Shown here: piece by piece, positions 1-64,000 of the stretch | Position numbering within the stretch: the first letter of the stretch is position 1 | Layout of the letters: each line of letters opens with the position of its first letter | Sequence record: PZ379075.1 | From: a phage | Reading direction: 5' to 3' (one strand) | DNA length: 64,000 nt | Notes under the pieces: generated by a model | The model's input: only the letters and a program-made list of their open reading frames with translations | The model's database searches: none | Told to the model about the DNA's origin: nothing | Made by a program: the position numbers and the translations under genes

Positions 1-75
1 TTCCTAAAAAGGGGGAGTCCTCATTTAAAAAAGGGTTATTGGCAATGCCTTTACACCTCCTTCCACGTTCCAGCG

Positions 76-525
76 TTTCCCCGTGCCTACTCCCCGTTAT
101 TCTTTCCCCGTGTATACCATCCTATTCATTAGCTACCCGTTTATTTAGTTCCCCTTTACTGAGTGAGAGAAAGGCTAGCACTGTATAAACTAGTACAGGC
201 ACTACCATAAGAGGCTAATAATACCCATAAGTAATAGCCCACATCCCCCATAGTTTGAATGTAAATAGTTTCAATAGTAATGATTATGAGTGCAATAATG
301 ATATATGTATTAATTAAGTGGATGATTGTAATTCTTTTAATAATTGCTTTTATTCTTTTCTTTTTTCAGCGTGCCTTTGTGAGCGTAGCGAACGTCTTTG
401 ATGTTTGAGTTATACAATTATTTAAGTGGTATATTACTACCGCACTATCTGCCTATGTTTCCCCGTGGTCTGTTCTGCGGTTGTTGTATCCCCGTTTGTC
501 CTGATCTGTTGGTCTGTTACCCGTA
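76..525. repeat. Cluster of short direct repeats: TTTCCCCGTG at 76, 103, 458; TCCCCGTT at 91, 489
   Basis: Read directly in sequence; lies in ORF-free leader upstream of first promoter; possible terminal-repeat/packaging or origin-associated motif. Confidence 0.4.
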
Positions 526-635
526 GTGTTATAAAGTAACAATAAGAAGTAAGCTGATTCTCTGAGTATGGAAAGTTTAGTAAATTAAATCCCTTTAGTT
601 TTCAGTGAGTTATAGGAAAGTTAGAAAATAAATGG

Positions 636-663
636 TTGACAGCCTTTTCCTTTATTATATAGT
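636..663 (+). promoter_or_regulatory. sigma70-like early promoter (TTGACA - 16 nt - TATAGT)
   Basis: Consensus -35 TTGACA at 636-641 and -10 TATAGT at 658-663, about 45 nt upstream of first ORF. Confidence 0.55.
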
Positions 664-707
664 TGCGATTGTAGTTTGTAGTTTTCATCAACCATAAGGA
701 ATATCAA

Positions 708-1580
708 ATGTCTAAAGTAGCGATTAACCACTTGAACAAAGCAAACGAAAGCCTTTCCTCTTTAGGCTTAACCGTTGGTAGTCCTGATGCGTGGATGGAA
801 AACGAAAGTGCACGTAAAGGATTCAAAAACTCTGTAATGCTGGCTTGCTTGATCATTAACTCTACTGCGAACGCTTTACAGTGTGAAGATGAAAGCACGT
901 TCAAAGAGAACGGTTTTACCGATATGCAGGACGCTATTAATTGCTACATTCAAGCAAATTTAGATAGCTGGAATCAGAAGGATTGGCCTGAGTCATGCCG
1001 CGATGTGAAAGCTGAATTATCCCGCTTGTCTGTCATGGTTGAAGCATGGAATAAGAAAAACAAGAAACAGCCAATCAAGCCTACCGTTGCAAGTAAGATT
1101 ATGAAGTCTGTTAATCTGGCAAGTTATGCACTGGTTGCAGCGATCGGTGTTAGTGCACTGGTCACATCTCTTTCTGATAAAGCTATCGCTAGTTCTACTC
1201 CTGCAACTGATGCCGCTAGTGTCTTCTCTAGTTCCATCAATAAGGGTTGGATGATTTGCAACGGTGCGGATAGTGATGGAAGTACTATTGTATTAAAAAT
1301 GAAGTTTAGCAACGTAACTAATGATGGCGTTCTCTTTCAGTCTAAGACACTAGACAATCAGCCTAACAATGATCTAGTTCTCAAGCGCACCGATAGTGAC
1401 TCGGATATGGTTACATTTGGCACTGTACAACGTTACGAAGACGTTAAAGCTGTAACCAATCTAGTGAGTTATGGCCCGATCAATGAGTCGATGATTGCTA
1501 CCACTGTTTACAATAACGCTAATAACGCTGTTTATACCGTTCACGTTAGTTTAGCCAACTGTATTAAGGCTAGTAAGTAA
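708..1580 (+). CDS. hypothetical early protein (290 aa) with one internal hydrophobic segment
   Basis: Long ORF after strong promoter; start ATG preceded by AAGGAA; no recognised motif. Confidence 0.6.
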   Translation: MSKVAINHLNKANESLSSLGLTVGSPDAWMENESARKGFKNSVMLACLIINSTANALQCEDESTFKENGFTDMQDAINCYIQANLDSWNQKDWPESCRDVKAELSRLSVMVEAWNKKNKKQPIKPTVASKIMKSVNLASYALVAAIGVSALVTSLSDKAIASSTPATDAASVFSSSINKGWMICNGADSDGSTIVLKMKFSNVTNDGVLFQSKTLDNQPNNDLVLKRTDSDSDMVTFGTVQRYEDVKAVTNLVSYGPINESMIATTVYNNANNAVYTVHVSLANCIKASK

Positions 1581-1605
1581 ATAACCTATTTTCAGGAGTG
1601 TAAAA

Positions 1606-1872
1606 ATGGCTATCAAAGAAGTTAAGTTATCAAACGGCTTTTCTTGTTTTGTTGGTGGGCAATCTATCGAGTTTAATACACTTGATGGTCAGATAATCTT
1701 GCCTGTTATCACTTTTTGCAGGATGGAATATCAGCCTCTTAAAGATTGGCTAGCCTTTGCTGATTTCGAAATTACCCGCGATGATTTCAGATCAATCTAT
1801 ATTGACGGTGATTTGTCGCTGGCTAACCTGCTTAATCATGGTCTGATTGGGGATGATACCAATGGGAAATGA
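1606..1872 (+). CDS. hypothetical protein (88 aa)
   Basis: ORF with AGGAG RBS upstream; overlaps next ORF by start/stop coupling. Confidence 0.5.
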   Translation: MAIKEVKLSNGFSCFVGGQSIEFNTLDGQIILPVITFCRMEYQPLKDWLAFADFEITRDDFRSIYIDGDLSLANLLNHGLIGDDTNGK

Positions 1873-2122
1873 AACTATTGCGTTAATTGATACGCATAAT
1901 TACGGTGGCGTTACATTGTCCTTTGATGAATCAGTCGACGCTGGTTATTTGTCTTTTCTTTCTAAAGGTGAGATACAAAACATACGCTTTCCTATTGTCT
2001 GTTTAGTGCAAGATTATCTAACTGTTGGGAAGTATTTAGCCCAACGCGGGATTCTCCTGTCGCTGGAAGAAGTGGAACAGATTAGCGTAGCATTTTTTGG
2101 CGAGAATAGCAACGATGAATAG
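1847..2122 (+). CDS. hypothetical protein (91 aa)
   Basis: ORF translationally coupled to preceding gene. Confidence 0.45.
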   Translation: MGMIPMGNETIALIDTHNYGGVTLSFDESVDAGYLSFLSKGEIQNIRFPIVCLVQDYLTVGKYLAQRGILLSLEEVEQISVAFFGENSNDE

Positions 2123-2217
2123 TGATTATTTTTGGCGTTGCTTGTTTGGTGCGACCTTCCTGCTGTTCATTGCTGATATGCTGTATTCTTACATTCTCTA
2201 ACTAAAGGTTTATTATC

Positions 2218-2583
2218 ATGGGTGTTATCAAGTTTGTAGTGAAAGTATTTGTAGGCTTCTTTCTGGTTGTTCTCCTGTTAGGTGTCCTGCTGTCATCTAT
2301 GGGTAGCGTTAAGGCTGCAACATTCTCCCCTGATACGGTTGACGGTTTACAGTGTACCTATCTCGTAGAGAATTACGAAACTGGTAAACAGTCACCTAAA
2401 GTTATTATTTTGCATGTAAATGATTTTGATCATGTGCAATCAGATAACAAAGCTATTCTGCTGGTAAATGAAACTACCGGTAAACAAATCACGATAGATC
2501 ACTTGATGCGCTCATCGTTGACGCTCTTTGATGAGTCCATGAATGAAATTGAGTCCGGTAATGGTCAATGTGTAAATCCATAG
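2218..2583 (+). CDS. hypothetical membrane-anchored/secreted protein (121 aa)
   Basis: N-terminal hydrophobic stretch VGFFLVVLLLGVLLSSMGSVKA resembling signal anchor; ATG at 2218. Confidence 0.5.
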   Translation: MGVIKFVVKVFVGFFLVVLLLGVLLSSMGSVKAATFSPDTVDGLQCTYLVENYETGKQSPKVIILHVNDFDHVQSDNKAILLVNETTGKQITIDHLMRSSLTLFDESMNEIESGNGQCVNP

Positions 2584-2969
2584 GCTTAATCTTTCTCCTG
2601 TATTGTGCCGTAGTCATGCCTATGGTCATAATCTATCTGATGCTTTAAATCCTTCCTATAAGCCTCGCTATGAGGCTTTTTTCTTTTCTAAGGTGATTGT
2701 ATACCTTACTCCCTTTTAGCTCATTGTGATGCGTTATAGGCCGCTTGTTATCGCTTTACAAGCCTTTTCCTATGATGTATCACGTTCGCCCGCTCTTTTA
2801 CCTTCCTATAGTGAAAAAGTTTAAAATATTTTGTTTTACCCTATTGCATCCCTCACTGATTAATGTATACTTCATTTCATCGGGTACGATGTAAAACATA
2901 CAAGGCAAGGAAACTTGCCCCGCTCTTTAAAAATCAGGCTAGAAAGTGAAAATATTCTTAAAAAGAGTA

Positions 2970-2998
2970 TTGACACCGAAAACAGCCTGATATATAGT
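2970..2998 (+). promoter_or_regulatory. strong sigma70-like promoter (TTGACA - 17 nt - TATAGT)
   Basis: TTGACA at 2970-2975, spacer CCGAAAACAGCCTGATA, TATAGT at 2993-2998. Confidence 0.6.
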
Positions 2999-3602
2999 GA
3001 GCATAGTCAGCGATGACTTAAAAAATCCCGCTCTTTAAAAATATGATTTGTCTTACGGGTGGCGGCGACGTCATTACTATAAGGCGCTCAGTTAATCGGT
3101 AGAATTGATTCCTGATTCATACGTGACGCAGGCGGACAATAAGCAATATCAATAAGCCTTATTTGTTCGATACTTTCAAAAGATTAATGCTTGAAAGCGC
3201 ACTAGATTCCCTGAAAGACAAATCAGACTTATCATCTTGCCCTTTCGCATAGATTCACGCGAGATAAGGGAAAGGAATTAAAAGAAGATGATAAAAAGAG
3301 TTGCAAACGTGGTTAAAGTAGTCCATACTAACCACAAGTTAGCAAAACATCGCTAACTAGTTCCCAAATCAACGTATCGCGGGAAAGGTGGCACATAGTG
3401 CAGCGATTAGTTCAGGTGTAGGCGGCCTGTTAATGAATCAGTAAGCCTTCAATGTGACAGTGATTAGCAGACACTTTAAAAGGCTAAACGCTCTTTAACA
3501 ATATGAGTCATAAGTTAAGCCTCACCGCTTAATCTTCAATCAAATAAAGCTGATTGATATATCCTCCCAATAGCGGGAACGACGAAAAAGATTAAAAAGC
3601 GG

Positions 3603-3631
3603 TTGACAGCGAAAACAACATGATTCATAAT
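3603..3631 (+). promoter_or_regulatory. strong sigma70-like promoter (TTGACA - 17 nt - CATAAT), paralogue of promoter at 2970
   Basis: TTGACA at 3603-3608, spacer GCGAAAACAACATGATT nearly identical to promoter at 2970, -10 CATAAT at 3626-3631. Confidence 0.6.
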
Positions 3632-4552
3632 GAGCACTCACTAAGCAAATCATCGCTTCAGTGAAAAGCGTAACAACGGCTAACAGTTGCATAGTGTGAG
3701 AAAGCACACTGATAGATTTACCGCTCTTTAATAATTTAAACATTCTCCTATATCGGTTGAATATGCTTGATGATAATAACCATCGGAAAGCATACCAGAT
3801 AAAACGGCGTAAAACTCCCTAAATTATCAGGGTAAACAGTTTTACATTCCCTTACTGGAAACGTCACCATTGATAAACGGATTCATTGAGTACACGCAAA
3901 GACTTAAGCTAATCGCCCACGGTTAAGGGTAGCGGCGGTCATCGCTAACATGGTGCTACGGTGAAAGAAGTTAATCAGGGTAGGCAATCCCGACGAATTA
4001 ACGCTCAATTGAGAGCGGCGGTGAATGGTTAAAAAGTGGCAAATTGCTATTTAACAATAAGGTTTAGTGTGAACGTTTACGATGTGAACGGCTTGAGATT
4101 CATCTTATGATGAAAGTACATAGTCGGTTTATGTAGTAAACTTGCCGAAAGATATAAAACGTCGGAACATTAGACGGTCAATGACTCTTTCGCAATAGTA
4201 TCCCGTAGTGGGCGATGACTAGCGATTGAGAGTTGATATAAAAGGATAGGCGAGAGCGAAAGCAAAGTAAACGATATTGCCGACGGTTACAATAACGTAA
4301 CTAATTAGAGTCGGACGCACTGCCTTATTGTGATGATTGATCATCGCTATCAGGTCGGCTTCGTTTATAGCGACTAATTAAAGATACCAGATGAAACATC
4401 ACGGATAAGGGGGCGGCAAGGTTAACTCCTGATAAGACCGCCCCGCTTACCTATAACTACTTACAATGAGTGGTTATAGTTAAGTCAATAGTGACTTGAA
4501 TTGCTCATAGAGAGCGGGGCAATAGCGCCCTTACAATTGAAAGGTGAATATT

Positions 4553-5452
4553 ATGGCTAAAATCTTTACTCTGGTTAACGAATCTGGTTTTAATGCTCTG
4601 GCTAACAATATCCGTAGCAATAATGCAGCGATCAAACAAGATGTTTCTAACTTCCTGTTAGGTCATTTGCAGCACTTTCGTAGCAACGGTAAGAAGTTAG
4701 ATGTATTGCAGGCGGCGGTTGACTTCCTGTTAACCGAACGTTTCCGCGATATGGATGTTATTGCCACCGCGATCACTTTCTTAACTCCTATCAAGTTTAA
4801 CACTGATGCGTCAAATGGTCGTAAGAAGTGGATTAATCTGGAAGGTGAAGCGAAAGCTAAAGAAGATGCGAAAGAAGCGCAAATTAAAGCCAAAATGGAG
4901 CAAAACCGTGCCCGCTGGTCAAACGCTTTCGAAAACTTTGCATTAGGTCGTGCAATTGAAGTGGATAATCCTAACTTCTACAAAGGTTGCAATGACAACG
5001 TGGCGGCACACCTGCAAATTCCGGCGAAAAACAAGGAAGATTTTAATCAGGATATTTACGCTTTGGTTGAACGCTTGAATGCAATCCGTATTGAAGCCAA
5101 ATTACTGGCTGATGAGCGCAACGGCGCAACCAGCGATAACACTATCGCCCTGAGTGAAGAAGTTGGGAAGGTTAAAAAGTCCTTTGATTCACTCATCAAG
5201 AAAATCACGGCCTCGACGGTAGCGATCTCGGATGATTATCTGATGAACGCATCAAGCAAGGAATTAGAATCACTCGATTCATACGCTGATGAAATGGAAA
5301 AGACTGTTGCAGCTATGCAGGAGAAGTTAGAAAGTCTGCGCGGTCGTATCTCTTCAACGGTTGCTACCCGTACCGAACAAGCGGCGAAAGCAGAAGAGGA
5401 AGAAGTATTGCGTAAAGCGGCTGAAATTATGGCGGCACGTCAGGCGGCATAA
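4553..5452 (+). CDS. hypothetical protein with C-terminal coiled-coil character (about 300 aa)
   Basis: ORF 4544-5452; ATG at 4553 preceded by AAAGGTG; charged heptad-like C-terminus. Confidence 0.6.
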   Translation: MAKIFTLVNESGFNALANNIRSNNAAIKQDVSNFLLGHLQHFRSNGKKLDVLQAAVDFLLTERFRDMDVIATAITFLTPIKFNTDASNGRKKWINLEGEAKAKEDAKEAQIKAKMEQNRARWSNAFENFALGRAIEVDNPNFYKGCNDNVAAHLQIPAKNKEDFNQDIYALVERLNAIRIEAKLLADERNGATSDNTIALSEEVGKVKKSFDSLIKKITASTVAISDDYLMNASSKELESLDSYADEMEKTVAAMQEKLESLRGRISSTVATRTEQAAKAEEEEVLRKAAEIMAARQAA

Positions 5453-5476
5453 GTAAGACAATTTGAATAAACATAA

Positions 5477-5509
5477 GGCGCTATCTTAACGGGTAGCGCC
5501 TTTTCTTTT
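5477..5509 (+). terminator. rho-independent terminator
   Basis: GGCGCTA...TAGCGCC stem followed by TTTTCTTTT. Confidence 0.6.
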
Positions 5510-5554
5510 ATCAGTGCATTGATTCAGTGCATTAATCAAAGAATTTAATCAAAG

Positions 5555-5782
5555 GTGATGATCATGTTAATTACGCATACCACGATTTATAGGAATCTTG
5601 TCAACGGTCAACATTACCGCCTATCTAAAAAGTATGGCGTTGAATGTAAATGTGTTATTACCGGTGAATGGTATCCGTCACCAATGAAGATTGAAACGCT
5701 GGAACGTGAAGCGATCAGTTATATTATCACGCAAGAAACAACGTTAGGCCGTATCTTAAGAAAGCTGGGATTGAGAAAATGA
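5555..5782 (+). CDS. hypothetical small protein (75 aa)
   Basis: ORF from track; weak evidence; two overlapping ORFs follow at 5779-6010 whose real frame is unclear. Confidence 0.35.
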   Translation: MMIMLITHTTIYRNLVNGQHYRLSKKYGVECKCVITGEWYPSPMKIETLEREAISYIITQETTLGRILRKLGLRK

Positions 5783-5999
5783 TATTCAGTAGTAATTTTG
5801 GCAAGTGTCCTATTTGTGAGAAACATCGCAGCACGGGAAACCATCGCAAATGTAGTAAGATATTACAGCGCCAACGTGATAACAAACATTGGGATACTGT
5901 ACACACTAACCAGCGTAAAGAAGAAGTTAGGAAAATGGCTGTTAAAGCGTCATTTGCTCAATCAACCCGTATTGAACACATTCAAAGGTATCAAGCATC

Positions 6000-6209
6000 A
6001 TGATCACTAACATTTCAGAGTTTAAGAAAGCTCCCTCTCGTCTGTTAGGCCGTCGTGTAGTGTATCTTTATAGCAATAAAGGTAAATGTACAACCGGACG
6101 AATTACAACGGTGAGTAGTGCCAATAAGAAACTACTAAAATTATGTGTAACTATGGATGACGGTACAATCCTTCTACGTAGTTGGAAATCGTTTAGTTTA
6201 CTTGATTAA
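6000..6209 (+). CDS. hypothetical small protein (69 aa)
   Basis: ORF from track. Confidence 0.35.
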   Translation: MITNISEFKKAPSRLLGRRVVYLYSNKGKCTTGRITTVSSANKKLLKLCVTMDDGTILLRSWKSFSLLD

Positions 6210-6278
6210 GTTATTTGTTCAAGCCTATCGACTTGATGGGCTTGCCCGATATAACTTATCACTGGAAGGAATAAGATT

Positions 6279-6722
6279 GTGGCTAAATCTAAAATCAGCA
6301 TGAAGGGCGGGCGTTGTTTTGCTATCTCTGAACTAGAGAAAGAGAAACCGAAGGCAACTAATCACGTTAGTAAGCGTAGTTTAAAACGCCGTGCTGCAAA
6401 GGCTGAGGCTGAATCCCATGTTCCTTCCAGTGTGGCAAAACGTGTAGGCCATCGTGTCCATCGTGCTGATGCGTTGTTGTTAGCTGATCATAAACGTTCT
6501 TTGTTACAGAGCGGGGGCGCTAAAACAGAAGAAGAGAAGAAGTTAGAAATCTTCTGTAATGGTCGCACCCGTGGTAAACAGAAGTTTAAGGGTAGCACGA
6601 AAGACCCTCAGGCATTCCCTAAGACAAGCCAGTGTGCACCTGATGTTTTCTACGCAGATAGTAAACACAAGTGGGGCGTTGAGAAATACATTGACCCCAT
6701 CAAAGAGGCAAGGGTTAAGTAG
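6279..6722 (+). CDS. hypothetical highly basic protein (147 aa), possibly nucleic-acid binding
   Basis: Lys/Arg-rich ORF; non-ATG (GTG) start in track, real start uncertain. Confidence 0.45.
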   Translation: MAKSKISMKGGRCFAISELEKEKPKATNHVSKRSLKRRAAKAEAESHVPSSVAKRVGHRVHRADALLLADHKRSLLQSGGAKTEEEKKLEIFCNGRTRGKQKFKGSTKDPQAFPKTSQCAPDVFYADSKHKWGVEKYIDPIKEARVK

Positions 6723-6802
6723 TAGGAATATAGCCCCCTCTTTTAGTACTATGACGCTCTTTCTGTAGCGTCGTGCCCTCTCCCCATTTGAAGCTTCCGC
6801 AT

Positions 6803-6856
6803 AGCCGCCTTTGGGCGGCTTTTTGCGTTACCGCCTCCTTAATTGGAGGCTTTTTT
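6803..6856 (+). terminator. two tandem rho-independent terminators
   Basis: GCCGCC-TTTG-GGCGGC + TTTTT, then GCCTCC-TTAATT-GGAGGC + TTTTTT. Confidence 0.65.
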
Positions 6857-6882
6857 GTATCTATTATATAGGAAACCATGAA

Positions 6883-7695
6883 ATGAAAGCATTTGCATTG
6901 TCAGCTATTCTAGTTTTATCTGCCATTAGTGCCCCATCCTTTGCTCATTCTGACAAATGCTCACACTCTAAACAGTGTGAAGTCCAGCAGGGGCCGAAAG
7001 GTGATAAAGGAGAACAGGGTATTCAAGGCGAACAAGGTCCGAAAGGTGACAAGGGTGATCGCGGAGAGCAGGGCTTAAAAGGTGATACTGGATCGGCTGG
7101 CATCAATGGTAAAGATGGCATCAATGGTAAAGATGGCATTGATGGTAAAGATGGCATTGATGGTAAAGATGGCATCAATGGTAAAGATGGCATCAATGGT
7201 AAAGATGGCATTGATGGTAAAGATGGCATTGATGGTAAAGATGGCGCTCAAGGTGAAAAAGGTGATTCTGGTGCAGATGGTAAGAAAGGCGAAACTGGCC
7301 TAACTGGTGCAGCAGGTTTGAATGGCGTTGACGGATTAAATGGCAAAAATGGTAAAGATGCAGATATGTCTGCCGTTAATGCTAACGCCAAATCTATCAA
7401 AGCTCTGGAACAATCCACCAACAAACGTTTTGCTTCTTTGCAAAAACAAGTAGACCGTAACCGTGATCATGCCTCTGCTGGTATTTCTGGCGTGGCTGCA
7501 ATGGCTAACATCCCGCAAGTAAGTCAAGGATCTGCTTTCTCTGTTGGTGCTGGGGTAGGTGCTTACGATGGTGAATCTGCTCTTGCTATTGGTGTTAGTG
7601 CTCGTTTCAATGAAAACGTAGTAACTAAAGCATCAGTGGCAATGACTTCAGAGAGTGACGCTGTTCTGGGCGCTGGTGTAAGTTACGAGTGGTAA
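6883..7695 (+). CDS. secreted collagen-like repeat protein with YadA-like (trimeric autotransporter) C-terminal membrane anchor
   Basis: Signal peptide MKAFALSAILVLSAISAPSFA; about 50 Gly-X-Y triplets; C-terminal segment ending GAGVSYEW matches YadA-anchor beta-barrel signature. Confidence 0.65.
   Translation: MKAFALSAILVLSAISAPSFAHSDKCSHSKQCEVQQGPKGDKGEQGIQGEQGPKGDKGDRGEQGLKGDTGSAGINGKDGINGKDGIDGKDGIDGKDGINGKDGINGKDGIDGKDGIDGKDGAQGEKGDSGADGKKGETGLTGAAGLNGVDGLNGKNGKDADMSAVNANAKSIKALEQSTNKRFASLQKQVDRNRDHASAGISGVAAMANIPQVSQGSAFSVGAGVGAYDGESALAIGVSARFNENVVTKASVAMTSESDAVLGAGVSYEW
7100..7243 (+). repeat. Tandem 18-bp repeat GGCAT(C/T)(A/G)ATGGTAAAGAT x8 (encodes GI(N/D)GKD collagen units)
   Basis: Direct reading; causes spurious antisense ORFs 7023-7229 and 7082-7303. 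Confidence 0.85.
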
Positions 7696-7702
7696 GATAG
7701 TG

Positions 7703-7729
7703 CCTCTCCCGAAAGGGAGGGGTGTTTCT
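7703..7729 (+). terminator. rho-independent terminator
   Basis: CCTCTCCC-GAAA-GGGAGGGG hairpin plus T-rich tail. Confidence 0.6.
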
Positions 7730-7805
7730 ATAAGCATCTTTTCGAGGGTGTTTATTGAAACAACAAAACAGGAGGTAGCAAGTTCTGATAACAACGGCAC
7801 AGCTA

Positions 7806-8195
7806 ATGTTGACATTGACTATTTATTATGAGGCAGGGAATCAGCCAACCGCATGTAAGGCTTTAGTTGCGGATACCGTGATAAATAGAATGGCCCAACG
7901 AAAACTGACCGCTGAACAGGTGATAAGACAAAAGAACCAGTTTGAGTGGATTCCGGTACTATTAAAACAGGAGAAACCTTATAAACGTTATGTAAAGCTG
8001 ATTCGTGATAAAAATCCGATGACTAAGCAAGCCATTGGAGAAAGCGAGCGACTTGCTAAACGTGCCCTTAAGAAGAATTATGTTCCGCTGTACAGTGGGA
8101 CTTACTTTCAGAGTAAGAGCGAAGGGGTGCCAAAATGGTATGCCAATCCTATGTATTGTGGTGATTTAGTGTTCGATAATAGCTCTAGGGAATAA
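7806..8195 (+). CDS. SleB/CwlJ-like cell-wall hydrolase domain protein
   Basis: Motif IYYEAGNQ...ALVADTVINR resembles the EARGE...VxNR signature of the SleB-type hydrolase family; frame is open from 7779. Confidence 0.45.
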   Translation: MLTLTIYYEAGNQPTACKALVADTVINRMAQRKLTAEQVIRQKNQFEWIPVLLKQEKPYKRYVKLIRDKNPMTKQAIGESERLAKRALKKNYVPLYSGTYFQSKSEGVPKWYANPMYCGDLVFDNSSRE

Positions 8196-8395
8196 TCACT
8201 AGTGCCAGATTTGACAAACTAAATTCCTTTATAAACCAACCACTTAGTAAATTTATTGAAAAAGATGGCAGTATTCTGGGACTATGGGTAATGCTCTGTA
8301 TATAGACCCTTTGAAAATTTCTTAGAAAATAAGTTTACTAAATATAACTTACTTAAATAATATTACTTTTAATCTCTGATAAAAGGGTAAATAAT

Positions 8396-8692
8396 ATGAC
8401 TTTAGAAGTATATAAATTCCTTTTTGTAAGCTGTTTAACTATCAGCGTTCTAGGATTTATTATTCTCAGAAACAAAGCAGCAAGCTGGGAGAGAATGTAT
8501 AAATCCCTAGTTCGAGTGGATGAGATGTATAATGAGAAAGTTAAAGTAACACTTAACGATCTTATTATGCAAGTAGAGGACAGAAACAAGCGTCTTCAGA
8601 ACCTCAACCACGAAGTGTTACGCCTTGCTCGTGCTAATGAAGACTTGCGAGTGGCTATTGCTAAACAGCAGGAGATTAACAATGAAGCATGA
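8396..8692 (+). CDS. hypothetical protein with N-terminal TM helix and coiled coil (98 aa)
   Basis: Hydrophobic N-terminus FLFVSCLTISVLGFIIL followed by charged helical region. Confidence 0.5.
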   Translation: MTLEVYKFLFVSCLTISVLGFIILRNKAASWERMYKSLVRVDEMYNEKVKVTLNDLIMQVEDRNKRLQNLNHEVLRLARANEDLRVAIAKQQEINNEA

Positions 8693-8939
8693 TATTAATA
8701 CAGCCCCTGTAGTCAAGCAACTGAAAGACCTGAAGGTGGGGAGTGTTTTTGAAACTGTTCCACCTAAAAATAAAATATATCTTACAGTAAAGCTAGATTC
8801 CTCAACCGTTTATTCAGCTAGTTGGAAGCCTGACGAAAGAGTAGTAGTAGATCTCACTTCGGATAGAATAACAATGTTGAGAAAAGATACTGTTGTTCAG
8901 GTAGTTGATAATGCTCGACTTACCAATAAGGTGGATTAA
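8682..8939 (+). CDS. small paralogous-family protein (member 1, GxVF motif family)
   Basis: About 85 aa; shares N-terminal MK...L..GxVF and mid-protein pattern with 10+ neighbours; start ATG 8682 overlaps upstream stop. Confidence 0.55.
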   Translation: MKHDINTAPVVKQLKDLKVGSVFETVPPKNKIYLTVKLDSSTVYSASWKPDERVVVDLTSDRITMLRKDTVVQVVDNARLTNKVD

Positions 8940-8941
8940 AG

Positions 8942-9178
8942 ATGAAAGTTAATATTAAATCCGATCGTACAATGCTTCGCTTAAATAACATGAAGCCGGG
9001 CGTTCTATTTGAGCGTAAAGACTCTCTTTATATTAGAACCGACACACTATACGCAGATAACTATGTGAACTGTGTTGATGTGGTAACTGGAAAGCTCATG
9101 CCTTTTAAACGGGATGAAGTCTGCCAAGTACGTAGTGATCTTCACATAACCAACATAGAGGCTAAAGATGAAGATTGA
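8942..9178 (+). CDS. small paralogous-family protein (member 2)
   Basis: Motif PGVLFERK; tandem, coupled starts. Confidence 0.55.
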   Translation: MKVNIKSDRTMLRLNNMKPGVLFERKDSLYIRTDTLYADNYVNCVDVVTGKLMPFKRDEVCQVRSDLHITNIEAKDED

Positions 9179-9419
9179 TCTTGAGATGAAAGCTAAAGAA
9201 TTGTGTGTGGGTGATTTGAAACTTGGTGATGTATTCCAAGTTAAGGCAACATGTATTGATTATTACATGATCGTTCAGTTATATACACCACATGTGTCAG
9301 AGACTGATCTTCGGAATGGTTGTGTAGTGCTCAGTTTAAGCACCAATCAAGTAATGAAGCTAGATTCAAACTTACCTGTTTCAGTTATCCATGATGCAGT
9401 AATTACCAATCGGAAGTGA
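9168..9419 (+). CDS. small paralogous-family protein (member 3)
   Basis: Motif LGDVFQVK. Confidence 0.55.
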   Translation: MKIDLEMKAKELCVGDLKLGDVFQVKATCIDYYMIVQLYTPHVSETDLRNGCVVLSLSTNQVMKLDSNLPVSVIHDAVITNRK

Positions 9420-9634
9420 ATATGAACATTGAAAAGAAGGTTGTTGACGAGGCTGTTCAGTTACGATCTCTTGAAACACATGATGTATTTGTGTGGGGAG
9501 GCAGTCTGTTTCAGAAATCTGCTTATGCTGTAGAGGGCGGGGTTCGTTGTTTTAATATCTTCAACAATGAGATGCAAATCCTTCCTAACTTCGCTCATGT
9601 TAATAAACTTATCCACCTTTCTATATATCAATAA
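9416..9634 (+). CDS. small paralogous-family protein (member 4)
   Basis: Motif THDVFVWGG; ATGA start/stop overlap. Confidence 0.5.
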   Translation: MNMNIEKKVVDEAVQLRSLETHDVFVWGGSLFQKSAYAVEGGVRCFNIFNNEMQILPNFAHVNKLIHLSIYQ

Positions 9635-9644
9635 GGGCAATTAG

Positions 9645-9863
9645 ATGGAAATTAAAGTAGTTGATTATCCTAAATATGCAAATGCAGAGGACGTTAAAGG
9701 TGGTGATGTTTTCTCTTATGATAAACGTTTCTGGCTGATGCTAGAAGATAAAACCCCTGATGGTTTGTGTAAGGCTGCTAACTTGAGCAGTGGTTCTGTT
9801 GAAGTCTTCGGTCTATCAACCACTGTTATGCCACGACCTGATCTGTGTTTATCCCAAAAGTAA
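9645..9863 (+). CDS. small paralogous-family protein (member 5)
   Basis: Motif GGDVFSYD. Confidence 0.55.
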   Translation: MEIKVVDYPKYANAEDVKGGDVFSYDKRFWLMLEDKTPDGLCKAANLSSGSVEVFGLSTTVMPRPDLCLSQK

Positions 9864-9871
9864 CACCGACT

Positions 9872-9976
9872 TATAGCCCTTGTGTTTATCAGAGGGCTAT
9901 GTGAGGGTGTTCCTCATTAACTTATTAATTCAGGCATATGCCACACCGCTAGGGAGAGCTTGCTCGAACATCCGGT
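9872..9976 (+). other. Conserved about 105-bp structured noncoding element, copy 1 (second copy 15307-15417)
   Basis: Shared blocks TATAGCC..hairpin..GGGCTATGTGAG ... GCTAGGGAGAG ... CTCGAACATCCG in both copies. Confidence 0.5.
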
Positions 9977-10374
9977 GTTAGACTAAAACCTGTTAATTTT
10001 CGAAAGACTTTCCGATATGTAGGGGTACGTATTGGTTTGGGATTCAGGAGACTTCCTAGGGGTAGGAAGTCTTCACCAGTTGGAATAAGAGATAGCTCTA
10101 GAACCTGAACTCTTAGGCAGAGAAGGTCGGCAATGAGTACGCGGTCAGAATTAGCCTCCTGACTAGGGCTATCCCTTATATCAACTGGCAATAATGCCTC
10201 CACTAACAAAGAGAGATAGGTATGAAAGTATCAACCAAACGTATGAACCGCCCTGAACGTATGGATGCAGTAGCTAATGGTGCTCTGAAACTGGAAGGCT
10301 TTTGGATTCATGCAATGTCAGCCATCCGTAACAAGCAAGGTAATTGGACGTATAACAGTTAACAAATAAAGAGA

Positions 10375-10404
10375 GGCTGCCTTCGGGCGGCCTTTGTTGT
10401 TTTA
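10375..10404 (+). terminator. rho-independent terminator
   Basis: GGCTGCC-TTCG-GGCGGCC hairpin plus TTTGTTGTTTT. Confidence 0.65.
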
Positions 10405-10447
10405 ATTAAGGGACAACTCTTACTTAAACTAACAAGAGGAAGCTAAA

Positions 10448-10624
10448 ATGTCTAAGCAAACAATCAAACATACGCAATCTGGTTACTCTTATGTCAACTC
10501 TCCTTGCTGCGGTGCTCGTATTAATCTGGTTAAGGAAGAGGTTCGTATCGTTCAGCGTGGCGCTACTGTTGTTCGTTCATGCTGTGTCTGTGGTAATGAT
10601 ATTTTTATCAAAGGTAAAGTATGA
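10448..10624 (+). CDS. small Cys4 zinc-ribbon protein (58 aa, below track cutoff)
   Basis: Translated by hand: MSKQTIKHTQSGYSYVNSPCCGARINLVKEEVRIVQRGATVVRSCCVCGNDIFIKGKV; stop overlaps next ATG. Confidence 0.4.
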   Translation: MSKQTIKHTQSGYSYVNSPCCGARINLVKEEVRIVQRGATVVRSCCVCGNDIFIKGKV

Positions 10625-10845
10625 TTATCGTTCGCTCTGAGCCTAAAGATAACACTTTTGGTAGCCTCCGTAATGGTGATGTGTTCTCTCTAGAGATAGA
10701 TGGGGATACAAAACCTCCTTTATATATGAAGGTTATGCACAGACATGCTATCTGTATAAATAATCCTGAAACAAGATTTACGTTTGACAGAAGTTGTCCT
10801 GTCAAATTTTATCAAGCTACCCTAAACGTTAGGAGAGTAGGATGA
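10621..10845 (+). CDS. small paralogous-family protein (member 6)
   Basis: Motif NGDVFSLE. Confidence 0.5.
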   Translation: MIIVRSEPKDNTFGSLRNGDVFSLEIDGDTKPPLYMKVMHRHAICINNPETRFTFDRSCPVKFYQATLNVRRVG

Positions 10846-11093
10846 AAAACTTCCAAGCTGCACCAATAACTAAAGTGATTGCAGTTAATGATGTGATGAT
10901 GGCTGTTCCTCTGAACACTCGTTATATTGCAATTGACAAGATGGGATATGTATGGGCTTGGAAGATCAAGCCTAGTTATAACGCACTGTTTGATGAGTTT
11001 GTTTGTACTGGTACTTACAGTCCTACATTCTTGGGTTTGTTTAGTGAGTTTGATGGTCAGTATAAAATCATCACACTCCCTGCTTGTGCTTGA
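10842..11093 (+). CDS. hypothetical small protein (83 aa)
   Basis: ORF coupled to preceding gene; family membership unclear. Confidence 0.4.
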   Translation: MKNFQAAPITKVIAVNDVMMAVPLNTRYIAIDKMGYVWAWKIKPSYNALFDEFVCTGTYSPTFLGLFSEFDGQYKIITLPACA

Positions 11094-11273
11094 GGTTATT
11101 ATGTTCAAGTGGTTTAAACGTTTCTTCCATCTCCATGATTGGGAGACAATAAAAGAAGTTCGTTTACACATATATAATGAGATTGGTCAAATAGAAGACA
11201 CAGGTACTCGTTATATACTTCGATGTAAAACATGTGGTCATATCACCAAGCGAGATATGATCTAAATAATTCT

Positions 11274-11349
11274 GCGCTCTTAGCTCAATGGATAGAGCAG
11301 TAGCCTTCTAAGCTATTGGTTACAGGTTCGAGTCCTGTAGGGCGCACCA
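11274..11349 (+). tRNA. tRNA-Arg (anticodon TCT)
   Basis: Hand-folded cloverleaf: acceptor GCGCTCT/AGGGCGC, D-stem GCTC/GAGC, anticodon loop CTTCTAA with TCT at 11307-11309, T-arm ACAGG-TTCGAGT-CCTGT, discriminator A, encoded CCA. Confidence 0.85.
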
Positions 11350-11489
11350 CATTTAGGGCTAGTATGGGTGCGGCACCAGAGTTAGTGTATCCCTGTTGAG
11401 GCAAGTGCTTTTATAACAGTGGGAATTACTTTCTTAGTGAGCTTCTGGTTCGATTCCAGATAGTCCACCAAATCTAATAGGAGGTAATT

Positions 11490-11789
11490 ATGAGTTGGGG
11501 TGGTGTAATATCCTTAATCTGTATCTTCCTTGTCTGCATAGCCCTTACAGGCTGCGTACAGAGCCGTCCTGATGGATGGTGTGCAGTAGCAGTGGAAGGT
11601 GTTTGTGTTTCTCGCTGGTATAAGGGTGAGAAGATTCCTTCTGGTGAAATTGATATGCGATGGAACGGAGCAACCTGTTCTAATGCTAACCCTTCTATCA
11701 ACGAAGAGAAGTCTACGCCAGACAATGTTGTGATTGATACAGCGTTGTGGTGTGGTGGCTCTGTAACAACAACCGGTAAGGAGTGGTGA
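11490..11789 (+). CDS. putative Cys-rich lipoprotein (99 aa)
   Basis: Signal peptide with lipobox LTGC (ICIFLVCIALTGCVQ); overlapping minus ORF 11474-11827 considered spurious. Confidence 0.5.
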   Translation: MSWGGVISLICIFLVCIALTGCVQSRPDGWCAVAVEGVCVSRWYKGEKIPSGEIDMRWNGATCSNANPSINEEKSTPDNVVIDTALWCGGSVTTTGKEW

Positions 11790-11790
11790 T

Positions 11791-11988
11791 ATGAATTACA
11801 CATCCACAAAGGTGTTAATTGATTCAATTAATAGCTCCTCAGAAGCTGTACAGGAGCGTTTAATACAAGATGTTAGCAATGACATTAAGTTCTTTGTTAA
11901 GAGCCGCCTGTTAGGTTCTAAGGCTTATTACAGAGCTAAAGCAGAGCTTACAAAGAGGGTGTTTCTTTTACATGGTTTGGTATATTAA
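11791..11988 (+). CDS. hypothetical small protein (65 aa)
   Basis: ORF from track. Confidence 0.35.
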   Translation: MNYTSTKVLIDSINSSSEAVQERLIQDVSNDIKFFVKSRLLGSKAYYRAKAELTKRVFLLHGLVY

Positions 11989-11997
11989 GGAACTTAT

Positions 11998-12219
11998 ATG
12001 AAACTAGACTCTAAGCAGTCACTTAAAACCGTTGAGCTGTCCACGCTGCCAAACGGAAGTATTTTTGGTCATGATAAACACTTCTGGATTAAAACAGACA
12101 TCATAGACGATGGATATATCACCTGTGTCAATCTTTGGAACGGTTCAGTGGATGGTTATCGCCCTAGCGCAAAGGTAGTCCCTCAGCCTGATGCTAAGGC
12201 TGTAGGTTTAGTTTACTAA
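11998..12219 (+). CDS. small paralogous-family protein (member 7)
   Basis: Motif NGSIFGHD. Confidence 0.5.
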   Translation: MKLDSKQSLKTVELSTLPNGSIFGHDKHFWIKTDIIDDGYITCVNLWNGSVDGYRPSAKVVPQPDAKAVGLVY

Positions 12220-12370
12220 GGAGTTCATATGAGCTGTTATGGTGGCGGTGAAGTGTGTGATGACGACGACATGGAATCCAATGGTACATGCCCTGACTGT
12301 GGGTGTGAGACATTTGATGGAGTGTCAGTATACCCTGCCTGTAGTTACTCACCAGTGATCTGTAAAACAT

Positions 12371-12628
12371 GTGGAGATCAACCTTGTGACCAGTCTTGTT
12401 AGTATGTTAATAGCCTATCTGATAGGATCAGTAGTATCAGGTGTTCTGATTAAGATTATAGATGTTAAAGGTAATCAGTGTTTCAGAGGTTGGGATGGTG
12501 AGCCAGACCTCGGAAAGATAGCAGCTATGGTTTTCTTGTGGCCTATTATTGCTGTACTATTTATAGCACTCGTATCATGGGCTGCTCTTTGGGATTTCAT
12601 CCTTCCTAACAAAAAGTATGAGGACTAA
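12371..12628 (+). CDS. small membrane protein with two predicted TM helices
   Basis: Hydrophobic segments LVSMLIAYLIGSVVSGVLI and AAMVFLWPIIAVLFIALVSWAAL; real start may be internal. Confidence 0.45.
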   Translation: MEINLVTSLVSMLIAYLIGSVVSGVLIKIIDVKGNQCFRGWDGEPDLGKIAAMVFLWPIIAVLFIALVSWAALWDFILPNKKYED

Positions 12629-12629
12629 T

Positions 12630-13293
12630 GACTGAAGAATTTTTAAAGTGGTTTGGTGATACCTTCAAAGAGTATCTATTCTCTCCAGAAGACTTTGAAG
12701 AACTGAAAACCTACACTTGGTTGGCTTGGAGAGATAGCCGACGAGAGATGAATAAGTAATATCGTGAAGGATTCTTACGAGAGTCCTTTGAGATAGGACT
12801 TCAGATCTCCTATCAAACTAACATTCATGTAACTAGCCCATAAGGGCGTTACCCTTTAATAACCCAGCCCACTAAGGGGGCGGGAGTTTAGTGCTGGATT
12901 AGCATAACGCTTATTCCTACAAAGGCAACCGATTGTTAGGTCTTACATGCAATATTAATTAATAGGATAAGGGAGGATTCGTCCCCTCCCCCTATTCATA
13001 AACTATTAGGAGAGTACATTAGCTGATTAGCTGTGGAAGGTAGGCCGATATCTACAGCGTGGCCCAGAGCTAGTGTACTCCCCAATAACTTTAGGGTAAA
13101 TGTGGAACAACCTTTTAATTACAGGTATAGCTTATGGGACTCAGTAATGCAGAGTCTACGGTAAAGCAGTCGCCCGTGGTCGAATGACCGTATGCCCATT
13201 GGATGCATTCCTTTGGTGATGGCTAGGGAGTCCGAGCGTAGGTTCGAATCCTACACCTGTAACCAAATTGAATAATAGCTAATTGGAGGATGT
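12630..13293 (+). other. ORF-poor structured region with a tRNA-like 3' module (T-arm GTAGG-TTCGAAT-CCTAC, acceptor, CCA ending at 13265)
   Basis: Canonical T-loop and CCA at 13238-13265 but no clean 76-90 nt cloverleaf found; several hairpins (e.g. GGGAGG...CCTCCC at about 12971-12995). Confidence 0.3.
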
Positions 13294-13605
13294 ATGAAAG
13301 CACGAAGAACTATATGGACTCCGATGCAGATTGAAAATCTTCGGAGACTAATCAAAGAGTACTCGGTTCAAGAAGTTGCTCAGATTATGAATGTAACGGA
13401 GAATGCAGTTAACGCAGCTTGTACTAAATTCGGAATATCAAGAGCTTCAATCCGAGTTAAATGGTCTGAAGAAGAAGACCAGTTCCTTATCCGTAATGCT
13501 GGGTTCATGTCTATTCAGAGAATGGCTGACATGCTCGGTAGAAGTTATGCTGCTGTACAGAACAGAGCATGTATGCACCTTAACATTAGCCTCAAACTTA
13601 AATAG
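13294..13605 (+). CDS. putative helix-turn-helix DNA-binding protein (103 aa)
   Basis: Two HTH-like segments (VQEVAQIMNVTENAVNAA and SIQRMADMLGRSYAAVQNRA). Confidence 0.45.
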   Translation: MKARRTIWTPMQIENLRRLIKEYSVQEVAQIMNVTENAVNAACTKFGISRASIRVKWSEEEDQFLIRNAGFMSIQRMADMLGRSYAAVQNRACMHLNISLKLK

Positions 13606-13613
13606 GAATCAAT

Positions 13614-13868
13614 ATGAAAGTTAACGAATTGAACAAAACTATCAAGACTGTGAAACTCCACACTCTGAAGAAGGGCGATACCTTCCGGCTGGAAGAGAAC
13701 GGTCCAATTCATATGGTCTGTACTGCGGCATCTACTAATTGGGTAGAAGTTGCACGAGATCGAGTCGTGTGTGTCAGACTGGAAGATGGACACTTAAGTG
13801 GCCCCGTTGAGGGCATCTCTGTTATTCCTGTTAAGGTTGAAGCTAACGTTATTAAGGATTCTAAATGA
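13614..13868 (+). CDS. small paralogous-family protein (member 8)
   Basis: Motif KGDTFRLE. Confidence 0.55.
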   Translation: MKVNELNKTIKTVKLHTLKKGDTFRLEENGPIHMVCTAASTNWVEVARDRVVCVRLEDGHLSGPVEGISVIPVKVEANVIKDSK

Positions 13869-14116
13869 AGATTACCCACAAGAAAGAAGAAGTGACCACG
13901 ATTGATCTCAACTCCCTCCCCAGCGGAGCAGTGTTTAAATTCCCTGAGAGTGCTACTCTCTATGTTAAAGGGTCTGTGTCTGAAAGTCCTAATGTAACCG
14001 TTAACTCTGATCGAACAATTACTCTTCGTCTATCCGATGGTAACGTAACAGCACCTTCTATCTGGTGCCGAGTTGTTCCTGTATCAGCAGAACTTTTGGT
14101 GGATAATACGCAATGA
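13865..14116 (+). CDS. small paralogous-family protein (member 9)
   Basis: Motif SGAVFKFP; ATGA overlap. Confidence 0.55.
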   Translation: MKITHKKEEVTTIDLNSLPSGAVFKFPESATLYVKGSVSESPNVTVNSDRTITLRLSDGNVTAPSIWCRVVPVSAELLVDNTQ

Positions 14117-14358
14117 AAATCATCCCAAAGAAAAAGGATAATACGGTACGATTGGAAACAATCATTCCCGGAAACCCTTTCGTGGTTCAGAACGGAAGTG
14201 CCTCTCCTCAGTATTACATGAGGGTTGAAAATGCTTCTGGTAACATCCGTATAGCCAGTGGTTGGGTTCCTGTGGTAAACCTTTCCACAGGTGTGTTATC
14301 TGTTAAAGGTCTTGATGATCAGGTAGAAATGATTCGTATGTCAGTGGTTCAGGAGTAG
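14113..14358 (+). CDS. small paralogous-family protein (member 10)
   Basis: Motif GNPFVVQN; ATGA overlap. Confidence 0.55.
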   Translation: MKIIPKKKDNTVRLETIIPGNPFVVQNGSASPQYYMRVENASGNIRIASGWVPVVNLSTGVLSVKGLDDQVEMIRMSVVQE

Positions 14359-14612
14359 TGCATATGAGCATTATTAACATTAAAGTTAAAGACAAAGAGG
14401 AAAAAATCCTCCGCGTCAGAGATCTAAATATGTCAGATGTGTTCACTCTCCAAGAGTGCCAAAATCAAAAGGTTTATATGATGACAGCTAAAAGCAGGGG
14501 TTGTCAACCTGCTGGAGCTGTTAACCTAGGCACTGGAGAACTACGTGTCATCTCTGGTGATATGGTTGTTGGTGAGAAGTTTATTAAGGCTGAAATCATC
14601 TTAACTTCGTAG
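14358..14612 (+). CDS. small paralogous-family protein (member 11)
   Basis: Motif MSDVFTLQ. Confidence 0.5.
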   Translation: MHMSIINIKVKDKEEKILRVRDLNMSDVFTLQECQNQKVYMMTAKSRGCQPAGAVNLGTGELRVISGDMVVGEKFIKAEIILTS

Positions 14613-14736
14613 GGAAAACAAATGAGACGTAAAGCATATTCTTATGACGATATGATTAACCAGAAAGGCTTCGGTCAACGACAGCCTGACGGTTCAATTA
14701 TCTGGTTCGTAAACGGACAGAAAAAGGTAGCTAAAT

Positions 14737-14790
14737 AAGCCCTCTTCTCTCCTCCTTTTAGTACTATGACGCCTCTCTGTGGGCGGCCCG
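14737..14790 (+). repeat. Repeated motif AGCCC..CTC..TTTTAGTACTATGACGC (second copy; first copy 6731-6775)
   Basis: 17-bp core TTTTAGTACTATGACGC identical at 6741-6757 and 14756-14772. Confidence 0.6.
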
Positions 14791-14793
14791 ATT

Positions 14794-14830
14794 TGCGTAG
14801 GGAATTCCCTCTACGCAGCCATAATTTTTT
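14794..14830 (+). terminator. hairpin with T-tract (terminator-like)
   Basis: TGCGTAG-GGAATTCCCT-CTACGCA followed by AATTTTTT. Confidence 0.5.
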
Positions 14831-14844
14831 AAGGAATTTCCCCT

Positions 14845-15078
14845 ATGTCTAAAGTAAGCGCAATCGATGCAATCCGTCAACCGTTTCAGTTCCAATCCAA
14901 ATCAACCCAAACCTTCAGCGAACCTAAGCAAATTCGCTTGGGTGGTACAGAGAAGACTGTGTTTGATCTGGCTAAAAACAAGAGCGTTACCGTAGTTGAT
15001 GGTGGCACTCTGGTTAACGTTTCTCATCGCATCCGCACTGGCAAAACTGCCAAAGATCGTGCTAAGAAAGGTGAGTGA
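14845..15078 (+). CDS. hypothetical protein (77 aa)
   Basis: ORF from track. Confidence 0.45.
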   Translation: MSKVSAIDAIRQPFQFQSKSTQTFSEPKQIRLGGTEKTVFDLAKNKSVTVVDGGTLVNVSHRIRTGKTAKDRAKKGE

Positions 15079-15293
15079 TGATAACACTTGTGTCTGTAGT
15101 TTACAGATTACACTATCGCCTAGATAAAGGAAAATCTTATAAATGCAAGAGTAAGACAGGGAATCTATGCTCTGTAGAGAACAACTCTGGTCAATGGGTG
15201 AATGTTCCTTGTTGCTGGTTCAGGAAAGATTTGACTAGCAAAGAGATTGACGAAATTCTTAGTGATGATTTTGTAAAATCAGGTGATTTTTAG
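15075..15293 (+). CDS. hypothetical protein (72 aa)
   Basis: ORF coupled to previous. Confidence 0.4.
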   Translation: MMITLVSVVYRLHYRLDKGKSYKCKSKTGNLCSVENNSGQWVNVPCCWFRKDLTSKEIDEILSDDFVKSGDF

Positions 15294-15306
15294 TTGTAGT
15301 AACGCC

Positions 15307-15417
15307 TATAGCCTTCTTCGGAGGGCTATGTGAGTTATTCTGACTCAACTAACCTAATCTTAATATATTTCCCGTATGGGGCCGATGCTAGGGAGAGGAA
15401 CATTCCTCGAACATCCG
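15307..15417 (+). other. Conserved structured noncoding element, copy 2
   Basis: Homologous to 9872-9976 (see above). Confidence 0.5.
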
Positions 15418-15683
15418 TCGGATAGATATTTTAAGAGCAGGTTATCCACAGATATTGGGTAATATCTTTTTGTATTTAAAGCTTGACTCTTTTCGGAGAG
15501 TCCTTTTTTAAATTCAACGAGAGGAAATATGTCTAAATTAGATTTAAAACTGCTAGCAGCAGCGGTAGTGATTTGTGCACTAGCACTGGTAACGCAGAGA
15601 ACATCTGGATTTATTCAGTGTTTCTTTTCTGGGCAATCCACTTATCAGTGGGTTATTGACGAGTGTAAACAACAGGAGTAAGT

Positions 15684-16046
15684 ATGAATACACGTCCCAT
15701 CAAGGGCAACGTTAATATTGAAACTCTGAACAAGGTTGCATCAAACCTCGGTGGTATGTCCAACGAAGAGCTTGAGCAAGAACTTGCTTGGATTGCAAAT
15801 GGTATCAAGGTTGCTAAAGGTAAGATTGCTCGTGAGCAAAGTAACATGAAAGCTCATAAGTATCTAATCCATCGTGCAAACGTGTTACCGGATCGGGTTG
15901 TACATCTTGCCCGTAAAAACTACGCAGAAGCAAAGAAAGCTCTGGAAGAAGCTGAGTTCCAGAAGCATCAATTTATGAACAACTATCGAAACTTCCGAGA
16001 TATTCTTTATATTCGTAAGTCGATTGAGTTGATTAAAAACCAATAG
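15684..16046 (+). CDS. hypothetical protein (120 aa), helical/charged
   Basis: ORF from track. Confidence 0.5.
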   Translation: MNTRPIKGNVNIETLNKVASNLGGMSNEELEQELAWIANGIKVAKGKIAREQSNMKAHKYLIHRANVLPDRVVHLARKNYAEAKKALEEAEFQKHQFMNNYRNFRDILYIRKSIELIKNQ

Positions 16047-16057
16047 AGGTTGGTATA

Positions 16058-17257
16058 ATGTTTCCAGTAACATTAGAAGATACTGAAGGTAATATTTTAA
16101 CAGTCAACCCTCCTTGTTATGGGTTCCTTCAGCTTCGCAACTATAACGGTGGCGTTGATGAAGACGATGAAGAGTATGATGACTACTTCGACCCTAACAT
16201 GTATGAGGCAACTCATGGATGGAATATGCACGTTCGAGTGTGGCATGAAGAAGCTAACGTTCGTAGTGCTGATGGGGAAGAGTTCCTGTTAAGCCGAGAG
16301 ATGGATATGTGTAAAATCAAGCATATCTGGAACTCTGGAACTCATATGAAGATGTTAGGTTTTAGACGTTGGCGTGATGAAAAGCATGTAGCTGAAGCTT
16401 TAAGTTGGTGTTCGTATGAAGATGAAGACACGCCCCCTAAGAACAACATCGAACGTTGGAACGACAAAAACCCTGAGCATCGAACCACACCTCGTGCTGT
16501 ACTGGAAGCTATGGAAGCATTTGTGGACAAAGATCGTCCCTCCTGTTTACGCTGGCACGATAAAGGTTTTATGGGGGTAGCAACTGAGAATATCCCTGCT
16601 GATCGTTGTCTGTTCTATTTGATGTTAGACCGAACCTTCTATTGTGAAGATGAAGAGAGTCAAGTTGAAACCTTCCTCCATAAATGGTTGGTTGAAGGCT
16701 GGACAATCCTTCAGGCTTATGTTTACTCACGAATGGTTAGCACTTACACTAACCTCTTGGGAGAAAAGAAAGCAACTCTGGTTGGTAACGATTGGGATGC
16801 TTGTATCTTCCCAGCGTCGCTATTTACAGTCGGCATGGCTGATAAATACGCTGAAGCATTTCAAGTGCCTTGGCGTCAACAGTCATATAGAGATGGATGC
16901 GGTCATTTCCGTGATGAAGACTTTAAGTGGATTCATTACGAGAATGATGAAACAGCAGAATTACGAGTTAACAACTCAATGTTCTTGCCAGTGATGCACC
17001 CCGATCTAGTAAAAGACGGGTCAGAGACACTTAAAGGTGATAATCTTTTGGTTAACTTTACCCGTCGCGTGTCTAAAAATGAGAAAACAGCTAACAGGTT
17101 AATCTACGGCATTCGTGCCGAGGCTAAAGACCTGTTCAACATCTACAACATCATTCAGCGATTTAGTAGTGGAACTCTGGACCAAAGTTCGGAGTATTCA
17201 GTGATTCCGTCCTCTGAGTGGGATGGTATTATGAGCGGATTATTTTTAGGAAAATAA
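16058..17257 (+). CDS. hypothetical acidic protein (399 aa), first gene of putative amidoligase cassette
   Basis: Long ORF; no motif recognised; linked to cassette only by position. Confidence 0.55.
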   Translation: MFPVTLEDTEGNILTVNPPCYGFLQLRNYNGGVDEDDEEYDDYFDPNMYEATHGWNMHVRVWHEEANVRSADGEEFLLSREMDMCKIKHIWNSGTHMKMLGFRRWRDEKHVAEALSWCSYEDEDTPPKNNIERWNDKNPEHRTTPRAVLEAMEAFVDKDRPSCLRWHDKGFMGVATENIPADRCLFYLMLDRTFYCEDEESQVETFLHKWLVEGWTILQAYVYSRMVSTYTNLLGEKKATLVGNDWDACIFPASLFTVGMADKYAEAFQVPWRQQSYRDGCGHFRDEDFKWIHYENDETAELRVNNSMFLPVMHPDLVKDGSETLKGDNLLVNFTRRVSKNEKTANRLIYGIRAEAKDLFNIYNIIQRFSSGTLDQSSEYSVIPSSEWDGIMSGLFLGK

Positions 17258-17267
17258 AAGGTTAGTT

Positions 17268-18239
17268 ATGTCAATCTCCACAACGATCGTACCTCTTAAT
17301 CTTCAACAGGATTTAGGGGAACAGAAGTTCTTAGGTCGTGGGTGCTTCGGTATCCACAACTACATGCAAGGTCAAGTCGTATATGATGTTAATGACGAAT
17401 GTGTAATGGAAGATGGGCGCCATAAACGCTTCAACCGTGACATTAACTTGCAATTGGAGATGTTGAATTACTGGACCCACTCTTTTCATGGTCATGTTCC
17501 ATCTGATATTGAAAAGAACTTGATTGAAACAGCAGACATTATGAATTCTATGTCTTGCTATCGTGATGTATTTACTATCACTTCAGCGAACAGTGTTGCT
17601 GTCAATCTTCGTGAGCATCCAGCAGATCAGATCTTCACAGGACTTATGCTCTTCCGTAGTATTCTGGAAGGGCAATATCGTGGAATGGATTTCCTAGCAG
17701 AAGGAATTGAAGACAGGGAAGAGTGGCTGAAGCGTAAACGCATCGGCATCGCTCTAGTGTTAGCTGGGTTGGGTCGTGACTTCTTCGGTGGGTGGTCTCA
17801 ACGAGGAAGAGCCAATGGGAGTAGCGAGAGCACCTCTATTGTTATTAACAACAATATGTCAGCAGCAGCTTTCCTTCCTTTGGTTGTAGACTCTGATGAA
17901 TATACGAAGCAAGTATGGGTTCAAAACCCCTTCGGTGTTGGCGACAATGAGAATGGTTATGTTCGTAACCACAACCAAGATGCCTTACGAAGATTTGCTC
18001 GTGCTAAAGATCAAGACCCAGACGAGTATGAAACAATGTCAGAGTGGTTAAGACTCTGGTCCAACTGTTATGGTCACAAACGTGAAGCAATAGACGACAA
18101 GTTGGGAAACATTACGGTACAAAACTTTACATCCCGACTGATTCAAAGAACTGGAGCAGATTCCGGTCTTACTCTTGAAGAAGTTGGTAACACAATCTCA
18201 TCTCTCTTTTCTGAACTAGTGGAGTATTACAATGACTAA
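17268..18239 (+). CDS. hypothetical protein (323 aa) in amidoligase cassette
   Basis: Long ORF; no motif recognised. Confidence 0.55.
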   Translation: MSISTTIVPLNLQQDLGEQKFLGRGCFGIHNYMQGQVVYDVNDECVMEDGRHKRFNRDINLQLEMLNYWTHSFHGHVPSDIEKNLIETADIMNSMSCYRDVFTITSANSVAVNLREHPADQIFTGLMLFRSILEGQYRGMDFLAEGIEDREEWLKRKRIGIALVLAGLGRDFFGGWSQRGRANGSSESTSIVINNNMSAAAFLPLVVDSDEYTKQVWVQNPFGVGDNENGYVRNHNQDALRRFARAKDQDPDEYETMSEWLRLWSNCYGHKREAIDDKLGNITVQNFTSRLIQRTGADSGLTLEEVGNTISSLFSELVEYYND

Positions 18240-27998: not shown

Positions 27999-29312
27999 AT
28001 GATTGTTATCCCGATTAACCAAATTGAAGATAAGGTTGCTCAACAACCTGATATCACTGTTGGTCGTCACTTCATTGAACAATTGATTAACAACAACTTG
28101 ATTCCAGATGGTATCTGTCCCATCATTACTGGTGGGGCTGTTCGTGATGCTGTCCTTAATAACATAGCTCCACATGACATTGATATCTTTATTGTCAGAG
28201 GACAAACACCAAGAACTCAAAACACTTTCATCCCAACTGATCGTTGGCAAGAGCTTGGACGGGAGATTGAAAGTAATGTGAAGGAATGGCTAGAGTCACA
28301 AGATATTGAATATGCATCACTTCTTGCTGAAGCTACAAACGAATCCTATGCTGGGGGTTCTCAATTAACATTCACTGATATTATTGAGTTTCAGTGGAAT
28401 GGGGTTCGTATCCAATTCATGTTTAATTATCCTACTTCTATTGAAGAGGTATTGGATAATTTTCCTATGATGTGCCGTGGTGCGATGACTCTTGACAACT
28501 TATTCATGACTTCTCACGGATATTTGGCTATGACTTCCCCTTGTCCAGTGGTTGTCTATAGTCGTGAAATCAGGTATGTTCACAAGAAGTGGCCTAACTC
28601 ACAAGTGTTGAGATTTTCCTCTCCAGCAGTTGCGCATCAATACATGGCCCAAACTCGATATCTTCCCACACCTCAGCCAGTTAGTCATCTAGTCAATGGA
28701 TTAGGTCAGGTTTCTCTTATTGAAGATACAACAAGTGCTCTATATTGTGTTAACCAAGACATGAGTCGATTCTTTGGAATCCCTTATGAAGAGATTCAGA
28801 TTATGTCTAGTCTTCACGGTTCTGGTCAGATTCATGCGTATTGGTCTGAGGGGTTGACAAATTTAACGACTAACACGGGTGGTGATCTGCTTGGTCGAGA
28901 AGAGGAACCTAACCGACACAATGCAATTGAAGGGGTGTTTGTAGCCCCTGCAATGCGTCGAGCACAAGAGTCACGAAGAGAAAGCCCTACTCGTAGAACA
29001 TCTTTTGAAGAAGCTCTTGGTATTACAAGTGATTCTATGGAGCGATGGATGGCTAGACCCTCTCGTGGTCGACCAAACGGCTTAACTGTTAGCGCACGTC
29101 AGTTCTCTGGTCAGGGTTTCGCTGTTGGTGATATCAACGCCCCTTCTCGTGTTATCTGGACTGATGAAGGTATGGAACAAGATTTGGGAGATAGTCTCGC
29201 TGATCGCTTTATTGCTAACAACCCTGAAGTATTAGAACCTCAAACCCGTACAGTTCGGTTTGCCGATGAAGCGGGTCGTGGAATCTCTTTTGACATGGAA
29301 ACAAATAACTAA
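27999..29312 (+). CDS. tRNA nucleotidyltransferase / poly(A) polymerase-family protein (CCA-adding-enzyme-like)
   Basis: Head-domain motif ITGGAVRDAVL...HDIDIFI; ATG 27999 used rather than track start 27942. Confidence 0.6.
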   Translation: MIVIPINQIEDKVAQQPDITVGRHFIEQLINNNLIPDGICPIITGGAVRDAVLNNIAPHDIDIFIVRGQTPRTQNTFIPTDRWQELGREIESNVKEWLESQDIEYASLLAEATNESYAGGSQLTFTDIIEFQWNGVRIQFMFNYPTSIEEVLDNFPMMCRGAMTLDNLFMTSHGYLAMTSPCPVVVYSREIRYVHKKWPNSQVLRFSSPAVAHQYMAQTRYLPTPQPVSHLVNGLGQVSLIEDTTSALYCVNQDMSRFFGIPYEEIQIMSSLHGSGQIHAYWSEGLTNLTTNTGGDLLGREEEPNRHNAIEGVFVAPAMRRAQESRRESPTRRTSFEEALGITSDSMERWMARPSRGRPNGLTVSARQFSGQGFAVGDINAPSRVIWTDEGMEQDLGDSLADRFIANNPEVLEPQTRTVRFADEAGRGISFDMETNN

Positions 29313-29321
29313 GGAATAAGA

Positions 29322-29855
29322 ATGAGTTTACTAGGAAGTATTGAACTGCATGATGTAATTGACAATGGCTATCTGGATGCGGAGCATAAGTATGTTAACG
29401 CTGCTAGTGTGGATATCCGTATTGGTGATACTATCCTTGTTGAAGAACAGGCTGATGGCATCGTTGATATTGATGCGAAAGAGAATCTTCAGTGGAAGGA
29501 AGTAAAGATTCCTGAAGAGGGTTTGGTTATCACTCCGGGTCAGTTCTTCTTGGCTCACTCTATGGAGGAGTTTAATCTTCCAGATAACATCTCAAGTCTG
29601 TTTGTTCTGCGTTCGTCTATGGCTCGTTGTGGTTTGAACCACCTTCACGCCGGTTGGGCAGATGCAGGATTTAATAGTAGTAAGCTGACATTTGAATTCC
29701 ATAACGTAACCAAGCACCACAGCTTACGAGTTCGTGCTGGTATGCGTGTTGGTCAGATGGTTATGTTTGAGCACTCTCATGCAGGGGAACATTCCTACGC
29801 AGTGAAGGGTCGTTATAATAACTCTGAAGGTGTGGTTGCATCTAAAGGTGTGTAA
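29322..29855 (+). CDS. dcd: dCTP deaminase
   Basis: RSSMARCGL...HAGWADAG...GMRVGQMVMF closely parallels bacterial Dcd motifs. Confidence 0.7.
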   Translation: MSLLGSIELHDVIDNGYLDAEHKYVNAASVDIRIGDTILVEEQADGIVDIDAKENLQWKEVKIPEEGLVITPGQFFLAHSMEEFNLPDNISSLFVLRSSMARCGLNHLHAGWADAGFNSSKLTFEFHNVTKHHSLRVRAGMRVGQMVMFEHSHAGEHSYAVKGRYNNSEGVVASKGV

Positions 29856-30053
29856 ATGAAAAAGTGGATTGTTCGTGTACATGATAACACGACTGGAGAG
29901 TTAGTAGCTGTAGATTTTGTTAAGACTCGAGAGCACGCACGTAGGGTCAAAAATCAATACAAGTCTACTTTTAGACTTAATAAGGTTACACTAGGAAAAG
30001 CTATCGTGAATAGTGAAGGTGCTTTTTGTGTCAACAGTAAGGTTTATTACTAA
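29856..30053 (+). CDS. small paralogous protein A (ends KVYY)
   Basis: One of three tandem about 66-aa paralogues with conserved C-terminal K-V-x-Y-Y. Confidence 0.5.
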   Translation: MKKWIVRVHDNTTGELVAVDFVKTREHARRVKNQYKSTFRLNKVTLGKAIVNSEGAFCVNSKVYY

Positions 30054-30262
30054 TGAGACCAATCACTATGAGAAAATTCTGGTTAGCGAAGATTAAGTGG
30101 GCATCAGGTGGTATGACTATGACTGCACTCCCTACTCGTCAACAAGCTCGAGATTTTAAAAAGACTATGCTTACTGGTGACGTGGTTAATAGTATCAGCA
30201 TCCATAAGGCCAAGGAGTATTCTTCTGGTCGTGTTTATATCAGCGGAAAGGTACATTACTAA
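30053..30262 (+). CDS. small paralogous protein B (ends KVHY)
   Basis: See above; coupled starts. Confidence 0.5.
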   Translation: MRPITMRKFWLAKIKWASGGMTMTALPTRQQARDFKKTMLTGDVVNSISIHKAKEYSSGRVYISGKVHY

Positions 30263-30471
30263 TGAAAAAGATGTGGGCTATTCATGTTGTTTGGGATCTT
30301 GAGCAACACATGAGAAAAGATAACATCAAATTGTTTGACACTCGCAAAGAGGCTCGTATTGCTAAGAAACAGTTGAAGACTCTGGGCACAATAGTAAAAA
30401 GCGCTGACATACATCGCTGGTATGAAGACCCTAACACTGGTTCTTTTATGTCTAAAGTAATTTACTACTGA
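30262..30471 (+). CDS. small paralogous protein C (ends KVIYY)
   Basis: See above. Confidence 0.5.
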   Translation: MKKMWAIHVVWDLEQHMRKDNIKLFDTRKEARIAKKQLKTLGTIVKSADIHRWYEDPNTGSFMSKVIYY

Positions 30472-30543
30472 TTGGTAGTAGATATGATAACTCTCAAATG
30501 TATATAGAGTACAATAAGAATTTGTATTTTACAGGAGAGAGTT

Positions 30544-30873
30544 ATGTTAGATTTGAGTAAAGTGGCCCCGCCCACTGAAGAGATTACAAAATCCAAGGTG
30601 ATGCAACAGTTTTATCATCGTGATATGCTTGGTCGCTTTATCAAGAATCGTGATGTTGTTGCTTGGTCTATTGGTAATCAGGGATATCTGTTGAAGGTTC
30701 TTCAGGTTACAGGTTCAACTGCTAAGCGAGTTAAGGTGTATGACCCTGAAATGGGGCGTTCTAAGTCAGTAGACCCACAGAACTGCATCGTAATTACCCA
30801 GCAGGTAATGGATAATATTGCACGTAACGTTGCTAACTCAGTTGAACTTGATGGAGAAAACCCAAATGCATAA
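30544..30873 (+). CDS. hypothetical protein (109 aa)
   Basis: ORF; preceded by AATGTATATAG motif and GGAGAG RBS. Confidence 0.5.
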   Translation: MLDLSKVAPPTEEITKSKVMQQFYHRDMLGRFIKNRDVVAWSIGNQGYLLKVLQVTGSTAKRVKVYDPEMGRSKSVDPQNCIVITQQVMDNIARNVANSVELDGENPNA

Positions 30874-31429
30874 GAATGTTTTTGATTTACCTGAGATTGG
30901 TCGTGACAGCTATAGCATGTTAGACCGGTCCGACCTATCAATCTCTCGCCTTGAAACAATGCAAGGCATGATTAGTGGAAACAGCCTAGAACACATCCTG
31001 AGCTGCTTACAAGCTAACATGGAACTCTTGCATATCAAAGCTAAAAACTACCACTGGAACGTCTCTGGTGCAGGATTTCAGGGTGTTCATGGTATGTTTG
31101 ATGAGCTGGAAGATTACGCACGACAGGTAGGAGATCGTATTGCTGAACGTATGCGTTACCACTGTGTTAAAGTGGATGCTACAGCAGCTAATTATCTTTC
31201 TCATGCTTGGTTCTCAGAGGGGAATGCTGATCTAGACATGGACGGTATGCTCTCTGATATGTGCATGACCTTGATGTGTATTATTGAGAAGATGGATGAG
31301 TTTGATGGTGATTTAGCCTCCTACCCTGTCGATCAGAGTATGCTTCAAGAAATTAATGAAGGTCTTGGCAAGTATTGCTACTTCGTCAAGAGCAACATGT
31401 CCCATTCAAGTGGTGACGTGTCTTACTAA
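30866..31429 (+). CDS. Dps-like ferritin-fold protein
   Basis: KAKNYHWNVSGAGFQGVHGMFDELEDYARQVGDRIAERM matches Dps signature; ATG 30866 overlaps upstream stop. Confidence 0.65.
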   Translation: MHKNVFDLPEIGRDSYSMLDRSDLSISRLETMQGMISGNSLEHILSCLQANMELLHIKAKNYHWNVSGAGFQGVHGMFDELEDYARQVGDRIAERMRYHCVKVDATAANYLSHAWFSEGNADLDMDGMLSDMCMTLMCIIEKMDEFDGDLASYPVDQSMLQEINEGLGKYCYFVKSNMSHSSGDVSY

Positions 31430-31489
31430 AACCTCCGCCCTGTCTCCTAACCCGAGGTGGGGCGAACTTATTTATAAGGATATAGATAT

Positions 31490-31669
31490 ATGTTATCAGC
31501 AATCGTATGGGGTATTTGGGCTATCTTTATCGGTGGTGGTATTTATTGGGCTTCTGGTAAGCTTATTGAAGAAACTCCTGATAAGAAAGGTGAGATTCAA
31601 ACAGCATCAACCATCATGGTTATCGTAGCTGTTGTTATCCCATTCCTGCTTCACCTCCTGACTGCATAA
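31490..31669 (+). CDS. small two-TM membrane protein (59 aa, below track cutoff)
   Basis: Hand translation MLSAIVWGIWAIFIGGG...IMVIVAVVIPFLLHLLTA; AAGGA RBS; track ORF 31356-31628 in other frame judged spurious. Confidence 0.5.
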   Translation: MLSAIVWGIWAIFIGGGIYWASGKLIEETPDKKGEIQTASTIMVIVAVVIPFLLHLLTA

Positions 31670-31677
31670 GGATTTAC

Positions 31678-31953
31678 ATGTCTAAAGTAATTAAGTTTTA
31701 TAGTGATCAGTGTGCTCCATGTAAAGCAATGGCTCCTACCTTTGAGAAGGTTGTTAAGGAGTTTGATGTAGAAGTGGAAGAGATTAACATCCTTGAAGGT
31801 GATGGTCGTGAACAAGCTGTTAAGTATGGTGTACGAAGCATCCCTGCTTTTGTTGTGCCTGACCGTAACAGTGGTGCACACTACAGCCTCTCCGGTATGC
31901 AGACTGAAGCAAACCTGAAAGCATTTTTGGACACAGCCCTGAGAAATAAGTAA
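31678..31953 (+). CDS. thioredoxin/glutaredoxin-like redox protein
   Basis: CxxC active site in FYSDQCAPCKAMAP with thioredoxin-like context. Confidence 0.65.
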   Translation: MSKVIKFYSDQCAPCKAMAPTFEKVVKEFDVEVEEINILEGDGREQAVKYGVRSIPAFVVPDRNSGAHYSLSGMQTEANLKAFLDTALRNK

Positions 31954-31968
31954 TAAGGATATTCACGG

Positions 31969-32625
31969 ATGAATGAACAACTACAAGCAACATTAATCGA
32001 AGCTATGGGAAGTGATCGTAGCGTAGTAAACGCAGCTCGAGTTTCCTTTGGCGTAACCCGTGAAGGTGATTTAAATGAACGTGATGAACGTCTCATCAAC
32101 TTCCTCGCAAGAGAGAAGCATGTTACCCCATTCCGACACCCGCAAGTCAGTTTCCGATGCAAAGCACCTATCGCAATTGCAAGACAGTTGGGCAAGCATC
32201 AGGTTGGATTCTCGTGGAACGAAATGTCCCGGCGGTATAAAGATGGAGCAGTTGAAGTCTTCATCCCTAAAGAGATTTTTGCGAGACCTTCGGACCTCCA
32301 TGCAGGTTCAGGGATTCAACTCATCGACGGAGAGCGAGCTGAAGCATTAATGTTAATTAACGATGCATATGAAGCTTCTCTAGCAGCATATGACAAGTTG
32401 ATTGAGTTTATTGCACCAGAGCAAGCTCGATTTGTTCTTCCTCAGGGGATGATCACTGAGTGGGTGTGGACCGGTTCTTTGTATGGCTGGTTTGAGTTGT
32501 GTCGTCAGCGACTCTCCTCTCACGCTCAATATGAAGTTCGAGTGTTTGCTAAATCTGTAGACGAAGAGATGTCTAAGATCTACCCAATCTCGTGGGCAGC
32601 TCTGAAGAAAACATTGGAGATTTAA
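31969..32625 (+). CDS. thyX: flavin-dependent thymidylate synthase ThyX
   Basis: ARVSFG, FRHPQVSFR and SWNEMSRRY resemble ThyX RHR and SxRY motifs. Confidence 0.65.
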   Translation: MNEQLQATLIEAMGSDRSVVNAARVSFGVTREGDLNERDERLINFLAREKHVTPFRHPQVSFRCKAPIAIARQLGKHQVGFSWNEMSRRYKDGAVEVFIPKEIFARPSDLHAGSGIQLIDGERAEALMLINDAYEASLAAYDKLIEFIAPEQARFVLPQGMITEWVWTGSLYGWFELCRQRLSSHAQYEVRVFAKSVDEEMSKIYPISWAALKKTLEI

Positions 32626-32771
32626 TATTGGAAGAAGATGACGACGTGTTCTGTACCAAGTGCGGAATGACAGTGGATGATGCATATGACCCAAGTGTAG
32701 AAATTTGTCCATGTTGCGGGGTATGTGAGTATTGCTGTTCTCATAATCCAGAGGATTAGCAGGAATTTCTG

Positions 32772-33005
32772 ATGAAAATCAAACATATTACAGATATTCA
32801 GGAGGCATTTAGGATGCTTCCTCGAAGAGAGAAGGATAAGATTAAAAAGCTTATTCAAGTTTATGGTCATACATCTAAAGATGATGTAGACTATATGCCT
32901 TCTACTTTCGTAGAGTGTGGGATTGCTCGCGGTTTCACATTCGACCATAAAGTATTTCAGCAATTCGTTGACCACTGGAGAAAAGATGGAAAAGAAAGTC
33001 TGTAG
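32772..33005 (+). CDS. hypothetical protein (77 aa)
   Basis: ORF from track. Confidence 0.4.
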   Translation: MKIKHITDIQEAFRMLPRREKDKIKKLIQVYGHTSKDDVDYMPSTFVECGIARGFTFDHKVFQQFVDHWRKDGKESL

Positions 33006-33167
33006 CTTCTGTAAGAAAGAGAAACCTATCGCCAACTTCAAACCTAACCCTGTAACCGGTCTGACCCATGTCATGTGCCACTCTTGCAGGATATATCTTG
33101 AAACAAAGCACACTATCAATAGGTTGCACTATTATCACCCAACAACATTCAAATTTAAGGTTGTGAA

Positions 33168-33491
33168 ATGATTGACAGTAATACATTTAGGACTTCAAAT
33201 GGAAGTGAAATAAGTCCCGCTGAAGTAATCAATCGGCATAGAAGGCAATTGATCATCCATTCCTATTTGTATTACTGGTTGGATGACCCTATCTGGTCTG
33301 ATGATAAATGGCAACAAGTTGCTAATGATCTAGTGGAGCTGCAAGCTCTGTATCCAGAACCTACTGGAGTCTTTGACAACGAGTTTAAAGATTGGGATGG
33401 TTCTACAGGTATGCATCTCCCACATAACGAAGCTGTTGCTTGTATGGCGACAGCTGTTTACAGACTTCATAAAGAGGTTAACGTCGCATGA
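33168..33491 (+). CDS. hypothetical protein (107 aa)
   Basis: ORF from track. Confidence 0.45.
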   Translation: MIDSNTFRTSNGSEISPAEVINRHRRQLIIHSYLYYWLDDPIWSDDKWQQVANDLVELQALYPEPTGVFDNEFKDWDGSTGMHLPHNEAVACMATAVYRLHKEVNVA

Positions 33492-33688
33492 GCGTAGTTT
33501 ATGTTCTAGAAAGATACGCTGAAGATCACAACAGTATTGTTGCCATATTTAAACATGCCCCGGATGTTGAGGACATTTTGAATGTGACTCACTTAACTGA
33601 TGTTGATAAAATCAAAGACCTCATCAGGAATGACAATGCCCACATAGGTGACTCTCTGTGGTCTCTTACTGAATGGACATTGTGGTGA
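33488..33688 (+). CDS. hypothetical small protein (66 aa)
   Basis: ORF coupled to neighbours. Confidence 0.4.
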   Translation: MSVVYVLERYAEDHNSIVAIFKHAPDVEDILNVTHLTDVDKIKDLIRNDNAHIGDSLWSLTEWTLW

Positions 33689-33870
33689 AGTGCTCTAAAT
33701 GTGAAGGAACAAACCTTCATTTAAGTAACAAGGTTATCAGAGAGCTTGCTAAAGGCTCTCCAACCAAAGGGAAGAACAAACGATTTACTAACGTCAGGGT
33801 TTATACAGCAATCTGTAAAGACTGCTTAACTACTGAGTGTCATTACGAAGAAATTGGAGAGCGTAAATGA
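33673..33870 (+). CDS. small zinc-ribbon protein (65 aa)
   Basis: CSKCEG ... CKDC cysteine pairs. Confidence 0.4.
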   Translation: MDIVVKCSKCEGTNLHLSNKVIRELAKGSPTKGKNKRFTNVRVYTAICKDCLTTECHYEEIGERK

Positions 33871-34604
33871 GTCGTCGTCAATCACGGAAAGAATCACGGA
33901 AAGACCTTCGTCGGGAAGCACTTGTTACTCGTAAAGGTAAGCGAGAGTATGAAGAGGTGGTTTTAGCAAAGCCTGTAGTCCCTCAGAACCAGTTTCAGTC
34001 TGAGCTACTCAATGCTATTAAGACTAAACAAGTTGTGTTCACAGACGCTCCTGCGGGCTGTGGTAAGACCTTTGTAATCACTTCCACAGTTATTGATGCA
34101 CTGAAGAGCGGTAAGATTCAGAAGATCATTCTGAGTCGCCCTTCGGTTGGCATGGGCAACTCTCTTGGGTTACTTCCGGGAGGAATGCGTGAGAAGTTTG
34201 AACCATACCTGATGCCTATCATTGATGTTATTACTCAGCGATATGGTAAGGGATTCTATGAATGCCAAATCGGAAATGGTAACATTGAGTTTGTACCTCT
34301 GGAATATCTCCGTGGTCGTTCTTTCAATGATGCTATTGTTATTGTTGATGAGTTCCAGAACACAACTAAGGATGAAGCCTTCTCCATCATGACTCGATTG
34401 GGAGAAACCTCTCAATTGTTCTGTATGGGTGATACAAACCAGCATGATATGCGTGGTCGCGAGAGTGGTCTAACTTGGGCTACTAACTTTATTGATGAAC
34501 ACGATCTGTATGAGTTTGCTGAGATTGTAGATGGTGAATCAGATGATATTGTTCGTTCTGGTTTCTGTAAGGCGATTGTTAAAGCAATGGAAAAGAAAGC
34601 TTAA
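33867..34604 (+). CDS. phoH: PhoH-like ATPase
   Basis: Walker A FTDAPAGCGKTF and overall PhoH-like layout. Confidence 0.7.
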   Translation: MSRRQSRKESRKDLRREALVTRKGKREYEEVVLAKPVVPQNQFQSELLNAIKTKQVVFTDAPAGCGKTFVITSTVIDALKSGKIQKIILSRPSVGMGNSLGLLPGGMREKFEPYLMPIIDVITQRYGKGFYECQIGNGNIEFVPLEYLRGRSFNDAIVIVDEFQNTTKDEAFSIMTRLGETSQLFCMGDTNQHDMRGRESGLTWATNFIDEHDLYEFAEIVDGESDDIVRSGFCKAIVKAMEKKA

Positions 34605-34660
34605 ACAGTAACTTATAATGTATACTCCTTAGTGTACACTGATATATTAAGGAGTTCTAA

Positions 34661-34975
34661 ATGGCAGATCATGTAGGAAAGAGAGATTATGCACAAGAAA
34701 GACGTACCGCAATTGCCCGTGGTGAAACAGGCGTTGGGAGCAAGAGCGGAGATGCTCAGCGCCACCGTGCACGTCGCATCGTTGAAAAGCGCGATGGAAA
34801 AGCTGCTGTCAGAGGTAAAGACGTTGGACACAAACGAGCTGTCAAGTCTGGAGGCTCTAATGCGTCAAGCAACTTACGTGTTGAATCAGTCAGCTCAAAC
34901 CGTTCAAACGGCGGCAAAAGTGGTGATCGAGCTGGAAAAGCAGCTGGAGCACGCAAAGGAGCTTTAAGCTCATAA
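34661..34975 (+). CDS. hypothetical basic low-complexity protein (104 aa); frame ambiguous with overlapping ORF 34689-34967
   Basis: Strong RBS AAGGAG before ATG 34661; region open in three frames. Confidence 0.4.
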   Translation: MADHVGKRDYAQERRTAIARGETGVGSKSGDAQRHRARRIVEKRDGKAAVRGKDVGHKRAVKSGGSNASSNLRVESVSSNRSNGGKSGDRAGKAAGARKGALSS

Positions 34976-34985
34976 AGAGGTTATA

Positions 34986-35279
34986 GTGTCAGCAGAAACA
35001 AAAAGATGTACAATTCACACTTATTGTAAATTCTGTAAAGCAGAGGGTGTAAAAAGAGTTGCAACTTTAATGACCAAGTATTCTCCAAGTAGAGGATACA
35101 GGGACCACTATAAGCACTACTCTTGTAGTGATCACTCCTATCTATTAGAAGATACAGACCCGAATAGAACAAGGAGAGAGCATAACATTGACCTGAGAGC
35201 TACTCTCAAGGAAATGAAAAATAACTCTCGAAACAACCATTACACTGAAGCTGACTATCAAACTTGGCTTCGTCTCTAG
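34986..35279 (+). CDS. Cys/His-rich putative zinc-binding protein (97 aa)
   Basis: Pattern C..H..C..C ... H..H..C..H. Confidence 0.4.
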   Translation: MSAETKRCTIHTYCKFCKAEGVKRVATLMTKYSPSRGYRDHYKHYSCSDHSYLLEDTDPNRTRREHNIDLRATLKEMKNNSRNNHYTEADYQTWLRL

Positions 35280-35348
35280 AACAAAGGCTGCCTAATCAGG
35301 TGGCCTTTTCTTTTATATAAACCAAATTAAACTTCTTAGGTAATAAAT

Positions 35349-35603
35349 ATGTCTATTGTAAAAATCGTAAATATCATTGATGTAACTCGTACCGGTAAAA
35401 CTATCAGTTGGAAATTCACCAATAAGCATAGAGGTTCAGAGAACATCATTCGTTCTATGATTCAACAAAACCCAAATACAGCTCGCACTAACGTACTCCT
35501 TCGAGGAGCTGATGGAAAATTTATCTCTTATAAGAATAAGAACGTAGAAAAATCTTTCCGTGTTGCAGTAGAAAATCTCATCCCATTCCCTAAAGGAGTT
35601 TAA
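35349..35603 (+). CDS. small paralogous protein (pair member 1, KGKFISY / PFPKG)
   Basis: Shares ART(N/H)V(L/M)LR...GKFISY...(L/F)(I/M)PFP(K/R)G with next gene. Confidence 0.5.
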   Translation: MSIVKIVNIIDVTRTGKTISWKFTNKHRGSENIIRSMIQQNPNTARTNVLLRGADGKFISYKNKNVEKSFRVAVENLIPFPKGV

Positions 35604-35604
35604 T

Positions 35605-35889
35605 ATGAATAAGTTAGCTATGGTTCAAATTCGGGACACATACCCTAACCGCCCGGAGCAGAAACCGCGTACTTGGTCTTATCTGTTAGCTGAAAGTAAG
35701 ACTATTGACAAATACGCTGTAGGGATTGATGCTATTCCAACTAGTATCACATTGCTCCCTCACAAAACAGCCAGAACCCATGTGATGTTACGTGATAGCA
35801 AAGGTAAGTTTATCTCTTATCGTGATTCACGAATCAATAATGAGATTAAATCTGCTATGGAATTTTTGATGCCATTCCCAAGAGGTTGA
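35605..35889 (+). CDS. small paralogous protein (pair member 2)
   Basis: See above. Confidence 0.5.
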   Translation: MNKLAMVQIRDTYPNRPEQKPRTWSYLLAESKTIDKYAVGIDAIPTSITLLPHKTARTHVMLRDSKGKFISYRDSRINNEIKSAMEFLMPFPRG

Positions 35890-36052
35890 GTGATGAAAGA
35901 ATACATTTACGTAGGACAGCGCTGGTTCGGCGATGAATGGGAAGGCGGATACAGCGTTGTGAAAGCTTTTAAGTCGGAAGAAGATGCCAAGTCATGGGTC
36001 TTAAAAGACGATGTTGGCGAGAGAACTTACATTGAAGTAGAGGTGGAGTAGG

Positions 36053-36475
36053 ATGCCATTACCAGCTAGATATCCAAACCGTTTCTTAGTTCTCAAGTGG
36101 GATGATATCGAAATGAATCTCACTGAACATGAACTGGATTTGTTCCATGAATTATTATCAGAAATTCGCTCTGGTATTCCTGAACGTCAGTATGTGGTTA
36201 TCAGTGATAAACACCCTCAAGAGTTTGAAGAGGCTTGGGGTATGAAGCTGGCTTATATTCAGAGAGCTATTCAAGAAAGAGAAGAAGTTGCCAATCAGAG
36301 GGTTGTGGCTCATTTAGTACGAGAGCAACCTCGTGAAGCTAGGGCTAACCATGCACCACCTCCACCCCCTCCTTGGACAGTTGTCAACGGGACGGTTAGG
36401 GCTTATAGTGATGAAGCTACCATGTTGAATGTAGTAGAAGATAACCAAGCCTTTACAGATTTACTTTACCAATAA
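36053..36475 (+). CDS. hypothetical protein (140 aa)
   Basis: ORF from track. Confidence 0.5.
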   Translation: MPLPARYPNRFLVLKWDDIEMNLTEHELDLFHELLSEIRSGIPERQYVVISDKHPQEFEEAWGMKLAYIQRAIQEREEVANQRVVAHLVREQPREARANHAPPPPPPWTVVNGTVRAYSDEATMLNVVEDNQAFTDLLYQ

Positions 36476-36491
36476 TTTAAAGGAGTATAAA

Positions 36492-38336
36492 GTGAGCAAC
36501 CCGGACGCTCTTCCATTTTTGACAGAGATGACTGTCGCTGATATAATCTCTAAGCAAGCAAAGCACGGAGTGAGTTTCAACCGAAGAAATGCTCGGTGGT
36601 ATGTTCACCTCCTTAAAGAGATTATTGTTAATATTGACAGAGAGTTGATTCCTCTCTTACCTAAGATGAGATTAGATGGCTCTACTTACATGAAGCCATT
36701 TAAGAAGTCTGGAGCTTTACAGAAGTGGCCTCAAGCCTATTGTGATAGGGTTGGGCTGAAAAGAGAAGATATTGGTGGAGCTTTCACCTGCGTCGAATAC
36801 GTAGACTTTGACCCATCGAAAGATGCACGAGTTAAAGAAGCTCTTATGGATGAGGGTTTTCTTCCTCCAGAGTTTAACGTATCTAAGAAGCCTTGGAATA
36901 CTTTCGAAATTAAGAAAGATATGCGAAAGTATGGAACATACCAAGCATGGTATACTGCTTGGATGCGAGGTAATGCTAAGCAAAAGCAGACAGCCGAGAT
37001 GGTTGACGCTGATATTAAGAAGTTCTTAGAAAAGCATTTCAGGTTTAAAACTAAGAACTATATGAAGGCTTACGTATTTGGTTTGGGATTAAACCCGAAT
37101 CGCCGTAATCCTGTAACGTTTGATGAGATTAAGAAAGCACTAGCCACATCAAACAAGTGGCCTACAGCTCCTACAAACCTCGAGGAGACTCTTGAAGAAG
37201 GGTTAGGGGGTGAGCTAGGGAGTGTCGGAAGTTTGCTTAAGAGACGCGTTGTAGCGGCTCACAGGCTAGGTCTTATCAGTGGACTCATAGCAAAGGAACG
37301 CGAAGATGGTAAACTTTCGGCAGAAGCTAACAGCTGCGCTACGCCGACTTTTCGATTCAAACATCGTATCGTGGTTAATATTCCCTCCCGTGGTCTGTTT
37401 GGTCACGAGTGTCGCAGTTTGTTTGAGTCTGACTATAACTCAGACAGTGATCACTCTCGTCCTTTCGTTATTACTAACGTTGTTCCTGATGGTTGTTATA
37501 TACGAAAAGGTACTAACGTAATTTACGAGAAAGGTAAGCCGGGGAAGAAAGATAAACCTATAGGTGCTTACAAATATTACATACCCGCTGGTAAAGAAGT
37601 ATTCTTAGGGTATGATGGTTCTGGACTTGAACTTCGTATGCTCGCTCACTACCTCATTAAAGAGTGTAGGGATATGCTTGCTGAGGCAATTGAAGAGAAC
37701 AACCCAGCTAAGAAAGCTCTGGCAGAACGTGGTTTAGCTTCTGCTATTATGTATCGTGATATTCTCCTTGAAGGTGATATCCACTCCCACAACCAGAAAC
37801 TTGCTGGTCTTCCTACTCGTGACAACGCTAAGACGTTTATCTACGCATTCAACTATGGTGCTGGTGATGCTAAGCTTGGTTCAATTGTAGGTGGTGGGGC
37901 TGACGAAGGTTCAGTGATGCGAGCACGTTTCTTAGCAGAGAACCCATGTATTGCAATCCTCATTGATCGTATGACAGAGAAAGCTGCTCAAGGATACTTG
38001 ATTGGAGTTGATGGTCGTAAGATTACAATGAGACGGGATGCCACTGGTAAGGTTATGGTTCATAAAGCCCTTAACACACTCCTGCAATGTGCTGGTGCTG
38101 TTGTTATGAAATATGCTATGATGTTCCTTAACAAGTGGATTGAGAAAGATAAGGTTCGTTGTGCTAAGGTAATTGATATGCACGATGAAGGTCAATTCTC
38201 AGTAAACCGTAATGATGTACAGAAACTCAAAGAGCACACCGAGCTTTGTGTTAAGAAAGCTGGCGAGTATCTGAATATGGAATGTCCTCTGGCATCTGAT
38301 TGTCAGATTGGACTTAACTGGATGCATACACACTAA
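36492..38336 (+). CDS. DNA polymerase, family A polymerase domain (exonuclease encoded separately at 27440-27997)
   Basis: Motif A DGSGLELRMLAHY, motif B RDNAKTFIYAFNYGAG, motif C MHDEGQF; GTG start after AAAGGAG. Confidence 0.8.
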   Translation: MSNPDALPFLTEMTVADIISKQAKHGVSFNRRNARWYVHLLKEIIVNIDRELIPLLPKMRLDGSTYMKPFKKSGALQKWPQAYCDRVGLKREDIGGAFTCVEYVDFDPSKDARVKEALMDEGFLPPEFNVSKKPWNTFEIKKDMRKYGTYQAWYTAWMRGNAKQKQTAEMVDADIKKFLEKHFRFKTKNYMKAYVFGLGLNPNRRNPVTFDEIKKALATSNKWPTAPTNLEETLEEGLGGELGSVGSLLKRRVVAAHRLGLISGLIAKEREDGKLSAEANSCATPTFRFKHRIVVNIPSRGLFGHECRSLFESDYNSDSDHSRPFVITNVVPDGCYIRKGTNVIYEKGKPGKKDKPIGAYKYYIPAGKEVFLGYDGSGLELRMLAHYLIKECRDMLAEAIEENNPAKKALAERGLASAIMYRDILLEGDIHSHNQKLAGLPTRDNAKTFIYAFNYGAGDAKLGSIVGGGADEGSVMRARFLAENPCIAILIDRMTEKAAQGYLIGVDGRKITMRRDATGKVMVHKALNTLLQCAGAVVMKYAMMFLNKWIEKDKVRCAKVIDMHDEGQFSVNRNDVQKLKEHTELCVKKAGEYLNMECPLASDCQIGLNWMHTH

Positions 38337-38400
38337 GGTGAGTGATGAAAGAAACCAATATCATCTACAGAACATTGAGATGTTTAGCTAAAGAGAGGGG

Positions 38401-38709
38401 ATGGAGGATTTCCTCCTCCAATATTATGAAATAGCTAAGACTGGAATTTATCCAAAATGGTTTAGTGAAGATCAAGGATTATGCTTCAACTTTCGCTGTT
38501 ATAAGAGGTATTACTATTTCACAAAGCATTTAGATATTGACGACATGAAGAATATGTTTAATCAAGAAAAGTTTTTTGACCCAACATACCCATTCGGATG
38601 TGATCAATATTTTAGAGATAGGGAAAACGGGGCACATCATAAGAATCCAAAACGACGTGCTTGGATTAAAGATACACTGAAAACTCTATATAATATTGAG
38701 GTTGAGTGA
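38401..38709 (+). CDS. hypothetical protein (102 aa)
   Basis: ORF from track. Confidence 0.4.
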   Translation: MEDFLLQYYEIAKTGIYPKWFSEDQGLCFNFRCYKRYYYFTKHLDIDDMKNMFNQEKFFDPTYPFGCDQYFRDRENGAHHKNPKRRAWIKDTLKTLYNIEVE

Positions 38710-38900
38710 TGAGTGTTCGTGGTTATTATGAATCTTGGGCCGTCTTCAGTGGTGGCTCCACTCTCGTAGCGTTAAATGGTCAACTGTGTATCTTTGAGAC
38801 AGAGAACTTAGCAATAACCAAAGCAGCAGAGCTAGTTCGAAAGTTTCCAAACAAGACATTCACAGTTAAAATGATAGAAGTACCTGCATTGGTAGAGTGA
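38706..38900 (+). CDS. hypothetical protein (64 aa)
   Basis: ORF from track. Confidence 0.35.
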   Translation: MMSVRGYYESWAVFSGGSTLVALNGQLCIFETENLAITKAAELVRKFPNKTFTVKMIEVPALVE

Positions 38901-39056
38901 ATAAATAAGACGAATGAACTATTCTTATTGATTGGTTCGTAACAAGGAGATTGAAGTGGAAGAGATGCCATCGGATTGGTGTTATCGTCAGAGCGCCATC
39001 TGTAATGAACAAGGTCGTCTTGATGAGGCTGAGTTCTATCTAGAGCTAGCCGAACT

Positions 39057-39251
39057 GTGGAAAGAACGAGAGGAGAAAGAGTGATGGAAGGTATTTACCG
39101 TAAACCGCCTCCAAAATATAACATCCTTTATACTGATGCAACAGGCGAGTTTAGAAGTGTGTTAGTTTACACGGATGAAGAACGAAACCAAATGGTTGCT
39201 GCTATTGAAGCCAATGGTGGTACAATCATGCGAATTTATAACATAACATAA
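39057..39251 (+). CDS. hypothetical protein (64 aa)
   Basis: ORF from track. Confidence 0.35.
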   Translation: MERTRGERVMEGIYRKPPPKYNILYTDATGEFRSVLVYTDEERNQMVAAIEANGGTIMRIYNIT

Positions 39252-39444
39252 GGAATATCAATGACTGCTTCTGAATTAAAAGAAACCCTATCCACTGAAG
39301 AAGGTAAAGCTTTCTTCTTATCTCAAGTACACTCTATGGGTAAAGATGCCCTTCGCCAAGCAGTCGTTGAGCTTACTGGTGTAGTGATTGACTTGAGTAT
39401 TGAAAACGAAACACTTGAAGCTAAAGTGAACAGTTAAATAAGAA

Positions 39445-39466
39445 GCTGCCTTCGGGCGGCTTTTCT
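39445..39466 (+). terminator. rho-independent terminator
   Basis: GCTGCC-TTCG-GGCGGC + TTTTCTT. Confidence 0.65.
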
Positions 39467-39876
39467 TGTCTAAAGGATTTGACATGAATATTGGTTTAGA
39501 TTACGATGACACTTACACCTCAGATAAAAAGCTGTGGCGCTCTGTGGTGGCATTAATGCAAGAAAAGGGCTACGATGTACGCTTTGTAACTTATCGCTTT
39601 GCAGAGCCTAATGGGTACGATAACCACGACATTAAGATTGATGCAGAGTGTTTGCAGATTCCTATTATCTTTTGTAATGGTGTGCAGAAGGATGAGGTCT
39701 GTCGACAGCTAGGTTTCTTCGTCGATATCTGGATTGACGACTTCCCTGTTGGAATCCCCAAAAAGGACCACCTAGACGGTATGCTGAAGGGCGTAAGACT
39801 TAATGACCTTAGGGCAGCACCTCCTGTAGAAATAGCCGCTCCTGTGTACTCTGAAGAGCCTTTGGTGATTCGATGA
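39466..39876 (+). CDS. HAD-superfamily phosphatase-like protein (possible deoxyribonucleotidase)
   Basis: HAD motif I GLDYDDTYT and motif IV IWIDDFP. Confidence 0.5.
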   Translation: MSKGFDMNIGLDYDDTYTSDKKLWRSVVALMQEKGYDVRFVTYRFAEPNGYDNHDIKIDAECLQIPIIFCNGVQKDEVCRQLGFFVDIWIDDFPVGIPKKDHLDGMLKGVRLNDLRAAPPVEIAAPVYSEEPLVIR

Positions 39877-40036
39877 AGAAATATAGTGTATGGATTAACG
39901 AGGAAGAAGAAGGTTTTGATGAAGCTGGAGGGTGGGTGAATATCCTAAACACCGACGACATAGAAGAGGCCGAGAAGTGCGCCCTAAACTACAACTCTGG
40001 GTATTATGAAAGAAATTGGGAATATGAGGAAGAAGT

Positions 40037-40258
40037 ATGATTTGGGTTCACACTTATAGAATTGGGAAGAAAGGGCTTACTACTATTCACACATCTGAAG
40101 ATAGTGCTAAAGCATCTCAGGCTGTACTGAAAGGAAAGATCACACCTTATGTAGTCGCTGAAGAAAAGAAGAATCCTCCAGTTCTGGAATACTTAGGAAC
40201 AGGTAAACCTTACACAGCACTGGATGTTATTAACAACAAACAAGGAGATGTGGCATAA
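40037..40258 (+). CDS. hypothetical protein (73 aa)
   Basis: ORF from track. Confidence 0.4.
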   Translation: MIWVHTYRIGKKGLTTIHTSEDSAKASQAVLKGKITPYVVAEEKKNPPVLEYLGTGKPYTALDVINNKQGDVA

Positions 40259-40260
40259 AA

Positions 40261-40476
40261 ATGGAATACATTGATAAATACTCAAGTGAAGATTCAACAA
40301 ACGCTGAAGTTTTATTTATACTAAAAACAGACTGTCTTGAACATGGTCAACTTATCAATTTCATTGAGTTAGCAAAACTTAAAGAAGAGATAGATCAACT
40401 GTATAGCGATGAGCAGTCTCGTTTGTTATCACTGTCCCTTCTCGGAGATCTTACCTGTGATGGATGTACTATCTAA
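40261..40476 (+). CDS. hypothetical protein (71 aa)
   Basis: ORF from track. Confidence 0.4.
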   Translation: MEYIDKYSSEDSTNAEVLFILKTDCLEHGQLINFIELAKLKEEIDQLYSDEQSRLLSLSLLGDLTCDGCTI

Positions 40477-40639
40477 CTCTGAGAAAAAGAAGATCTCAGT
40501 ATTTAAAGAACCTGTAGTTTATAAAGACTCTATCAGAGATCAATATAATGAGATGTTAAAGAAACAAGCTGATTCTAATCTTCGTTATCAGAGGATAATA
40601 GAACAAACTAACTTTAAAGGTTTACTTGAATGGTAACTT

Positions 40640-41052
40640 ATATCCTTTACTTTTTAGCTTTCTTAGGAATAATCTTTTTATCTATTATTCTTGAATTTGG
40701 TTTAAGTAGGTTAGTTAATTATTTAGGTAATAAGTAATTAATATTCTTTTAAATAGAGAATCAAAGTCCCTAGGAGTCCCTACAACCTAAATCAAGGATT
40801 CCTTAATTCTCTATTTTTATCTCGCAGGTGGCTCCTGCCCTTCGGTACTTGCAAGGGATTCTGTGAATTGCCCAATATACAAGCCTGCAATAACTTTATC
40901 AGCTATACAATATATACATTACTAGTGTGTTATATCTACTACCAAAGATACTTATATTATATAGTACTCTTATCGGTATAAGCGTAATGTATACTATACA
41001 TAACCGCTCAAAGAGAGCAACAATCTTTCAAATTAAATAAGGAAATTAAAAT
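40640..41052. promoter_or_regulatory. AT-rich 400-bp intergenic region with 11-bp inverted repeat (40751-40761 / 40806-40816) and TAATGTATACT motif (40988)
   Basis: Direct reading; candidate promoter cluster or replication origin upstream of SSB-like gene. Confidence 0.4.
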
Positions 41053-41799
41053 ATGTCTATGATTCCAACTATCGCAACTGCTTCCCGTAAATCCAACTAC
41101 GATGTAATCCCTGATGGTGAATACGAAGCACGTATCGTTCGTGTAGTAGGTTTGGGTGTTCACAATCGTGACCCTTGGATTGACCCGAAGACCAAAGCAG
41201 TAACTCCTAAGAATCCGGCTTTCCGTATGGATTTAGCTTTCGAGCTGATTGGTGTTGATGCTACTGGTAAAGATTCCGATGGTAAGGCATTAGAACCACG
41301 TCCAGCTTGCCAGTTCAAGAGCTATGATGTAAACCCACGAGCTAAGAACTCTGGTATTCTTGATCTTTGCAAAATGATTGACCCAAGTATTCAAGCACTG
41401 AAAGGTGATCTGTCTTGGTTCAAGGATGTTCTGTTAGGTCAGCCTGTTAACATTCTGGTTAACTCTTATACTAACAAATCTGGTGAAGTTAAAAACTCCA
41501 TCAAGACCATTTCTCCAATCCCAACCAAATATCGTGCAGCAGTTGGTGAAGCTCGTAGTCCTCTGGTATTCTTCGAACCGTATGCTGAAACCGATGAGAA
41601 CGTAGCATCCTATCAACTGATGTTCCCGTTCCAGCGCAACCTGCTTACTCAAGCTAATGACGCTAAGAACATGCCTCTGGCTGGTCGTGAAATTACTCGT
41701 GCTTCTGAAACAGAGCAGAAAGAAGCTACTCCTTCAATCCCTACGATTGATAAAGAGCCTGCTTCTACTTACGAAGACGACAACGATAGCCCATTCTAA
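41053..41799 (+). CDS. putative single-stranded DNA-binding protein (acidic C-terminal tail ending DDNDSPF)
   Basis: C-terminal acidic tail ending in Phe as in E. coli SSB and T7 gp2.5; strong terminator follows; N-terminal fold not verified. Confidence 0.45.
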   Translation: MSMIPTIATASRKSNYDVIPDGEYEARIVRVVGLGVHNRDPWIDPKTKAVTPKNPAFRMDLAFELIGVDATGKDSDGKALEPRPACQFKSYDVNPRAKNSGILDLCKMIDPSIQALKGDLSWFKDVLLGQPVNILVNSYTNKSGEVKNSIKTISPIPTKYRAAVGEARSPLVFFEPYAETDENVASYQLMFPFQRNLLTQANDAKNMPLAGREITRASETEQKEATPSIPTIDKEPASTYEDDNDSPF

Positions 41800-41820
41800 T
41801 AACTCTCCTTGTTATAGCTT

Positions 41821-41845
41821 AGCCACCTCCGGGTGGCTTTTTTCG
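41821..41845 (+). terminator. rho-independent terminator
   Basis: AGCCACC-TCCG-GGTGGCT + TTTTTT. Confidence 0.75.
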
Positions 41846-41856
41846 TTGGAGACAAC

Positions 41857-42207
41857 ATGCAAAACACATTAAGTGATAACTTAGGGTTTATCGTTTTCTC
41901 AGCTCTTGTATTCTTTGGTGGTATGAAGTTTAACGAATATCAAACAGACAGCAGTAATCTGGACAAAGAGAAGCACCAGCAAGAGTTAGAGATTGAAAGA
42001 AGTAGAGCAGCTGATGAAGTTGCTCAGAGAGTTCTTACCGGTTTATCTAACTGGAAGAAGAACACGGAAACCGTTTATAAAGAGATGCATTATGAGAAAA
42101 CTAAACCAGTTTTTTATAATGTCTGCGCTAGTGATGAGTATGTCAGCTTGTTCAACGAGCGACAACAGCAGGCAATCAATGCCCTTACCAACAAACCTAA
42201 AAGCTGA
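41857..42207 (+). CDS. putative i-spanin (Rz-like): N-terminal TM helix plus periplasmic coiled coil
   Basis: TM LGFIVFSALVFFGGM then charged helical region; ATG 41857 after GGAG. Confidence 0.45.
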   Translation: MQNTLSDNLGFIVFSALVFFGGMKFNEYQTDSSNLDKEKHQQELEIERSRAADEVAQRVLTGLSNWKKNTETVYKEMHYEKTKPVFYNVCASDEYVSLFNERQQQAINALTNKPKS

Positions 42208-42351
42208 ATGTAGGGTTGACCTGCCTCTTTTAGAAAGTGCTCAAGGAAAAGCATTAGCCACTACGTTGGAGTGGTATCAGGACCAGTACACAGAATGTGC
42301 TGCCAATCACAATGGATTGTTAGAAGCTCTGAAAGAGCGTGGAATAGAATA

Positions 42352-42352
<1 letters not shown>
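42092..42352 (+). CDS. putative o-spanin (Rz1-like lipoprotein) overlapping i-spanin in +1 frame
   Basis: MRKLNQFFIMSALVMSMSAC lipoprotein-type signal (non-canonical lipobox MSAC), short mature peptide with Cys and Pro. Confidence 0.4.
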
Positions 42353-43838
<1,486 letters not shown>

Positions 43839-43848
<10 letters not shown>

Positions 43849-44375
43849 ATAAGTTTAACCTTATGGAAGAAGAGATTGCTGATCTGTGTCACAAATTAAG
43901 AGATAAGACCAGAACGATTTCTATGTTACGTGCAGTTATTGATAGCTATCGTAAATCTGTTGAAGAAATCTCTTCGTGTTCTGCTGATACAGAAATTCGG
44001 TATGCAATGAAAAGGTTGATAGTAAAGCCGCCAGTAGGTGAAGAGTATCCAATTTATTCCTCTGTTCCTGTAGTCAGTTTTAAGCCTACAACTGAACAAA
44101 CCAGCAAAAGAAGTCCAGCTTTAGACACTATGGTTGGGGGTGCACACTATAACCCTGAATCTAAAATCATTCAGCCTGTTGAGTTTTACCATGCAAACCC
44201 TCAGTTGAACTTCCAACAAACCAATATGATCAAATACGCTTATCGACACAAAGATAAGAATAAGGTTCAGGATTTGTTGAAGGTTGTTCACTACGCCCTT
44301 CTTGAGTGTGGGTTTGAATACCCTGAAGAGTATGATAACTTCCGCAATGAAATCCGTAAGCTGTTAGGAGAATAA
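43839..44375 (+). CDS. hypothetical protein (178 aa)
   Basis: ORF from track. Confidence 0.5.
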
Positions 44376-44376
44376 T

Positions 44377-45195
44377 ATGGAAGACGTTAAGCTCCCTGAG
44401 GTAGCTATAGTGGATGCTGACGTTCTTCGATATGAAGTGGGTGCTCTTACTCAGGAGCATCCCTTTCTTGACACAGGACGTGTTCCAGTTGATTATAATT
44501 TCATGATTGAACGACTTCAGTACAAGATTGATACAATTATAGCTCGCTCAGGATGTAGTAAGGTTGTGTTCTACTTCAGCGAAGGTGGTAATTTCCGTTT
44601 CGATGTTGCTAAGCAGCAAGATTACAAAGCAAATAGACCTCCCGGAGAAAGACCTTTTCACTGGCAAAACGTTGGTGATTATATTAAAGGTAAGTATGAA
44701 TACATAGATGTATTTGGGAGAGAGGCTGATGATGCACTAGCTGAAAGGCAACGTAGAGATAAGAATACTATCATCTGTACTAGAGACAAGGATTTGTTGA
44801 TAACTCCCGGATGGCATTATCGTTGGGCTTGTGGAGAAAGACAGAAAGAGGTTCCTCCTCACTACGTATCTGATTTAGTTTCATGGCAAAATTTCTTCTA
44901 TCAGATGCTGGTTGGAGATGGTACAGATAATATCCCCGGATGTGGAGAACGTAAAGAAGTTATGTGGGGTGGTAAGCTCCAGCTTCGACGTCAAGGAATA
45001 GGGAAGAAAGCAGCAGCTAAACTATTGGCTGGTGTTACAGATAAGTGGACCATGTATCATATAGTACGAATGGAATATTATAAGAAGTTCGATACTGAAG
45101 ATGAAGAGAAGATGCTTGAGAATGCTCGGCTGCTCTTTGTTGGTCAGACTCCGGAAGACCTGTTCGACTGGACATGGTTAGATAAATCTTGGTAA
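44377..45195 (+). CDS. 5'-3' exonuclease / flap endonuclease (PIN-like)
   Basis: AIVDADVL N-terminal motif and YKANRPPGE...GREADDALAE resembling FEN-family signature. Confidence 0.6.
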   Translation: MEDVKLPEVAIVDADVLRYEVGALTQEHPFLDTGRVPVDYNFMIERLQYKIDTIIARSGCSKVVFYFSEGGNFRFDVAKQQDYKANRPPGERPFHWQNVGDYIKGKYEYIDVFGREADDALAERQRRDKNTIICTRDKDLLITPGWHYRWACGERQKEVPPHYVSDLVSWQNFFYQMLVGDGTDNIPGCGERKEVMWGGKLQLRRQGIGKKAAAKLLAGVTDKWTMYHIVRMEYYKKFDTEDEEKMLENARLLFVGQTPEDLFDWTWLDKSW

Positions 45196-45374
45196 TAAGG
45201 ATATTATAATGGGTAAATTTGATTATCGTTCATATGATGAAAACTCCTCCAACCGTGAATCTCGTAAAGACCAAAAGATTAAACATCAACTGTTTGATCA
45301 GAGAACTGGTCGTATTCCTCGTGAGGGTAAGGTGAGTCATCGTGTAAACAAACGAGTTTGGGAAGAAGCTGATT

Positions 45375-45776
45375 ATGGCGAAGTCTGAGAAGACTCGCTG
45401 TAGTGGAATGTGGACTGAAGCTCGTTACAACTCTTTCATCAAGTCAGGGATTCGTTCTCTGACTAGAAAGTGGAAGCCTATGTTCGATGCACTAGCAGAC
45501 GCCAAGACAGAGCAGAAGATTAATCCAAAGACAGGAAGACTGGCAATGCACTTTAAGTGTGCCATGTGTGGTTCTGACCACCCTGTAAAGGATATGGCTA
45601 TTGACCACATAGAGCCTATAGTTCCCTTAGATCATGAAGCAACTTGGGATGAAATCATCTCTCGTGCTCTGTGTGAGAAAGAAGGTTTTCAGGTTCTGTG
45701 TAAAGACCCTTGTCATAAGATTAAAACAAAAGAAGAGAATGATGCAAGAAAACAATTCAAAAAAGGAAATGAGTGA
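45375..45776 (+). CDS. HNH endonuclease
   Basis: CAMCG...DHIEPI...CKDPCHKIKT His-Me finger pattern. Confidence 0.65.
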   Translation: MAKSEKTRCSGMWTEARYNSFIKSGIRSLTRKWKPMFDALADAKTEQKINPKTGRLAMHFKCAMCGSDHPVKDMAIDHIEPIVPLDHEATWDEIISRALCEKEGFQVLCKDPCHKIKTKEENDARKQFKKGNE

Positions 45777-45996
45777 TGATCAAAAATCTACGCAACAAGT
45801 GCTTCGCTTTCGCTATCGCAATTGGAGAGGCGAGGTTGCTGACCGGTCCGTTATTCCACTCCGAACCTCCGTTGCTAGCTCCCGTTTTCATAACGGTGGC
45901 AAACCTTGTTGGATTATGACAGCAATTGATGTAGAGAAAGATGAGATTCGAGAGTTCAAACTCTCTGACATTATTCAGTATTACGATTTAATCTAG
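45772..45996 (+). CDS. hypothetical small protein (74 aa)
   Basis: In-frame ATG inside track ORF 45634-45996; overlaps HNH stop. Confidence 0.4.
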   Translation, partial: SDDQKSTQQVLRFRYRNWRGEVADRSVIPLRTSVASSRFHNGGKPCWIMTAIDVEKDEIREFKLSDIIQYYDLI

Positions 45997-46323
45997 GAAC
46001 TGACATGATCACACAATCAGATAAAAATAAACTCTTCGACTTAATCCACGACCTATTAGAAGCTCAGAGCTTTATCGACAATGCCGATACTTGGGAGATG
46101 GAAGCAGCTGGAAAAGCTTTTGATGAAAGTGAAGAGAAACTTACTAATTTTATAAACACAATCTAGGGGGGTTATATGAATGAAGAAGTTGTTATTCTTG
46201 GAAGTAAATCAGATTGGTTCTACGGAGGCATCTCAGGGTGCTTTGAAGATGAACGTCCAGACCTCTGAAGAAAATTGGGATGTATGACGAATTTGATGGT
46301 TTTTAAAACTTAGAAACAAACAA

Positions 46324-46355
46324 AGCCCCTTCCTTTCGGTTGGGGCTTTTCTTTT
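46324..46355. terminator. bidirectional terminator between convergent gene blocks
   Basis: AGCCCC...GGGGCT hairpin flanked by T-tract on plus strand and A-tract upstream. Confidence 0.6.
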
Positions 46356-46356
46356 A

Positions 46357-49300
46357 TCACTCCTTAGGTCGAACTCTTACACGGAGTCTCGATTGACGCT
46401 TACTGCGTTCAAGCTTCTCTGACAATGAGCCACGTTTAATCTTCGGCTTCCCTTCGTCATTAAACTTCTCCAAGAACTGCAAGTACTCAGTACGATTCGT
46501 TGTCTTGTAAGAAGGAATCTTAATATCAGGGTTCTCTTCAATTACACGTCTCATCTTCGCTACATCATCCCTACCAAGCAACTTACTCTTAGCCTGTTCA
46601 GCTGTAGAACCAAAGATCTTCTCCAGTGCTCTGGATTTGTTACCACCTGCGGAAGAAGCACCAAGTTTAGCAATGGCAGAGTAATCATCAGCACTAAACC
46701 AAGCTACCGGATTATCACCATACTTCTTCTTGTTTTCAGCAGCAGTCTGCAATGCACGTACAAAGCGACGGTTGTTACCAGCCTTATCTGCACCATGAAC
46801 CCTGTCTAAAACTTCAGCCACACTAGCCAACTCATCCAAGCTCTTCCCACTCAAGAAAGCTTTCTCTACTTTATCAGCAAAAACCTCTTCCTGTTGTTTA
46901 ATGCTTTCCAAGATATCAGAATTTGCTTGAGATCTTTCATCATCAGGCAGAGCAGAACGAATCTTCTCCATCTCCAACTCTTCCTCTTGCAGTTTCTTAA
47001 TATCAGAGTCAACCTTCTGAGCCTCCTCAATAGCCTTCCTAGTATCCGCATCCAAGTTATCAAGTTTACCTTCAGTATCTCCAGTAACCTTAACAATCTC
47101 TTTCTCGATAGGAGTCATTGATTCGTACTTCTTAGCGAACTTCTCAACATCAGCCTCAATACGAGAGCGAGCATTCTGATGTTCAGTTGGAGTCATAGGC
47201 TTCTCGAGAAGTGCATAACGGTTATCCATATAGGAACCAGCAAACGCTTCAGCATCCTCTCTAGATATGCCCTTATCTTCCATAGTACGCATCAGGCGGC
47301 GATGAATATCATCACGTTGACGTTGTACTGCCATAAGATCATTCTCACGCTCTTGGGCCGCTTTAAGCTCTTCACTGCGCTTAACTCTCTTGTCCACATC
47401 AAACTTGCGGTTCATCTCTTCCGCTTGCTCATACATCTTGTTCCACTTAGCCTGACGAGCATCTTCCTCTGCATCAGTTAAACGACGCTGACGATCAAGG
47501 TAGTCTGACTCGGCGTTATGGATACGTTCAATGTAACTACGGAACTTCTCTGGAGGAACTGGAGAGTTCTTATCGTGGTGAGCAGCCAACTGTTTCAGTG
47601 TACGAGATTCCTGAGCCTCACGAACAGGTTTAGGTAAACCTTCCATCATCTTCTCAATCTCACTCTTCTGAGCTGCAATAGCCTCTAGAGTTTTACGTTC
47701 ATTCTCAACAGCAGCTTTAGCATCCGAACGAGCCTGAGCCTTTTTCCTGAGTGTAGCAAGACGTTCTTCACGAGCCTGTAAATGCTTAGCAGCAGCTTCG
47801 TACTGAGAGTTCTTGTTAGCTTTGTTGAAGGCATTCACTTCTCTGTTATAGGTGTTAATAAACCCATCCCAAATATCCTTCATCTGACCAACTTCCAAAG
47901 CCTCTTCCCTACCAGCCTTCTCTGAAGATTTAAACTTTCCATCTACAAAGTCATTCATCAATTTACGCATAGCGTCTTTCTGAGCAGGACGTAAAGGTTC
48001 TGCATCAATCAAAGTATCAATCTCAGACTGAAGCTCTTTCTTCTGGTCAACCAGCTTAGGAGCATTCTTGTTATCGAAAGCTTTATTCTCTTCTAGAGCT
48101 TGTTGGTACAGTCTATCAAACTCATCTTCACGCTGCTTCTGATACAACCTTTCAGCACGACGTTTCAGACTATCCAAGTTAGTTACGTTCCCACCTAAAC
48201 CTTTCTCTTCAGCACGTAATGCCTTAGTAGCAATGTCTTCTGGCAGACCACGTTCTTTAACCCATTCAGCAAAGTTAGTTCGTACAGTGTTGTTCTTAGC
48301 AGTAGCAATACCTTGCTGAGAAGCCAGCTGGTTACGAGCCATTTCTTCATGACGTTCAGTGTTGATAGCATTATCTTCCTGACGAATACGACGCATCAGT
48401 TCCTTAGGATCACCTTTATAGGCCAAGAAGTTTTCAGCAGTAGCTTTAGCTTTAGCAGCCTTAGAGTACAGAGAACGAGCAAAACGTTCTGCACGATCTT
48501 TAGTAGCCTGACGAGCAGCACTAGACATAGCAGCTAAACGTTCTACACCACTTGCCGGTTTAACGTCCTGTACAGCTTCCTTAGGAGCTTTAGGAGCACG
48601 AGCAGGTAATGGCTCAGCTTTGACTGTTGGTTCCTCTACGGTTGGTTCTGGAGCCTGTGCGGCCTCTTCTTGAGCACGTTGCTGTTCCATTGCACGACGC
48701 TCCTCTAGAGGGTTACGAGCAGGGAGAGGTTCAGCCTGTGGAGTTTGTTCGACCGGAGCTTCTTGAGCAGCCAATGCCTCTTCTTCAGCGCGACGCTGTT
48801 CAGCCTGACGGATAGCGCGTCTTTGCGCAACTAAATCACGAGCTGTAAGAGGAGTTTCTTGAGGAGCAGAAGAAGGAAGATTTTCTTCCGTCACAGTACT
48901 AGAAGAAGGCTCCCGAACCGGTTCGGTTTCCACGTCATTTTGCGTCTTAAATTTAATGTCATCAACAACTGGTTCTTCTTCCATTTTAGCACGAGCTTCA
49001 TCAGCAGTAGATTTAGCACGAGCAACTTCCAAATCACCACGAGCAAGAGAGCGGATAGCTTCGCTGTTAGATTCTTGTTGCTTAACACGTTGAGAGCGAG
49101 CACGCTGAGAAGAGAAGCGATTCAGAGCATACTTAGCAGCACCAAGAGTGTTCATTACCAGACTAGGTGAAGAAGCCTCACGGAATCCATCATCAGTCAG
49201 GGAAGTCCAACCACGGTCTTGATTGCTCATGAACTTAGCTGTATTGTTCAGAGTGTAAGCATCTTGAATAGGATTAAAACCTTCAGGCATACCTTTCAGT

Positions 49301-50253
49301 TTCTTCAACCCACCAATAGCTTTCTTCATCTCTGGAGAAACATTATCAGCCATCTTCTGTAGTTCAGCAGCTTTCTCTACAAAGTTGTTAAAGTCTTCAC
49401 CATCACGAGCTTTGAATCGATTTGCTTCATTATAGAAAGTCTTGTAAGCATCAATGAAGTCACGGTCGGCTTGTGTACGATTCTTAATATCAATCGGACT
49501 ACCAGTAAAATCACCAGAAGCTCGGAGAGAGGTTAATTCACGGTCTAGATTATCTAGAACATCTGTAAGAGCTTTCGTGTTGTCTTTGGTGTAGTCAGCC
49601 ATTGCATCCTTCATAGCAACAGCCTGCTTCTGGTTGTGCTCGTTATCAGCGAATGCTTTACCACGAGTCTTAGCAGGAGAAGCTAAAGGGTTGAGGCCCG
49701 GAATGTTGGAATGTTCTTTCTGAACGGAAGCAGCTTTCTCAGCACGAGCTTGGTCAGTATTAAGAATACGCTGAGCGGCAGGAGAATCTACAGCAACAGC
49801 ATCTGTAATACGGAATCCATTCTCATCCAGAAGGTTCAGAGCAGAAGCAGCGTTAGCAGTTTCAGCTTTAGAGTAAGCTTCTTTCAATTCATCAATATTC
49901 TTAGCACTACGAATCAGTTCATCATCAGCAGCAATATCGGTCTTCGCATACTCTGGAGTGTTCTTGAAGACAGCAGAATCCGGACGGCTAATCAAACCAT
50001 GAACCCCACCAACTGCACCACCGAATGCAGCACCCATAGCACCTTCTTCGATAGCACCCTCTAATACATTAGCAAAGGTTGTATCATCTCCATGCTTGTT
50101 CTGAGCTTCAGCAGCACCTACAAGAGCACCACCTTTAGCACCAGCCACTGCGTTAGTAGCAACGTTCTGACCAATACGTCCAAGTGTGGACTCAGCTGTA
50201 CCAACAGCGCCCGGAAGGATTCTCTGAGCCGCATAGTTAGCACCACCAACCAA
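46357..50253 (-). CDS. large virion/internal protein (1298 aa), coiled-coil rich; may be fused with upstream ORF 50262-50822
   Basis: Very long ORF, E/K/A/R-rich heptad-like segments; position in structural block; starts at TTG in track. Confidence 0.6.
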   Translation of the reverse strand: MVGGANYAAQRILPGAVGTAESTLGRIGQNVATNAVAGAKGGALVGAAEAQNKHGDDTTFANVLEGAIEEGAMGAAFGGAVGGVHGLISRPDSAVFKNTPEYAKTDIAADDELIRSAKNIDELKEAYSKAETANAASALNLLDENGFRITDAVAVDSPAAQRILNTDQARAEKAASVQKEHSNIPGLNPLASPAKTRGKAFADNEHNQKQAVAMKDAMADYTKDNTKALTDVLDNLDRELTSLRASGDFTGSPIDIKNRTQADRDFIDAYKTFYNEANRFKARDGEDFNNFVEKAAELQKMADNVSPEMKKAIGGLKKLKGMPEGFNPIQDAYTLNNTAKFMSNQDRGWTSLTDDGFREASSPSLVMNTLGAAKYALNRFSSQRARSQRVKQQESNSEAIRSLARGDLEVARAKSTADEARAKMEEEPVVDDIKFKTQNDVETEPVREPSSSTVTEENLPSSAPQETPLTARDLVAQRRAIRQAEQRRAEEEALAAQEAPVEQTPQAEPLPARNPLEERRAMEQQRAQEEAAQAPEPTVEEPTVKAEPLPARAPKAPKEAVQDVKPASGVERLAAMSSAARQATKDRAERFARSLYSKAAKAKATAENFLAYKGDPKELMRRIRQEDNAINTERHEEMARNQLASQQGIATAKNNTVRTNFAEWVKERGLPEDIATKALRAEEKGLGGNVTNLDSLKRRAERLYQKQREDEFDRLYQQALEENKAFDNKNAPKLVDQKKELQSEIDTLIDAEPLRPAQKDAMRKLMNDFVDGKFKSSEKAGREEALEVGQMKDIWDGFINTYNREVNAFNKANKNSQYEAAAKHLQAREERLATLRKKAQARSDAKAAVENERKTLEAIAAQKSEIEKMMEGLPKPVREAQESRTLKQLAAHHDKNSPVPPEKFRSYIERIHNAESDYLDRQRRLTDAEEDARQAKWNKMYEQAEEMNRKFDVDKRVKRSEELKAAQERENDLMAVQRQRDDIHRRLMRTMEDKGISREDAEAFAGSYMDNRYALLEKPMTPTEHQNARSRIEADVEKFAKKYESMTPIEKEIVKVTGDTEGKLDNLDADTRKAIEEAQKVDSDIKKLQEEELEMEKIRSALPDDERSQANSDILESIKQQEEVFADKVEKAFLSGKSLDELASVAEVLDRVHGADKAGNNRRFVRALQTAAENKKKYGDNPVAWFSADDYSAIAKLGASSAGGNKSRALEKIFGSTAEQAKSKLLGRDDVAKMRRVIEENPDIKIPSYKTTNRTEYLQFLEKFNDEGKPKIKRGSLSEKLERSKRQSRLRVRVRPKE

Positions 50254-50261
50254 GGCTGCAT

Positions 50262-50822
50262 CTAGAATAGATTTATCTTCCCCTCTTCAGGGGTTTGGTC
50301 TGCATATGCACGACCTGTCTCACGACCTGCGATGATAGCAGCAGCAGCCAATGGGTTAGCAACAGTCATACCAATATCACCAGCAACGCCAGCATACTGA
50401 CCTACAGTTTTACCAATCCCATCCTCAATCTTATCCATACGTTCTTTCAGAAGATTCTGAGAGTTCTCTTGGATACGCTTACCATAACTAGTTTGTGCTC
50501 CAGCTAGATTCTCACCAATCTCAACTAAACCACCAATACCTTTAGCAGCACTAGCTGCAATATTTGCACCACCAGATTGAAGAGCATTTGACACACCTTG
50601 AGCAAACTCACCTATAGCACCACGTTCTTCTTGTTGTGGTTGTGCTACTGGCTGTTCCTCAGGAATAGAGCCACCTGCTGCCTTATATTGTTCTCTCATT
50701 TGAGCTTGTTGCTCCGGAGAGGCATTCAGATACGCAGGAGCTTTGGAAGCTTCTTCCCACGGTTTAATGTTAGCCATAACGTCTCCTTTTATAAATAAAA
50801 ATGTCCTACCCCCTATATACAT
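50262..50822 (-). CDS. Gly/Ala-rich virion protein (186 aa), probable N-terminal part of the 1298-aa protein
   Basis: Similar composition to start of downstream ORF; frames differ by one across a G4 run. Confidence 0.5.
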   Translation of the reverse strand: MYIGGRTFLFIKGDVMANIKPWEEASKAPAYLNASPEQQAQMREQYKAAGGSIPEEQPVAQPQQEERGAIGEFAQGVSNALQSGGANIAASAAKGIGGLVEIGENLAGAQTSYGKRIQENSQNLLKERMDKIEDGIGKTVGQYAGVAGDIGMTVANPLAAAAIIAGRETGRAYADQTPEEGKINLF

Positions 50823-50844
50823 TATAGAAGGCAGGACTTAGGTC

Positions 50845-52500
50845 TTATTGAGTGAACCAGCTCGTATCTTCAACAGCTGATAGAGCACCATTAAGCTTAG
50901 GATTGGTTGCTGCACCACCAACCGCTTCTTCTGCTTGTTCAGAGAAAACACCTAGAGGGTCATAGAAACCACCAGAAGGGATTGCACGGTTGACCAATGC
51001 AGTAGCTCTCTTCTTATCCATACCAGAACCAATGTAAGCTTCAATCGTAGCTCTCTTAGCATCAGCAACACCTTTCATTGCAGAGGTATGACCAACGTTA
51101 GCTTGCTTACGAGCATAAGCAAGAGCAGAATCAGTAGGACGCCATCCAGACTTCAGTGCAAACTTGTTGCCAACACGAACGAAGATTGACGGGTCTTCTG
51201 CAAAGTGCCCCAAGTCTTCTTCGGTAAGAGAACGAGTAGCACCGATTTCAGCCCTTGCGGAGTTCATGATAGCTTGCATGTAAGCAGAACGAGCTGTCTG
51301 ATAGTCTTTATCCTTAACAGCCTTATCAGCCAAATCCAAGTCTTTATTAGACTGGTTAAACAGGCCACCTTTCTCTGCCCACTGCTTAGCAACCGTACCT
51401 TCAGCTGTATTCTGAGCAAGACGAACTTCTTTCGGGTTAAAGTTAAAACTCTGAGCAGCTTGTTCAGCACGTTCAGCCTTGACTTGATCACGATACCCAA
51501 TCAACTCTTTCTGACGTTCAAAGTTCATATTAGCCCTTTCTTCAGCAGCACGACGAGTTTCCTCAGCACGCTCACGCATAGTCTGCTCTTGAATCTGTTG
51601 ACGTCTATCCCATTCAGCATTTTGTCGTTCTTCACGAGCAGCATACAGCGCTTCTTTCTGAGCAGGGTCTACAGCTCTCATCTTCAGTAGAGACGGGTCT
51701 CCGTTAGCAATAGCAGCTGCAATCGAGTCTTGAGAGAAGCCTTGTTCAATCAGAGCATCACGGTTAGCTTCCAGTTGCTTCTTAGTCTCATCTTGATTAG
51801 CCATTCCCTGACCAATCTGGAAAGCTTCAATAGGAGACTTACCTGACATAATGGAAAGACCTACACCCATCAAACCTGTGTAGAAACTGGAGTTTTGGTA
51901 GAATGGTTCTTTCTGTAGTTTGTTCCAAGCTTCCGAAGGGTCTTTAGCTTTCGCAACTTGCAAGATATCGTTGTTAACACGTTCCTGATCTTTAGCACGA
52001 GTAGCAGCAGCCATTCCATCACCAGTGTCTTGTCCTTGAGCAAGAGTATTAATCACACCCTGTGCCTGTTCCACCTGAGAAGGAGTAAACTCCATAGGAC
52101 CAGCTTCTAGTGGTTTAGGAGGAGGTGTTACCGGAAGAGGGCCACTAGGCATAAGCCCAGCATCCTGTAAACCTTGATCAGTGGATAGGTTAGGATTAGC
52201 TGATACAGGGGCCGGTGCTCCAATATCAATACCCTGAAGACTGGTAGGAGTTCCTTGATTCTGCTGTTCCATAAGACGTTGCTGGAATCCCGGATTAACC
52301 ATAGCATTCTGATCTTCCTCTGCCTGAGAGACAAGACCCGCAAGAGATGAAGGTACAGCAGGACGTTGATACATAGAAATATCTGCTGTCTGAGTAGGTC
52401 TAGCCATATAAGGAGAGGCCGAAGCCGCTCCCGGATTAACACCATAGAAAGTATTTCTCGGGTCACGACTTCTGACCTGAGCGTAAGTTGTCTGTTGCAT
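50845..52500 (-). CDS. virion structural/internal protein (551 aa)
   Basis: Long ORF in structural block; Pro/Gln-rich N-terminal half, charged coiled C-terminal half. Confidence 0.55.
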   Translation of the reverse strand: MQQTTYAQVRSRDPRNTFYGVNPGAASASPYMARPTQTADISMYQRPAVPSSLAGLVSQAEEDQNAMVNPGFQQRLMEQQNQGTPTSLQGIDIGAPAPVSANPNLSTDQGLQDAGLMPSGPLPVTPPPKPLEAGPMEFTPSQVEQAQGVINTLAQGQDTGDGMAAATRAKDQERVNNDILQVAKAKDPSEAWNKLQKEPFYQNSSFYTGLMGVGLSIMSGKSPIEAFQIGQGMANQDETKKQLEANRDALIEQGFSQDSIAAAIANGDPSLLKMRAVDPAQKEALYAAREERQNAEWDRRQQIQEQTMRERAEETRRAAEERANMNFERQKELIGYRDQVKAERAEQAAQSFNFNPKEVRLAQNTAEGTVAKQWAEKGGLFNQSNKDLDLADKAVKDKDYQTARSAYMQAIMNSARAEIGATRSLTEEDLGHFAEDPSIFVRVGNKFALKSGWRPTDSALAYARKQANVGHTSAMKGVADAKRATIEAYIGSGMDKKRATALVNRAIPSGGFYDPLGVFSEQAEEAVGGAATNPKLNGALSAVEDTSWFTQ

Positions 52501-52513
52501 ATTTATCTCCTAA

Positions 52514-53482
52514 TTAAGTACTAGCCAACCCACCGATTACACCCCCAGCTAATGCACCCCAAGGTCCAAAGGAAGAGCCACCTGCTGCACCACTCATAGC
52601 TCCACCAAGGAAACCACCTTTGCCACCAGATGTTTTAGTAGTTGTAGTTTGTCCGAGAGCACCGTTAAGTACACCTGCTGCACCGAGTTGGTTATTGATA
52701 TCTTGCCATCCCCAATTAGCTGCGTTCTGAGCATTCTGGTAGGCATTATCATATTCATTCTGTTGTTGCTGTTGTTGCTGCAACCCTGCATTCCATTGAT
52801 TCATTATTTGCTGTTGAGACAAATTAGCACCCTGCTGACCTAGGTTAGAAAGGTTAGAACCAATATTAGAAAGACCAGAGAGAGCAGCTGCCTGATTCTG
52901 TCTATTACCAGAGAGGATGCTTTCAGCTTGGCTGATAGCCGAGTTATATGCACTATTGGTAATATCTGTTGCTTGCCCTTGCATCTGATTCAGAGCATCA
53001 CCTTGGGCAAAAGATTTAGCCATACGAGCACCTGAACCCTGCTGACCAGCATACTGTTGAGCTAACTGAGGAAGAGCATTACGTGCCAAGTTCTGTTGAA
53101 CCTGTTCATTATTAGCTGTAATGGCTGCTTGCACAGCGTCATCATCATACAGTTGACCAGCGAGAGCACCAATCTGTTCTCCAGTAATCCCACCTTGTCC
53201 AGAGAGGCTCTGATAGCCTTTATAGGCATTATCCAGATACCCTAACCCTTGACCTGCTGCATCCATGTATTGCTGTGAGAGAGTGCCCAAAGCGCCAGAT
53301 TGTGCTAGGTTATTAAGTGCCTCTGTCTGATTGTTATTAAACCCTACATTGTCACGATAGACATAATCCCCTGAACTAGTATTACCAATCTGTTGGTTAA
53401 GCTGGTCAATATACTGTTGAATGTATTCAGGGCGAATCATTTGGGAAGTAGTTTTACTACCCCCGCCTCCGAAAAGTCCCAT
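52514..53482 (-). CDS. Gln/Asn/Gly-rich virion protein (322 aa), paralogue of next gene
   Basis: N-terminal MGLFGGGGSKTT and Q/N-rich repeats incl. QQQQQQQNEY; AAGGAG RBS. Confidence 0.55.
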   Translation of the reverse strand: MGLFGGGGSKTTSQMIRPEYIQQYIDQLNQQIGNTSSGDYVYRDNVGFNNNQTEALNNLAQSGALGTLSQQYMDAAGQGLGYLDNAYKGYQSLSGQGGITGEQIGALAGQLYDDDAVQAAITANNEQVQQNLARNALPQLAQQYAGQQGSGARMAKSFAQGDALNQMQGQATDITNSAYNSAISQAESILSGNRQNQAAALSGLSNIGSNLSNLGQQGANLSQQQIMNQWNAGLQQQQQQQNEYDNAYQNAQNAANWGWQDINNQLGAAGVLNGALGQTTTTKTSGGKGGFLGGAMSGAAGGSSFGPWGALAGGVIGGLAST

Positions 53483-53494
53483 ATCAAATCTCCT

Positions 53495-54547
53495 TTAGTT
53501 TGCTCCAAATGCCCCTAAGACACCACCTAAGATATTACTACCTGCTGTGGATAACCAGTTAGACTGACCTCTCTGTTGAGAAAGATTAGAACCACCAATC
53601 ATAGGACCAGCCATTCCAGATTGCCCACCTGAGTTGTTATAGGAACTCCAAGCATTCTGAGTCTGTTGATTAGGAGAGAAAGCACCCATACGACCTGCAA
53701 TACCTAATCCAGTGATACCAGCACCTAGGAGCTGTTGTCCAGTATTAACCCCCGGAGCAGCATTCTTAATCGTGTACCCAGCCATTGGGCTTACACTATT
53801 TAATACATTAAGTTGGTTGTTAAGCTGATTCCACCCATACTGTTGAGAGCCAATAGCGTTCTGCCAATTAATATCAGCTTGAGCTTGGGCTTGTTGCTGT
53901 TGTAGATTACCAGCCATGAGTTGATTCTGGATAGCTTGTTGAGTTGCCTGAACACCTTGAGCACCAAGATTGAGATTCTGTCCAGCCAATCCTGACTGAG
54001 CACCAAGTAAGCCCCTCTGGAAGTTTTGGTCTTGTTGAAGAGCACTGATTCCCATATTCTTGCCACTGATAGTACGAGCTAAGTTTGTATTAGCACTGTT
54101 CAGAGCAGCACCTTGAGCAGCAGCTCTACGGAGAGAGCCTGAATCAGAACCATTTCCGAGGGATACATTGGAAGCTGCCTTACTAGTCGCTTGAGCAAGA
54201 GCTGAGTTATTCAATCCTTTACTAAAGTTATTAACACCATCAGCAGTTAGACCACCACCATTGACAATATTCTGATACTGCTGTGCAAGAGAATTTAATT
54301 GGTCCAACCCTTGCTGTGTACGAGGCGTGTACATATCAGCCAATTGCTTCTGAGTAGTAGAAGCTGCTAAGTTGTTCAGAGCACCCTGTTGGTTGCCATT
54401 AAACCCAGCCAGTTGTTGGGAGATGAATCCCGGATCGTTGTTCTGCATATTCTGAGCATTAGCAACAATCTGCTTCAGCAGGGCATCAACCTGAGAGGAA
54501 GGGGCCACTGTGGTTTTGCTAGAAGCTGATTTTCCAAATAAAGACAT
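53495..54547 (-). CDS. Gln/Asn/Gly-rich virion protein (350 aa)
   Basis: N-terminal MSLFGKSASSKTT paralogous to 52514-53482. Confidence 0.55.
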   Translation of the reverse strand: MSLFGKSASSKTTVAPSSQVDALLKQIVANAQNMQNNDPGFISQQLAGFNGNQQGALNNLAASTTQKQLADMYTPRTQQGLDQLNSLAQQYQNIVNGGGLTADGVNNFSKGLNNSALAQATSKAASNVSLGNGSDSGSLRRAAAQGAALNSANTNLARTISGKNMGISALQQDQNFQRGLLGAQSGLAGQNLNLGAQGVQATQQAIQNQLMAGNLQQQQAQAQADINWQNAIGSQQYGWNQLNNQLNVLNSVSPMAGYTIKNAAPGVNTGQQLLGAGITGLGIAGRMGAFSPNQQTQNAWSSYNNSGGQSGMAGPMIGGSNLSQQRGQSNWLSTAGSNILGGVLGAFGAN

Positions 54548-54566
54548 AAGTCCTCCTTAAAGATTA

Positions 54567-55349
54567 TTACTTTACACCAATGCTAGCCAAACGTCTGAGC
54601 ACTGCTTGTGTTTGTGGACTGTACTGAGAACCTGCTGCATGTGGTGCACTTGCCCTCTGAACTGTTTGAGAAGTCGGAGGTTTACCAGCAAGCATAGCAG
54701 CTACACCTAATACTGCATTACCAAAGTTCTGTTGAGGCTTCTGATCTTCCCCTTCCTGCACTTCATCAGAGTAAAACTCTACTGGATTTCCTCCTAAAGC
54801 ACCTGTCTTAGAAGCAGTAATGTCTGCCTGAGTTGGAGCTTGTGCGGCTTTCTCTCTATCTAACAAGTCAGGACTAAACTGATTGACTGGTTGAACAGCT
54901 TGCAAAGCTCCAACAGGGTTAGCAATCTGAGAAGCTGCATCACCATAGAAAGGAAGAAAGTGTTTATTGTTCATGGAGTCAAGAGCTTGTGGAGTAAATC
55001 CCTTTTTACCAGCGAACATTTGCTTAGCACCACCGATACCTTCTGAGTAACCAACCATTGCTTTCTTAACATCACCATTAAAAGCCTTTAAGTTATCTCG
55101 AATATAACGAGCACCCATATCAATATTCTTTGCTGGGTCAAGTCTGTCTTCTAGTTTGTAGCCGTAGTCTTTAGCCAACCCTTTACTGATCTGCATTAAA
55201 CCTACAGGACCAGTTCCAGAAGCCACTGTAGGACGACCACTAGACTCCCTTTGGATTACAGCATGAATCAAAGCAGCAGGAATCCCATACTTCTTTGAAG
55301 CCTGTTGAACCATTGGGTCTAGTTCTTCAATACCCATCTTAATTGCCAT
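54567..55349 (-). CDS. virion-associated lytic transglycosylase (SLT domain)
   Basis: IPAALIHAVIQRESSGRPTVASGTGPVGLMQIS matches SLT catalytic-Glu motif. Confidence 0.7.
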   Translation of the reverse strand: MAIKMGIEELDPMVQQASKKYGIPAALIHAVIQRESSGRPTVASGTGPVGLMQISKGLAKDYGYKLEDRLDPAKNIDMGARYIRDNLKAFNGDVKKAMVGYSEGIGGAKQMFAGKKGFTPQALDSMNNKHFLPFYGDAASQIANPVGALQAVQPVNQFSPDLLDREKAAQAPTQADITASKTGALGGNPVEFYSDEVQEGEDQKPQQNFGNAVLGVAAMLAGKPPTSQTVQRASAPHAAGSQYSPQTQAVLRRLASIGVK

Positions 55350-55361
55350 AATATCTCCTTG

Positions 55362-56393
55362 TTATAGTCCAGCAAAAACCTTAGCTGCATTTATTACAGG
55401 AACTGATAAATTAACTACAGTATCAGCTCCTAGGTCGTAATTTTGATCCCACTGAAACAGATATCTTCCATAGCCAGTTCCTATGCTAGAGCCACTCATT
55501 GTGTGAGATCTCATTTGCTGATATCTCCACCCACTACCTCGACCTTTTATTGCACCTATTCCAGAAGTAAGAGGTATCATAGGATATGCCATACCAGTGT
55601 TGCCCCCTCCCGAACCAATAAAATTGTCTACAGTGAAAGGTGTTCTATTAGTAGAGAAGACACATTGAGTTGTCCCAGGAGAATATATGTTTAACCCACC
55701 ATTATGCTCAGGAACACCAGCTCCGTTACAGAACACAGCGACTCTAACAAAGACAGAACCACCTTCGTTAGTGTTACCATTGACATAAGGCCTATTCTGA
55801 TAGACTCGAATAACCCTATCATCAGATGTGTAAGATAAACCGATCCCTCCATCAGACCAATTAGCAAACACAACAGCATTGGTCATATTGAACCCACCAA
55901 TATTTGGTATCTGAAGGGAGTTGTTTATGGTCCCCTGCCAAGCCCAAATACATTGACCAACAACCCCACTATCAGAGATTGAGAAATAATCTGCTGTATT
56001 TGAGAAAGTGATTCCATAGTTTCTGTCAGCTCTAGGCCATATTTGGTATACGTTGAACCCACAGTCAAATAGTGGGTTACTACCGGGATTCTGGTTCAGA
56101 GTCACCCTAAAAGATGAGTTATTTTCTACATAGATGTTATTTACACAATAAACATCAGGGACTAAGTTAGGAGGGACTTCCCATTGCCAGCATAGAGAAC
56201 CAGTAGGAACAATAACTATCTGACCGCTACCATCCCATCCACTAATAGGGAAAGATCTCCCTGCTCCGTTAAAGTTAAAACTCCCTCTTATACTATTTTT
56301 GAACTGAGGGAAAGTGCTTCCACTGTCTATAAAAAGAGGGGCTGGTGTAGCTGGTCCCGGCCCTACTGGTTGTGTCCAAATTCCATATGCCAT
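55362..56393 (-). CDS. virion structural protein (343 aa)
   Basis: ORF in structural block; Gly/Asn-rich, beta-rich appearance. Confidence 0.5.
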   Translation of the reverse strand: MAYGIWTQPVGPGPATPAPLFIDSGSTFPQFKNSIRGSFNFNGAGRSFPISGWDGSGQIVIVPTGSLCWQWEVPPNLVPDVYCVNNIYVENNSSFRVTLNQNPGSNPLFDCGFNVYQIWPRADRNYGITFSNTADYFSISDSGVVGQCIWAWQGTINNSLQIPNIGGFNMTNAVVFANWSDGGIGLSYTSDDRVIRVYQNRPYVNGNTNEGGSVFVRVAVFCNGAGVPEHNGGLNIYSPGTTQCVFSTNRTPFTVDNFIGSGGGNTGMAYPMIPLTSGIGAIKGRGSGWRYQQMRSHTMSGSSIGTGYGRYLFQWDQNYDLGADTVVNLSVPVINAAKVFAGL

Positions 56394-56394
56394 A

Positions 56395-57429
56395 TCACCA
56401 ACTCCCTATCCTAATTCTCAGAGCACCACTTCCATCGTAGAAGTCTATCCTGTTTCCATTCATCCACAACTGTGCCCCACCTGTACCACCCATAACAAAA
56501 TCACCACCAACAGTAAGTCTCCAGTTAGAACCCCACATAGAACCAGCAGTAATCTTATCCGCTGATAAGTTCTGAATCTGAGCATTGGAGATAGATACGT
56601 TATCAATCTGTGCCCATTGGATTCTAGCGTTAGCAATCTGGGCTGTTGTGATGTTGACGTTCTTTATGTCAGCGAATTCCATCCTAGCTCTACCACCCTC
56701 AAACACAAAAGGTGTGTTACCAGAGTTGCCATCACCAACAATAAACTTGTTAGCTGTTACTTGGAATTGACTGTTTGTTCCGTTGTTAGTTAACTTGACC
56801 CCAGCATATCTTCCGTTTACTGTAGAGTTAACTCCCCATGTAGCTTCATACTCAGAAAGCTTCATATACTGAGAGAGGCTTCCGTTAATATTTTGAATCT
56901 CTGTCTGAACTAAAGCAATCTCTTGACCTTGGTCGTTGACAATACCTTCTACCGTTTGAATCTTAGTTGTGTTACCCTCAATACTTGTTTTAAAGCCAGA
57001 TACAGTGCTTTCTAATTTTACAGGAGGTTGAACAGAATTATCCCAAATATCTTCAGTGGAGAGATTCCCCATCTGTGTTTGGATATCGGCAATAGCTGTC
57101 TCTATCTCTGTAGTAATTCTATTCTCAAGCTCATCAAATTGTAAGTTCATCGCATGAAGAGCTTTGATACGAACATCAATCTCATCGTGAATCTCATCAA
57201 TAGCTTGGAACATTTGGTTAGTAGCTGTGCTGACTTTCTGTAGCTCGTCATATACGGCTACGTTATATGTTTCTGTGTCCTGTACATTATTGAGAAACCC
57301 AACGTTGTACGGGAGTGTGGTGTTATTACGACCAGTGTTCTTACGAAAACCACCTGCACCCATAAGTTCCTCCAAAACAATAAAAGGGGCACGAAGCCCC
57401 TTGTTGTTATCTCCGTCCGCCAACAGCAA
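56395..57429 (-). CDS. tail fibre-like protein (344 aa)
   Basis: Repeated NxxIxNAxIQ pentapeptide-like segments (NVNITTAQIANARIQWAQIDNVSISNAQIQNLSA). Confidence 0.45.
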   Translation of the reverse strand: MLLADGDNNKGLRAPFIVLEELMGAGGFRKNTGRNNTTLPYNVGFLNNVQDTETYNVAVYDELQKVSTATNQMFQAIDEIHDEIDVRIKALHAMNLQFDELENRITTEIETAIADIQTQMGNLSTEDIWDNSVQPPVKLESTVSGFKTSIEGNTTKIQTVEGIVNDQGQEIALVQTEIQNINGSLSQYMKLSEYEATWGVNSTVNGRYAGVKLTNNGTNSQFQVTANKFIVGDGNSGNTPFVFEGGRARMEFADIKNVNITTAQIANARIQWAQIDNVSISNAQIQNLSADKITAGSMWGSNWRLTVGGDFVMGGTGGAQLWMNGNRIDFYDGSGALRIRIGSW

Positions 57430-60424
57430 ACTCTATCGTTAACCCATTGATAGCAGCATTACTGTTAACATCATTATCTATAACATTATAGAAAAGGTAT
57501 GGATGGTTCAGTCTCACTGAGACATGCCTGTCAACACCAATCGTATAAGTCTTAGACGTGTGTGGGTGTCCATATTCATTTGAGAATTGACTACCTCCAG
57601 CTTCAAAGGTATAAGTACCTGAGCCAGTTGTCTGAGGACGGAATCTGTTAATATGCTTCTGATTCCACTCATTCGTCACATTATCAAAATCTATACCAGT
57701 CCTCTCCAATCTCATCTCCAGAGGTTTCTCTATAACAGTATCATTTAGCCTGTCATAGAAATAATCAAGAGCCCCTACATCCACTTGATAGAATCCCCTC
57801 AAGAACGAGCCTACTATCGTAACCCTCTGCCTAAAGTTTGTTGCATCCTTTCTCCAAACAAGTTCTTTGATAGATGGGTCATCCCAAGTGATCTCTTGGA
57901 AGTCAGACCAGATTGGACCTCTCTCTAAAACAGGAGGGTCAACCAGACCGATACACTGAGCATAAGGGATAGTACGGAAAGACCAAGTATCAAACTCATA
58001 ATTCCATACAGCAGCTTTAGTACAAGCGAAGCTTTCTTTCGGCTCTCCCGGACCTACATAGAGAACCCAAACTTCTTTCTTATCCTGATGCAAGTGTACT
58101 CGAGTTGCTAGAGGGTTAACCAGACACACCTCGTTAATCAGCATGTTCTTGACACGGTTAGATGCAATTGACTTCTTGGTTGCACCATTGTGTAAGATTA
58201 CATCGTTCTGAGTAACTACGAAGTGACTGCCTTCTACTTCAACCACACACTCAGGAGCAAGGATACCAGAGTCGTTAAAGAGCTTCTTGAACATTAGAGG
58301 TTGGTACGTGTTATTAGTCGGAGAACCAATATACGTTTCAAACTCTGTATAAACAAACAAGTAATCTTTAAGAGGTAGGATATCAATCAAGCTGCCGTTA
58401 GAGTCAGCTAAATCAATGTAACCAGCATATCCGTTCTCTAGAGCCTGAGTCTGCCCTACAATGTTAGAAGCCAAGTCCGAAGACACAACTCTATCATAGG
58501 CAAAGTCATCCCACAGTGTAGGAGCTTTGTTCTCGTTGGCAAAGTTAGACCAACGAAGACGAAGTGGATAGTTAGTGGTAACACCAGAAGCATTAGCCTC
58601 TCTCATATTCAGAGCAAAAAGACGGTTGTTAAAAGATCTCACTCTTTCACATTTCCAGTTAAACTTCTTGACTGAAGGGTTTCCATCATTATCAACAACT
58701 GTTTGCTCACCCCATCCCGGAAGGTCTACAAAGTATTCTGATTCGAATTCTTTTACCTGAGGAGTTTCATAGTGAGTTGTAGCAACTGCACAGTTAGAGA
58801 TAACAGCGTGATACCAAGGGTAGTCATCAAAAGCATCGTAATCCTTCTGAGTCATTTGGCTGACAGTACATGTTACAGTAATCTCCCCTTTACGAAGAGC
58901 AACCAGTTTGATAGATTTACCAGTAACTGAAGTTGTAGAAACATAACCAGTCTTATCAACAGACCACTGATAAGAATAATCACCTTCTGGGGAAGCTGTA
59001 GCTGTAATAACTATTTCCTCACCAACATCAAGAGAAGCGCTGACAACATCTAAGGTTACGGATGACAAAGGAGTTGCGAACAAAGAAGCTCTTGCAAAAC
59101 CCTCAATATCATTTACGTTAGAATAGTCGTAAAAGCTGTTACCTTCGTACATACCAGATGTGTCAATACCAGACATAGGCTCAGCAAAATAAACCGTCTC
59201 TTCACTTTCAGAAGGAGTTACTACTTCTTCCTCTTGTGATTCAATTGGTTCTGATGCAGGTGCAGCAAATGCCATAGCACTTGTTCTCATCGCCCTTCCA
59301 GCTAAATCTACTCGTACAGTACAGACAGCAACCCTATTACCTTCTTCAGTGGTAGCTGTAATCTCAGTAAACCCAGCGAGTAGAGCGTTGACCGTCCCTT
59401 GTGTACTGGTCCCTGATACTGTTGCAATATTTGGATTAGAAGAGGTCCAAGTAATGTTTTGATTAGGGGCGTTAGCGGGAGAAAGGGTAGCAGTTAAGAT
59501 GTATTGAGAACCTCTACTAACTATCACATCTGACTGACTTAAAGTGATACTGTCAATCTGAGGAATGGAAACAACCTCACAAGAAGCAGTCTTCGTTCCA
59601 TTATCAGCAGTGATTGTTACATTGCCCTCACCATTAGCAGTAATAACAGCAGTTAGGGAATTAGCGTTAGGGGTTACGGATACAATAGAAGCATTATTGC
59701 TGGACCAAGTTACAGGGGTTTTACCAGTAACAGCTGTAAGAGTGGTAGTCCCTCCTTTACGGATAGTAACAGCATCTTGACTCAAGAAGATGCCTGAATC
59801 GCCATCTATAATGTTAACAGCAATCTGAGCCACTACAGAATCATCAGCAGTAGATATGGTTACTACAAGATTACCCTCTCTCTCAAAAGATGTTAGAGTA
59901 GCAAGTTTAGAATCACTAGGGTCTACTGTAACACTCCCATAGGTTGAATTACTAACCTCCCAAACAAGATCGGTATTGTTAGCATCAGCAGGAAGAAGAG
60001 AAACTTCTAGATTCTTAGTCTGATTGAAGTTCATTGAGATAGTTGATTCTTTAGGAACGATTTGAGAAACGACTGGATAAATCTTAATTGAGGCAGAAGC
60101 CTTTTTAGTGACTGTAGCAACCTTACGGCTAATATCAGTCAAGCTTTCATCTGTCAGTTTATATAACTTCTTATCTGTACCTACAATAAGAAAGCTATTA
60201 CCTGCGCTATAATAATCGAAAGGCATAGAAACGAAAGACAGAGGGGTTAAATCCTTATCTTCATCTACATAAGAAAGAGGGGCATTGCCCCCCGTCTTAA
60301 ATACTCTCTGCTCAACAAATCGAGCATTTATAGCATTAGTGAAAGCATTAGGAGCTAAGTCTGTCGGAGCCTGATCAGCGATAACGCCTACAGCACCTAA
60401 CGACTTTATTGGATACAGCGCCAT
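57407..60424 (-). CDS. large virion protein with bacterial Ig-like (Big_2-type) domains (1005 aa)
   Basis: Several about 80-aa beta-rich repeats (e.g. TVSGTSTQGTVNALLAGFTEITATTEEGNRVAVCTVRV) typical of Ig-like domains. Confidence 0.5.
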   Translation of the reverse strand: MALYPIKSLGAVGVIADQAPTDLAPNAFTNAINARFVEQRVFKTGGNAPLSYVDEDKDLTPLSFVSMPFDYYSAGNSFLIVGTDKKLYKLTDESLTDISRKVATVTKKASASIKIYPVVSQIVPKESTISMNFNQTKNLEVSLLPADANNTDLVWEVSNSTYGSVTVDPSDSKLATLTSFEREGNLVVTISTADDSVVAQIAVNIIDGDSGIFLSQDAVTIRKGGTTTLTAVTGKTPVTWSSNNASIVSVTPNANSLTAVITANGEGNVTITADNGTKTASCEVVSIPQIDSITLSQSDVIVSRGSQYILTATLSPANAPNQNITWTSSNPNIATVSGTSTQGTVNALLAGFTEITATTEEGNRVAVCTVRVDLAGRAMRTSAMAFAAPASEPIESQEEEVVTPSESEETVYFAEPMSGIDTSGMYEGNSFYDYSNVNDIEGFARASLFATPLSSVTLDVVSASLDVGEEIVITATASPEGDYSYQWSVDKTGYVSTTSVTGKSIKLVALRKGEITVTCTVSQMTQKDYDAFDDYPWYHAVISNCAVATTHYETPQVKEFESEYFVDLPGWGEQTVVDNDGNPSVKKFNWKCERVRSFNNRLFALNMREANASGVTTNYPLRLRWSNFANENKAPTLWDDFAYDRVVSSDLASNIVGQTQALENGYAGYIDLADSNGSLIDILPLKDYLFVYTEFETYIGSPTNNTYQPLMFKKLFNDSGILAPECVVEVEGSHFVVTQNDVILHNGATKKSIASNRVKNMLINEVCLVNPLATRVHLHQDKKEVWVLYVGPGEPKESFACTKAAVWNYEFDTWSFRTIPYAQCIGLVDPPVLERGPIWSDFQEITWDDPSIKELVWRKDATNFRQRVTIVGSFLRGFYQVDVGALDYFYDRLNDTVIEKPLEMRLERTGIDFDNVTNEWNQKHINRFRPQTTGSGTYTFEAGGSQFSNEYGHPHTSKTYTIGVDRHVSVRLNHPYLFYNVIDNDVNSNAAINGLTIEFAVGGRR

Positions 60425-60433
60425 AATTCCTCC

Positions 60434-61237
60434 TTAGCTAATACGTCTCCAAATGTGAGCCGCTCTGAATGGTGGCAAAGTATTAATAGGTTGACGAGAG
60501 ATATCATCACGACCAAGACTTACACTACCAGAGATTGTATGAGTGTGAGTATCATTATCAGTTCTCTGACTATATCCACCACCCGGACTATACCAGTTTG
60601 GCGAGCTGTTATGACCACTAGCATCTCCACGACCAAATACCATATTGTGACTGTGAGTATTACTGGATAGAGAGAAGCTGGAGCCATTAACTGTCATCAA
60701 AGGTACGTTCTCAGTTCGAATAGTATTGAAGACACGACCACCAGTACCACCTGCTTGGAACTCAACTCTCTGAGCATTAGGAACAGAGCCATCGGGGTTT
60801 ACTACACCAGTACCCATAATGACACCAGTCACTTTAGCCCAAGAACCAAATCCTAAGGAGATAGAATCACCGGGGTTAATGTCTTCTTCAGTGATATAGT
60901 AAGAACCAATTCGATAGAGCTTATTCTCCATCCAGTTCTTCATGAACGCTTCCATCTGACCTTTAGTAACAACATCCTTGTCACCAGTCCCCGGAGTGAC
61001 GTTCTTAATCATTAGACCACCAACATCCATTGCATCGCCAGTAAACTTAAGCTTCTCTGACATAATCTTAAAGGTGTCAGAATCTATATCAACTGGCTCT
61101 GTAACATTGGGGAATGTGTTCTGTAGTGTTTGTTTAATGAGGCGGATTTGAGCCGCCCCTTCGTAGATGTAATCTCTATCTCTAGGATAGAGTGGGTTTA
61201 AATCGGTAATAACTACCGCATTAGTTTCGATAGCCAA
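60434..61237 (-). CDS. virion/tail protein (267 aa)
   Basis: ORF in structural block. Confidence 0.5.
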   Translation of the reverse strand: MAIETNAVVITDLNPLYPRDRDYIYEGAAQIRLIKQTLQNTFPNVTEPVDIDSDTFKIMSEKLKFTGDAMDVGGLMIKNVTPGTGDKDVVTKGQMEAFMKNWMENKLYRIGSYYITEEDINPGDSISLGFGSWAKVTGVIMGTGVVNPDGSVPNAQRVEFQAGGTGGRVFNTIRTENVPLMTVNGSSFSLSSNTHSHNMVFGRGDASGHNSSPNWYSPGGGYSQRTDNDTHTHTISGSVSLGRDDISRQPINTLPPFRAAHIWRRIS

Positions 61238-61249
61238 ACGGCACCTCCA

Positions 61250-61741
61250 TTAATATTTACCTTCGGTATAAAGATTAGCTTCTGCAACTCTTCTGTTATG
61301 AAGACCCTGACTTCTCTGCTTCTCTCCCTTGACCGTTATTTTATCCCAACGAAGAAATTCGGAATAAACATCCCCCTTAACATCTCCATTGATTACTTTC
61401 CTTAACTTAGATGTGCTCAAAGCACCACTGCCAACGTTGAAGTTGAAAGAAGTGAGTGCATCAAACTCATGAACTAGCAAAGGAACCTTTATGTTCTTCT
61501 GAGTAGCACGAACAGAGTCTTGTGTGTCTCTATCTAGCAGAGCTAGACAATCCTCTATAGAATACGTTAATCCTTGTCTAACCGGATAACCATTCATATC
61601 ACGCGTAGCCCCTACACATATAGTCCAGATACCTGCGGAATCTTTATAAGCCTTGGTTCTCATACCCTCATGCTTCATGATGAATTCCATTCCAGCTGGG
61701 CTTAAGTTTAGTTGTACAGGTGGCAATGCGGCGTTATCCAT
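61250..61741 (-). CDS. endolysin, T4-lysozyme-like (GH24) muramidase
   Basis: HEGMRTKAYKDSAGIWTICVGAT matches GH24 catalytic Glu-Asp-Thr region. Confidence 0.7.
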   Translation of the reverse strand: MDNAALPPVQLNLSPAGMEFIMKHEGMRTKAYKDSAGIWTICVGATRDMNGYPVRQGLTYSIEDCLALLDRDTQDSVRATQKNIKVPLLVHEFDALTSFNFNVGSGALSTSKLRKVINGDVKGDVYSEFLRWDKITVKGEKQRSQGLHNRRVAEANLYTEGKY

Positions 61742-61770
61742 TTCTAACCTCCTTTTGTGGTCCCTTTAAA

Positions 61771-61989
61771 TTAAGGTAGTATCTTTCTCAGAGCGTTAGA
61801 TTCAGCATCAGGACAAATAACAACTAGATTATTTTGAATGGTTCGCTGCTTACATTGAGAACTAAGTTTCTCTACTGGAGCAGGTGCTGTAACTAATGGA
61901 TGAACTGCGCTTACAGGGATTGCAGTAGATACCACGACTCCTGCACCTAAACAAACTAAACCATATACAGCTTGTTTCATCATTTTCAT
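61771..61989 (-). CDS. small secreted protein (72 aa) adjacent to endolysin
   Basis: N-terminal signal-like hydrophobic segment; Pro-rich mature part with Cys residues. Confidence 0.45.
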   Translation of the reverse strand: MKMMKQAVYGLVCLGAGVVVSTAIPVSAVHPLVTAPAPVEKLSSQCKQRTIQNNLVVICPDAESNALRKILP

Positions 61990-62056
61990 TTGAGTGTCTC
62001 CTATAAATTAACCTCTTGGGATATATTAGTTTCATTACCTATTCACTAGTTTAACT

Positions 62057-62080
62057 TCTAAAAGCCCCCGAAGGGGCAAT
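62057..62080 (-). terminator. rho-independent terminator (minus strand) after tail fibre gene
   Basis: On minus strand GCCCC-TTCG-GGGGC followed by TTTT. Confidence 0.65.
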
Positions 62081-62083
62081 CCT

Positions 62084-63103
62084 TTACTTAGCAGCCAGTT
62101 GAGCTTCTAACTCTTCTACACGCTTCAGCAAATTCTGAACAACCTGCATAGTGTCAAGTAGCATAGGAGTTGTGTCTAACTCTTTCTGCTCTTTCATAGA
62201 ATCGCCGTTTCCAGTTCCGGGATACTTACGAGTCTTGACATACAGAGGTTCTACCGTCTCTGCCTGCTGTGCAATGATACCACGACGAGATCGATTCTTC
62301 TCATCATCGTTGTAAACAAAGGATTTGAACTTCAGTCCTTTTATTACTTCAATAGCTCTTTCTGCATCAATATCAACAATGTTATGTTTCAGGTTTTCAT
62401 CCGAGACGCCACTCTTTGTAGGACCACCAGAACCGCCACCACTGTTACGAAGCTGTCTCAAAGTAACTGCATCGTAATCTCCAACTGCATCAGGAACAGT
62501 TACAGGTTGAGAGAAAGTCACCTTCTGAGTAAGCTGTTTGATATCAGAGTTAATCCCTGTACGAGTAACCCCAACAGTACGTCCCTTAGAATCTTTGACA
62601 TAAGAACCAATTGCAGCGAAAGGCAAATCCTCAATCTCTGGACGATACCGTTTAGAATAAACTGGATACTTAGTTTCTACTCCAGAGTCGTTCTGGTCTA
62701 CTACTTGAAGACGACCAGCAGAGTGAATCTCTACCCCCTGAACGGAAGAAGCATAGCTACCAATCTTGATTGAGTTATCAGGAGTAACCTTCATCATATC
62801 CACAGACTCTACACCATTAGCCCCAGCAGAACGGAAAGGGATGTTATTATCTACAAAAGGGTCTGCTTTGAATAAAGCACCCTCCATGATAGGCTGTATT
62901 GAATCTAAAACATAATCCTTAGATGCACCTTCTGTTTTAGTCTGATATGTAGCAGCCGCATCGGTTTTCTGTAAATACTTATCAGTCAGGTTCACAGCTC
63001 CTGCCTGACCATCTACTGTAGAAACACCAACAACTGCCGCATCTCTAGTCACAACTACGTGAGGCATCATTATGCCAGATTTGGGCATTAATTCTCTAGA
63101 CAT
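62084..63103 (-). CDS. tail fibre/tailspike with C-terminal intramolecular chaperone (peptidase S74-type) domain
   Basis: C-terminal SDENLKHNIVDID...GIIAQQAETVEP and terminal coiled coil match endosialidase-chaperone domain. Confidence 0.75.
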   Translation of the reverse strand: MSRELMPKSGIMMPHVVVTRDAAVVGVSTVDGQAGAVNLTDKYLQKTDAAATYQTKTEGASKDYVLDSIQPIMEGALFKADPFVDNNIPFRSAGANGVESVDMMKVTPDNSIKIGSYASSVQGVEIHSAGRLQVVDQNDSGVETKYPVYSKRYRPEIEDLPFAAIGSYVKDSKGRTVGVTRTGINSDIKQLTQKVTFSQPVTVPDAVGDYDAVTLRQLRNSGGGSGGPTKSGVSDENLKHNIVDIDAERAIEVIKGLKFKSFVYNDDEKNRSRRGIIAQQAETVEPLYVKTRKYPGTGNGDSMKEQKELDTTPMLLDTMQVVQNLLKRVEELEAQLAAK

Positions 63104-63143
63104 TTATTTCTCCTTAAAGCTCCCCGAAGGGAGCGTATATTAT

Positions 63144-63977
63144 TTACTTAACTGGCATCTCTACACGAACTGAGATAAAAGCATCACTTGGAATATCAAT
63201 AGGATCTCCATCAGAAAAACCTTCTATCTCATTTCTAGCAAAAACTGGAGAGGTCGGGTGAGTTCTGTGATAGGTTTTAACTAAAATAGAACCATCCTCT
63301 TTAACCTTATAATCTAACCAAATTCTAGGCTGCTTGTTGCGGTCTACAGGGATTTCAAACCCACCATCCACCCCACCCCAACTAGCGTCTACGTTTAAAC
63401 CAAGGCAACCAGTAATCAAATATTCACCAATACCTTGCCGAATGACACTAACCCCCTCAGACTCATCATTCGTTTCATATCGACCGTCAGAGTAAACTTT
63501 AACTATCGGAGATGCCGCTTTGATGAATCCATTTACATCAACAGTGGTATTTTTGTCTGTGAGACACTGAACATATTTTGTTGTCCCATCTGCAACTTTT
63601 ATCGCGTAAATTACACGACCATACCCTGAGGCCGCACCACCAACCCCTGCGTATGACACAGCGTGAGCAATCCAGAAGTTAGTATCCTCTGGCTGCATAT
63701 ACCAATAGCAGTTAAACATGTCTACAGTAAACATGCCATTCCCGGCGACGTGCTGGACTCGAGCACCAGTACCACCTGTACCTGTATTTGCTGGAGTGTT
63801 GCTCAATGCTCCAATATTTCTCAGAGCACCATCAGCATCTGTTGCCCCGGTTCCCCCTCTTCCAACTGACAAAGCTACATCACCAGCTAATCCAGATATG
63901 GTACGGTAACACCCCCATCCGTTATTATCGACAAACATGTAAGTTTCTTTATTCGGAGAAAAGATTTTAGTCTCCAC
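63144..63977 (-). CDS. virion structural protein (277 aa)
   Basis: ORF in structural block; hairpin GCTCCC-TTCG-GGGAGC lies just downstream of it. Confidence 0.5.
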   Translation of the reverse strand: METKIFSPNKETYMFVDNNGWGCYRTISGLAGDVALSVGRGGTGATDADGALRNIGALSNTPANTGTGGTGARVQHVAGNGMFTVDMFNCYWYMQPEDTNFWIAHAVSYAGVGGAASGYGRVIYAIKVADGTTKYVQCLTDKNTTVDVNGFIKAASPIVKVYSDGRYETNDESEGVSVIRQGIGEYLITGCLGLNVDASWGGVDGGFEIPVDRNKQPRIWLDYKVKEDGSILVKTYHRTHPTSPVFARNEIEGFSDGDPIDIPSDAFISVRVEMPVK

Positions 63978-64000
63978 AGAACTTTGTTCTACTCTGTCTA

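Follow-up and report, generated by a model that had tools for sequence, protein, structure and literature searches.

A probable headless, collagen-stalked trimeric autotransporter encoded in the early region of a phiEco32-like Kuravirus

The stretch of DNA analysed here (hereafter the window; 64,000 nucleotides, sequence record PZ379075.1) comes from a phiEco32-like Kuravirus, a virulent phage of E. coli. Its early region carries a 270-aa open reading frame in which a signal peptide is followed, in this order, by a 15-aa tip, a Gly-X-Y rod, a helix of about 47 residues and a YadA_anchor domain. The parts of this gene, together with the hairpins and the ribosome-binding site that surround it, are collected in Table 1. 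The window also contains minus-strand and alternative-frame open reading frames inside the gene (e.g. 7023-7229, 7075-7251 and 7082-7303), which we set aside as read-throughs of the 18-nt repeat unit and not genes.

Table 1. Features of the autotransporter locus, in order of position in the window.
Feature	Position	Strand	Extent or evidence
First upstream terminator-like hairpin, AGCCGCC-TTTG-GGCGGCT with T-run	6803..6825	+	fold -19.4 kcal/mol, z -3.96
Second hairpin, GCCTCC-TTAATT-GGAGGC with T6 (stem 6833-6850)	6833..6856	+	fold -12.6 kcal/mol, z -4.76
Ribosome-binding site AGGAAA, 7 nt ahead of ATG	6870..6875	+	sequence reading
Whole CDS, probable headless collagen-stalked trimeric autotransporter (phiEco32 gp119 ortholog)	6883..7695	+	270 aa + stop
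Signal peptide, Sec (SPase I type), aa 1-21, predicted cleavage between SFA and HS	6883..6945	+	hydropathy, -3/-1 rule
Distal tip, aa 22-36 (HSDKCSHSKQCEVQQ), C-x5-C pair	6946..6990	+	alleles compared
Collagen-like region, 41 uninterrupted Gly-X-Y triplets, aa 37-159	6991..7359	+	triplet count and Pfam Collagen
18-nt tandem repeat, 8.2 copies, 95% matches, coding for 8 GI(N/D)GKD units	7098..7245	+	repeat search
Long alpha-helix, aa 162-208, coiled-coil stalk/neck that would enter the barrel lumen	7366..7506	+	AlphaFold2 model
YadA-type membrane anchor, aa 211-270, four beta-strands (aa 219-268), terminal W	7513..7692	+	Pfam, phmmer, Foldseek
Downstream hairpin (CCTCTCCC-GAAA-GGGAGG), weak T-tail	7703..7720	+	fold -18.3 kcal/mol

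The predicted signal peptide, MKAFALSAILVLSAISAPSFA, with HSD following the cleavage site, combines a basic n-region with a hydrophobic core some 15 residues long, in which the Kyte-Doolittle mean over 11 residues reaches 2.58, and carries S-F-A at positions -3 to -1. This call is a heuristic reading of the n-, h- and c-regions, and on that reading the cleavable-looking signal peptide proposed in the first-pass annotation is borne out; inspection of the sequence revealed no lipobox within it. The mature N-terminus ahead of the collagen region is only 15 aa long and includes two cysteines. In a Pfam domain search with a reporting threshold of E<=1, solely Collagen and YadA_anchor matched the protein; the search thus gave no sign of a head, neck or stalk domain of the YadA type.

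The Collagen profile (PF01391) matches the rod with E=6.1e-22. Counting gave 41 contiguous Gly-X-Y triplets where about 50 had been claimed, while the eight perfect GI(N/D)GKD units described at the same time were found again as the 18-nt tandem repeat. This repeat is the source of the stalk-length polymorphism seen among the orthologs described below. The X and Y positions of the rod are 54% charged, with 2 prolines and 8 pairs of the KGD/KGE type, and the net charge is -6 per chain. The repeat units place K at X and D at Y, unlike the stabilising KGD/KGE arrangement, and because of this placement and the presence of 2 prolines only, a putative triple helix would be of doubtful stability at 37 °C. 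If triple-helical, the rod would measure about 35 nm. A coiled-coil helix and an anchor of trimeric type follow directly C-terminal of the collagen region (AlphaFold2 monomer model and Foldseek), and together these might act as the nucleation and register-setting domain of the putative triple helix. As a separate observation, the collagen repeat of this gene breaks sequence assemblies.

At the C-terminal end of the protein, YadA_anchor (PF03895) matches aa 211-270 over profile positions 1-60 of 60, with E=2.2e-19 and 69.7 bits against a cut-off of 22.7, so that both Pfam families named in the first-pass annotation, Collagen and YadA_anchor, were found. A phmmer search of the PDB returned YadA (2lme, 6e-9) and Hia (2gr7, 8e-6, and also 3emo), with an end-to-end alignment of the anchor that includes the terminal W; NCBIfam gave matches to the C-terminal ends only of the YadA and BimA models. 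We then modelled a 121-aa fragment as a monomer with AlphaFold2 (pLDDT 77.6). The model contains a helix at fragment residues 13-59, corresponding to aa 162-208 of the protein, that aligns with the anchor helix of YadA and Hia, followed by strands at 70-79, 82-92, 97-106 and 111-119. Its top five Foldseek matches in the PDB are all trimeric-autotransporter anchors (Hia, AtaA and YadA; entries 3emo, 2gr7, 9vnj and 2lme; TM 0.54-0.80), and significant fold matches were limited to the transmembrane domains of these three proteins. The proposal that the C-terminus looks like a YadA-type beta-barrel anchor is thus upheld by profile and structural matches alike, and the protein does end in GAGVSYEW as claimed; the terminal aromatic residue, a signal for BAM-dependent insertion, is present in this VSYEW ending. 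The YadA-type anchor domain is the sole feature common to all trimeric autotransporter adhesins.

Taken together, these features make it very probable that the product of the gene is a small trimeric autotransporter (type Vc secretion) that lacks a head and is displayed on the host outer membrane. Judged from its sequence, the protein is a trimeric autotransporter and not a lollipop of the YadA type, with its head, neck and stalk. It shares with YadA of Yersinia and Hia of Haemophilus the signal peptide, the C-terminal helix with a four-strand anchor and the terminal aromatic residue. Unlike these proteins, it is small (270 aa), its fibre is a collagen Gly-X-Y rod and not a long coiled coil, and it is encoded by a virulent phage, whereas YadA and Hia are found on a chromosome or virulence plasmid. 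Models of the streptococcal proteins Scl1/Scl2 and of Legionella Lcl also match the collagen region, with E ~1e-20 but far below the family cut-offs. The likeness is that of a proline-poor, charge-rich bacterial collagen that requires an adjacent trimerisation domain. This domain is N-terminal in Scl and C-terminal in the window protein, and the mode of anchoring differs as well, Scl being attached to the cell wall through LPXTG and Lcl peripherally, whereas the window protein would use an outer-membrane barrel. Two candidate papers on collagen-containing autotransporters concerned other types of protein.

In line with the first-pass placement of the gene between terminators, two hairpins with T-runs lie upstream of it and one hairpin, with a weak T-tail, lies downstream; the z-scores of the three range from -3.7 to -4.8. 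The stem of the first (6803-6820) begins just past the preceding gene (a gp120 homolog, 6279-6722), and this hairpin is kept in 7/7 aligned relatives, with or without the autotransporter gene. The second hairpin lies 13 nt 5' of the ribosome-binding site, and the phiEco32-type alleles have a hairpin of other sequence, likewise with T6, at the same position. A motif, CTAYTRTATAGGAAW, is kept upstream of the cargo gene in relatives. The downstream hairpin is kept in relatives that carry an HTH gene in this slot, where, by our reading of the alignment, substitutions fall on both stem arms and pairing is still possible. No Rfam match at E<=0.1 was found in 6000-8600, and PADLOC returned no defence-system match.

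Sigma-70 promoters with 11/12 matches lie on the + strand at 636, 2970 and 3603, in a layout that matches the early-promoter layout published for phiEco32 and SU10 (PMC4281155). The gene is found about 3 kb downstream of these sigma-70-type early promoters, and the late genes run on the other strand. Its assignment to the early region is therefore correct by position, and this position, together with secondary sources, suggests that it would be expressed early. A scan between the terminators and the ATG found no sigma-70 promoter, nor was there a match to the phiEco32 gp36 promoter consensus TAATGTATA at <=1 mismatch in the same interval. We also considered a gp36-type promoter belonging to the gene itself, for which the candidate sequences ahead of the ribosome-binding site (TATTATATA in the window, 7/9; TACTGTATA in phiEco32, 8/9) were judged too weak. 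Such a promoter is further doubted because transcripts starting 6-8 nt downstream of it would lack the ribosome-binding site.

The gene is an accessory one. It is carried by 15 of 99 related phage records, and its absence from the remaining ~85% implies that it is dispensable and not needed for infection. The open reading frame is intact in all 13 of the Kuravirus carriers. In most of the three non-carrier relatives examined, the slot is occupied by an HTH gene, whose open reading frame ends with the last autotransporter codons (GVSY); the survival of these codons indicates that an autotransporter gene was once present and was then replaced. Among the orthologs, the rod varies from 12 to 41 triplets, and 0-2 residues vary in the C-terminal 111 aa. 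Close alleles differ most in the loop between the tip cysteines, the Kuravirus A, Kuravirus B and N4-like variants all have the Cys pair itself in their tips, and alleles A and B display a modular exchange of the N-terminal part.

The orthologs phiEco32 gp119 (phi32_119, ABY52920.1) and the EcP-vB/EcM-vB1 'YadA-like protein' are encoded at the same locus as the window gene, with the same flanking genes and terminators, and their C-terminal 111 aa are 99-100% identical to those of the window protein. The EcP-vB protein has its signal peptide and tip in common with the window allele, and its rod has 37 triplets compared with 41 in the window allele and 22 in phiEco32. The phiEco32 allele differs from that of the window in its signal peptide, in its tip module (KSGNNGNGNGGC-x8-CG...) and in its second hairpin. 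The recognition of a YadA-type protein at this locus is not new, since the domains are already annotated in relatives: gp119 has carried the GenBank label 'agglutinating adhesin' since 2008, the EcP-vB protein is labelled 'YadA-like protein', and the yadA homologue of phiEco32 was listed in a 2013 paper (PMC3728262). The exact 270-aa sequence is absent from a collection of 15 billion proteins, and we found no expression, localisation or phenotype data on the protein or its orthologs in the literature.

Searching with the full-length protein revealed the combination of Collagen and YadA_anchor in 119 of the best 120 database matches. Those that share this architecture form at least 119 clusters at 90% identity and are mostly found on phage-sized contigs (~45, 70-73 and 76 kb) and in unrelated virulent phages; 115 of the 119 relatives have a signal peptide and 118 of them a terminal W, and the same type of N-terminus was seen in 7/7 sampled proteins of unrelated virulent phages. 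Phage homologs consisting of almost nothing but the anchor also occur, as exemplified by phiR1-RT g139 (122 aa). A word-indexed search with the C-terminal 111 aa was far less informative than the full-length query, returning 13 matches. The closest relatives found are proteins of other phages or of metagenome contigs (65-71% identity over this segment), while anchors from enterobacterial chromosomes are 55-69% identical, that of Leclercia (69%) being the sole bacterial anchor as close. Such closeness to phage and metagenome proteins suggests that the gene may belong to a phage-adapted lineage. An origin from an E. coli prophage or from the host was rejected, as blastn returned no match to the gene in 5,426 complete E. 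coli genomes. Furthermore, across the contexts examined, no recurring partner gene lies beside the autotransporter gene, in keeping with an autotransporter that is sufficient by itself.

Proteins of the same architecture and similar size are encoded by the N4-like Salmonella phages Ithacavirus FSL SP-058 and SP-076, where they are called 'agglutinating adhesin'. These have a signal peptide, a tip with a Cys pair, 33-57 triplets, a coiled coil and a GAGVSYEW end, their C-terminal part is 66% identical to that of the window protein, and their gene is also located in a non-structural region (see PMC3728262 for these phages). They differ in belonging to an unrelated family, Schitoviridae, in having a tip of ~55 aa and in their neighbours, which are dUTPase and Ter genes. 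Among chromosomal autotransporters, those of Ewingella americana L034 and P0111 contain GIDGKDG-type units followed by GKDADM, a coiled coil and a related anchor. Proteins of this type are 57% identical to the window protein over aa 37-270 and are longer (419 to ~590 aa), with additional N-terminal and coiled-coil regions, and lie in chromosomal contexts. Chromosomal collagen-containing autotransporters of this kind are the likely source captured by phages. As regards other autotransporters borne by phages, Sandt and Hill reportedly described in 2000 that the immunoglobulin-binding Eib trimeric autotransporters of E. coli are prophage-encoded. Like the window protein, Eib are phage-borne trimeric autotransporters, and they are displayed on the E. 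coli outer membrane; their genes serve in lysogenic conversion by temperate phages and specify YadA-like heads, coiled-coil stalks and Ig binding, whereas the window gene belongs to a virulent phage and specifies a headless protein with a collagen stalk. Eib proteins bring about autoaggregation and chain formation in E. coli (PMC7568254).

By analogy with YadA and Hia, the chain would be exported by Sec by means of its signal peptide, and three four-strand anchors would, with the help of BAM, form a 12-strand barrel in the host outer membrane through which the three helices and then the collagen region would thread outward. With the coiled coil and the barrel keeping the three chains in register, the 41 triplets could then zip from the C-terminal to the N-terminal end into the ~35 nm rod, capped by the 15-residue tip with its cysteine loop. 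Regarding what such rods might do, we tentatively suggest that they change the surface both of the infected cell and of the debris it leaves, acting as a steric brush that would reach beyond the O-antigen and limit adsorption. Such a brush would act on competing phages or on the phage's own progeny, and slippage of the repeat would tune the length of the stalk to the host glycan layer. When compared with superinfection-exclusion envelope proteins (T5 Llp, Cor, TraT-like), the gene is early by position, yet it lies behind two terminators. These two hairpins directly upstream, together with the lack of a clear promoter of its own, mean that expression may be low, which counts against a dense brush. 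A mechanism based on the rod also cannot explain the almost anchor-only homologs such as that of phiR1-RT. Finally, Kuravirus receptors are the O-antigen and LPS (core), with no protein receptor (PMC11990801), and specific receptor masking is for this reason disfavoured, leaving non-specific steric shielding alone as plausible.

It is conceivable, if rather doubtful, that the same molecule acts instead as an agglutinating adhesin, through which infected cells would stick to bacteria, gut mucus or epithelium and burst near fresh hosts. Trimeric autotransporters are the family richest in autoagglutinins, and relatives of this phage group are gut-adapted. The variable tip and the A/B exchange of the N-terminal part resemble the pattern of a ligand-binding end, although the mature tip comprises 15 residues only; likewise, the eight identical charged units would present a strictly periodic surface on which lateral pairing may be possible, but a rod charge of -6 per chain opposes self-association. 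The window protein has no head domain, and aggregation by YadA maps to the head and neck, whereas EibA still aggregates without a YadA-like head (PMC7568254). The low expression suggested by the two upstream terminators also weighs against this role.

We consider it improbable that the gene is a captured host adhesin that persists as neutral cargo, is poorly expressed and is being lost, its repeat variation reflecting mere slippage. This would account for its absence from ~85% of relatives, for the GVSY remnant in those carrying the HTH gene, for the two terminators directly upstream and for the related anchors in enterobacterial chromosomes, including that of the collagen-containing Ewingella autotransporter. 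However, the 13/13 intact Kuravirus open reading frames, the nearly invariant anchor and the conserved signal peptide and Cys pair point in the other direction, and the recurrence of the architecture in at least 119 clusters, with the signal peptide retained in 115/119 and the terminal W in 118/119, is hard to reconcile with decay. In addition, the nearest relatives are phage or metagenome proteins, with the single bacterial anchor from Leclercia (69%) as close.

A virion tail fibre or tail protein, in which the collagen would be the shaft and the C-terminal domain a trimerisation module, is scarcely credible and was rejected on the grounds of the signal peptide and outer-membrane anchor, neither of which is expected in a cytoplasmically assembled virion, the position in an early non-structural block whose strand is not that of the late genes, and the absence of the gene from most relatives (84/99 records lack it yet share the virion module, and the virion proteome and structure of one of them, SU10, have been described without such a protein; PMC4281155, PMC11990801), even though collagen repeats are frequent in phage fibres, RefSeq labels the phiEco32, SkaterBoy and Ithacavirus orthologs 'tail protein' or 'tail fibers protein', and the best PHROG (phrog_26246, 'tail protein', E=4e-90) is accompanied by matches to many collagen-containing tail-fibre PHROGs, a label that appears to have been carried over from collagen similarity. 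The position of the gene and secondary sources also suggest that the protein is absent from phiEco32 virions.

Returning to the outer-membrane autotransporter, one may speculate, with rather little confidence, that collagen-stalked mini-autotransporters constitute a phage-adapted family that has spread by exchange between virulent Enterobacterales phages with no relationship to one another (Kuravirus, N4-like Ithacavirus, E217-like myoviruses and others) and are previously unrecognised modifiers of the infected-cell surface. Within one lytic cycle, the phage would thereby plant in the host outer membrane a rod of tunable length (10-50 nm) whose tip bears a hypervariable cysteine loop and which could exclude competing phages, keep progeny off infected cells and debris, or tether cells near new hosts; slippage would match the length of the rod to the depth of the O-antigen or capsule of the current host. 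To our knowledge, virulent phages are rarely considered to alter the outer surface of a cell that is about to be lysed, and the exclusion proteins known to us are small lipoproteins or inner-membrane proteins. Production of a trimeric autotransporter during the lytic cycle would show that phages can enlist the Sec and BAM machineries of the host to erect a long fibre on the cells they infect. That the same compact design recurs in virulent phages unrelated to each other suggests a benefit on which selection can act; without a role in the lytic cycle, the gene would be a captured host gene of little consequence. As a minimal self-exporting scaffold, the design may also find use in displaying bacterial collagen on cell surfaces. 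Therapy cocktails make use of Kuravirus phages, and in that setting it matters that this autotransporter gene routinely receives a 'virulence' adhesin flag or the mistaken label of a tail protein.

The ORF at 6883-7695 (+) encodes a 270-residue protein, which has every family-defining feature of trimeric autotransporters that a computational analysis can check. A signal peptide that lacks a lipobox (aa 1-21) is followed by a short tip, a collagen region and a C-terminal anchor (see the table below). Much of this had been proposed in a first-pass annotation made from the sequence alone, whose finding is real and which read the molecular nature of the protein correctly. The signal peptide is borne out by its start, core and predicted cleavage site, the eight GI(N/D)GKD units are there exactly as described, and the HMM search suggested as a check matched both Collagen (Pfam, E=6.1e-22) and YadA_anchor (E=2.2e-19, the whole model being covered by aa 211-270). 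The collagen stretch stands too, although we count fewer Gly-X-Y triplets than the "about 50" first estimated. To this reading we add the triplet count, the headless collagen-stalk design, two tip modules, length polymorphism, a replacement scar and the breadth of the family. At E<=1, nothing besides these two Pfam domains was matched. We found none of the YadA-like head, neck and stalk domains in the passenger; the protein is therefore a headless family member, in which a collagen rod replaces the long coiled coil. If triple-helical, the rod would measure ~35 nm; 54% of its X/Y positions are charged and, like bacterial collagens, it is charge-rich and proline-poor.

Features of the autotransporter gene, its product and the surrounding early region (nucleotide positions along the window; aa, residues)
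Feature	Position	Strand	Description
Sigma-70-type promoter matches	636-663, 2970-2998, 3603-3631	+	11/12; strong
Terminator	2660-2678	+	strong; after first small operon
Upstream hairpin 1	6803-6820		terminator-like, T-run; conserved in all seven relatives aligned
Upstream hairpin 2	6833-6850		terminator-like, T-run; sequence varies by allele group, position and T6 tract kept
Signal peptide	aa 1-21		MKAFALSAILVLSAISAPSFA; Sec type; basic start, hydrophobic core, S-F-A before predicted cleavage
Tip	15 residues after signal peptide		HSDKCSHSKQCEVQQ; two cysteines
Collagen region	aa 37-159		41 Gly-X-Y triplets, no interruption
18-nt tandem repeat	7098-7245		8.2 copies; codes for eight GI(N/D)GKD units
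Downstream hairpin	7703-7720		T-tail weak
Adjoining hydrolase gene	7806-8195	+	129 aa; Cell Wall Hydrolase (Hydrolase_2, PF07486), E=1.7e-7

The anchor is a genuine one. Over their whole length, the protein's final 111 residues align with the solved YadA anchor 2lme (E=6e-9) and likewise with the Hia anchors 2gr7, 2gr8 and 3emo, terminal tryptophan included. When the C-terminal 121 residues were modelled with AlphaFold2 (input alignment of 11 sequences; mean pLDDT 77.6), they formed a single long helix followed by four strands; among solved structures, this model significantly matches only the transmembrane domains of Hia, AtaA and YadA. The YadA-like anchor initially proposed is thus a point on which the Pfam match, the structure matches and the fold model agree. 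By analogy with the rest of the family, the protein would be predicted to trimerise, to be exported and to be displayed at the cell surface.

Similar proteins are widespread in phages. With the C-terminal part as query, tblastn identified 79 phage records, including Kuravirus, N4-like Ithacavirus, Ackermannviridae (SKML-39), the T4-like phiR1-RT, the jumbo phages GAP32, Munch and Aeromonas D3, and others. All seven homologs sampled from phages begin with a signal peptide and end in an aromatic residue, with passengers ranging from almost none (122 aa in total) to >500 aa. When the full protein was searched against a large protein collection, 119 of the 120 best matches combined Collagen with YadA_anchor; an N-terminal signal peptide is present in 115 of these and a final W in 118, the number of triplets runs from 12 to 58, and a Cys pair occurs in every tip type. 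The longest contigs carrying them cluster at phage-genome sizes, and of the two inspected, one belongs to an N4-like phage that has Ter genes and the other to a myovirus of 45 kb. Six matches named 'hypothetical protein [Salmonella enterica]' (P0031, P0032, P0039, P0052, P0060 and P0081) lie mostly on contigs of ~71-72 kb, a length that matches N4-like Ithacavirus genomes, and these are probably phage contigs filed in bacterial assemblies. Genomes of bacterial species yielded mostly anchor-only or collagen-only matches in chromosomal contexts, the former led by Leclercia (69%), then Enterobacter, Cedecea, Scandinavium and others; a chromosomal protein of Ewingella has GIDGKDG-type collagen units and a related anchor together. 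It is likely that an enterobacterial autotransporter was captured and then spread among phages. Enterobacterial-type YadA anchors (54% identity) on tiny contigs of two actinobacterial assemblies, Modestobacter (L051, 517 bp) and Herbiconiux (L053, 962 bp), are almost certainly contamination.

About 100 phage records match the region 6700-7900 of the window, nearly all from Escherichia/Shigella phages that belong to the phiEco32 group (Gordonclarkvirinae, Kuravirus), with EcP-vB, EcM-vB1 and EcK-vB at the top (96.7-96.8% identity, full length). The counterpart gene is named 'YadA-like protein' in EcP-vB and, as phi32_119 of phiEco32, 'agglutinating adhesin' in GenBank and 'tail protein' in RefSeq. 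In the literature searched, the protein is mentioned only where phages carrying a yadA homologue are listed, and none of the papers reports an experiment on it. The exact window protein is absent from the large protein collection, and the gene is a new allele of a phage autotransporter annotated before but uncharacterised. Its N-terminal module exists in two types, A (window, EcP-vB) and B (phiEco32, SkaterBoy, phiEc_1, Ec3, KM01), which differ in the second hairpin, the signal peptide and the tip (KSGNNGNGNGGC-x8-CG... in type B), homology restarting within the collagen repeat. Seven complete alleles have 41, 37, 34, 30, 28, 22 and 12 triplets; variation affects 0-2 of the C-terminal 111 residues across nine alleles and 3-4 of the five residues that separate the tip cysteines. 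The 18-nt repeat also disturbs assemblies: ShigP1 (L003) has a run of N inside it. The MN03 record (L007) stops within the gene, leaving an annotated 125-aa fragment without signal peptide, and in PGN6866 and FS2B the match starts only at residue 122, close to the record end.

The gene is accessory, its 3' part being found in only 15 phage records (13 phages) as against 99 with the early-region Hydrolase_2 neighbour, which is annotated as either hypothetical or cell wall hydrolase. In an N4-like phage contig (L023), too, the autotransporter gene has a Hydrolase_2 gene nearby. In relatives without the autotransporter, here pEC-N1203-2Af.1 and 172-1, its place is taken by a gene for a 105-aa HTH_37 protein. 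Comparison of the right junction (window 7672-7695 with records L009, about 2040-2060, and L010) showed homology restarting at TGGTGTAAGTTA, the G-V-S-Y codons at the very end of the autotransporter, so that the HTH_37 ORF ends ...GDGVSYK* on borrowed codons. Since GAGVSYEW is native to the anchor family, this remnant shows that the HTH cassette displaced a pre-existing autotransporter gene, leaving a recombination scar, and that the autotransporter was ancestral at the locus.

The three promoter matches and the terminator at 2660-2678 follow the arrangement published for the early promoters of phiEco32 and SU10, in which a single promoter precedes the first early gene and several lie in a spacer (PMC4281155); late structural genes run opposite to early and middle ones (PMC8948821). 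The autotransporter gene is therefore within the early block, ~3.2 kb downstream of the sigma-70-type promoters, in line with its first-pass placement in the early region between terminators, two hairpins lying upstream and one with a weak T-tail downstream. Because no convincing promoter was found between the upstream hairpins and the start codon, we provisionally assume that transcription reads through the hairpins, and expression levels may be modest.

The existence of such a gene will not surprise specialists; its function in the lytic cycle is a testable question. We infer, with low confidence, a non-specific surface effect, whereby infected cells or debris would be shielded from adsorption. 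Slightly below this we place, equally tentatively, aggregation or adhesion by the rods: without a head, aggregation by the YadA-type head route is not possible, and yet the headless EibA nevertheless aggregates cells (PMC7568254). That the gene is neutral cargo is less likely, given an architecture conserved over many phage lineages, and specific receptor masking is unlikely because Kuravirus-group phages depend on O-antigen and LPS, not on a protein receptor (PMC11990801). The label of virion fibre is contradicted by the signal peptide, the anchor, the gene position and the sporadic distribution.

Several smaller observations concern the gene's immediate surroundings. Just 5' of the ribosome-binding site, window 6862-6870 (TATTATATA) matches the phiEco32 gp36 promoter consensus tAATGTAtA at 7/9 positions, and the same site matches at 8/9 in both phiEco32 (TACTGTATA; L001, about 4150-4160) and pEC-N1203 (TATTGTATA). 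This is possibly a weak phage-sigma promoter, although a start 6-8 nt downstream would take away the ribosome-binding site. Exact matches to TAATGTATA occur five times in the window (2861, 34616, 40913(-), 40985 and 50816(-)), matches with <=1 mismatch being overall no more frequent there than by chance; at 40904-41003, four matches cluster on the two strands in what resembles a divergent middle/late promoter region. A two-codon mini-ORF, ATG AAA TGA (6878-6886), overlaps the true start codon (ATGAAATGAAAG), and conservation extends to both allele types; its presence may be incidental, or it may influence how translation starts. Finally, a 43-aa ORF at 7700-7831 (+), phi32_118 in phiEco32, begins in the downstream hairpin, overlaps the start of the hydrolase gene and is probably not a real gene.

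Follow-up and report, generated by a model that had tools for sequence, protein, structure and literature searches.

Our profile searches show that eleven short open reading frames (ORFs) of a phage genome are homologous paralogues that all encode the same small protein domain, one not described before, and that they constitute the largest expansion found of this domain family. The window, that is, the whole stretch of 64,000 nucleotides analysed (sequence record PZ379075.1), comes from a coliphage of the phiEco32/Kuravirus group that is 98–99% identical to ShigP1 and Bas90. The domain family is real, undescribed and expanded within a known phage group, and structural models assign it to the SH3-like small beta-barrels with five strands. 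As for its function, which we infer from gene position, fold class and evolutionary pattern, a role of the array in host takeover or anti-defence is plausible.

Eleven paralogous genes in four blocks

A first-pass annotation of this region had described a single tandem array of paralogous proteins of 75–85 aa, chained by overlapping stop and start codons. The genes do lie close together, but they are split into four blocks (8682–9863, with five genes; 10621–10845; 11998–12219; and 13614–14612, with four genes), between which lie unrelated genes and a tRNA-Arg (Table 1). The proteins are indeed similar in size, but the measured range is 70–85 aa, and only some of the junctions within blocks are overlaps (-11, -4, -4, -4 and -1 nt), the others being gaps of 2–10 nt. 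Every copy is preceded by a Shine-Dalgarno-like sequence of its own; that of g8682, which overlaps the upstream gene (8396–8692) by 11 nt, is an AGGAG ribosome-binding site. Two starts probably need correction. In g9416, ATG 9422 is likelier than GTG 9416 (72 aa), since it brings the motif to residue 20, where the other copies have it, and agrees with the annotation of Bas90. In g14358, ATG 14364, which lies 10 nt after an AGGAG and is the start annotated in Bas90, is likewise preferable to GTG 14358 (84 aa).

Table 1. Family members and neighbouring features, with E-values from leave-one-out HMMs trained on window members and from the HMM trained on external sequences only.
Feature	Coordinates	Strand	Product	phiEco32 orthologue	Leave-one-out E	External E	Remarks
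Member 1 (g8682)	8682..8939	+	85 aa, pI 9.3		1.2e-4 (rank 1/642)	6.8e-11	Orthologues only in Paul (dN/dS 0.09), myPSH2311 and Bas90; absent from phiEco32 and SU10
Member 2 (g8942)	8942..9178	+	78 aa	gp115	2e-6	8.9e-16	dN/dS 0.02–0.17; in 6/6 Kuravirus genomes compared
Member 3 (g9168)	9168..9419	+	83 aa	gp114 (70% identity)	7.5e-9	2.1e-12	dN/dS 0.09–0.26
Member 4 (g9416)	9422..9634	+	70 aa from probable start ATG 9422			2.5e-9	Most divergent copy; HDVF for GDVF; orthologue in Bas90 only
Member 5 (g9645)	9645..9863	+	72 aa, pI 4.9	gp113	3e-6	5.8e-14	dN/dS 0.05–0.14
Member 6 (g10621)	10621..10845	+	74 aa, pI 9.2	gp109	2.1e-3 (rank 1)	1.1e-8	Isolated copy flanked by zinc-ribbon mini-protein and g10842; absent from Bas90, Paul and myPSH2311
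Member 7 (g11998)	11998..12219	+	73 aa	gp104			Structure modelled
Member 8 (g13614)	13614..13868	+	84 aa		4.6e-10	8.4e-18	Structure modelled; opens four-gene block 8 nt past HTH regulator gene; different variant, gp98, at this position in phiEco32
Member 9 (g13865)	13865..14116	+	83 aa	gp97	7.8e-6	1e-13	ATGA start/stop overlap
Member 10 (g14113)	14113..14358	+	81 aa	gp96	1.6e-7	4.7e-15	dN/dS 0.09–0.35
Member 11 (g14358)	14364..14612	+	82 aa from probable start ATG 14364	gp95	6.5e-6	1.2e-12	SDVF for GDVF
g10842, unrelated non-member	10842..11093	+	83 aa				phrog_1972, E 5.9e-18
HTH (sigma70 region-4-like) regulator	13294..13605	+	103 aa				Directly upstream of four-gene block; Pfam Sigma70_r4_2 3e-7; phrog_323 'transcriptional regulator, D5-like' 2.6e-28
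tRNA-Arg(TCT), between blocks	11274..11349	+	tRNA				ARAGORN; Rfam tRNA 72 bits

The paralogy of all eleven firmly named ORFs is borne out by two kinds of HMM search against the 642 ORFs that are 40 aa or longer in the six reading frames. In leave-one-out searches trained on window members, ten of the proteins each ranked first (E 4.6e-10 to 2.1e-3), and g9416, borderline with these window-only profiles (E 0.015–0.75), was every time the best-scoring ORF outside the training set. An HMM trained on 123 sequences, none of them from the window, recovered all eleven at E 4.3e-18 to 1.1e-8, with the next window ORF at E 0.11, a separation of at least seven orders of magnitude from the other 631 ORFs. 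Independent PHROG profiles cross-match as well, phrog_6570 alone matching 7 of the 11. The copy at 10842, put forward earlier as a possible twelfth, is not a member: it ranked 405th (HMM E 110), was missed by the external profile, lacks the motif and belongs to phrog_1972.

The family would dissolve if pairwise similarity did not exceed chance, as the first-pass annotation had recognised. Identities between window members are indeed only 15–30% and several pairwise BLAST E-values exceed 0.01, as expected if the resemblance were one of chance or composition, or the ORFs non-functional filler. Some pairs are closer (BLASTP E 5e-11 for g13865 against g13614; 40% identity across 47 aa for g9645 against g11998), the HMM searches are significant, and the leave-one-out and external profiles, together with the orthologue dN/dS values (0.02–0.44), refute this explanation, against which the concordant AlphaFold models also speak; we accord it practically no chance. 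Apart from the codons of the motif, the copies share no repeat at the DNA level, which marks the duplications as old.

A motif common to the members, also claimed earlier, is present in 11/11 as [G/S/H]-x-x-F at residues 19–26; its F is invariant in 134 aligned sequences and its G is replaced in two copies. Members share the G-(D/S)-(V/I/T)-F turn at residues 19–24 with its invariant F, a (C/A)-V-N-L-x-x-G segment and a length of about 70–85 aa. Conservation extends over the N-terminal M-K-I, L17, G20-D-V-F23, Y30-M-K, (C/A)-V-N-L-x-x-G49, V60-x-P and A-E-L-V-I, positions that are mostly hydrophobic or of turn type. By contrast, consensus positions 34–41, between the two longest strands, and the remaining loops are variable, both in sequence and in length. 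No transmembrane segment, signal peptide or enzymatic or catalytic signature was seen in the members.

A predicted SH3-like barrel

The AlphaFold models of g11998 and g13614 are confident and concordant (AlphaFold2 pLDDT 90.1 and pTM 0.75 for g13614). They predict a strongly bent antiparallel five-stranded barrel that superposes on solved SH3-like domains, and the top Foldseek matches of the g13614 model in the PDB are EF-P and eIF5A. The predicted fold thus resembles the KOW-like 'translation protein SH3-like' barrel of the EF-P/eIF5A N-terminal domain, without sequence relationship: no member matched the KOW or EF-P N-terminal Pfam domains (PF00467, PF08207; E up to 1), and when hhalign compared the family profile with the N-domain of E. 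coli EF-P (the EF-P sequence was entered by hand, a caveat on the figure), the probability was 0.3%. Unlike that domain, the phage proteins stand alone at 70–85 aa and carry a hypervariable stretch between the two longest strands, where EF-P and eIF5A have a conserved modified Lys/Arg. From the Tudor, PWWP, UvrD-CTD, CarD and VapX barrels they differ in having only two strongly conserved aromatic positions (F23, Y30), with neither sequence similarity nor a nearby partner gene. Compared at the sequence level with the cage of three to five aromatics in the Tudor/PWWP 'royal family', the phage family conserves only F23 (100%) and Y/F/W30 (97%), positions 14 and 54 being F, L or I.

This resemblance invites a reading in which translation or transcription is the target. 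As barrels like EF-P/eIF5A domain I, KOW or Tudor, the proteins would redirect the expression of host genes by docking to the ribosome, to tRNA, to RNA polymerase or to nucleic acid, for instance through antitermination of the long early transcript or by biasing translation together with the phage tRNA-Arg. The nearest structures, with two independent models and two programs, are EF-P/eIF5A domain I, uL2, the Spt5 KOW and RNA-polymerase-binding Tudor domains (UvrD, CarD); within a giant homologue, one repeat has a weak Pfam match to EFP_N, and in Bacteroidota the domain occurs in five basic copies on an SprT-like (DNA-associated) protease. Antitermination in these phages is described as still undefined in the 7-11 paper (PMC8948821), which we count on the same side. 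We consider this reading unlikely.

A narrower form of counter-defence would be for each barrel to imitate an SH3-like antitoxin, VapX for example, and so disarm a toxin of a host toxin-antitoxin or abortive-infection system. We find this quite improbable: VapX scores no better than many other SH3-like barrels listed, there is no sequence relationship to it, and no toxin partner gene adjoins any copy. A VapX-type identity, which would entail an adjacent cognate toxin gene and specific VapX similarity, is not supported.

EF-P domain I is also a classic target of amino-acid-ligating modification enzymes, and the proteins could be substrates or adaptors of the ATP-grasp/amidoligase/glutamine amidotransferase/gamma-glutamyl-cyclotransferase cluster that the phage encodes further downstream, being tagged with peptides or amino acids like EF-P or ribosomal protein S6. 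Besides the fold, K2 and K32 are fairly conserved, and domain family and enzyme cluster occur together in Kuraviruses and in Proteus phage 3H10_20. This circumstantial support is countered by N4 and fHe-Yen3-01, which have one copy each and no enzyme cluster annotated within the 25 kb and 19 kb examined, and by the family alignment, in which no Lys, Glu or C-terminal residue is strictly conserved; we regard the idea as very unlikely.

Distribution, copy number and selection

The family comprises 1,788 clusters at 50% identity from many phage groups, a count in which a few entries are false positives due to low complexity or repeats (P0126, P0211). Unrelated metagenomic phage contigs also contain the domain as tandem arrays and as two-domain fusions. 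The 24 structural matches in BFVD are all uncharacterised, and the PHROG bins of the window proteins (6570, 7832, 7431, 8365, 16423, 9955, 12612, 33163 and 10911) are all of 'unknown function'; PHROGs spreads the family over about ten distinct groups that carry no annotation, whereas the cross-hits found here join them into one superfamily. No Pfam or NCBIfam model matched the family, which also has no solved structure, window members had no Pfam hit at E up to 1, no characterised anti-defence or host-takeover inhibitor was matched in Pfam, NCBIfam or PDB sequences, PADLOC, whose models cover defence rather than anti-defence, gave no hit for window members, and no mention of the family was found in the searchable literature. 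The gp21 proteins of N4 and fHe-Yen3-01 and proteins of 3H10_20 belong to the same family by profile HMM (E 8e-15 to 2e-17) and structure, while PaP3 ORF65 and the Myduc proteins resemble it by structure only.

Gordonclarkvirinae carry 4–11 copies (11 in the window, 10 in Bas90, nine each in phiEco32 and SU10, eight in Paul, seven in myPSH2311 and four in SU7), whereas the other phages checked usually have one or two strong copies, sometimes plus a few weak ones: one each in N4 and Yersinia phage fHe-Yen3-01, one strong and one weak in Vibrio 1.101.O, and two strong and three weak in Proteus 3H10_20. The proteins of N4, fHe-Yen3-01 and 3H10_20, like those of PaP3 and Myduc, are all uncharacterised. 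Orthologues with at least 54% identity exist for 9/11 members in one or more of the named Kuraviruses phiEco32, SU10 and Paul; eight members match phiEco32 gp95–97, 104, 109 and 113–115. The orthologues of each copy are under purifying selection, with all dN/dS values but one at or below 0.35 and dS up to about 2.4. Over seven genomes we delineated 17 orthogroups, whose presence and absence form a mosaic between close relatives. Such a variable set, with purifying selection on every copy, is the pattern expected for an accessory host-interaction repertoire, an interpretation that is partly supported.

Early expression and proposed role

The gene cluster holding the members is orthologous to phiEco32 genes 95–115, a sigma70-driven early class by macroarray and primer extension (PMC8948821; see also PMC9965538). 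By this orthology, which supports the earlier description of the array as early genes, the eleven genes probably belong to the early class, and their products would appear within the first minutes after infection. A simple promoter scan revealed no excess of sigma70-like sites within the region, consistent with read-through from upstream promoters. Among the 34 proteins that mass spectrometry detected in a phage preparation (PMC4281155), none is an SU10 orthologue of the members.

We propose that each paralogue may be a soluble cytoplasmic binder whose rigid barrel scaffold would carry a diversified surface, binding, and thereby blocking or redirecting, a host macromolecule of its own or a particular allelic variant of one. 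Together the genes would form an accessory repertoire for host takeover or counter-defence that recombination between related phages would reshuffle. The chances of this proposal seem to us evenly balanced. Dissenting evidence comes from the uniformly low dN/dS, which gives no hint of the positive selection that arms-race interfaces often show, and from three orthogroups common to 6/6 Kuravirus genomes compared, which fit a housekeeping role in infection equally well. Moreover, nucleic acids, ribosomes and RNA polymerase are also among the ligands of SH3-like barrels, and the fold therefore favours none of the readings. In a bolder version, which we hold to be doubtful, the hypervariable loops of each paralogue on this modular scaffold would neutralise a different host immunity or stress factor and thus explain the resistance of Gordonclarkvirinae to RM and most tested defence systems; these phages are reported to be remarkably RM-resistant without a known anti-restriction gene (PMC11990801).

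Significance and comparison with known systems

About ten 'unknown' PHROGs are merged here into one domain family with a confident predicted fold and a copy-number map, and Bas90, a BASEL-collection phage 98% identical to the window, offers a short testable gene list. Kuraviruses and other Gordonclarkvirinae are common, have broad host ranges and are candidates for therapy; they reportedly withstand bacterial immunity remarkably well, with no counter-defence gene known in them. If the paralogues were target-specific inhibitors, the family would be a source of many new small proteins that inhibit host factors, and a natural case of a repertoire evolving on one scaffold; otherwise, it would still be a missing Pfam-type family covering many proteins of the phage 'dark matter'.

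Small accessory early-gene arrays are known from virulent phages, in anti-CRISPR and anti-defence loci and in the host-takeover modules of T4, T5, T7 and SPO1. The Kuravirus array resembles them in its early expression (here by orthology), its small and tightly packed genes and its mosaic repertoire. However, unrelated folds are usually mixed in those modules and loci, whereas in the Kuravirus array a single domain family has expanded to 11 copies.

A family of eleven probable early proteins

The eleven small ORFs at 8682, 8942, 9168, 9416, 9645, 10621, 11998, 13614, 13865, 14113 and 14358 (genes are named here by their start coordinates) form a single family of paralogous proteins. The first-pass annotation had counted eleven to twelve such paralogues in a tandem array; the eleven that it named are upheld, and its possible twelfth, the ORF at 10842, is rejected, with an E-value of 110, no motif and membership of phrog_1972. 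Among the twelve translated ORFs, BLASTP is significant for several pairs (13614/13865, 5e-11; 9645/11998, 1.5e-9; 8942/11998, 5e-6; 8682/9168, 7e-5) but insignificant for many others, and we therefore used profiles, which link all eleven. The best three hits of a seven-member profile among the remaining six-frame ORFs were 14113, 14358 and 10621. With leave-one-out profiles, ten members each ranked first of 642 ORFs (E 4.6e-10 to 2.1e-3) and the 9416 ORF was always next best (E 0.015-0.75), while a profile built exclusively from 123 outside sequences recovered 11/11 (E 4.3e-18 to 1.1e-8), and the next window ORF stood clearly apart (E 0.11). This last, at 24732-24947, was rejected as a further member on that value and an unconvincing sequence, and the outside-only profile found no other members elsewhere in the 64-kb window. 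Independent support comes from PHROG models, of which phrog_6570 matches seven members and 7832, 7431 and 8365 four or five each.

Copies are adjacent within blocks, but the array as a whole is split into four blocks parted by unrelated small genes (zinc-ribbon mini-proteins, a PF24052 phage lipoprotein, a membrane protein and an HTH regulator) and a tRNA-Arg (see table). Likewise, the proposed chaining of genes by overlapping stop and start codons applies to some within-block junctions (overlaps of 11, 4, 4, 4 and 1 nt), the others being gaps of 2-10 nt. Shine-Dalgarno-like sequences precede all copies. For two genes, ATG 9422 and ATG 14364 appear preferable to the GTG starts first proposed, because motif register and ribosome-binding-site spacing fit better; both are the annotated starts in Bas90. 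Apart from the GGTGATGT(T)TTC motif codons, the only DNA repeats that we found between copies were short and at chance level, which speaks against recent duplication or cassette repeats and implies that the duplications are ancient.

Coordinates of the family blocks, their neighbours and related loci
Feature	Coordinates	Strand	Description
Collagen-repeat ORF	6811-7695	+	Early region; signal peptide, collagen triple-helix repeats (PF01391, 9e-22), YadA-like anchor (PF03895, 2.6e-19)
98-aa protein	8396-8692	+	Overlaps first family member; phrog_12154
Family block 1	8682-9863		Five members
Cys-rich mini-protein	10448-10624	+	58 aa, CxxC pairs (zinc-ribbon-like); PHROG 18461
Family block 2	10621-10845		One member
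tRNA-Arg	11274-11349	+	Anticodon TCT, reads AGA (rare codon in E. coli); between family blocks
Phage lipoprotein	11490-11789	+	PF24052, 1e-34; among early genes
Family block 3	11998-12219		One member
Cys-rich mini-protein	12229-12402	+	57 aa, CxxC pairs (zinc-ribbon-like); PHROG 13157
HTH protein	13294-13605	+	103 aa, sigma70 region-4-like; phrog_323 'D5-like transcriptional regulator'
Family block 4	13614-14612		Four members
Second paralogue pair	35349-35603, 35605-35889	+	Adjacent; unrelated to the family
Contig L014 (metagenomic, phage-like)	1469-2456		Two single-domain family genes and one two-domain fusion, consecutive, right after a helicase gene
P0122 gene	L011 3583-5019; L012 5001-6437		Chromosomal; SusC/SusD-type (Bacteroidota-like) neighbourhood
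Proteus phage 3H10_20 (L009, Grimontviridae)	14974-15431		Two adjacent strong family copies, plus three weaker
Proteus phage 3H10_20 (L009)	22684-29786		Carboxylate-amine ligase/glutamine amidotransferase/ATP-grasp-like cluster; cluster and family both shared with Kuraviruses

Relatives, selection and repertoire

Positions 8000-15000 of the window are 98.7% identical to Shigella phage ShigP1, 98.1% to Escherichia phage SkaterBoy_Bas90 and 92-98% to further podophages of the phiEco32 type, among them SU10, ES17 and MN03 (Gordonclarkvirinae, genus Kuravirus), and public records label all the genes concerned 'hypothetical protein'. In phiEco32, the leftward-transcribed right-hand cluster constitutes the early class; its promoters, at the cluster start, are used by the host sigma70 RNA polymerase (PMC8948821; PMC9965538; PMC4281155). 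By orthology, the family genes would be expressed early.

Comparison with the orthologues in Bas90, phiEco32, SU10, Paul and myPSH2311 gave dN/dS values from 0.02 to 0.44, only one of them above 0.35, and dS reached ~2.4. This indicates clear purifying selection and real genes. Chance similarity or non-functional ORFs are refuted as an explanation of the family. Copy number falls from 11 in the window to 10 in Bas90, 9 in phiEco32 and in SU10, 8 in Paul, 7 in myPSH2311 and 4 in SU7 (Suseptimavirus). At an identity threshold of at least 50%, the 58 family genes of these seven genomes fall into 17 orthogroups, only three of them present in 6/6 Kuravirus genomes. The repertoire is mosaic between relatives: among the genomes compared, 9416 occurs only in the window and Bas90, 10621 is absent from Bas90, Paul and myPSH2311, and phiEco32 carries a different variant (gp98) in place of 13614.

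Conserved scaffold and predicted fold

The shared motif reported near residues 20-27 was borne out as [G/S/H]-x-x-F at residues 19-26, and its Phe is invariant in an alignment of 134 sequences. The conserved columns are mostly of hydrophobic or turn type (N-terminal M-K-I, L17, G20-D-V-F23, Y30-M-K32, (C/A)-V-N-L46, G49, V60-x-P and a C-terminal A-E-L-V-I), and consensus positions 34-41 and other loops are variable and indel-rich, both between paralogues and within orthogroups. Within orthogroups we saw no hot-spot of variability, the variable and conserved positions being those of the family-wide alignment. The pI of the window proteins ranges from 4.9 to 9.3; with a median of 5.2, the family at large is mildly acidic.

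No member matched Pfam, NCBIfam, PADLOC or PDB sequences. AlphaFold2, run with the 134-sequence alignment, gave confident models of 11998 (pLDDT 87.9, pTM 0.73) and 13614 (pLDDT 90.1, pTM 0.75), both composed of short beta strands. Sequence homology to EF-P domain I was rejected, profile comparison with the E. coli EF-P N-domain giving a probability of 0.3%. The nearest folds suggest that the proteins might act on the ribosome, RNA polymerase or nucleic acid, a reading that we regard as unlikely.

Spread of the family

When 1.84 billion cluster representatives were searched with a profile, 1,788 clusters scored E <=1e-3, a count that includes a few repeat-protein artefacts (e.g., P0126 and P0211). 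Among the best 150, 129 have a length of 60-100 aa, and in almost every one of these the match begins at residue 1. In other phages, BFVD structure matches and HMM scans identified single or few copies, all uncharacterised: N4 (gp21), PaP3 (ORF65), Yersinia fHe-Yen3-01 (gp21), Vibrio 1.101.O, Erwinia phage Cronus, Pectobacterium phage POP12, and Proteus 3H10_20 and Myduc. Fusions of two domains also occur, and the consecutive family genes of contig L014 imply that tandem amplification of the domain is not unique to Kuraviruses. In protein P0122, a SprT-like metallopeptidase domain is followed by five tandem, very basic family-domain repeats at the C-terminus; LpxK and RF-1 are among the housekeeping genes that surround its gene. 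The module recurs in two very large multi-repeat proteins (2,667 and 3,223 aa).

Neighbouring genes

The signal peptide, collagen repeats and YadA-like outer-membrane anchor of the collagen-repeat ORF make its product a phage-encoded trimeric-autotransporter-type adhesin; its homologues are named 'agglutinating adhesin' in phiEco32 and 'tail protein' in Bas90. The 98-aa protein is carried in databases as 'DNA helicase' (phrog_12154; Bas90 and SU10 annotations), probably an annotation error, since it has no Pfam match and is far too small. The tRNA-Arg, the sole Rfam match, is kept in phiEco32, Bas90, SU7 and Paul, and the PF24052 lipoprotein may have a role in superinfection exclusion. The Cys-rich mini-proteins, both 'unknown function' in PHROGs, are interleaved with family members. 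The HTH gene ends 8 nt upstream of the last family block; phiEco32, by contrast, has another organisation at this position (gp99/gp100). The members of the second paralogue pair share 50% identity over 40 aa (BLASTP 2.5e-12) and have no Pfam match.

Possible role and comparison with known systems

The family combines a conserved scaffold with diversified loops, has no catalytic or membrane features, and shows a copy-number expansion specific to Gordonclarkvirinae; each copy is under purifying selection, and the repertoire is mosaic. We propose, with about even confidence, that its members would act early in infection as stoichiometric binders, each for a different host macromolecule, in the service of host takeover or counter-defence. 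VapX-like antitoxin mimicry, really a sub-case of counter-defence, seems improbable, and a function as substrates or adaptors of the phage ATP-grasp/amidoligase cluster more improbable still. We reject a virion component, as the 34 proteins detected by mass spectrometry of SU10 preparations include none of the SU10 orthologues (PMC4281155).

Our searches found no literature on the paralogy, nor on toxicity or anti-defence screens that cover Kuraviruses. The unification of 'hypothetical proteins' across about ten PHROGs into one domain family, the confident assignment of its fold, its size of roughly 1,800 clusters, and its up to 11-fold expansion in Kuraviruses all appear undescribed in the literature searched. 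The kind of system is nevertheless already known, since arrays of small early genes are familiar in virulent phages and the fold is among the commonest small folds.

Follow-up and report, generated by a model that had tools for sequence, protein, structure and literature searches.

To our knowledge, very few systems are known in which transcription elongation is controlled by RNA only, put and EAR being examples. Rho-antagonising RNAs and attenuating riboswitches are likewise structured RNAs that gate downstream transcription. Among phage elements, put RNA, an architecture of ~70 nt and two stems encoded as putL and putR in HK022, allows polymerase to pass intrinsic as well as Rho-dependent terminators further along the operon (PMC9378689). 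Structured motifs also recur between early phage genes in other forms: T7 early RNase III sites and T4 gene 32-type stabilisers are repeated internal-loop hairpins between early cistrons, and T4-type phages carry many copies of promoter-early stem-loop (PeSL) motifs, which combine an early promoter with a stem-loop or terminator (PMC2839356, PMC4122927).

Within the 64,000-nt stretch of phage DNA analysed here (record PZ379075.1, hereafter the window), an element present in two copies resembles several of these systems in part. Like putL and putR, it is phage-encoded, occurs as two similar copies in early operons transcribed by the host RNA polymerase, and lies upstream of terminators; both are folded RNAs with conserved irregular helices, and a dedicated protein gene is not evident. 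However, put has a V shape and sits near promoters, whereas the element measures ~125 nt, comprises five helices (six in copy 2) instead of two stems, and lies 6-12 kb into its operon. Its first two helices, P1 and P2, do resemble two abutting hairpins when taken alone. No sequence similarity to put was established, and any likeness in role is putative. With the T7 and T4 sites the element shares repeated internal-loop hairpins between early cistrons, but those sites are single irregular hairpins and the module described here has multiple helices, an invariant 7x7 loop, and a conserved linker. Finally, both PeSLs and this element are conserved intergenic motifs among small early ORFs at which gene content switches, and the homology break expected of a PeSL cassette is found here at GTAAC. 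Unlike PeSLs, however, the element has no consensus sigma-70 promoter, occurs in two or three copies only, and displays compensatory RNA changes. As to RNAs that gate downstream transcription, copy 2 directly precedes a terminator.

The initial annotation had described an element of about 105 bp, present twice and consisting of a hairpin followed by three blocks. All of the blocks it named are present without mismatch at 9872-9976 and 15307-15417, with their order unchanged and their spacing similar: TATAGCC...GGGCTAT, GTGAG, then GCTAGGGAGAG (at 9948 in copy 1 and 15387 in copy 2), then CTCGAACATCCG (at 9963 and 15406). GGGCTATGTGAG is located at 9894 and 15323. Within the window, zero-mismatch occurrences of the three long blocks are confined to the two copies, except that the GCTAGGGAG core is found again at 13222 and 37214. 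The location proposed for the element is therefore correct, but the conserved unit is slightly longer than proposed (Table 1), and the hairpin and blocks, while present, are an incomplete description of what is part of a five-helix fold. The intergenic placement after a gene block also holds, as both copies follow runs of small + strand ORFs.

Similarity between the copies clearly exceeds what AT-rich DNA would provide; similarity no higher than such a background had been named as the observation that would speak against the element. Their local alignment score is 35, compared to 14.8 +/- 2.2 (maximum 27) across 2000 dinucleotide-preserving shuffles (z = 9), and no other stretch of the window matches copy 1 as well as copy 2 does. 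In addition, a covariance model trained solely on five sequences of the copy-2 type detected copy 1 of the window at 49 bits (E ~1e-8), and recovered every other copy 1 as well (~46-64 bits, E ~1e-8 to 1e-12). Copies 1 and 2 are thus best explained as paralogs, both belonging to a structured RNA module of ~125 nt that had not been described before.

From 5' to 3', the predicted architecture comprises P1, P2, a G-poor linker, P3, and a P4/internal loop/P5 domain, and the same arrangement was obtained separately for copy 1, copy 2, SU7 copy 1, and the copy of the Salmonella phage SE131 as minimum free energy (MFE) folds. P1 is a hairpin of 10-12 bp in which the lower seven pairs, UAUAGCC/GGCUAU(G), are invariant; its loop is of variable length (4 to 15 nt), a feature that speaks against a dimeric DNA operator. 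P2 directly abuts P1 with no spacer, and is followed by the unpaired, G-poor, and AU-rich linker of 15-25 nt, which contains UAAC in every case. P3 is a small hairpin abutting P4, and within P4 (6 bp) lie a nearly invariant, symmetric 7x7 internal loop, CUAGGGN / RAACAUC, and hairpin P5. A short (A/U)UAGA tail lies 3' of P4, and no stem joins the 5' and 3' ends of the element. Two alternative tertiary features were considered by eye and set aside as not conserved between the copies, namely kissing or pseudoknot pairings (of the internal loop with either the P2 loop or the linker) and an 11-nt receptor motif.

We evaluated this fold on an alignment of 33 instances (29 distinct) from 20 loci in four groups, namely Kuravirus, Suseptimavirus, Nieuwekanaalvirus (Gordonclarkvirinae), and Moazamivirus (Grimontviridae), with E. 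coli and Salmonella as hosts. Across the 29 distinct sequences, standard pairs occupy 96.7% of pair cells, compared to 37-44% in slid controls where 3' partners were shifted by 1-3 columns, and 12 of the 32 pairs have changed on both sides. This alignment was fitted to the model and the changes stem from a few lineages (copy 1, copy 2, and Salmonella), hence these counts overstate the number of independent events. P2, P3, P4, and P5 each include one or more positions with two to four pair types, such as UA/GC/CG/GU for one P2 pair and AU/CG/GC for one P4 pair. G.U pairs are frequent, and the fold predicted for the minus strand of copy 2 is no more stable than those of shuffled sequences (z = 0.08, compared to -2.27 for the + strand), which together indicate a fold of the + (mRNA-sense) strand, although the same strand as single-stranded DNA is a formal alternative carrier. 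The interpretation of the element as a structured RNA, offered initially alongside that of a protein-binding regulatory element, is thus supported by a common fold in four lineages, by covariation, and by strand specificity. Within the internal loop, the two variable positions are exclusively A/G, C/A, or A/A and never a Watson-Crick C/G, which we interpret as a non-Watson-Crick pair that would stack on P5. The invariant unpaired nucleotides, in turn, suggest putative recognition by a specific partner.

The window derives from a phiEco32-like podophage of the genus Kuravirus, and the regions of both copies are present in ~100 GenBank phages at 85-100% identity. A combined model run with filters off identified exactly two strong copies in the window (136.9 and 107.7 bits). 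Kuraviruses carry two copies each, with EcoN5 carrying three through a tandem duplication that added an extra copy 2, and SE131 (searched over 1-81,999 of 89,910 bases) and 7-11 have one copy each, at the copy-2 position. No copy was detected in either genome half of GAP52, a relative with the same downstream gene cluster, again with filters off. Scans of IMG/VR (with two patterns) and of metagenome contigs returned phiEco32-like or 7-11-like contigs only, besides chance matches in GC-rich coding DNA which were rejected by the model. Across Rfam 15 (4227 models), no family matched either copy, and nothing overlapped them within 9600-15700 even at E <= 10. Current RNA family databases thus lack the module, and its distribution is limited to phages of the phiEco32-like and 7-11-like kinds. 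It is not mentioned in the literature searched on these phages, a search that ran without the primary phiEco32 papers (PMC2587145, PMC3275717). A tRNA or tRNA-like gene was considered and rejected, as ARAGORN and the Rfam tRNA model gave nothing at both copies and no end-closing stem is present. Separately, the sole match in the window above an Rfam gathering threshold is a tRNA-Arg at 11274.

Early and middle genes are encoded on the + strand of the window, and both copies lie on this sense strand. In phiEco32 and in 7-11, its relative infecting Salmonella, the early genes are described as one long operon, transcribed by the host sigma-70 polymerase from promoters at the genome end (PMC8948821; PMC4331800). 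In the window, the best sigma-70-like sites (636, 2970, and 3603) are far upstream of both copies, no recognisable promoter was seen ahead of the genes that follow either copy, and no site for the phage sigma gp36 promoter (TAATGTATA) was found near either one. A single weak 9-of-12 sigma-70 match is located inside copy 2 (15340-15369), and is absent from copy 1 and from the Salmonella phages. Each copy opens a long untranslated spacer in the early operon, starting no more than a few bases from the preceding stop codon, and a terminator scan placed intrinsic terminators downstream of both. The flanking genes differ between the two sites: the 72-aa ORFs upstream of copies 1 and 2 are mutually unrelated, as are the small ORFs downstream. 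The protein encoded upstream of copy 1 is weakly similar to SE131 gp128 (E = 0.001, 25 aa).

The 5' edge of the element is sharply defined. Its first five bases (GTAAC or ATAAC) include a TAA that is the stop codon of the upstream gene in nearly every phage, these genes including a gp113-like gene, gp116, and SU7_105 at the copy-1 edge, and gp91, gp93, EP335 ORF95, SU7_89, and SE131 gp128 at the copy-2 edge. At least four unrelated upstream sequences are joined to copy 1 and at least seven to copy 2. Median pairwise identity is 0.49-0.54 over the upstream 90 nt and 0.84-0.94 inside the element, and homology between phages breaks exactly at GTAAC. Copy 2 of SU7 carries a P1 loop of the copy-1 type, which implies exchange between copies. 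Taken together, the sharp homology break and the exchange between copies suggest that the element is also a recombination junction for early gene cassettes, and as such it marks the points where these cassettes swap. The element further accounts for several "hypothetical protein" annotations that overlie it.

Table 1. Location of the two element copies, their predicted parts, and neighbouring features in the window.
Feature	Position	Strand	Basis or remark
Copy 1	9860-9984	+	Sequence, MFE fold, covariance-model match (107.7 bits), pair counts
Copy 1, 5' edge GUAAC			UAA is the stop codon of ORF 9645-9863
Copy 1, P1 hairpin	9873-9900	+	
Copy 1, P2 hairpin	9901-9917	+	
Copy 1, G-poor linker	9918-9932	+	
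Copy 1, P3	9933-9942	+	
Copy 1, P4	9943-9948 with 9973-9978	+	
Copy 1, internal loop (CUAGGGA / GAACAUC)	9949-9955 / 9966-9972	+	
Copy 1, P5	9956-9965	+	
Copy 1, UAGA tail	9979-9983	+	
Remainder of copy-1 spacer	9985-10221	+	Alignment of 8 phages
Intrinsic terminator after the 46-codon ORF	10372-10403	+	Terminator scan
Possible third copy (partial, diverged, 5' half only)	12756-12870	+	Model R2, filters off
Copy 2	15299-15428	+	Sequence, fold z = -2.27, covariance-model match (136.9 bits), pair counts
Copy 2, 5' edge GUAAC			Starts 6 nt past the stop of ORF 15075-15293
Copy 2, P1	15307-15330	+	
Copy 2, P2	15331-15347	+	
Copy 2, linker	15348-15369	+	
Copy 2, P3	15370-15381	+	
Copy 2, P4	15382-15387 with 15416-15421	+	
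Copy 2, internal loop	15388-15394 / 15409-15415	+	
Copy 2, P5	15395-15408	+	
Copy 2, AUAGA tail	15422-15426	+	
P6 long-range helix, copy 2 only	15353-15441	+	MFE of the whole spacer, duplex energies
Double DnaA box, TTAAGAGCA-GG-TTATCCACA	15431-15450	+	Directly 3' of copy 2, sequence match
Intrinsic terminator (GACUCU-UUCG-AGAGUC and U run)	15485-15509	+	Terminator scan, alignment of 17 homologs

Copy 1 opens a non-coding gap of 358 nt that separates the homologs of phiEco32 genes 113 and 112. In the 8 phages aligned, the rest of this spacer includes two covarying GGGG-loop hairpins (10012-10035 and 10047-10074), conserved single-stranded stretches, and a 58-nt segment present in some phages only, and another hairpin, GGCAAUAAUGCC, precedes the ribosome binding site of the 46-codon ORF (10222-10362) that follows. 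The whole spacer (9860-10235, 376 nt) has a predicted folding energy of -126.5 kcal/mol (z = -5.16 compared to shuffles). A terminator comes after this ORF, so that ~390 nt with the ORF intervening separate copy 1 from its terminator. A duplex search for a closing helix similar to P6 of copy 2 performed no better than shuffles at copy 1, and a search for a host homolog of the copy-1 spacer yielded weak terminator-like matches, none of them significant.

Copy 2 sits between homologs of phiEco32 genes 91 and 90 and heads a 235-nt gap, which precedes a conserved cluster of COOH-NH2 ligase, amidoligase, glutamine amidotransferase, and ATP-grasp genes. Here, the linker would form an additional long-range helix, P6, by pairing 15353-15369 with 15425-15441, which closes a three-way junction around P3 and P4/P5. 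This duplex was predicted in the same register in all 11 distinct variants (-7.4 to -11.2 kcal/mol), and shows a double compensatory change, from UCUUAA/UUAAGA in E. coli phages to UCUUUU/AAAAGA in Salmonella phages. The whole spacer (15297-15535) folds with z = -3.67 compared to shuffles. Downstream of copy 2 come, in order, a double DnaA box, a small AU-rich hairpin, an intrinsic terminator, and a start codon (15529). This terminator, annotated as such in SU7, begins ~60 nt past copy 2 and ends 19 nt ahead of the start codon, and folds independently of the element in MFE predictions. This arrangement, from copy 2 through the DnaA box and small hairpin to the terminator, is common to E. coli and Salmonella phages, with unrelated neighbouring genes. 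The interval from the terminator to the next start codon contains no consensus promoter and leaves no room for one, which suggests that expression of the downstream cluster must depend on read-through.

The sequence directly 3' of copy 2 closely resembles a host regulatory site. It includes the consensus DnaA box TTATCCACA, preceded at 2-nt spacing by a second, weaker box, and is a putative DnaA-binding site. Over 35-46 nt (15424-15470), it matches the region just upstream of E. coli nrdD in inverted orientation, a match present in 5423 of 5426 complete E. coli genomes (BLAST): the host nrdD sequence reads CCCAATTTCTGTGGATAACCTGTTCTTAAAAATAT / GGAGCGATCATG, and the reverse complement of the phage region reads CCCAATATCTGTGGATAACCTGCTCTTAAAA-TAT. 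The phage double box is tTTAAGAGCAggTTATCCACAg and the host one tTTAAGAACAggTTATCCACAg, with common flanks that reach beyond the boxes. The latter is listed as the nrdD DnaA site in a ChIP-seq table, and DnaA is bound there in vivo (PMC11317965). The double box is conserved in Salmonella phages, where AGGUUAUCCACAG is also invariant and the flank takes the variant form ...CCTATTCTTTT...; TGTGGATAACCTG is kept upstream of nrdD across Enterobacterales, and a CCCAAT flank is common to E. coli and phage only. Compared to its host counterpart, the phage box lies in an early spacer and is inverted relative to transcription. The double box is not part of the shared two-copy element, and no DnaA box was found at copy 1.

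A + strand transcript of this flank would be antisense to the nrdD leader (approximately -59 to -9), with a predicted duplex energy of -50 kcal/mol, compared to -23.3 +/- 3.7 for shuffles. The nrdD-like flank may act either as a DnaA site on phage DNA or as an antisense RNA. The weak-box half, which doubles as the 3' side of P6, covaries with the linker, suggesting that at least this half is constrained at the RNA level. Having a host-like double box next to the element hints at a previously unreported link between the phage and the DnaA/nrdD circuit.

Overall, the element is, on the strength of its conservation and covariation, a real, conserved, and strand-specific structured RNA module, and probably one that controls the early transcript. 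Our leading interpretation, to which we assign a probability of roughly 30%, is that it is a cis-acting RNA that keeps the host RNA polymerase elongating through the untranslated spacer and terminator. The module would be made within the long early polycistronic transcript by the host sigma-70 RNA polymerase, and its invariant loop and invariant lower P1 stem would provide contact surfaces for a conserved partner. Candidates include the host RNA polymerase itself or an elongation or termination factor, and this partner would be conserved between E. coli and Salmonella infections. The module would then work in cis, on the very polymerase that transcribed it and at the place where ribosomes cease to be coupled, and the outcome would be anti-polarity or antitermination, akin to HK022 put RNA in logic but not in architecture. 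As a by-product, the module would offer a homology patch for swapping upstream gene cassettes. Several observations argue against this reading. Strong terminator-like hairpins upstream of copy 1 (5475, 6803, and 6833) have no copy of the element before them, and read-through at these sites would need another explanation. The distance between copy 1 and its terminator, the lack of a copy in GAP52, the architecture unlike that of put, and covariation drawn from few independent lineages also weigh against it. A bolder version, in which the module represents a new class of polymerase- or termination-factor-binding RNA acting where ribosome coupling ends, a second solution beside put, with copy 2 in addition pairing with the nrdD leader or titrating DnaA, is improbable as a whole. 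If true, copy 2 would tie phage early transcription to host dNTP and replication control. For the elongation reading itself, the element offers a compact, strongly conserved target located right after stop codons in phiEco32, a model for RNA polymerase regulation, and would be readily testable.

Other functions were weighed against the same evidence. Processing or stability "punctuation" is the main alternative, if a somewhat less likely one, in which cleavage by RNase E in the linker, or by RNase III in a helix, would leave P1-P2 to protect the 3' end of the upstream transcript and P3-P5 to protect the 5' end of the downstream one, in the manner of T7 early RNase III sites or the T4 gene 32 leader. 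In 7-11, intergenic hairpins acting on transcript stability have been invoked by the authors of the study on that phage (PMC8948821), and the intercistronic place of the element in a long polycistronic transcript, its 15-25-nt unpaired, G-poor, AU-rich linker between stable hairpins, and the presence of two or three paralogous copies per genome would all fit this role. However, nuclease sites and stabilisers normally need no 14-nt invariant loop and invariant stem across two phage families. RNase III, moreover, requires roughly 22 bp, and T7-type sites provide an irregular duplex of ~20 bp or more, whereas P4 (6 bp), the 7x7 loop, and P5 (3-5 bp) amount to ~16-18 pair-equivalents, which is short for this enzyme; P1 has 10-12 bp. 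Even if its role were in processing or stability, the element would represent an annotatable non-coding feature for Kuravirus and Moazamivirus genomes. Rather unlikely is that the early transcript gives rise to a stable RNA acting in trans, as an sRNA or as a protein sponge, with a copy-2 product that would end at the 15485 terminator and regulate anaerobic ribonucleotide reductase as an antisense of the nrdD 5' UTR. Some features of an Hfq-type sRNA are indeed found at copy 2 and its flank, namely a Rho-independent terminator with a U tail 3' of the copy and the nrdD leader complementarity in between, to which the E. coli-specific CCCAAT flank inside the match, the unchanged AGGUUAUCCACAG in Salmonella phages, and the folding of both whole spacers (z = -3.7 and -5.2) can be added. 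Yet a conserved promoter is missing and upstream sequences are unrelated between phages, the copy-1 spacer has no significant host match, and part of the "seed" would be sequestered in P6. Moreover, the common stretch is the DnaA-bound double box of nrdD (PMC11317965), so that selection at the DNA level can explain its identity without RNA pairing.

A purely DNA-level role, which we regard as quite improbable, would make the element a mere recombination "linker" for cassette shuffling, or a hairpin single-strand origin signal tied to the DnaA site. The sharp mosaic junctions at its 5' edge, the tandem duplication in EcoN5, the exchanged P1 loop type of SU7 copy 2, and the high-affinity-type double DnaA box adjoining copy 2 are all consistent with such a role. 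Compensatory changes and G.U pairing on one strand are not expected from a mere homology patch, although G.T pairs in single-stranded DNA could allow for a single-strand DNA signal; in addition, the DnaA box is missing at copy 1, and GC skew does not change at either copy. A riboswitch-like, metabolite-sensing aptamer that sets terminator read-through before the amidoligase, glutamine amidotransferase, and ATP-grasp cluster appears very unlikely. The layout of copy 2 would suit it, with a three-way junction closed by P6 and including invariant unpaired bases, followed by the terminator (15485-15509), a ribosome binding site, and conserved metabolic genes (start at 15529). This layout is not seen at copy 1, however, which has no adjacent terminator and precedes the unrelated 46-codon ORF. 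No alternative antiterminator pairing is conserved either, as no conserved complement to either terminator arm was identified among the aligned E. coli and Salmonella phages, the pattern scans revealed no relatives in bacteria or other phages, and Rfam gave no match even at E <= 10. Finally, it is hardly credible that the element is a small protein-coding gene or a chance AT-rich similarity. Both window copies offer a frame that opens at the GUG of GUGAG and ends with the UAG of UAGA (26 and 31 codons), but we rejected this candidate because the conserved blocks fall in different frames in the two copies and early stops close the frame in copy 2 of SU7 as well as in the Salmonella phages; a ribosome binding site is also absent. 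Chance similarity is contradicted by the alignment z-score of 9 and by the E-values of the model.

Beyond the two strong copies, a weak match in the window (16.7 bits, E = 0.06) was obtained at 12756-12870, where the third long gap in the early region begins. This site reads GUAAU, a hairpin, UGAG, a hairpin, AACUAAC, and a small hairpin, with the P4/loop/P5 domain missing, and it could possibly, with low confidence, represent a diverged paralog. As with the main copies, its 5' edge overlaps a stop codon, the UAA of GUAAU being that of ORF 12628-12759. The same weak match is found at the same junction in phiEco32 and MN05, and the first 60 nt of the site are invariant in 6 phages.

In phage EcoN5, the block comprising gp93, gp91, the structured RNA element, gp90, and gp89 is duplicated in tandem (6028–8400), which brings the number of complete elements in this genome to three. 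The phage SU7 version of copy 2 (9976–10114) displays a long loop in P1, the first hairpin of the element, with a sequence (CCCTTGTGAGTATCAGAGGG) typical of copy 1. Since this copy 2 bears a copy-1-like loop, the comparison implies an exchange of sequence between the two copies. Several GenBank records also place short “hypothetical protein” genes over the element (e.g., Bas93_0087, SeKF_80 CDS0124, MN03, and Bas91), and these gene calls are doubtful, and probably spurious, because the element has no conserved reading frame.

The window includes further sequence features (see table). In the spacer 3′ of copy 1, which includes five UAGGG-type motifs, the stems of both GGGG-loop hairpins show compensatory changes between phages, and a 58-nt segment (~10100–10157) is found in some phages only. 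Beside copy 2, the flanks of the double DnaA box almost match, in inverted orientation, the region immediately 5′ of the Escherichia coli nrdD start codon, where the double DnaA box corresponds to a DnaA ChIP-seq peak in the host (PMC11317965). The + strand RNA of this phage segment is predicted to form an antisense duplex with the nrdD leader (−50 kcal/mol), and the core of the double box is retained in Salmonella phages. Across the whole window, sequences that differ from the DnaA box TTATCCACA at no more than one position are over-represented, with 32 sites vs 18.7 ± 4.0 expected, and no shuffle out of 100 reached 32. Further upstream, ~2 kb of the + strand (2584–4543) is devoid of ORFs of at least 50 aa, and is probably where the early promoters lie, followed by a leader of ~900 nt.

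Regulatory and structural features in the window
Feature	Position	Description
Sigma-70 promoter-like site	636	outside 2584–4543
Phage-sigma motif	2861	TAATGTATA, perfect match
Sigma-70 promoter-like site	2970	near-consensus, 11/12 matches; inside 2584–4543
Sigma-70 promoter-like site	3603	near-consensus, 11/12 matches; inside 2584–4543
Hairpin, GGGG loop	10012–10035	apex GUAGGGGUAC
Hairpin, GGGG loop	10047–10074	apex CUAGGGGUAG
Double DnaA box	within 15424–15470	TTAAGAGCA-GG-TTATCCACA, sequence match

A possible third copy of the element in the window, partial and including the 5′ half only, was noted at 12756–12870. Here too, the start coincides with the stop codon that ends the preceding ORF, and six phages show no variation across the first 60 nt. 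Within the third long intergenic region, positions 12856–13090 share 78–85% identity with unrelated N4-like coliphages of ~72 kb (PhAPEC7, Bas96, phi G17, and pSb-1), and this common occurrence suggests another conserved non-coding element, putatively exchanged between phage groups.

Finally, a tRNA-like sequence at 13120–13268, found in only some related phages, was called neither by default ARAGORN nor by Rfam. Its 7-bp acceptor stem (UACAGGU/ACCUGUA) pairs perfectly and precedes ACCA, its T arm (GUAGG-UUCGAAU-CCUAC) is canonical, and the intron mode of ARAGORN yielded a tRNA-Val(UAC) that has a poor D arm and carries an insert of 49 nt. This sequence includes a 9-mer, GCUAGGGAG, identical to one in the element's internal loop between P4 and P5.

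Follow-up and report, generated by a model that had tools for sequence, protein, structure and literature searches.

A putative tRNA-scaffolded small RNA gene in the early gene cluster of a Kuravirus genome

The early gene cluster and its structured RNAs

We analyzed a stretch of phage DNA of 64,000 nucleotides (record PZ379075.1; hereafter "the window"), focusing on an apparent gap inside a cluster of small early genes that are all encoded on the + strand, as are the RNA features described below. Shigella phage ShigP1 (genus Kuravirus, phiEco32-like) has a region 100% identical to this one, and many E. coli kuraviruses share it with 94-99% identity. The original prediction took all of 12630-13293 as noncoding; however, positions 12630-12759 belong to a conserved, annotated 43-aa ORF (12628-12759), so that the noncoding gap is 12760-13293. 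The gap is followed by ATG 13294, the start of a gene for a D5-like regulator. Neither promoters nor terminators were predicted on the + strand between 12600 and 13300, and the structured RNAs found here are therefore probably parts of an early polycistronic transcript. The sole tRNA found in the whole window by ARAGORN and Rfam is a genuine tRNA-Arg(UCU) with an encoded CCA (11274-11349; Rfam tRNA score of 72.4 bits).

The upstream part of the gap, which the original prediction had not set apart as a structured RNA of its own (~330 nt, 12757-13083), is a separate conserved structured RNA, strongly covarying and more widely conserved than the tRNA-like element that follows it. We found it in 158 phage records: its first 240 nt are present in almost all kuraviruses, and its last hairpin (hairpin C) in a subset of them. 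The match in Gamaleyavirus has 82-84% identity, and in N4-like phages a noncoding RNA island has a part homologous to the upstream RNA. The RNAalifold consensus of 10 phages contains a closed multi-helix domain (12757-12957), in which 9 of the 42 pairs show compensatory changes, including pairs of the hairpin 12792-12814. The helix that closes the domain (UAAUAU/AUAUUA, 12757-12762 with 12952-12957) overlaps the stop codon of the ORF 12628-12759; in Gamaleyavirus it is CUAUAU/AUAUAG, again a compensatory difference. The domain is followed by a G+C-rich hairpin, GGGAGG-AUUCGUCC-CCUCCC (12971-12990), which is nearly invariant across Kuravirus and Gamaleyavirus, has no U-tract and was not called as a terminator. 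Finally, hairpin C (13009-13083), a long hairpin also detected as an inverted repeat, has a conserved internal loop (GAUUA / CGUGGCCCAG) and a conserved apical loop (AAGGUAGGCCGAU); across nine phages, including Gamaleyavirus and KP8, 8 of its 25 pairs are compensatory. No Rfam family, including ROOL and GOLLD, matched the upstream RNA, either in the window or at the related loci. ROOL and GOLLD, the large ornate RNAs of phages and prophages, may be of a similar kind (large, multi-helix noncoding phage RNAs beside tRNA or tRNA-like genes); the upstream RNA is smaller (about 330 nt) and does not match their Rfam models.

Outside the gap, a 115-nt tRNA-like RNA gene with an ACCA end (element 1, 11356-11470) starts 6 nt after the CCA of tRNA-Arg. 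Only an orphan T-arm with a partial CCA had been described at 11443-11470, which turned out to be wrong: the ACCA is complete, and the 5' partner strand GGGCUA lies at 11356-11361. The acceptor stem has 6 bp, GGGCUA/UAGUCC (G1-C72, G2-C71, G3-U70, C4-G69, U5-A68 and A6-U67), and the T-arm, UCUGG-UUCGAUU-CCAGA, is followed by A73 and CCA. The homology among phages extends from G1 to the CCA, with three variable positions across Kuravirus, Suseptimavirus and Nieuwekanaalvirus. Element 1 follows a different tRNA in TH42, and is absent from ev_rybdy3; in the window it is preceded by tRNA-Arg and followed after 19 nt by ATG 11490 of the next ORF. The pairs G1-C72, G2-C71 and G3-U70 together with A73 constitute the established alanine identity set, as known for AlaRS and acceptor minihelices. 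Since element 1 has this set, it is predicted to be charged with alanine. It matched no tmRNA model, although it does have the G3-U70 feature.

Ends and fold of the 146-nt element

The second tRNA-like gene of the window (element 2, 13120-13265) is located 1.8 kb downstream of tRNA-Arg; it starts 36 nt past hairpin C and ends 28 nt before ATG 13294. It has 146 nt, and consists of an acceptor stem, a core of several hairpins, a T-arm and ACCA; we refer to this sequence family as type a. The original prediction had noticed the T-arm, a 7-nt acceptor strand, the discriminator and the CCA end at 13265, and all of these can be read from the sequence. The T-arm GUAGG-UUCGAAU-CCUAC (13238-13254) is canonical and conserved in all copies, with U55 of the T-loop replaced by C in XT32. 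The discriminator A73 (13262) precedes an encoded CCA (13263-13265), which is UCA in two metagenomic copies. The proposed 5' strand, TACAGGT (13120-13126), was also confirmed: it forms 7 of 7 Watson-Crick pairs with ACCTGTA (13255-13261), giving the unit of 146 nt. Both versions of the type-a acceptor (TACAGGT/ACCTGTA and TACAGAT/ATCTGTA) are fully complementary; at pair 6:67 the kuraviruses have G-C, and Efbeekayvirus has A-U. We searched both strands of the window for a motif made of a 5-bp T-stem, a TTYRANN loop, 7 nt, any nucleotide and CCA. Only the site of element 2 and the true tRNA-Arg matched, and the motif occurs 0.06 times per shuffled window. The combination of T-arm, acceptor, A73 and CCA in element 2 is thus far beyond chance.

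That no clean tRNA lies at 13120-13265, as originally stated, was borne out by our searches. ARAGORN with default settings called no tRNA there, nor did the Rfam tRNA model (RF00005) match even at E<=10; the Rfam runs at the gathering threshold and at E<=10 both gave tRNA-Arg only. From the canonical tRNA, element 2 has the acceptor stem, the T-arm with its T-loop, the discriminator and the CCA. It does not have the D-arm, the 5-bp anticodon stem with a 7-nt loop, or the length of 70-95 nt; the fold supported by covariation has a hairpin with a 9-nt loop, and no D-arm. Element 2 is not a decoding tRNA, and it is unlikely to be a degenerate one. ARAGORN was also run on the window in its relaxed, mitochondrial and tmRNA modes, and this line was dropped, the relaxed calls being scattered and mutually inconsistent. 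The Rfam tmRNA model did not match anywhere in 11200-13400, and the third acceptor pair of element 2 is C3-G70, not the G3-U70 of tmRNA and alanine tRNA. A search across the window for a homologue of the tag segment that we describe below in related phages was negative. We rejected a tmRNA reading of the window because it contains no tag segment and element 2 has no G3-U70.

The RNAalifold consensus of the copies of element 2 contains the acceptor stem, a 6-bp hairpin, two short hairpins, a longer hairpin, a small hairpin and the T-arm. Hairpin 1 (13137-13157) has a 6-bp stem and a 9-nt loop, A-N-UAAUGCA. Its pair 20:36 is A-U or G-C, a compensatory change, and its pair 18:38 is G-U or A-U; position 25, in the loop, can be G, C, U or A among near-identical copies. 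The two short hairpins of the consensus (13158-13189) are ACGG..CCGU at 13158-13177 and GGUC-GAAU-GACC at 13178-13189; covariation supports them weakly, since the changes are only wobble-compatible or located in loops. Hairpin 3 (13191-13221) has the apical loop UGCAU, and its pair 84:90, normally A-U, is G-C in XT32 (compensatory). This loop and the AUGCA of the hairpin 1 loop could possibly form a 5-bp kissing interaction, which we can only infer because these bases never vary. The last hairpin of the consensus (13222-13237) directly precedes the T-arm, where a tRNA would have its variable arm. None of its predicted pairs varies, and its sole variable base (A/U, element position 116) falls in an internal loop, so that covariation gives it no support.

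In nine copies, which comprise seven distinct, closely related sequences, 98.8% of the pair cells are occupied by standard pairs. Compensatory double changes occur in three pairs (acceptor 6:67, hairpin 1 20:36 and hairpin 3 84:90), versus 0-1 in controls in which the pairing partner was slid by one to three columns. The alignment has only 17 variable columns. The copy in XT32 has an A-G stem mismatch, and two metagenomic copies have a C-A mismatch in addition to the change of CCA to UCA. The covariation support for element 2 is real but thin, since the copies are closely related and the majority of their pairs do not vary. In single-sequence folding, the MFE z-scores against shuffled sequences were -1.6 for element 2 and -2.0 for element 1, only weakly better than the shuffles; the structure is therefore based on the comparative data. 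The proposal that this region encodes a tRNA-like RNA is sustained by its conservation, its exact tRNA-like ends, its location in a tRNA slot in other phages (see below) and the compensatory pair changes.

Two small overlapping ORFs are present at 13033-13164 and 13192-13275; we set them aside because the substitutions are pair-compensating, not codon-like. A role at the DNA level, as an att site or an origin, was likewise set aside: the T-loop, the ACCA and the G-U-tolerant covariation all belong to the + strand.

Distribution, relatives and known systems

Using BLAST we found full-length element 2 in 11 kuravirus records, with 91-100% identity; that is, it is carried by about 11 of ~142 kuravirus-like records. 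In SU10, NJ01, phiEco32 and most of the other kuraviruses it is cleanly missing, and it is therefore dispensable. The 146-nt unit is also present, at the same length and with 92-96% identity, in the Klebsiella phages GADU21 and HS106 (Schitoviridae, Efbeekayvirus; N4-like). In these two genomes it is part of a tRNA array, whose order is Asn, Asp, Pro, Tyr, element 2, Ser, Gln, Ser. The spacers that separate it from the CCA of tRNA-Tyr (3 nt) and from tRNA-Ser (6 nt) match those between the real tRNAs of the array. Similarity between the window and Efbeekayvirus starts ~3 nt before base 1 of the element and stops ~4 nt past its CCA, and the flanks on the two sides are unrelated. Of 31 loci found in IMG/VR by a 16-mer scan, one was a real copy of element 2, with 95% identity and again between tRNA-Tyr and tRNA-Ser; a scan of metagenomes gave three kuravirus contigs with the element. 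Since the two scans yielded so few homologues, the family is narrow, and the power of covariation analysis is limited.

We did not find matches to element 2 by blastn in 5,426 complete E. coli genomes, nor its exact core motif in 185,579 prokaryotic genomes, nor an intact tRNA ancestor in phage, in E. coli or in the same 185,579 genomes. The possibility of a host origin or a host target was set aside, with no match in E. coli or prokaryotic genomes. Within kuraviruses, the flanking genes are conserved at least as well as the element; in XT32, for example, identity is 92.6% in element 2 and 94.7% over the locus. These comparisons show element 2 to be a discrete mobile cassette that has been exchanged between unrelated phage families, and phages seem to exchange it at the short "CCA-AAU" spacers of tRNA arrays.

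A second kind of element, which we call type b (124 nt), was found in Gamaleyavirus (PhAPEC5, PhAPEC7 and PBM-3) and in Klebsiella phage KP8. Its interior differs from that of type a, and only the shell is common to both: U1-A72, A2-U71, A73, CCA and a T-arm, GGTTCGAATCC. The type-b acceptors (TACCAGT/ACTGGTA, TATCAGT/ACTGATA and TACTGGT/ACCAGTA) are all fully complementary. In types a and b, then, the shell is conserved, and the core exchangeable.

Gamaleyavirus and KP8 carry an additional module: right after the homologue of hairpin C, following AUAAAU-GCAAACGA, there is a tmRNA-like tag frame of 10 codons plus a stop. The order in these phages is hairpin C homologue, tag frame (ANEEAYLMVA or ANDDVVLMAA) and type-b element. 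Behind a sigma-70-like promoter, the tag module recurs in two siphoviruses, VLCpiS13b and Sf11 (Cedarrivervirus), and in Menlow, a phage of the Ackermannviridae; in these phages the tag RNA has no adjoining tRNA-like element. The tags (ANEEAYLMVA, ANDDVVLMAA, ANEEVYLAVA and ANDNTFLAVA) can be compared with ANDENYALAA of E. coli, and the differences are third-position or conservative in the tag frame. The module is matched by 300 phage records, none of which annotates it. In bacterial genomes, a scan with an 18-mer of the tag leader gave 75 matches, distributed over unrelated phyla; by our estimate ~140 would be expected by chance, so these matches carry no information. The Rfam permuted-tmRNA model scored the module at 25-33 bits, below its threshold of 47; ARAGORN with default settings reported nothing, and we found no convincing alanine-type acceptor beside it. 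Relaxed ARAGORN tmRNA models in the relatives were discarded: they give conflicting tRNA-like domains, and of what they predict the tag frame alone is robust. This module is missing from the window.

Among known systems, the closest in kind to element 2 are RNAs C and D of the T4 tRNA cluster. RNA C (species 1, rnaC; 139 nt) and RNA D (species 2, rnaD; 119 nt) are small stable RNAs encoded in the phage tRNA cluster directly after tRNA-Arg(UCU), and their function is still unknown (PMC3014915, PMC9697503). The fold of RNA C combines a closing stem with two arms unlike those of tRNA and with a canonical T-arm, GGGUUCGAAUCCC, a plan shared with element 2 and with type b. Element 2 has in common with it the neighbourhood of tRNA genes, the T-arm, the terminal closing stem and the non-tRNA core. 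Their sequence similarity, compared by eye, is limited to the T-loop, and a BLAST search of element 2 against 50,697 phage records gave, outside its own family, only matches of T-arm length. The 7-bp stem of element 2 is perfect and its CCA is encoded, whereas RNA C has an imperfect closing stem and no encoded CCA; the internal hairpins of element 2 are more numerous and shorter, and it is a cassette common to unrelated phage families.

Other comparisons are more distant in kind or only partial. Canonical tRNAs (RF00005, including class II with a long variable arm) share with element 2 the 7-bp acceptor, the UUCGAAU T-arm, the 5-bp T-stem, the discriminator, the CCA and the spacing in tRNA arrays, but element 2 has 146 nt, no D-arm and no 5-bp/7-nt anticodon arm. 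The tRNA-like domain of tmRNA and the "TLD-only" RNA of DS6A also keep the acceptor and the T-arm and lack the anticodon arm; element 2, however, has no G3-U70 and matches no tmRNA model. The "TLD-only" tmRNA of mycobacteriophage DS6A belongs to a class of molecules that can titrate tRNA- or tmRNA-binding proteins, and provides a functional analogy for element 1 (PMC4131195). The mascRNA of MALAT1 and the tRNA-like structures of plant viruses, which can recruit RNase P and the CCA-adding enzyme, have a tRNA-like fold located 3' of a longer structured RNA, as here; they come from eukaryotes or RNA viruses and are not homologous to element 2. Neither Rfam 15 nor the searchable literature yielded a description of element 2 or of the upstream RNA.

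Possible roles of element 2

We consider it reasonably probable that element 2 is the gene of a 146-nt tRNA-scaffolded small RNA, rather than of a decoding tRNA. The comparisons establish its anatomy, its conservation, the limits of the cassette, the transfer across families and part of the covariation; its transcription, processing and stability, and any function in trans, are predictions made from the sequence. An early polycistronic transcript would span the upstream RNA (12757-13083) and element 2. The element retains, with its acceptor stem stacked on the T-arm, its A73 and its CCA, the tRNA parts that host RNase P, 3' exonucleases and the CCA enzyme would read, with ~110 nt of hairpins of its own in place of the D-arm and the anticodon arm. 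RNase P would cut at U13120 and 3' trimming would halt at the encoded CCA, and these cuts would release a stable, tRNA-shaped RNA. The same cuts would part the upstream structured RNA from the mRNA of the D5-like regulator (ATG 13294). Any specific activity would be that of the non-tRNA core, which most plausibly would bind or decoy a host tRNA or translation factor. RNase P substrates of E. coli do not usually begin with a U1-A72 pair, and this start of element 2 counts against its being an RNase P-matured RNA. Also against the proposed RNA are the thin covariation, the damaging changes in some copies, a conservation no better than that of the flanking genes, the absence from most kuraviruses and the MFE z-score of only -1.6.

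Alternatively, element 2 could be a tRNA-derived pseudogene in decay, or a selfish cassette carried along by recombination in tRNA arrays; whether transcribed or not, it would have no function for the phage. Its patchy occurrence (about 11 of ~142 kuravirus-like records, two genomes of Efbeekayvirus and a few contigs from metagenomes or IMG/VR), the stem mismatches or lost CCA in some copies, and the visible shuffling of adjoining modules between phages are consistent with this. So is the identity of ~95% between families, by which the transfer would be recent and little selection sampled. Nevertheless, we judge this explanation unlikely: three independent compensatory double substitutions are found among only 17 variable columns, the ends of the element are exactly tRNA-like, the sequence-unrelated type b keeps the shell with covarying acceptors, and the searches of phage, E. 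coli and 185,579 prokaryotic genomes revealed no intact tRNA from which it could derive. It seems quite unlikely, too, that element 2 is purely a cis-acting processing signal, of the tRNA punctuation or mascRNA-like type, with the released tRNA-like piece as a by-product. RNase P and 3' processing would then determine where the upstream RNA ends and where the D5-like mRNA begins, and the placement of the element, 36 nt after hairpin C and 28 nt before ATG 13294, would suit this role. Element 1 is likewise flanked by tRNA-Arg and an ORF (ATG 11490, 19 nt downstream), and no internal promoter or terminator was predicted. However, a cis signal leaves unexplained the conserved 110-nt core with its covarying hairpins, because a plain tRNA or an acceptor-T minihelix would suffice; moreover, in Efbeekayvirus the element stands between two tRNAs, where extra punctuation is not needed, and kuraviruses without it express the same downstream gene.

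The original prediction also suggested a tRNA with an intron or an insertion. ARAGORN with the intron model (-i, default threshold) indeed called a tRNA-Val(UAC) with a 49-nt intron at exactly 13120-13265, which would be spliced to a class-II-like tRNA of 97 nt. This call proved to be unique to the window copy, and also to arise in shuffled controls. FH3 was given a different model, a tRNA-Arg(CCU) with a 62-nt intron, the four homologues XT32, GADU21, HS106 and the IMG/VR copy received no call, and among 500 controls with a shuffled interior and intact ends, 47 (9.4%) still got an intron call with the same ends. Copies with 93-97% identity have C, U or A as the third base of the proposed anticodon; the proposed anticodon stem takes the 3' strand of hairpin 1, a hairpin backed by a compensatory change, and the proposed D-stem is almost unpaired. 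The insert has only 49 nt, neither group I nor any other Rfam intron family matched element 2 at E<=10, and to our knowledge bacteria have no tRNA splicing endonuclease. An intron-containing tRNA-Val is thus extremely improbable. Very unlikely as well is a role of element 2 as the tRNA-like partner of a phage trans-translation-type system, with its acceptor domain working together with a tmRNA-like tag template. This would agree with the location of the tag frame of Gamaleyavirus and KP8, between the hairpin C homologue and the type-b element, and it has a phage precedent in the "TLD-only" tmRNA of DS6A (PMC4131195). Against it, the window has no tag segment, element 2 has C3-G70 rather than G3-U70 and matches no tmRNA model, and the tag RNAs of the siphoviruses and Ackermannviridae have no adjoining tRNA-like element.

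As a tRNA-scaffolded small RNA, element 2 would represent a second, independent family built on the plan of T4 RNA C, with a tRNA shell and a foreign core; tRNA-like stable RNAs in phage tRNA clusters have remained unexplained since species 1 and 2 of T4 were sequenced in the 1970s. Natural variants with and without element 2 exist in otherwise near-identical E. coli phages, and there are signs of a recent exchange among podovirus families, so that the question can be approached by experiment. What looks like a "noncoding gap" in kuraviruses is a locus of conserved structured RNA, overlooked by present annotation and by Rfam and related to the larger RNA island of N4-like phages.

A broader and more doubtful reading is that element 2, element 1 and the upstream RNA belong, as modules, to an "RNA island" of enterobacterial phages that is shuffled horizontally and has not been described, and act as mimics instead of being inert leftovers. 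Such an island may extend over Kuravirus and Schitoviridae, with pieces in Ackermannviridae, VLCpiS13b and Sf11. Its parts may be tRNA-shaped and tmRNA-like RNAs, including, in relatives, a tag template that annotation and default predictors do not report. Its targets may lie in the host tRNA and trans-translation machinery (aaRS, EF-Tu, SmpB, RNase P and tRNA-targeting defence nucleases).

A tmRNA-like tag template in related phages

Several related phages contain a tmRNA-like tag template, of which the window has no copy. We located it, in the coordinates of each locus, in PhAPEC7 (L048 1726-1817), KP8 (L042 940-1029), PBM-3 (L049 1650-1736), VLCpiS13b (L057 690-783), Menlow (L058 ~700-775) and Sf11 (L059 ~690-785); in these relatives it carries no annotation. 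The layout comprises a conserved leader, ..GCGAYUWUGCGG..UUUUUAGAAAC..ACCA..AUAAAU, then GCA AAC GA., and the frame has 10 codons plus a stop. The peptides read from it are ANEEAYLMVA, ANDDVVLMAA, ANEEVYLAVA and ANDNTFLAVA, whereas the tag of E. coli tmRNA is ANDENYALAA. Substitutions among the phage templates follow a codon-like pattern, and the module was matched in 300 phage records, from Schitoviridae, Ackermannviridae and several siphovirus groups. Default ARAGORN did not detect it, its score against Rfam RF04321 was below threshold, and our search for an adjoining alanine-type tRNA-like domain found none.

RNA-rich stretches and module shuffling

In the N4-like Gamaleyavirus and in KP8, gp46-like and gp48-like genes flank 1.5-1.7 kb without convincing genes (L048 1200-2790 in PhAPEC7; also present in L041, L042 and L049). 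This RNA-rich stretch holds tRNA-like units of 66, ~115 and 124 nt, along with minihelices made of a hairpin plus ACCA and further conserved modules, and only one to four of its units are recognised as tRNAs.

Some kuraviruses have an extra module of ~145 nt between hairpin C, a long hairpin, and element 2, the 146-nt tRNA-like gene (FH3, L007 720-865; XT32, L008 ~1354-1500). A homologue of this module is found in PhAPEC5 and KP8, followed there by a tRNA-like gene of 66-67 nt annotated as "tRNA-OTHER" (compare L041 ~990-1050 and L042 ~1320-1386). Since the module is shared in this way, we conclude that phages shuffle RNA modules among one another.

The tRNA-like elements of the window

Element 1 is a 115-nt tRNA-like gene on the + strand (window 11356-11470), starting 6 nt 3' of tRNA-Arg. 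Its acceptor has G1-C72, G2-C71, G3-U70, A73 and CCA; the three pairs and A73 make up the identity set for alanine, which tmRNA uses as well. The element is nearly unchanged in three kuravirus-related genera; in TH42 the tRNA that precedes it is another one, and ev_rybdy3 has no copy. It has a motif in common with the 3' strand of hairpin C (20/24 nt; window 11374-11397 and 13058-13083), GYGGC(A)CCAGAGYUAGUGUAYYCC, and ARAGORN in relaxed mode took the hairpin C copy of PBM-3 for a tmRNA 5' tRNA domain.

Copies of element 2 are 93-100% identical outside two single hypervariable positions: position 25 (window 13144), in the loop of hairpin 1, is G, C, U or A, and position 40 (window 13159), in the stem of the following hairpin, where it pairs with G57, is C, U or A.

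The ORF at 12628-12759 ends in a TAA stop that also contributes bases to the covarying helix closing the RNA domain downstream. Here, at 12757-12762, RNA folding and the termination of translation overlap.

Follow-up and report, generated by a model that had tools for sequence, protein, structure and literature searches.

Phages related to phiEco32 carry, among their replication genes, a reading frame that has been annotated in Kuravirus as "nucleotidyltransferase / class II CCA-adding-like", and the question raised by this locus is whether its product acts on tRNA or on something else. The window analysed here, a stretch of 64,000 nucleotides (record PZ379075.1), is a phiEco32-like podophage genome (Kuravirus). 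A first-pass annotation proposed that the encoded enzyme, together with a phage tRNA-Arg(UCU) and a tRNA-like module near 13265, repairs or matures tRNA 3' ends and possibly counters host nucleases that target tRNA.

The gene, its family and its neighbors

The open reading frame at 27999-29312 (plus strand), with its GGAVRD...DIDIF segment, was found to be genuine and belongs to the following block:

25656..27446, plus strand: DnaB-type primase/helicase, first gene of the conserved block
27440..27997, plus strand: 3'-5' exonuclease subunit of a split family A DNA polymerase (Pfam DNA_pol_A_exo1; annotation of Bas90, phiEco32 and ECBP2)
27999..29312, plus strand: nucleotidyltransferase (NTase) CDS, 437 aa plus stop (ORF list; PHROG 12715)
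29322..29855, plus strand: dCTP deaminase (DCD), directly after the NTase gene in all lineages examined

The NTase matches PHROG 12715 over the whole protein (E 7.6e-244), occupies that family's fixed exonuclease–DCD locus and carries its family-specific invariant residues Y117, Q139, P156, Y193 and K197. Orthologues include phiEco32 gp73, SU10 CDS74 and Bas90_0070. The copies in FS2B, Bas90 and myPSH1131 are 99.3-99.8% identical to the window protein, and an exact-sequence look-up found no identical protein on record. One peptide of the orthologue was seen by mass spectrometry in a SU10 preparation (PMC4281155). About 98 records carry the gene, which is a core gene of phiEco32-like coliphages. 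An exhaustive HMMER search of 1.84 billion proteins (E<=1e-3) returned 41 family representatives, all of them from phage genomes or phage-like contigs and none a canonical CCA enzyme; the family is small and phage-only.

The order helicase-exonuclease-NTase-DCD was present in 7/7 lineages examined. The exonuclease stop codon (TAA) is separated from the NTase start codon (ATG) by 1 nt, and the corresponding genes overlap by 4 nt in distant lineages, an arrangement that points to translational coupling of the NTase to the upstream exonuclease gene. No promoter or terminator belonging to the NTase gene was found nearby, and the phage sigma consensus TAATGTATA was absent from its vicinity, with counts at chance level. 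ThyX is encoded 2 kb downstream of DCD, and thioredoxin is encoded close by. In the phages DU_RP_I (Ralstonia) and LKD16 (phiKMV-like, Pseudomonas), related small NTases directly follow the primase/helicase gene, upstream of DNA polymerase; three podophage groups have such NTases between their primase/helicase and DNA polymerase genes.

The catalytic domain and the case for tRNA as substrate

The predicted protein is divided as follows:

27999..28853, plus strand: residues 1-285, the ordered catalytic domain; class II-type head and part of the neck
28131..28148, plus strand: first half of motif A, G45 G46 A V R49 D50; turn and helix that bind the triphosphate
28176..28190, plus strand: motif A, second half, D60-I-D62-I-F64; two metal-binding carboxylates
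28404..28424, plus strand: strand V-R-I-Q139-F-M-F; hairpin corresponding to E-V-T-T-F-R of class II
28461..28481, plus strand: F155-P156-M-M-C159-R-G161; site of class II motif B (RRDFTINA) / Gad2 FDFTVCMG
28563..28595, plus strand: R189-[DE]190-x-x-Y193-V-x-K-K197-W-P; family-specific motif, first neck helix
28866..29153, plus strand: predicted disordered linker, residues 290-385; Ser/Arg/Gly/Asn-rich, pLDDT 29-50
29154..29309, plus strand: residues 386-437, a small C-terminal module with two hairpins and one helix; pLDDT 50-70

Invariance was scored over 26 family members, whose identity to the window protein is 20-34%. G45, G46, R49 and D50 are invariant (26/26), and their segment aligns with the GGAVRD of class II enzymes; D60, D62 and F64 are likewise invariant (26/26) and align with the class II DxD. 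Motif A (GGxVRD ... DxD) therefore bears out the proposal of a Pol-beta-type nucleotidyltransferase whose head resembles those of class II CCA-adding enzymes and poly(A) polymerases, and the DxD carboxylates, on whose presence that proposal had been made to depend, are both there and unvarying. Q139 is invariant across the family and may correspond to the class II Glu. A third conserved carboxylate was not found among the 26 members; E130, on the strand adjacent to Q139, was promising in three sequences yet varies across the family (E/Q/D/N/S) and was rejected for this role.

P156 is invariant in 26/26 members, with F155 and C159 constant in closer subsets. The equivalence of FPMMCRG to motif B is transitive, running through Gad2 FDFTVCMG by hhalign of the family against Gad2 and of Gad2 against class II. 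In the first neck helix, Y193 and K197 are invariant and position 190 is D or E in each of the 26 members; the R189..K197 motif aligns to LRVxKYxxKGY of Gad2, which in turn aligns to LRxxRF...GF of class II. The protein is a genuine and probably active nucleotidyltransferase.

In the full-length AF2 model, order extends to about residue 285, pLDDT falls below 50 at 304-385 (and 290-295), and a beta-rich segment of ~50 aa follows. The linker cannot be aligned between genera and tails vary in length (whole proteins of 274-482 aa), many family members having only 274-320 aa. The C-terminal module, for which the model is of modest confidence, is kept within Kuravirus and matched no family or PDB entry; it is possibly a docking element.

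Motif A is common to the window NTase and the class II tRNA nucleotidyltransferases and PAP I (Pfam PolyA_pol; PDB 1miv, 3h37, 1ou5, 3aql), but the remaining class II hallmarks are not. At the site of motif B, RRD(F/L)T(I/M)NA, which recognizes the ribose 2'-OH, the window NTase is without RRD and has an invariant F-P. No [ED]DxxR, the motif D template for CTP and ATP, occurs in its ordered domain; selection experiments have shown that the D and R of EDxxR cannot be replaced in CCA enzymes (PMC11784652). Signatures of the flexible loop, motif C and motif E were not detectable, and the alpha-helical body and tail with which class II enzymes bind the tRNA elbow are absent from the model. By hhalign, only 25 columns of the family aligned with a class II profile of five sequences (from E. 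coli genes and PDB alignments), and alignment with the single E. coli Cca and PcnB sequences was confined to motif A. The HMM check that had been suggested for the CCA-adding assignment came out below threshold, with PolyA_pol (Pfam) scoring 18.8 bits against a gathering cut-off of 23. Scanning the NTase with NCBIfam (including cca) gave no match and with PADLOC nothing, and phmmer and profile searches of PDB sequences gave no significant match (best E about 0.8, motif A region only, 26-35 residues). By sequence and model, the NTase appears to lack the defining features of a tRNA CCA-adding enzyme, and the repair or maturation of tRNA 3' ends first proposed for it loses its footing with the missing RRD, EDxxR and body/tail. 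The MenT and AbiEii toxins, small NTases of the Pol-beta type, likewise function with no domains for measuring tRNA; neither a defence-system model match nor the closest fold places the window NTase among them or among the CD-NTases.

The tRNA genes of the window do not favor such a partnership either. The tRNA-Arg(UCU) at 11274-11349 was confirmed by ARAGORN and Rfam (72.4 bits), but its gene carries its own CCA and lies 17 kb from the NTase in a different part of the genome. AGA makes up 20.4% of Arg codons in the window, in agreement with codon supply as the role of phage tRNA-Arg (PMC9965538), and this high usage explains the tRNA. Of the tRNA-like module near 13265, a T-arm-like hairpin GTAGGTTCGAATCCTAC followed by ...ACCA is present, but it is weakly real at best, a degenerate remnant. 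Rfam gave nothing there at E<=10, and ARAGORN gave nothing at default, -ps or 90% thresholds and a poor 90-nt 'tRNA-Cys' (13172-13261) at 80%; the module folds no better than shuffled sequence (z -0.66) and occurs in only 13 related phage records, compared with about 98 for the NTase. On these searches, the fold comparison and the narrow distribution, the module was rejected as a functional second tRNA. The T7-like Ralstonia phage DU_RP_I has a related small NTase at a like position in its replication module and zero tRNA genes.

Gad2 and other small phage nucleotidyltransferases

Gad2 (Gabija anti-defence 2; PF26128), known from SPbetaL7 and from a Brevibacillus laterosporus prophage, is, like the window NTase, a phage-borne class II-derived NTase domain. 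Comparison of the NTase family with 9 Gad2 homologues by hhalign gave a probability of 90% and E 1.5e-6 over 129 columns, covering the head and first neck helix. The two have in common the DxD, the Q on the hairpin strand (replaced by E in one Gad2 homologue) and part of the R..Y..K helix motif. A precomputed Pfam match, 'PF26128:Gad2 (weak)', is attached to 30/44 close homologues of the NTase; the Pfam models scanned here were without PF26128 (verified Gad2 itself is unmatched), and negative Pfam scans thus say nothing on Gad2. Both the window NTase and Gad2 match phrog_1614, and bridging proteins match families 1614, 4400, 18122 and 12715 at once.

We nevertheless rate the link as remote, because our own Gad2 HMM (9 sequences) gave the window NTase 4 bits, indistinguishable from noise among the window ORFs. 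With the NTase family HMM, class II enzymes score about as well as Gad2. Gad2 has FDFT, keeping the D of RRD, where the window NTase has FPMM, and GG(T/A)ITS where the latter has GGAVRD; the Gad2 motif set (GG[TA]ITS, NDxDxYF, FDFT[VI]CMG, LRVxKYxxKGY) is not found in the window NTase. The structured C-terminal half of Gad2, about 200 aa, is also missing, and the C-terminal halves cannot be aligned. Gad2 falls in other PHROGs (18122, 27100, 4400) than the window NTase (12715), and its gene is found in temperate SPbeta-like phages, within an anti-defence locus rather than a replication module.

Podophages also encode stand-alone 'PolyA_pol head' NTases of the phrog_1614 type, among them gp11 of Ralstonia phage DU_RP_I and ORF16 of Pseudomonas phage LKD16. 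These have the same minimal domain, consisting of GGA[LA]RD...DxD, a Q-containing strand, an F-D-x-motif and a KYP-type helix. Unlike the window NTase, they are 170-230 aa, lack the long tail and keep FD[LY]; BFVD holds many phage 'PolyA_pol head' NTases of this size. By hhalign, the NTase family matches them at E 1.4e-5 only. Profile comparisons, PHROG cross-hits and the weak precomputed Pfam match place the window NTase, by a remote link, with Gad2 among minimal class II-like enzymes that are specific to phages. The mechanism of Gad2 is still unknown (PMC12904381), and its function therefore cannot be confidently carried over to the window NTase. A literature search found no published link between Kuravirus and Gabija.

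Sequence divergence and possible functions

The NTase diverges far faster than its neighbors. Its identity across lineages is 32-40%, compared with 78-95% for the helicase and 77-96% for DCD; it has the lowest identity of the 31 shared ORFs of at least 150 aa (window vs ECBP2), and its dN is 10-70 times that of neighboring genes. Despite this, the NTase is under purifying selection: dN/dS is 0.21 for the whole gene, falling to 0.14 in the catalytic domain and rising to 0.50 over residues 251-437. In its N-terminal half dS is raised (0.57 vs 0.08-0.19 in neighbors), and the fast divergence could also result from relaxed constraint or cassette-like recombination.

From the observed fold, motifs, synteny, rate and distribution, we infer an active minimal NTase with a non-tRNA acceptor and a role in replication-linked counter-defence or genome protection, a reading to which we assign a probability of roughly 0.45. 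The NTase would be a catalytically competent, phage-specific minimal enzyme that descends from the class II lineage of CCA-adding enzymes and poly(A) polymerases. Of the class II architecture it would retain the head and the first neck helices, including motif A with its NTP and metal sites. Gone would be the RRD that senses ribose, the EDxxR that serves as template for the base and the body/tail that measures tRNA; family-specific invariant residues and a long disordered tail with a small terminal module would have replaced them. Co-transcribed and translationally coupled with replication genes, it may transfer a nucleotide, template-free, from NTP or dNTP onto an acceptor other than tRNA; candidates are the 3' end of a nucleic acid where phage DNA is replicating or linear, and a protein of the host or of a defence system. 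Such transfer would shield phage replication from host immunity, and the conflict would drive the extreme sequence turnover. Anti-defence genes are usually accessory and located in early-gene islands, and the counter-defence part of this reading is weakened because the NTase is a core gene that has a fixed place among the replication genes and belongs to the pre-replicative transcription class. Resistance to restriction-modification and to the other defences tested is unusually high in the Gordonclarkvirinae, by no known mechanism (PMC11990801).

A bolder form of this reading, which we consider possible but doubtful, makes the NTase the founding core-genome member of a Gad2-like counter-defence class in the podophage replication module, nucleotidylating exposed 3' ends of DNA (or else a protein of defence or repair). 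If so, end-sensing or nuclease immunity (Gabija, RecBCD-linked systems, restriction) would be blinded at the fork or genome termini, which would explain the broad defence and restriction resistance of the Gordonclarkvirinae and hint at the mechanism of Gad2.

The authors of the BASEL paper proposed a DNA-modification pathway (PMC11990801), in which the NTase and the adjacent DCD would serve covalent DNA or nucleotide modification, for example by activating or transferring a nucleotide-linked group, to give a restriction-resistant genome. Strict NTase–DCD adjacency in a nucleotide-metabolism/replication module is consistent with this, as is resistance to restriction-modification although the window has EcoRI (9) and EcoRV (28) sites. 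However, DCD has an ordinary role here, supplying the ThyX of the phage with dUMP. This counts against a dU genome; PBS1-like dU-DNA is unlikely with ThyX encoded. DCD is 77-99% conserved and the NTase 32-40%, a mismatch that therefore speaks against co-evolution of the kind expected of pathway partners. Pfam, NCBIfam and PADLOC scans revealed no likeness to known DNA-hypermodification enzymes, and strong avoidance of palindromes and CCWGG in the window accounts for part of the restriction resistance. We regard such a pathway as unlikely.

To much the same degree, we doubt that the NTase is a replication accessory apart from immunity, acting on primer or DNA 3' ends or docking through its tail on the helicase, the exonuclease or the split polymerase. 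Such a role would fit the coupling of its translation to that of the exonuclease subunit, its conserved position after the helicase in three podophage groups and its core-gene status, and the disordered tail with its terminal module resembles the docking tails of replication proteins such as T7 gp2.5 and gp4. A housekeeping partner, however, should evolve like its partners, whereas the NTase is the fastest large gene beside a highly conserved helicase, exonuclease and DCD.

Poly(A)-polymerase-like tailing of RNA, marking host (or phage) transcripts for decay in host takeover or regulation, is slightly less probable again: PAP I has RRD, EDxxR and a large RNA-binding C-terminal region, none of which the NTase has, its genomic context holds no RNA-related gene, and the host-takeover genes of such phages group in the early region (PMC8948821). 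A CCA- or A-adding enzyme that repairs or matures the 3' ends of the phage tRNA-Arg or of host tRNAs against tRNA-targeting nucleases is improbable, given the motif, search and tRNA-gene results above and a host that possesses its own Cca. Least credible is a decaying or non-catalytic remnant filling the operon, since the very low cross-genus identity, the disordered, variable tail and the failure to find a third carboxylate are set against a frame intact in every lineage, invariance of GG-RD-DxD and five other residues, a domain dN/dS of 0.14, a confidently predicted structure and the peptide detected by mass spectrometry.

The label "CCA-adding enzyme-like" has been attached to this gene in about 100 phage genomes since 2014, inviting a reading as tRNA repair for which the sequence gives no support. 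The NTase is instead tied, remotely, to Gad2, the sole small phage NTase of its kind for which a phenotype (anti-Gabija) has been demonstrated. The phiEco32-like phages, common and considered for therapy, stand out for their resistance to restriction and other defences, and the NTase is among the very few enzymes that could be proposed to account for it. Bas90 (SkaterBoy), a K-12-infecting relative with 99% identity, makes the question directly testable, and the answer could illuminate Gad2-type enzymes.

The nucleotidyltransferase gene and its class II-type head

The gene under study and its immediate neighbours lie in the window as follows.

27440-27997 (+), stand-alone 3'-5' exonuclease subunit, 185 aa
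27999-29312 (+), nucleotidyltransferase (NTase), 437 aa
29322-29855 (+), dCTP deaminase (DCD)

The NTase reading frame is real and starts at the ATG at 27999, its Met1 being invariant. The stop codon of the exonuclease gene (TAA, 27995-27997) is located one base before this ATG, a spacing which implies translational coupling of the two genes. The first-pass annotation had reported the head motif GGAVRD...DIDI of tRNA nucleotidyltransferases and poly(A) polymerases, and both GGAVRD (residues 45-50) and DIDIF (residues 60-64) were found in the protein. Its guess at the type of head, that of class II enzymes (CCA-adding enzymes and poly(A) polymerases), was likewise correct, and residues 1-252 gave a good AlphaFold2 model (pLDDT 80, pTM 0.78). 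BFVD gives dozens of phage "PolyA_pol head" proteins of 170-230 aa as structural neighbours. The full-length model was ordered up to about residue 285, had pLDDT <50 at residues 290-295 and 304-385, and ended in a small beta-rich C-terminal module of modest confidence. PHROG 12715 ("nucleotidyltransferase") matched the NTase end to end (E 7.6e-244) and phrog_1614 also matched (E 1.6e-7). Other searches by sequence gave weak signals or none: Pfam PolyA_pol scored 18.8 bits, under its cut-off of 23, and scans with NCBIfam and PADLOC gave no match.

The gene had been read as CCA-adding-enzyme-like, but of the five defining features of CCA-adding enzymes that could be tested, the NTase lacked four. 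In PDB sequence searches, CCA enzymes aligned over ~26-35 residues near motif A only (E about 0.8). When 1.84 billion representatives were searched exhaustively with an HMMER profile, 41 sequences of 72-482 aa came back at E<=1e-3, 31 of them at <=1e-10, and none of the 41 was a canonical CCA enzyme; full-length members of the family, i.e., the PHROG 12715-type NTases, are 274-482 aa long, many of them just 274-320 aa. Across 26 aligned members, which are 20-34% identical to the window NTase, motif A is intact and M1, G45, G46, R49, D50, D60, D62, F64, Y117, I128, Q139, P156, Y193 and K197 are invariant. Motif B (RRDFTINA) was not found, and the equivalent segment reads N-F-P-M-M-C-R-G, with an invariant proline at the expected aspartate position. 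EDxxR was not found in the NTase, whose first neck helix carries R-[DE]-x-x-Y-x-x-K-K-x-P instead; in saturation selections on CCA enzymes, neither the D nor the R of EDxxR could be substituted (PMC11784652). A helical body or tail was not seen in the full-length model.

The tRNA-Arg gene and a tRNA-like remnant

Features bearing on tRNA in the window are as follows.

11274-11349, tRNA-Arg(UCU) gene
13172-13261, tRNA-like remnant, with hairpin GTAGGTTCGAATCCTAC at about 13229-13245 and ACCA at about 13261-13264
13294-13605, small ORF just downstream of the remnant, labelled endonuclease or transcriptional regulator in relatives

A role for the NTase in tRNA repair is a rival explanation. The tRNA-Arg(UCU) gene noticed at first pass is confirmed, and it ends in GGGCGCA-CCA, which means that the gene itself supplies the CCA. 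In 55 large ORFs of the window, 20.4% of Arg codons are AGA, in agreement with the published codon-supply explanation of the tRNA (AGA 20.2% vs 3.6% in E. coli; PMC9965538). Because the tRNA-Arg gene and the NTase are both core genes, their co-occurrence is uninformative.

The proposed tRNA-like module near 13265 held up only weakly. A T-arm-like hairpin followed by ACCA is present, but no Rfam model matched at E<=10 and the fold was no better than that of shuffled sequence. ARAGORN called a poor 90-nt "tRNA-Cys" here, at the 80% threshold only. The segment is degenerate, with a good T-arm, an ACCA end and a poor acceptor stem, and lies within a 665-nt ORF-free stretch. Only 13 related phage records, two of them from Klebsiella phages, contain it, beside endonuclease/regulator ORFs, whereas the NTase is present in about 98. 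It is an accessory remnant and not a partner of the NTase, and may mark the place where a mobile element or homing endonuclease once inserted into a tRNA gene. Two more ARAGORN calls at the relaxed 90% threshold, 6474-6564 (+) and 29621-29715 (-) (Asn-GTT, Ser-ACT), were treated as false positives because they are absent at default ARAGORN settings and in Rfam; one of them lies inside the DCD gene on the opposite strand.

Gene order, restriction sites and rate of evolution

The order gamma-glutamyl cyclotransferase ... DnaB-type primase/helicase, exonuclease subunit, NTase, DCD was found in 7/7 lineages (three named genera and four metagenomic lineages), and a shorter 2.8-kb contig contains the exonuclease-NTase pair. 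In the lineages examined, the exonuclease gene is joined to the NTase by stop-start coupling or 4-nt overlaps. No promoter or terminator belonging to the NTase was evident. The replication and nucleotide-metabolism cluster of phiEco32 is of the middle class (PMC8948821). Over the 3 kb around the NTase, identity is 99.8% with Shigella phage ShigP1 and 99.3% with Escherichia phage SkaterBoy_Bas90 (Bas90); ~100 phiEco32-like podophages from Kuravirus and its relatives (subfamily Gordonclarkvirinae) match this stretch. Curated relatives label the gene "nucleotidyltransferase", between "DNA polymerase exonuclease subunit" and "dCTP deaminase" and with a primase/helicase gene upstream. The observation is therefore not new at the annotation level, the gene and a "CCA-like" label being already public.

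Other features of this region are as follows.

18232-25436 (+, about), conserved cluster directly upstream of the replication block: COOH-NH2 ligase, amidoligase, class II glutamine amidotransferase (annotated GFAT), RimK-like ATP-grasp "S6 glutaminyl transferase" and gamma-glutamyl cyclotransferase
29856-30471 (+), three tandem small ORFs (65, 69 and 69 aa) directly after the DCD gene
31969-32625 (about), ThyX
36528-38336 (+, about), polymerase gene (family A)

The phage encodes its family A DNA polymerase in two pieces: the exonuclease subunit lies ~8.5 kb upstream of the polymerase gene, and the intervening DNA carries the NTase, DCD, a Dps/ferritin-like protein, thioredoxin, ThyX, PhoH and numerous small ORFs. 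The cluster at 18232-25436, whose genes also occur in distant lineages, is predicted from annotation to be a peptide- or metabolite-modifying pathway. The three small ORFs are mutual paralogues (22-27% identity; common MKK-W ... TR--AR--K ... Y-COOH), and those with a detected counterpart in the related phage ECBP2 are just 42-50% identical to it.

The BASEL-2 study highlighted the NTase and dCTP deaminase as possible clues to a DNA modification because, faced with restriction-modification systems, Gordonclarkvirinae phages are "remarkably resistant" (PMC11990801). Joint action of the NTase and DCD in DNA modification, a rival explanation, is weakened by an ordinary DCD-to-ThyX route for DCD and by the lack of co-evolution between the two proteins. 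Restriction-type sites are strongly avoided across the window (6-bp palindromes, 640 observed vs 1075 expected from base composition): 16 of the 64 are absent, including the BamHI, PstI, KpnI, SacI, SphI and NcoI sites, and CCWGG occurs once vs ~70 expected. EcoRI (9) and EcoRV (28) sites are still present. Site avoidance accounts for part of the published resistance without any modification.

Between lineages, the NTase is 32-40% identical, vs 78-95% for the helicase, 62-86% for the exonuclease and 77-96% for DCD. It is the least conserved of the 31 ORFs >=150 aa in common with ECBP2 (32%; median about 81%). Relative to phiEco32, the NTase has a dN of 0.071 and its neighbours 0.001-0.007; its dN/dS is 0.14 in the catalytic domain against 0.50 in the tail, and 0.21 over the whole gene. 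Decay of the NTase is a rival reading of this divergence; the gene is constrained yet turns over very fast. Its dS against phiEco32 is uneven (0.57 in the first 250 codons, 27999-28750; 0.12 in the remainder, 28751-29312; 0.08-0.19 in flanking genes), which hints at a recombination breakpoint or an import or exchange of alleles within the gene.

Most genes are 65-97% identical to ECBP2, and the next most diverged large ORFs are as follows.

16058-17257 (+), hypothetical protein, 42% identity
17268-18239 (+), hypothetical protein, 51% identity
55362-56393 (-), 46% identity

The first two immediately precede the amidoligase cluster and are possible additional host-interaction genes.

Remote relationship to Gad2

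Gad2, the second anti-Gabija protein of SPbeta-like phages, is 400 aa long and has a predicted nucleotidyltransferase domain (bioRxiv 10.1101/2023.05.01.538930); as of February 2026, how it works had yet to be established (PMC12904381). Precomputed Pfam PF26128, named "Gad2 (weak)", is on 30 of 44 close homologues of the NTase; the local Pfam copy is without this model, and verified Gad2 itself matches nothing there. Profile comparisons used nine Gad2 homologues from Supplementary Table 10 of bioRxiv 10.1101/2023.05.01.538930.

Profile comparisons of the NTase family, Gad2 and class II enzymes
NTase family vs Gad2: probability 90%, E 1.5e-6, 129 aligned columns
Gad2 vs five-sequence class II profile: probability 83.5%, E 8.3e-6, 160 aligned columns
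NTase family vs class II profile: probability 87.5%, E 3.6e-6, 25 aligned columns (motif A only)

Aligning Gad2 with the class II profile places FDFTVCMG opposite RRDFTINA and YPxxSxLRVxKY opposite EDPxRxLRxxRF. Gad2 homologues match phrog_18122, 27100, 4400 and 1614, and small "bridge" NTases from the homologue search match 1614, 4400, 18122 and 12715 together, a pattern that agrees with the profile comparisons. An important caveat is that HMM-to-sequence scores are tiny (window NTase, 4 bits against the nine-sequence Gad2 HMM; family HMM, 7-18 bits for Gad2 and 4-20 bits for class II). As judged from sequence, the NTase and Gad2 would belong to a common superfamily, and the NTase would not be a member of the Gad2 family.

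Related minimal NTases hold the same genomic niche in unrelated podophages. In the Ralstonia T7-like phage DU_RP_I, gp11 is flanked by the genes for primase and DNA polymerase I (hhalign E 1.4e-5, 144 columns), and no tRNA gene was found in that genome; in Pseudomonas phage LKD16, ORF16 directly follows the helicase gene. A purely accessory role in replication is a rival explanation for the NTase, as is a poly(A)-like RNA-tailing role.

Reading catalysis, acceptor and biological role from the observed fold, motifs, synteny, rates and distribution, we infer that the NTase would be a minimal, active enzyme derived from class II nucleotidyltransferases and acting on an acceptor other than tRNA. 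It would be expressed together with the replication machinery and take part in some conflict or rapidly changing interaction. The most economical reading is counter-defence or genome protection linked to replication, because of the analogy to Gad2 and the unexplained defence resistance of these phages. We found no paper in our literature search connecting Kuravirus or phiEco32-like phages with Gabija. The rejection of a CCA-adding function at the motif level, the remote tie of the NTase to Gad2 and to helicase-adjacent small NTases, and its position as the fastest-evolving large core gene appear to be new. The NTase is a divergent form of a known kind of enzyme, with a presumed non-tRNA acceptor, and is directly testable in Bas90.
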